From: Glycera tridactyla | Taxonomy: Eukaryota | Length of the DNA: 64,000 nucleotides | Assembly: GCA_965644265.1 (NCBI GenBank) | Contig: OZ286475.1 | Coordinates: 57,226,001-57,290,000 of the forward strand | Reading direction: 5' to 3' | The notes under the pieces: generated by a model | Told to the model about the DNA's origin: nothing | The model's input: the letters and a program-made list of their open reading frames with translations, nothing else | The model's database searches: none | Made by a program: the position numbers and the translations under genes | Shown here: piece after piece, positions 1 to 64,000 of the stretch | Layout: every line of letters begins with the position of its first letter | Numbering within the stretch: the stretch's first letter is position 1

Positions 1-12279: not shown

Positions 12280-12327
12280 CCACTCTATTCGTAAACATGG
12301 ATTCTTCCAGCAGAAACGAACCGAGAT
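12280..12327 (-). CDS. Candidate 48-nt exon (D-LGSFLLEESMFTNRV-G)
   Basis: Strong acceptor CACTTTCTTTATCTAG and strong donor TGG|GTGAGT; open reading frame. Confidence 0.35.
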
Positions 12328-13496
12328 CTAGATAAAGAAAGTGTGAGCACTTAAGAGTGAAATAAAAATTCACTTTTCTTGATGAGTTTGCAGGATGGGA
12401 GTTGGGCGCCGACTGATGGACAGACACAAAATGGATTTATTGAGTACATTTCATCTGGCCGTGATTTGGCAGCATCAGAATTCCACCAGAGGGTGCATCC
12501 GCCACCAGAGGTCACTTTTTCCATCAGAGATCGCCGCACTTGATGTGTTCCCTTTGGGCATGATTTTTCTTCAACGGATCATTCGTTTCGCACGGCATCC
12601 ATACTTCACTGATTTATTGATTGATTGATTGGTTGAGTGATGTTCAGTGTTGCCTAAACTTAATACGAGACTTTTTCAGGGCAGCTTTTTGATTTGATGA
12701 GAGACCACAGGGCGCTCTCTTGTTGCAGATTTCACTGTTCAAAGTTTGAAACAGATGGCTGAAAATTCAAGTTTATCAGGGATAAATTCAAGTGCTTGAT
12801 TGAAGGTATCCCTTTTGCCAGTTGGAAATATGATGCTTAATACTCAGCATGGCGGATTGAAATCAATTCACAAATCACAGCAGATAATAGGATTAATCCA
12901 CAAGAAATCGGATGATCTCAGAGGAAGTAATTTGTTCTGTCCAATTGTGTATCACGAAACATAGTTTCATTCTGATAAAAAGCTTGCTTTCAACTAAAAC
13001 AACTCAGATAGATAGAGACATGTTCAGTATCATAAAAAAAAAGTTGTTTTAATGGATTTGTGAGCAATGTCAAACTCGATCTTCATCAGGGAGTCGTGAT
13101 AGATTTTATTCCAAATCGCGTTTGTCATCTCTGTCTCGTCCGATCATGCCCGATCTTGCCTGACTGATTTTGTGAAATATTGTACAAGATCCGGTCTGCT
13201 CCAACATGATGCCAGATTAGCTACAGAATGTCAGTTGAGAATGGCTAAATTTGTTGTCGTCCGAGTTTAGTTTGGTAAGGGCCTGGAAAAGGTATGGTTG
13301 TCTATGATGCATGTATATGATCTTGTGGTTGTGATAATTGGGGAAAATCTGAAAAGTTTTTTGTTGGTGACAGCAAAAGTGTTGTCTCCTGACACCACGC
13401 CCGATCCATTACAATCTGATCAATTGAAATATTTACATTCTTCCATAGGGAGAATTAGTTTGGACTTTTGACTGTTACGAAATTCATTTCACTCAC

Positions 13497-13566
13497 CCAG
13501 GGATTCATGAGAGTGGCGAAATTTGAAGACTGTACTTCCAAGATGGAATACAGGAGTATTTAAACT
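13497..13566 (-). CDS. Candidate 70-nt exon (SLNTPVFHLGSTVFKFRHSHESL)
   Basis: Acceptor CCCTTCCCTGTACTTGCTGACACCAG and donor TGG|GTGAGT; only one frame open, ending in phase 1, compatible with 12280-12327. Confidence 0.3.
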
Positions 13567-13794
13567 CTGGTGTCAGCAAGTACAGGGAAGGGTCACTCCA
13601 AGGAGAGAGTTGAGTTTATGGAATGCATAAATATCTTGGGTTGCCATGCAACCAACGCCAAGTGTGGTTTTTACTACCTCCCACCCAGGAGAATATTGCC
13701 AAACATGGGCATGATTCTTGGCATGCAGAAGCAGCAATTCATGGCTTTTATTCGACCCATCCATCACAGGAAAACCTTTTATTCATCTTACATA

Positions 13795-14275
13795 TTCTCG
13801 TTGTTTTCATGCTCTACAGTTTCTCTGCCTCCTAACAGCCAGGCTATAGCTCATTTGCTTCATGTCTGCAGCTTCCCATTGGTGTGTTCATTCCGTACCA
13901 CATGCTGCAAAATTGCACTTGTGATTTTGAAGAAATGTGTACAGTACAGTCAAACTTGTCCTAAGCAAGACTTGTACTAAGCAAGAACTTGTCCTAAGCA
14001 ACAGGATTCTGTTCATCCCACCAGAGTATTTCTCACTATATTTGACCTGTTCTAAGCATGAACTTGCTCTAAGCACACACATTTTTCACGTCCCGCAGCT
14101 TCATGCTTAGAACAAGTTTGACTGTATATGATTCAGACTACACCTTCACTTCCCTCTTCTCGTTGTTTTCTAGCTTTACAGTTTCCCTACCTCCTAATAG
14201 ACAGGCAATTGCAGATTTGCTTCCATCTCTATAGCCTTCCACATGTTTATTCCGTATCTCATGCTGCAATCAGTA
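13795..14275. repeat. Diverged local direct duplication (~120 bp) either side of a MITE
   Basis: 13795-13915 aligns to 14157-14275 (TTCTCGTTGTTTTC...CCTCCTAA...TTTGCTTC...TTCCGTA...CATGCTGCAA). Confidence 0.8.
13947..14124. mobile_element. MITE family E
   Basis: TIR CAGTCAAACTTG...CAAGTTTGACTG, TA TSD. Confidence 0.9.
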
Positions 14276-15222
14276 TTTGTGCTGGTAATTTTGGAGGAAT
14301 GCGGATAATTCAGATAATTTGGGCTACACGTCAGTTTGCTCCTCTGTTTCTATTCACAATCAGTTATGCCCGATTTGAATAAATAAGATGGAGATTACAT
14401 TAGTCCCTGCCAACCTGGCTGCGTACACACCCGGCTAATCACAAAATCAACATCGGAATTATCTGATGCACATTATAGGCCCGATTTTTATGCCCATTTT
14501 TATGTTCCTTAGGGCCGCCTATCGCCTACACCCGCATGGTCCGTGCGCCACTTTATATGATAATGCGTCCACCAAATCCGACTTCGCTATATTGCTTTCG
14601 AGGATTAGAGTGAAAAATCACGGCAATGAAAGATACAGGATGTTTGTCCAACATCGCAAGGGAAAAAATACTGCCCTCTGCTACCCCNNNNNNNNNNNNN
14701 NNNNNNNNNNNNNNNNNNNNNNNNNNNNNNNNNNNNNNNNNNNNNNNNNNNNNNNNNNNNNNNNNNNNNNNNNNNNNNNNNNNNNNNNNNNNNNNNNNNN
14801 NNNNNNNNNNNNNNNNNNNNNNNNNNNNNNNNNNNNNNNNNNNNNNNNNNNNNNNNNNNNNNNNNNNNNNNNNNNNNNNNNNNNNNNNNNNNNNNNNNNN
14901 NNNNNNNNNNNNNNNNNNNNNNNNNNNNNNNNNNNNNNNNNNNNNNNNNNNNNNNNNNNNNNNNNNNNNNNNNNNNNNNNNNNNNNNNNNNNNNNNNNNN
15001 NNNNNNNNNNNNNNNNNNNNNNNNNNNNNNNNNNNNNNNNNNNNNNNNNNNNNNNNNNNNNNNNNNNNNNNNNNNNNNNNNNNNNNNNNNNNNNNNNNNN
15101 NNNNNNNNNNNNNNNNNNNNNNNNNNNNNNNNNNNNNNNNNNNNNNNNNNNNNNNNNNNNNNNNNNNNNNNNNNNNNNNNNNNNNNNNNNNNNNNNNNNN
15201 NNNNNNNNNNNNNNNNNNNNNN

Positions 15223-15345
15223 GCACCCTCTGGCTACCATATTTCAAAAGTTAGGAGACAGCTGCCCCTAAAATTTTGAGAGGTTGTAATTGGCAATGTA
15301 TTGACTGGCTACCAAGATTTGCACTGGTTACCAAATATTTCGACC
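15223..15345. repeat. Dispersed repeat (probable DNA-transposon fragment)
   Basis: Reverse complement of ~19215-19345; related sequence near 48255-48315 (GGTAGCCA motifs). Confidence 0.6.
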
Positions 15346-15369
15346 TAGGAGCCAACTGGCTCCTAGATA

Positions 15370-15546
15370 CAGCGAAACCTGCGACCAGAGACCGCCCTAA
15401 ATGTCAACAAAAATCGGTCTCTCAAAAGAGGTGGTCTCTTGTCGGAGGTATATTTGACTACGTCAAATAGGAAAGCGGCCATGGAAAAGCGGTCTCCCGT
15501 CGGAGGTGGTCTCTCGTCGAGGGGTCTCTCGTCGCAGGTTCCACTG
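15370..15546. mobile_element. MITE family C
   Basis: TA-CAGCGAAACCTG...CAGGTTCCACTG-TA; near-identical reverse complement of 61678-61854. Confidence 0.9.
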
Positions 15547-15903
15547 TATGTTGAGCCCTGTGTATGAGCGATATAATGTGTCAAAACAAGGCAGATTACT
15601 GACATTGTCGGGCATGCAGTCTGAATGGGATGTCAGAATCAGAATGGGAAGTCAGCCCGACAATGTTGATAATGGCAGAAACTTGTTTGGCCAGGCTTAT
15701 TTCCCGGGCTTATTCTTTGGGCTGATTTCCTGTAGGTGTTGATGATTTTTATGCCAGATTGGCTGGCAACTTTTTATCACAGGTGATGGTGCAGTATCAT
15801 AGATTATAAGTTAGGGAGCTGTGTGTTCAATATAGCATGGTTAAGTACCGAAGTCTGACAATGATCGTGTTTGCGGGTGCCAGTCAGACAGCCTTAGCCA
15901 ATA

Positions 15904-16187
15904 CAGTAAGACCTGCTATAAGATAACCCCTGATAATAGACCACCTGTCTTGTCAAACCATCTTCTGTGATCCTGTCATCTGTTTGACATAGTCGAATAT
16001 GTCTTCGATGAGAGACTACAGTTGAACTTGTCTTATGCTCGACTTGTACTAAGCAAGAACTTGCACTAAGCACACACATTTCTCACATCCGGCTCCTTTG
16101 TGCTTAGGACAAGTTTGACTGTACCTCTTTTGTAAGACCAGTTTTATTTGGCATTTGGGGTAGTTTCTCACTACAGATTTCACTGCA
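15904..16187. mobile_element. Family C-like MITE with a nested family E MITE (16019-16121)
   Basis: Outer CAGTAAGACCTG...CAGATTTCACTG; inner CAGTTGAACTTG...CAAGTTTGACTG with TA flanks. Confidence 0.65.
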
Positions 16188-16285
16188 CTCCTGAAATCCT
16201 GAGTCCAGGATGATCACGAAGGGCAGGTTGATTCACAGGTGGGCAGGTTGATTTGAAATCCACCTGCCCAACTGGCAGGTGTTCT

Positions 16286-16687
16286 CTATGACTTCTCGCC
16301 CTGTATTTCCCAACATATATTGTCTAGGGGAGGGTACAGAGGTGGACCCTCGGGCAGGACAGCGGGAGGAGGGAGGGGAGGTGGGGTTGATACTGATTTT
16401 ATCAGTCCCTCCATGATGATAGTTGTTCCATTCTTCACTTGATGGCAGATAGTTGCTATATATTCACACACATATTGTTGATCATCTTCTGGTGGTTTCG
16501 ATATAGCCGCAGAGAAATAGCTGCGGAGAAATGTCAGAACATGCCTAATGAAGGGAGTGGAGCGCGGAGTAGAAAGTCGTAAATAACACGTGGAATTCCC
16601 GTAATTATAGCCCTGCACCTGCTGATAAAGAATACAAGCGAACAATAAAAGCGTTGACGTTACCAACACTGCACATCTACGATTCAT
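16286..16687 (-). CDS. Candidate secreted protein (133 aa, or first exon) with N-terminal signal peptide
   Basis: MNRR (basic) + CAVLVTSTLLLFACILY (hydrophobic) + QQVQG| (V-x-G cleavage). Two N-glycosylation sequons (NST, NGT); CpG-rich upstream region 16690-16830; no family recognised. Confidence 0.4.
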   Translation of the reverse strand: MNRRCAVLVTSTLLLFACILYQQVQGYNYGNSTCYLRLSTPRSTPFIRHVLTFLRSYFSAAISKPPEDDQQYVCEYIATICHQVKNGTTIIMEGLIKSVSTPPPLPPPAVLPEGPPLYPPLDNICWEIQGEKS

Positions 16688-17261
16688 CCATCTTTCCGTG
16701 ACTCATCCATCGTTTCGCGGCCTTTGATTTTTGTTTACATTTATCATTCGCCACTTTACGCCGCAACAATCATTGCAATGTTTAGGATGATTTTGCCGAA
16801 GAATCGGTAAAGTCGGCCACAGATGCAATTGAAATATTTTGTTGTCTGTGGAGGAATTCAGGAATGAGGCTCTGATGCACGAATCGGAGATGAGTCAGAT
16901 AGGGGACCAGGAGGGAGTGGAGGGGGTCAAAAGGTCATTTGTTCGTTATCTTGTTTTTGCGTGATTGGCGTTACTTTCAGTTCTACAGTGCAACTTGTTT
17001 GATGACCATAATAACAGGTGTCGGGATACAAATGGATTTGAATTGGGGTACATTACCCAGTACTGAGTACTGACTCCGTGTGGTAATTACTCTGATGTTA
17101 TCTGCGTGTAACATGAAGATGAGAGTCATGTCCACGAGTTTTGAAGAGATGAGTTTTGAAGAGATGAAAGAATGGCAAGAAGACGTGATGGGTGATTACT
17201 GTTGAGAGGTCTGCCCTTTCCTTCTCATGATCCTTATTTTCATTATTACATGCAGGCTCTT

Positions 17262-18155
17262 GACAATAGACAATAGACAATAGACAATAGACATTACTTT
17301 ATTTATCCAGGTGACAAACAGCATAATGCACAAAAACAAGATAACAAAAACATGTTGCTAGTGACTCAGACCTGGGTCTGCTAATTCTGCTGCGACCTGG
17401 AGCGATATACTTATACAATGAATCATATCCGATCATTGATCATGGTTAACCTTCTCAGAAAAATACGAGATAAGATAGCATATGCAGGTTCCTTGGATAG
17501 GTTCCAGATTTGACTATTGTTAAATTCTCCCTAGAAAATACTGTGATAAACTTAGTCTGTCGCCTTAGGTGTCCAGTCAAATCACCGACAATTGTGAATG
17601 GTTTACTCTGGATTGTCTTAAGGAGTTGATTCACTTATCATGCAAGAAAAGACAGGTGACAATCAGACATTCTCGAGAGAAACTCTGTTGTTCATCCAGT
17701 ATTGCAGAGTTCATCTGGTTATACAATTAGAAGTGAGATGATACAGTAGATAGAGACACGAGATCTGTTGGAGGGGTATACATCAGATTTGATTAACTGT
17801 TCTAATCTAGTGAACCGGAGTTTTCTTTCAGTTGTAACTTGAGACTTCTCTTAAAAATATTTAAACTTTTAGAGTTTCTAATGTCAATCGAGAGATTATT
17901 CCAATTTCTGGCTCCAAAGTTAGATAGACATTTCCTGCCATAATTGGTCCTTGTTCGATTTATTTTTAGATCACCTCTCACTCTCGATCTCGTGTCTCTA
18001 TCTTGATTATCCTGAATTGAAGTGAACATGTGACTCAGGACATGAATCCCATTTCCCTCTATGATTACCTTATACATCAAACAGCTTGTATGGTAGGATC
18101 TGCGAGTCTCTAATCTTACAATTTCTAGTTCAGAGTGCATAACATCTGTGGAATG
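17262..18155 (-). mobile_element. 5'-truncated L2/CR1-group LINE (ORF2 C-terminus, 3' UTR, (TATTGTC)n tail)
   Basis: ORF 17802-18140 (L..RR..H...LMYK...; TR......L...R.RTNYGRK.....GA..WN.L...IR.S.SL..FK..LK) is the typical CR1/L2 RT C-terminus; AATAAA-like signal and heptamer tandem tail at 17262-17295. Confidence 0.9.
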
Positions 18156-18289
18156 CCTTTTGTGTGATCCTCAGTAAGCTAAGCAAATGATATGTCAGGG
18201 CTCTATGTTAAGGCCTGCACTACTGGTGCTAATATGTTGATTCATTGTGAAGGTAGTAAATTTCATCAGTCTGTCTGCCTTTTTTGGTA

Positions 18290-18448
18290 CAGTAAAACCT
18301 GCTGTAGTGAAATCCTGTCCACAGGGAGAAGAAAAATCTTGCCCAAAGGTTTTTTTTCAATAATAATTGACCTGTATATAGTGAAATCCTGTCTACAGTG
18401 AAAAGAAAAATCTGGCCTGTGACTTTTCACTATAGACAGGTTTTACTG
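18290..18448. mobile_element. MITE family D
   Basis: TA-CAGTAAAACCTG...CAGGTTTTACTG-TA. Confidence 0.85.
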
Positions 18449-21092
18449 TATATGGATATATGCAGGAGGGCAGGTGAAAATCTCGCTTCCAGAGATGGAG
18501 CGCAGAGTTCGATCAAGTTAAAGTAACCATCGTTCAGTAGTTGTTGGTGCTCAAGAATCTTCAGGTCAGATTTTCAGATTTTCGGCTGTGATTCGGTTGT
18601 GAGCTAATCACATCCCTGGCATATGCCATGATGAAGGGTGGATCCGATATTCAGAATTAATGGAGATTCATTGTTGACGTACATGATCATTTCGGTGGGA
18701 AACAGAGCAGAAACTTGATGGCATGTCATCGCATGACACAGAGCGATAATACGTTCATTTTGAATGACCGAATGAAAGGAGACAGTAATGATCAGCTAGA
18801 GAGCCACCTACTGGCCAATTACTGACCAATAATTAGAGAGGTCTACCTACATCCGCACCTCCCCGAACACCGCTATTGACAGAGCTAATTCGTCGGAGAG
18901 ACGATTGGCCGTCATGCCCTGGAGATATGCTCGCCGGTCGAGCGTAAATGCGATGCGCTACTCCCGCTGGGAAGGAAAGCTCAAGATTCGTACAAATTGT
19001 TCGGAATCGTTGCTTGGAAAAGTCAAGTGTCCTGTTCATTTCCATGTAATTACAATCTTAGCAAGTTCAATCCATCGTCTAGACAAATCAGTGTGCAGTG
19101 ATTGCTTTAACCCTAATTACTTCTTTCTTACCCAAAAGAATATTAGTGTGAACCCTTGTTTCATCAGTGGCAGGTCTCTATATCGGCCACAAAATTCAGA
19201 AGCCAGCTGGTCCCTGAGTTTATATTTTTAGTTGCAATTGCCCAATGTTGGTAGCCAGTCAATATATTGTCAATTACAACCTCCCAAAATTTTTGCGGCT
19301 GTTGGCTCCTAACTTTCGAAGTAAGGTAGCCAGAGGGTGAATTTGGTATCCATCGCTTACCCACAGGTAACAACATAGAGTCCCGAATGTTCACTATTTG
19401 TCTGTAAATATTGGTGATGTTGTTGGATATCAGAAACCGAAAGTATATGGACGTGCTTCTTGACGTACTGGTGTCAGAATTTGTGGAGAGTGTTTTGGAG
19501 AGTTTTTGCTCACAGTCAGCAAATCATGCACATGACAACGAAGACCATTCTCTGCTGATTATTCTGGCTTTTAGGTCATGAAAATCAGACAAGTATTAGT
19601 GAAGATAGAGCACGATGTTTGTATGAAGTTCTTGTAGCCTTCAGTCACCAGTTGTTTGAGTTTGTTGATCGACAAAATCTCGGTATAAGCCTGGTCAGGT
19701 TTTCAGTGTTTTTGGTAGTGAGGCAGTCACATCCCTGGTCTGAGCTCTTGCAGGTGCATTGGCTGTGATTTGGCAAAGGTCAGATGGCTTGAGGCGGTGT
19801 AATTGTGAAGGGATTAGGACTCGTGAAATTTAGTCGATTAGGAGATGGCCATGAACTCTTGCTCTTCCCACTCCTACTGATGAACATTTGAACCGGAGAG
19901 CTGTGTGGGTGGGGTGGGTGTTCGTGTGTGCATGTGTGTGCTCTTTCTCTGTCTGTCTCTCTCTCTCTCTCACTCATTCTCAGTCTCTTTTTGTCTGTCT
20001 CTCCCCTCTCTTTCTCCCCTGTCTGNNNNNNNNNNNNNNNNNNNNNNNNNNNNNNNNNNNNNNNNNNNNNNNNNNNNNNNNNNNNNNNNNNNNNNNNNNN
20101 NNNNNNNNNNNNNNNNNNNNNNNNNNNNNNNNNNNNNNNNNNNNNNNNNNNNNNNNNNNNNNNNNNNNNNNNNNNNNNNNNNNNNNNNNNNNNNNNNNNN
20201 NNNNNNNNNNNNNNNNNNNNNNNNNNNNNNNNNNCTTCATACATACATGAGCCTATATCACAGAAGAACCCCAACTATGCAACTGGATGTAAGCTTATAG
20301 TCGAGCTCAGAAATAGATGAATGAATAGATAGATCAATAAGAGTAGTGCTAACAAAGAAAATCTTGGGCTTAGCAAACTATTTCAGGCACTAATGGAGGG
20401 CAGAATTAGTGTAATGCGAAAATTGAAGGATGTCAATTTCATAAATGCATCAGCGAGAAATGAACTGTCATTTTGTCAGCACGATTCTATGCACCGCATT
20501 CAGAGGCGTGTTCTGTTCATGGGCAGCGTCCATTTTATCAGATCCATTGTCCATTTCATCCGATCCACTCTACGCTTGTCACCCCGGTCTGAGTGGATGA
20601 TATTAGGGGTTTTCAGTTGGTGATATTAGGGGGTTTTCAGCACACCCATCGTGAAGTCGGCCGGCAGTGAATGGTGAAGGGTCAGATAGTGCCGCAAATA
20701 GATTCGGCGGCACGTGACCGCCACTTAGTTCATCATAAAAGGATCGGTCGCTAGCGTAGAATGACCATAAAGACGGGCGACAGGAGGTGAAAACTTTGTT
20801 TCACTGGTAATGTGACTTGGCACGTTTCAAAAGTGCTCGTGAAAATGGTCGCCATTCGCAGCTCTTTGATGATGACCCCCACGTTGCGCCTTTTGTTCGA
20901 GCCACAGTACTTTTTTGTCAGAAGTCTCATCGAATTGTTGACTGCAAATAAACAATCAAGATGTGCGTTATAGGTTGAAAGCACTCAGGGAGATTAGCTC
21001 AGGGAGAGGCTGTCTGCCCTCTGTCCCTGTCTCTCTTACTGTCTGTCTGTCTAGGCCTAGTTCACTTTCAAACTGCGTCCAATTTCATATAG

Positions 21093-21280
21093 TGTCACCT
21101 TATGTAAAACTCTCCACCTTTTACTCTGGGACTGCACTTCCTATAATAACATTATAAAACTAAATGATTTCAACTTTCATTCAAAACTGGATTCGATTTT
21201 GCTCATTACTTGTGTTCCACTTATATAATTCTATTCGATGCAAATTCATGTGTTTTTCCGTCTTCTAATTTCAGGTGAGT
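21093..21280 (+). other. 3' splice site with 180-nt AG-exclusion zone juxtaposed to a 5' splice site (candidate recursive splice site)
   Basis: TGTTTTTCCGTCTTCTAATTTCAG|GTGAGT, with AG at 21273-21274; no AG dinucleotide from 21093 to 21272. Confidence 0.6.
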
Positions 21281-22351
21281 CTCATGAAATAGCTGGCTTC
21301 AGTGCGATATCAAGTTGAGTTCGCAGTTTCATATACTTTATTTACAGAGATTGGGGGGGGGGGGGGGGGGGGGCACCATGATATGTCCAGTGTGTTTGTG
21401 AGACAAATGGGTGTACTATGTATGTATGATTTACAAAGAGTGACTGCTTTCATTGAATACCCATTTCTGTCAATCAGTTTTGGATGAAAATTTGGCATCG
21501 ATTTTCATCATACCCAGGGAATTGAATCAATGTTTGACCTGCCAGTTGTACCATATACTGGGACCTGCAATAAAAGACTGCCCCAAATGTCACTGAAAAT
21601 TTCTTAAATAAGAGGTATGTTTGACCATATCAGATGAAGAAGGAGCTTCCGAAAAGTGGTCTCTCAAAACAGGTGGTCTCATCAGCAAGTCTCTCCCATT
21701 GTGCTTTCAACTTTGTGAAACCAGATTTTGACATCTTTATTTGACAACATGATTCCCTGCTGGAAGCAAGTTTTTCATCAATCCTTTTGGGAGATGCAGG
21801 ATGGGTGAGTCAAGCGAGTTTGGAGTTGAATTTGGGGGAAAAAATCCAGTCAACCTTAAATATGTCTCAACATCATGCCATTCTGTAGAGACACACAGCT
21901 TGTTTAGAGTTCAGCATTTTGCCCTGGGGACAAACACAGCACCGCATGTTGGAAGTCAGACCCAGTGCCAGCTGCAGTCATTCGGGCCTCTGAAAAAACG
22001 GGAAAACCCCGATGATGGAGTGAGGAGAAGCATGGACGACATAACGTGAATGTTTGACAAATTGTGACGTGTACATGGCATTTTTCAGAGACGACAGAAC
22101 AAGAAAGGAATGTCAACAAGAAATCTGATTGTTCATACCTGTCAGTTTCGTCTTTGATGTGTTTTGACGTTGCTTCGTCAGTCCGATGGTTGATCGTCCT
22201 TTGCATGAAGTGTGATTGTGTCCCAAAAGTGAGGTCGGGCAGATTGTTTACCAGAACTGGGCTTCGGATCAACTGGTCAAGATGCCAATCTCAATAATTT
22301 TGTCGTGAAACCGGAATGTGGAAGTAAAAATGGTTTCAAAAGAGGTGGTCT

Positions 22352-22545
22352 CATTTGTTTTGGTTTGGTTGAGGTTTAACAGCATAGTATGTACCAACCC
22401 AGAGAATAATGTATGCTAGATGTTCTCTCCCCTGCAGGCATCACTCTCACAAACTCATAACACAAGATGATGGGAAAACTGTACTGTAGTGTGAGTAGCT
22501 AACAGTTCAGACACACCTCTACATACCAAACATGAACATATTTTG
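22352..22545 (-). mobile_element. SINE-like dispersed family B
   Basis: Core CTAGATG...CCCTGCAGGCATCACTCTCACAAA...AACACAAGATGATGGGAAA shared with ~31805-31997, 33755-33947, 36186-36307, 47270-47550, 50950-51050 and 57918-58100; simple-repeat tails. Confidence 0.7.
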
Positions 22546-23962
22546 AACCTAACAAATGTTGCACATTTTCGATCCCAATTTTAAAATTATGCAATATTTC
22601 ATGAAATAATTTCTCACACCATAGCTGTCATTAGCTGTCATTGATGGGAAAAATAGATAAATTGACCAATCAAGGAGTCAGATATGTTTTTGTGAGTACA
22701 TTTTGAGTTTGTTGTTTTTGAAATAAGTTTCTCTTCCCAATTTTAATTTTTTTGGCACCAGTTTGGTAAAATGATGCACTATTTCATGCAAATTTCTGAT
22801 TTGGGAAAACTGAATGAATACTCTTGGATTGCAACCTTGCTGAGTTCCAACTGGAATTCTCGGATAGGATACTTTTGTGGCTAATTAGAAGCATTTCTCT
22901 AATTCGTGTCACCGATGGTGTGAACAGAGAAGATTCGCAACTGCCACTGATGGCTTCTGGCGCATCAAATGCTCGCGGGCACGATCTTGTTTCATTATCT
23001 GCGGTCTTGTGTTGCTGATTGTCAACAGCCTCGAGCTGGCGAAACTCTTGAGCTCGCCACGCCGCGCATAATATTGTGATAAAAAGAAGGTAAAAAAACT
23101 TGCAGCGCAAATACAAATGGTTTCTTTATTCGGCGTAGAACATTCGACAGTGTTGGTACTGCATTCAGATGTTAACCAACGTTTGTGCATCTCGTTCTTT
23201 CTCGCAGGCTCATGGATACTGTCAAACCAAAGATGGTCTATGTAGATGGGTGGCCCCTGTAGAGAGGTTGTTTACTATGATTCAAGATTCAACAACTTTT
23301 TATTGCATCTGAACAAAGATATTTACACGAGACCAATTGGTCATATTACGTGCACATGCAACAAATTAACATAGTGCATGCTAAGTCTTGGCAAATTAAC
23401 AGTAATAATTGAACAGCGAACCTTTACATAACAAGACAGACATGAGAAAGCAGTACACAGTAAAATATTTGGGCTATGTCGTGACGACAACCCATAATGG
23501 GAATAAGTTGTACAATCAGTCTCTCCTAGTCATTTGCTCGCACTGATTCACACCTTTTGCGCACACACTGACGCGTTCAAAAATGGATGGCAGGGCAGGG
23601 CAGTAGCTCATTGTATATCGCCGGTATAAGTTGACACAACTGACAAAATGATTAGGCAAAGAACCCATACAGGTGACACGACTAGGCATCTCTGCTACAT
23701 TATATATGATTTAAAAAGAATAATAAATAAATGAATAAATAAAATAAAGAAATGGATTTTAATTTAAAATAAAAAAAAAAACCAAAAAAAAACGACCATT
23801 GGAACATCTTGTGGAGACATCAACATTCGGGTGTCATACTCAGGAACTCTGCTTAGCCACACTATAACACACTCACACACACAGGCTTAAGGTGGGATGG
23901 TTGGTAAGCCAAGGACAGAGTATCAATATGACATTATCGCAGTCGCGATACAGTGGAAGATA

Positions 23963-24117
23963 CAGTGAACCCTGCATTGAGAGATCACCCTATTGTCGCC
24001 AAAAAAGCGGTCTTGTGACATTATCGGAGGTATAATTAAATCTGTCAGACAAAGATTCCCTGGAAAAGCAAAGAGCGATCTCCATCGTTATGGGGTCTCT
24101 CGTCTCAGGTTTCGCTG
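23963..24117. mobile_element. MITE family C (degenerate)
   Basis: TA-CAGTGAACCCTG...CAGGTTTCGCTG. Confidence 0.65.
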
Positions 24118-24334
24118 TGGTTTCAGCTAGGGTTTACCTCAGTCGGCTGGTGGCCTTTGTATAGAAGTGGTTTCTCAATCAGGTTCGACTGTATTTTGGA
24201 ACCACTGATAAGAGTGTCCGCCTTATATGACAACACTGATGACATTGGTTGTCTCAAATTGCGATGTCTCCGGCAAATTGCGCAATTTTTTTTCTTTTTC
24301 TACTTGATTGGTTTGGGGGGCTCCTTATTTGCAG

Positions 24335-24348
24335 TGTGAATTAAATAT
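24335..24348 (+). other. Candidate 14-nt microexon
   Basis: 118-nt AG-free zone (24215-24332), acceptor CTCCTTATTTGCAG, donor TAT|GTAAGC. Confidence 0.3.
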
Positions 24349-63584: not shown

Positions 63585-64000
63585 ATTCTACAAACTGTAC
63601 AGGATTCGTCTCACTCATTTAGATTAATCGCAAATGGAACAGAATTTCAAACTTCATGAAAGGATGAATATATTTCCTGGAAAAAATTGAAGCATAAAAT
63701 GCCAAATTTCAAATTTTCAAAATGGATTTTCCTGGGTCTGCATCCAGGGATCTCTTGGGACATGGAAAGGGGGCAGAAAGAAAGGCAAGAGGAGGGACCT
63801 TTTATGTATGCAAAATGTGGATAAAACGGGGAAATTCCTGGTTCTTGTGATGTGTCACTAAACTCGGTGTTTTAAGAAAGACGAATGTGTTCTCATGCTG
63901 GGAACAAAGCGAAGGAGTGTTCCTTTTCTTTTTGAGTCGAATGCGGAAACTCTTGTCATCGGAATATCTAACAAACATGTATACCAACAACAAAGACGGC

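What the first reader, a model, noticed from the sequence alone, without database searches (positions are those of the whole stretch)
21093..21280. Zero-length exon signature: AG|GTGAGT after a 180-nt AG-free zone
Seen: no AG for 180 nt, a pyrimidine-rich tract, then TTTCAG immediately followed by the perfect donor GTGAGT. All three frames downstream stop within ~45 nt, and I see no strong alternative donor nearby. Established: long AG-exclusion zones mark functional acceptors, and YAG|GTRAGT is the recursive-splice consensus. This is the strongest non-repeat signal in the window.
Basis: partly seen in the sequence, partly recalled or inferred. Interest (0 to 1): 0.75.

Follow-up and report, generated by a model that had tools for sequence, protein, structure and literature searches.

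The report
Candidate recursive splice site, unproven
This spot carries a very good "end of intron" signal directly joined to a perfect "start of intron" signal, as at the stepping stones used to remove giant introns in flies and vertebrates. No RNA data or related genome could be obtained to show that it is used.

Summary
There is no AG at 21092-21272 (181 nt). Then come an 85% pyrimidine tract, TTTCAG|GTGAGT (junction 21274/21275), and stops in all three frames within 44 nt.

The long AG-free run is not exceptional by itself. The same window holds equally extreme runs free of GT, TT, AA, GA or CT in complex sequence.

The composite is rare. CAG|GTGAGT is the only 9/9 match to the U1 consensus on either strand. 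Only 5 acceptor-like sites of this quality exist in the window, and this is the only one followed by GT. A third-order Markov null gives 0.008 such sites per strand per window.

It can be read as the shifted-register donor CAA|GTTGAGT, bounding a 39-nt cryptic exon as at fly ratchet points.

Base skews and GTAAGT depletion weakly suggest + strand transcription. No coding exon was found, and no copy of the block lies elsewhere in the window.

Use could not be tested: no sequencing run was listed and no related genome was reachable. My verdict is a good but unproven recursive-site candidate (about 0.42). Chance (0.30) and an ordinary non-coding or micro-exon acceptor (0.20) remain open. The scan has noted similar sites elsewhere in this genome.

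The parts
21092..21272 (+). AG-free zone (181 nt). It is G-poor (19 G) and T-rich (74 T).
21245..21249 (+). Branch-point-like yUnAy motif TTCAT. The branch A is at 21248, 26 nt from the acceptor G.
   Evidence: This is a motif match only and is inferred.
21251..21272 (+). Polypyrimidine tract TGTTTTTCCGTCTTCTAATTTC, with TT at -6/-5.
21272..21280 (+). CAG|GTGAGT, an acceptor AG (21273-21274) abutting a perfect donor (21275-21280). It is the only 9/9 U1-consensus 9-mer on either strand of the window.
21275..21313 (+). Putative 39-nt cryptic RS-exon. Frames 1 and 2 are stopped and frame 3 is open.
   Evidence: The exon is inferred.
21312..21320 (+). U1-like site AAG|TTGAGT (8/9, no GT in register). 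It can be read as the shifted-register donor CAA|GTTGAGT with its GT at 21314-21315.
   Evidence: The register precedent comes from PMC4856993.
21569..21574 (+). AATAAA, the only canonical poly(A) signal in the 1.1 kb after the site. It matters for the terminal-exon rival.
43019..43027 (+). Second, weaker site of the same type, TAG|GTGAGT. Its AG-free zone is 73 nt, its pyrimidine fraction 0.71, and it has CT rather than TT at -6/-5. Sequence is masked from 43059, 37 nt downstream.

Best explanation
This is a recursive splice site (ratchet point) in a long intron transcribed from the + strand.

Inferred mechanism:
1. U2AF and U2 recognise the tract and the branch-like TTCAT (A at 21248), and then the acceptor AG at 21273-21274.
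2. U1 bound about 40 nt downstream helps define a 39-nt cryptic RS-exon (21275-21313). U1 binds at AAG|TTGAGT, which is the same place as CAA|GTTGAGT read in a register shifted by one base.
3. The upstream exon is joined to 21275, which recreates a strong donor, exon-end|GTGAGT.
4. This donor outcompetes the weak downstream one. In the next step the cryptic exon is removed with the rest of the intron and leaves no trace in the mRNA.

What is shown: the sequence architecture and its rarity. What is inferred: transcription, strand, and every splicing step.
For: - The composite of tract, YAG and GTRAGT is confirmed and rare: 0.008 per strand-window under a 3rd-order Markov null.
- It is the only one of 5 high-quality acceptor-like sites in 128 kb of strand that is followed by GT.
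- It is the only 9/9 U1-consensus 9-mer in the window.
- TT at -6/-5 is present. This is found in 196/197 fly ratchet points (bioRxiv 10.1101/006163).
- A branch-like motif lies at -26.
- An 8/9 U1-type site lies 40 nt downstream. Only 17 sites scoring 8/9 or better occur on the + strand of 61 kb, so about a 3% chance of one within 15-120 nt. This matches the ~50-nt cryptic RS-exon with a weaker donor described for fly ratchet points (PMC8605326).
- /GUNRAGU shifted-register donors are experimentally documented (PMC4856993).
- The cryptic exon has stops in two frames.
- No copy of the block lies elsewhere in the window.
- There is no recognisable coding exon, Pfam hit, tRNA or Rfam RNA around it.
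- Hints of + strand transcription: T>A in 26/32 blocks and G>C in 22/32, GTAAGT 1 observed against 7.3 expected on + but 12 against 8.7 on -, and AATAAA 19 against 35.
- A second AG|GTGAGT lies on the same strand 21.7 kb downstream.
Against: - There is no RNA evidence at all.
- No conservation test was possible.
- It is not known that the window is inside a gene.
- The AG-free run is matched by runs for non-splicing dinucleotides.
- Look-elsewhere effect: roughly 0.0015-0.003 such composites per window by chance, against 565 windows already read in this genome. About one chance case is therefore expected.
- The downstream U1 site has no GT in the canonical register.
- GTGAGT and TTTYAG are not depleted on +. 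Word asymmetries may reflect repeat orientation.
- Recursive splicing has not, to my knowledge, been shown in this animal group. My literature search brought up nothing, but it ranked by term count and is not a proof of absence.
Confidence: 0.42

Rival explanations
1. The site is a chance juxtaposition in non-functional intronic or intergenic DNA. A G-poor, T-rich patch, possibly old repeat debris, happens to end in CAG followed by GTGAGT. It is never used by the spliceosome, or only as noise.
For: - Dinucleotide-free runs as extreme as this one occur for GT, TT, AA, GA and CT in the same window.
- AGGTRAGT alone is at chance frequency.
- With hundreds of windows read, about one such composite is expected by chance.
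- The other three MAG|TTRAGT sites on + have no acceptor upstream, which shows that such U1-like words occur at random.
- A weak 20-nt inverted repeat (20974-20993 / 21692-21711, 85% complementary) brackets the block and could mark an old element.
- No exon, RNA or conservation evidence exists.
Against: - The joint rarity is high: 0.008 per strand-window before adding TT at -6/-5, the 9/9 donor, the 181-nt AG-free run and the U1 site at +40.
- There is no copy within the window.
- There is no target-site duplication at the putative inverted repeat.
Confidence: 0.3
2. The site is a genuine acceptor of a conventional exon, and the GTGAGT start is incidental. The exon could be a 39-nt cassette micro-exon (21275-21313), open in frame 3 and ending at the atypical donor CAA|GTTGAGT. 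It could be a longer non-coding or poison exon ending at GAG|GTATGT (donor GT at 21615). Or it could be an alternative terminal exon using AATAAA at 21569.
For: - The acceptor is strong.
- 39 nt is a multiple of three and frame 3 is open across it.
- A 7/9 donor lies 340 nt downstream.
- A single AATAAA lies 295 nt downstream.
- Expressed RS-exons also exist in flies and mammals (PMC8605326; PMC6224609 abstract).
Against: - Stops occur in all frames within 44 nt for any longer exon.
- A perfect donor at the exon's first base would compete strongly and tend to skip the exon (PMC8605326).
- No homology supports the ORFs around it.
- The 13-residue peptide is too short to test.
Confidence: 0.2
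3. The site belongs to a dispersed transposable element family whose consensus carries splice-like signals. Copies would lie outside this window.
For: - The window is repeat-rich.
- Repeat fragments lie 330 nt and 1.1 kb downstream, at 21612-21680 and 22353-22536.
- The rest of the genome could not be searched.
Against: - A sensitive self-BLAST of 20300-22600 found no match for 20974-21350 anywhere in the 64 kb, although several families recur in it.
- The earlier-findings look-up by sequence was blank.
Confidence: 0.08

Closest known systems
Drosophila intronic ratchet points, i.e. zero-nucleotide recursive splicing (Hatton 1998; Burnette 2005; Duff 2015, preprint 10.1101/006163; Joseph & Lai 2021, PMC8605326)
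   Same: Both have a juxtaposed strong acceptor and donor (Y-tract-YAG|GTRAGT), TT at -6/-5, a prominent pyrimidine tract, and a short out-of-frame cryptic exon of about 40-50 nt. In both, that exon is bounded by a weaker U1-type site, and the ratchet-point donor is stronger than the downstream one.
   Different: The host intron, RNA junctions, lariats and conservation are all untested here. The downstream site lacks GT in the canonical register (TT, or GT shifted by one). The donor is GTGAGT; the fly preference between GTAAGT and GTGAGT was not checked here. The animal is, by an earlier scan note, a worm and not an insect.
Vertebrate recursive splicing through RS-exons (Sibley 2015; Blazquez 2018, PMC6224609)
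   Same: [quoted passage not shown] This recreates a 5' splice site that competes with the RS-exon's own donor.
   Different: Vertebrate cases lie in very long introns of long, often neuronal genes and have cleavable GT donors. Gene context is unknown here.
Shifted-register 5' splice sites (Roca & Krainer 2009; Tan et al. 2016, PMC4856993)
   Same: CAA|GTTGAGT has the /GUN(R)AGU layout of donors that pair with U1 shifted by one base. The example oligo is ACA/GUCAAGUAUA.
   Different: Those donors were validated in human minigenes. There is no functional test here, and the position after GU differs.
Long AG-exclusion zones with distant branch points (Gooding et al. 2006; cited from my own knowledge, not read here)
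   Same: There is a long AG-free stretch upstream of an acceptor.
   Different: A branch-like motif lies at the ordinary -26 position, so a distant branch point is not needed. The length of the run is within what other dinucleotides show by chance in this window.

Membership tests
Intronic ratchet point (fly-type recursive splice site) | [quoted passage not shown] | tested here: met
   TGTTTTTCCGTCTTCTAATTTCAG|GTGAGT, with 9/9 to the U1 consensus and pyrimidine fraction 0.82-0.85.
Intronic ratchet point (fly-type recursive splice site) | TT at positions -5 and -6 (196/197 fly ratchet points) | tested here: met
   Positions -6/-5 are TT.
Intronic ratchet point (fly-type recursive splice site) | Lies on the sense strand of a long intron | tested here: inconclusive
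   No coding exon or family hit was found in 64 kb. T>A and G>C skew, GTAAGT depletion and fewer AATAAA on + hint at + strand transcription but do not prove it.
Intronic ratchet point (fly-type recursive splice site) | Short cryptic RS-exon (~50 nt) ended by a donor weaker than the ratchet-point donor (PMC8605326) | tested here: inconclusive
   An 8/9 U1 match lies 40 nt downstream but has TT in register. A GT is available one base upstream as a shifted-register donor, giving a 39-nt exon.
Intronic ratchet point (fly-type recursive splice site) | RNA evidence: exon-to-ratchet-point junction reads, sawtooth read density, lariats | not testable with these tools
Intronic ratchet point (fly-type recursive splice site) | Conservation of the acceptor|donor core above its flanks | not testable with these tools
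   No related eukaryotic genome is reachable. Exact-protein look-ups found no contigs.
Dispersed repeat copy | Multiple similar copies | tested here: not met
   Tested within the window only. There was no hit for 20974-21350 in a word-7 blastn against the 64 kb. The whole genome was not searched.
Protein-coding exon acceptor | Open reading frame downstream with homology | tested here: not met
   Stops end at nt 18, 4 and 44. Neighbouring ORFs have no Pfam match at or above the curated cut-off.

The most novel reading that the evidence does not exclude
In this genome, recursive splice sites may be built with a dedicated downstream U1 anchor that is non-cleavable, or cleavable only in a shifted register (here AAG|TTGAGT at +40). 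Such an anchor would give exon definition for the ratchet acceptor with little or no risk of including the cryptic exon in mRNA. Two earlier follow-ups of this scan described ratchet-like sites 'each followed by a dead cut signal' on other pieces of the same genome. The present site would be another instance.
Probability: 0.12. Interest if true: 0.6.

Novelty: new member of a known kind. Interest (0 to 1): 0.3.

Why it matters
If the site is used, it would show recursive removal of a giant intron in an animal outside insects and vertebrates, which are the only groups with documented recursive splicing in the papers read here. It would also add a case where the cryptic exon's far end is an atypical U1 site. 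That bears on how ratchet points are recognised without leaking cryptic exons into mRNA.

If it is chance, it is a useful calibration point. Even the best-looking motif in a 64-kb window is expected about once per few hundred windows.

Tried and rejected
- RNA test: the look-up of sequencing runs on 20300-23300 listed no run, so no reads could be laid.
- Exact-protein look-ups of three nearby ORFs, tried to find other contigs or the organism, were not on record.
- Earlier-findings look-ups by sequence and by words gave nothing beyond two leads.
- Rfam at gathering threshold and ARAGORN on the whole window gave no RNA gene.
- Pfam on ten neighbouring ORFs gave nothing above cut-off.
- A naive exon scan (good acceptor, donor 7/9 or better, open frame) gave 12 on + and 16 on -, none convincing.
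- Transposon idea: the 20-nt imperfect inverted repeat 20974/21692 has no target-site duplication and about a 0.08 chance expectation, so I rejected it as evidence.
- 'Dead TT U1 sites are a class': the other three MAG|TTRAGT on + have no acceptor upstream, so no class is visible in this window.
- The poly-G run at 21353-21373 as a splicing element: rejected, because G/C homopolymers are common all over the window.
- Distant branch point as the reason for the long AG-free zone: not needed, since a yUnAy motif lies at -26.
- Roca & Krainer 2009 could not be read. I used Tan et al. 2016 instead.
- I did not use the costly protein searches. No candidate protein was at stake.

Full report
**1. What is there**

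The window is repeat-rich animal DNA: 41% G+C, twelve masked N stretches, many microsatellites, MITE- and SINE-like families and a 293-bp tandem array.

At the finding, the last AG before the site is at 21090-21091. The stretch 21092-21272 (181 nt) contains no AG. TTTCAG ends at 21274 and GTGAGT occupies 21275-21280. After the AG, the three frames reach the end of a stop at nt 18, 4 and 44.

**2. Is it more than chance?**

I took the parts separately.

- The AG-free run. Treating AG as independent events, 0.06 runs of this length are expected in the window. Shuffling the zone's own letters (19 G, 74 T, 49 A, 39 C) gives no AG in only 0.2% of shuffles, with 5.1 expected; GA occurs 5 times. But this zone was picked as a maximum, and the same window has equally or more extreme runs in complex sequence for dinucleotides with no role in splicing: GT-free 225 nt, TT-free 222, AA-free 202 and 190, GA-free 181, CT-free 162. 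The AG-free run alone is therefore not beyond what this DNA produces.
- AG|GTRAGT alone is at chance level. There are two on +, none on -, and 0.86 YAGGTRAGT per strand in 3000 third-order Markov simulations.
- The combination is rare. Pyrimidine tract of 0.75 or more, AG-free for 40 nt or more, and YAG|GTRAGT occurs 0.008 times per strand-window in the simulations, and never with 150 nt or more AG-free. Empirically only five acceptor-like sites (tract 0.8 or more, 40 nt or more AG-free, complex sequence) exist on both strands, and this is the only one followed by GT at all. CAG|GTGAGT is the only 9/9 match to the U1-complementary consensus among all 9-mers of both strands.

With P(GTRAGT | AG) of about 3-6 x 10^-4, a chance composite is expected roughly once per 300-700 windows. 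Since 565 windows of this genome have already been read, about one chance case is expected among them. Chance cannot be dismissed.

**3. Anatomy**

- The acceptor has a yUnAy motif TTCAT with its A at 21248, 26 nt from the AG. An 85% pyrimidine tract follows, with TT at -6/-5 and CAG. The ordinary branch distance means the long AG-free zone is not mechanistically required.
- Downstream, no canonical GT donor scoring 7/9 or better occurs for 340 nt; the first is GAG|GTATGT, with its GT at 21615.
- At 21312-21320, 40 nt after the junction, lies AAG|TTGAGT, an 8/9 U1 match with T instead of G at +1. Only 17 sites scoring 8/9 or better (4 of them without GT) exist on the + strand, so one falling 15-120 nt downstream has a chance of about 3% (0.7% for the GT-less kind).
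- Read one base earlier, this site is CAA|GTTGAGT. That is the /GUN(R)AGU layout of donors recognised by U1 in a register shifted by one base (Tan et al. 2016, PMC4856993, whose 'shifted +1' oligo is ACA/GUCAAGUAUA).
- This reading would bound a 39-nt cryptic exon, 21275-21313, stopped in two frames and open in the third.

**4. Context**

- Repeats: no part of 20974-21350 matches anything else in the 64 kb at blastn word size 7. Repeat fragments lie at 21612-21680 and 22353-22536. A weak inverted repeat bracketing the block has no target duplication.
- Genes: there is no tRNA, no Rfam family, no Pfam hit above cut-off on ten neighbouring ORFs, and no convincing exon by a simple acceptor-ORF-donor scan. 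The window is therefore intronic or intergenic.
- Strand hints that the + strand is transcribed: after masking simple repeats, T>A in 26 of 32 2-kb blocks (p=0.0005) and G>C in 22 of 32. GTAAGT occurs once on + against 7.3 expected, but 12 times against 8.7 on -. AATAAA is 19 on + against 35 on -.
- Against over-reading these hints: GTGAGT is not depleted, and TTTYAG is twice as frequent on +. Repeat orientation may drive such word asymmetries.
- CpG o/e is 0.55 throughout. This fits germline methylation but not specifically a gene body.
- A second, weaker AG|GTGAGT lies on the same strand at 43019-43027. The sequence from 37 nt after it is masked and was left alone.

**5. Comparison with what is known**

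Fly ratchet points are juxtaposed acceptor and donor sites in long introns. They have a prominent pyrimidine tract and TT at -5/-6 in 196 of 197 cases, and they are conserved (preprint 10.1101/006163). They need a short (~50 nt), poorly conserved and usually out-of-frame cryptic exon with its own, weaker donor. The stronger ratchet-point donor wins, so the cryptic exon never appears in mRNA (PMC8605326).

The present site meets every one of these features that sequence alone can show, with one qualification: its downstream site is atypical. Location in a long sense-strand intron, RNA intermediates and conservation could not be tested. No sequencing run was listed, exact-protein look-ups for other contigs failed, and no related eukaryotic genome is available here.

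**6. Earlier notes of this scan**

One search reports ratchet-like sites 'each followed by a dead cut signal' on other pieces of this genome, also without RNA data. I used that only as a lead. The +40 site here was found and counted independently. The other three MAG|TTRAGT words on + have no acceptor upstream.

**7. Verdict**

| Reading | Probability |
|---|---|
| Recursive splice site | about 0.42 |
| Chance juxtaposition | about 0.30 |
| Ordinary acceptor of a non-coding, terminal or 39-nt micro-exon | about 0.20 |
| Copy of a repeat family seen only outside the window | about 0.08 |

If real, it is a new member of a known kind. The atypical downstream U1 site is the only element that might be a new variant.

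Noticed in passing
window, whole; e.g. 720, 922, 1100, 6831, 21353, 43430, 51692 (G runs) and 584, 9625, 28599 (C runs): Homopolymer G or C runs of 10-24 nt are unusually frequent: 13 G and 7 C on the + strand. A and T runs of 10 or more are few (3 and 5). I do not know whether this is biology or an assembly or sequencing artefact.
   Followed up: partly
window, whole; GTAAGT only at 9479 on +: GTAAGT occurs once on the + strand (7.3 expected by 3rd-order Markov) but 12 times on - (8.7 expected). GTGAGT is 23 on each strand. Together with the T>A and G>C skew and fewer AATAAA on +, this may mark + strand transcription of the whole window.
   Followed up: partly
43019-43058: A second TAG|GTGAGTGAGT site on the same strand has a tandem donor 4 nt apart and a 73-nt AG-free zone. 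Sequence is masked from 43059, so its downstream architecture cannot be read.
   Followed up: partly
9749-9913, 27058-27224, 51306-51471, 24670-24824, 61540-61860, 62619-62773: A MITE-like family of about 165 nt has complementary termini (TACAGTCGAACCTG... / ...CAGGTTCGACTGTA). Several copies occur in the window, mostly in the same orientation.
   Followed up: no
2592-4120; 45444-46169; 50312-50701: A 293-bp tandem array has five copies at 98% identity. Partial copies lie 42 kb away, and inverted copies flank a ~4.5-kb segment at 45.4-50.7 kb (arms 96-100% complementary, partly masked).
   Followed up: no
17802-18140 (-): A 112-aa ORF has an ending that looks to me like the C-terminal tail of a LINE ORF2. 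It has no Pfam hit, so this is an impression only.
   Followed up: partly
window, whole: CpG o/e is 0.55, with a range of 0.29-0.68 per 4 kb, and TpG and CpA are in excess. This is consistent with germline cytosine methylation across the whole window.
   Followed up: no
window, whole: TTTYAG is twice as frequent on + (78) as on - (39). Base composition predicts a ratio of only about 1.2. The excess may come from repeat copies in one orientation.
   Followed up: no
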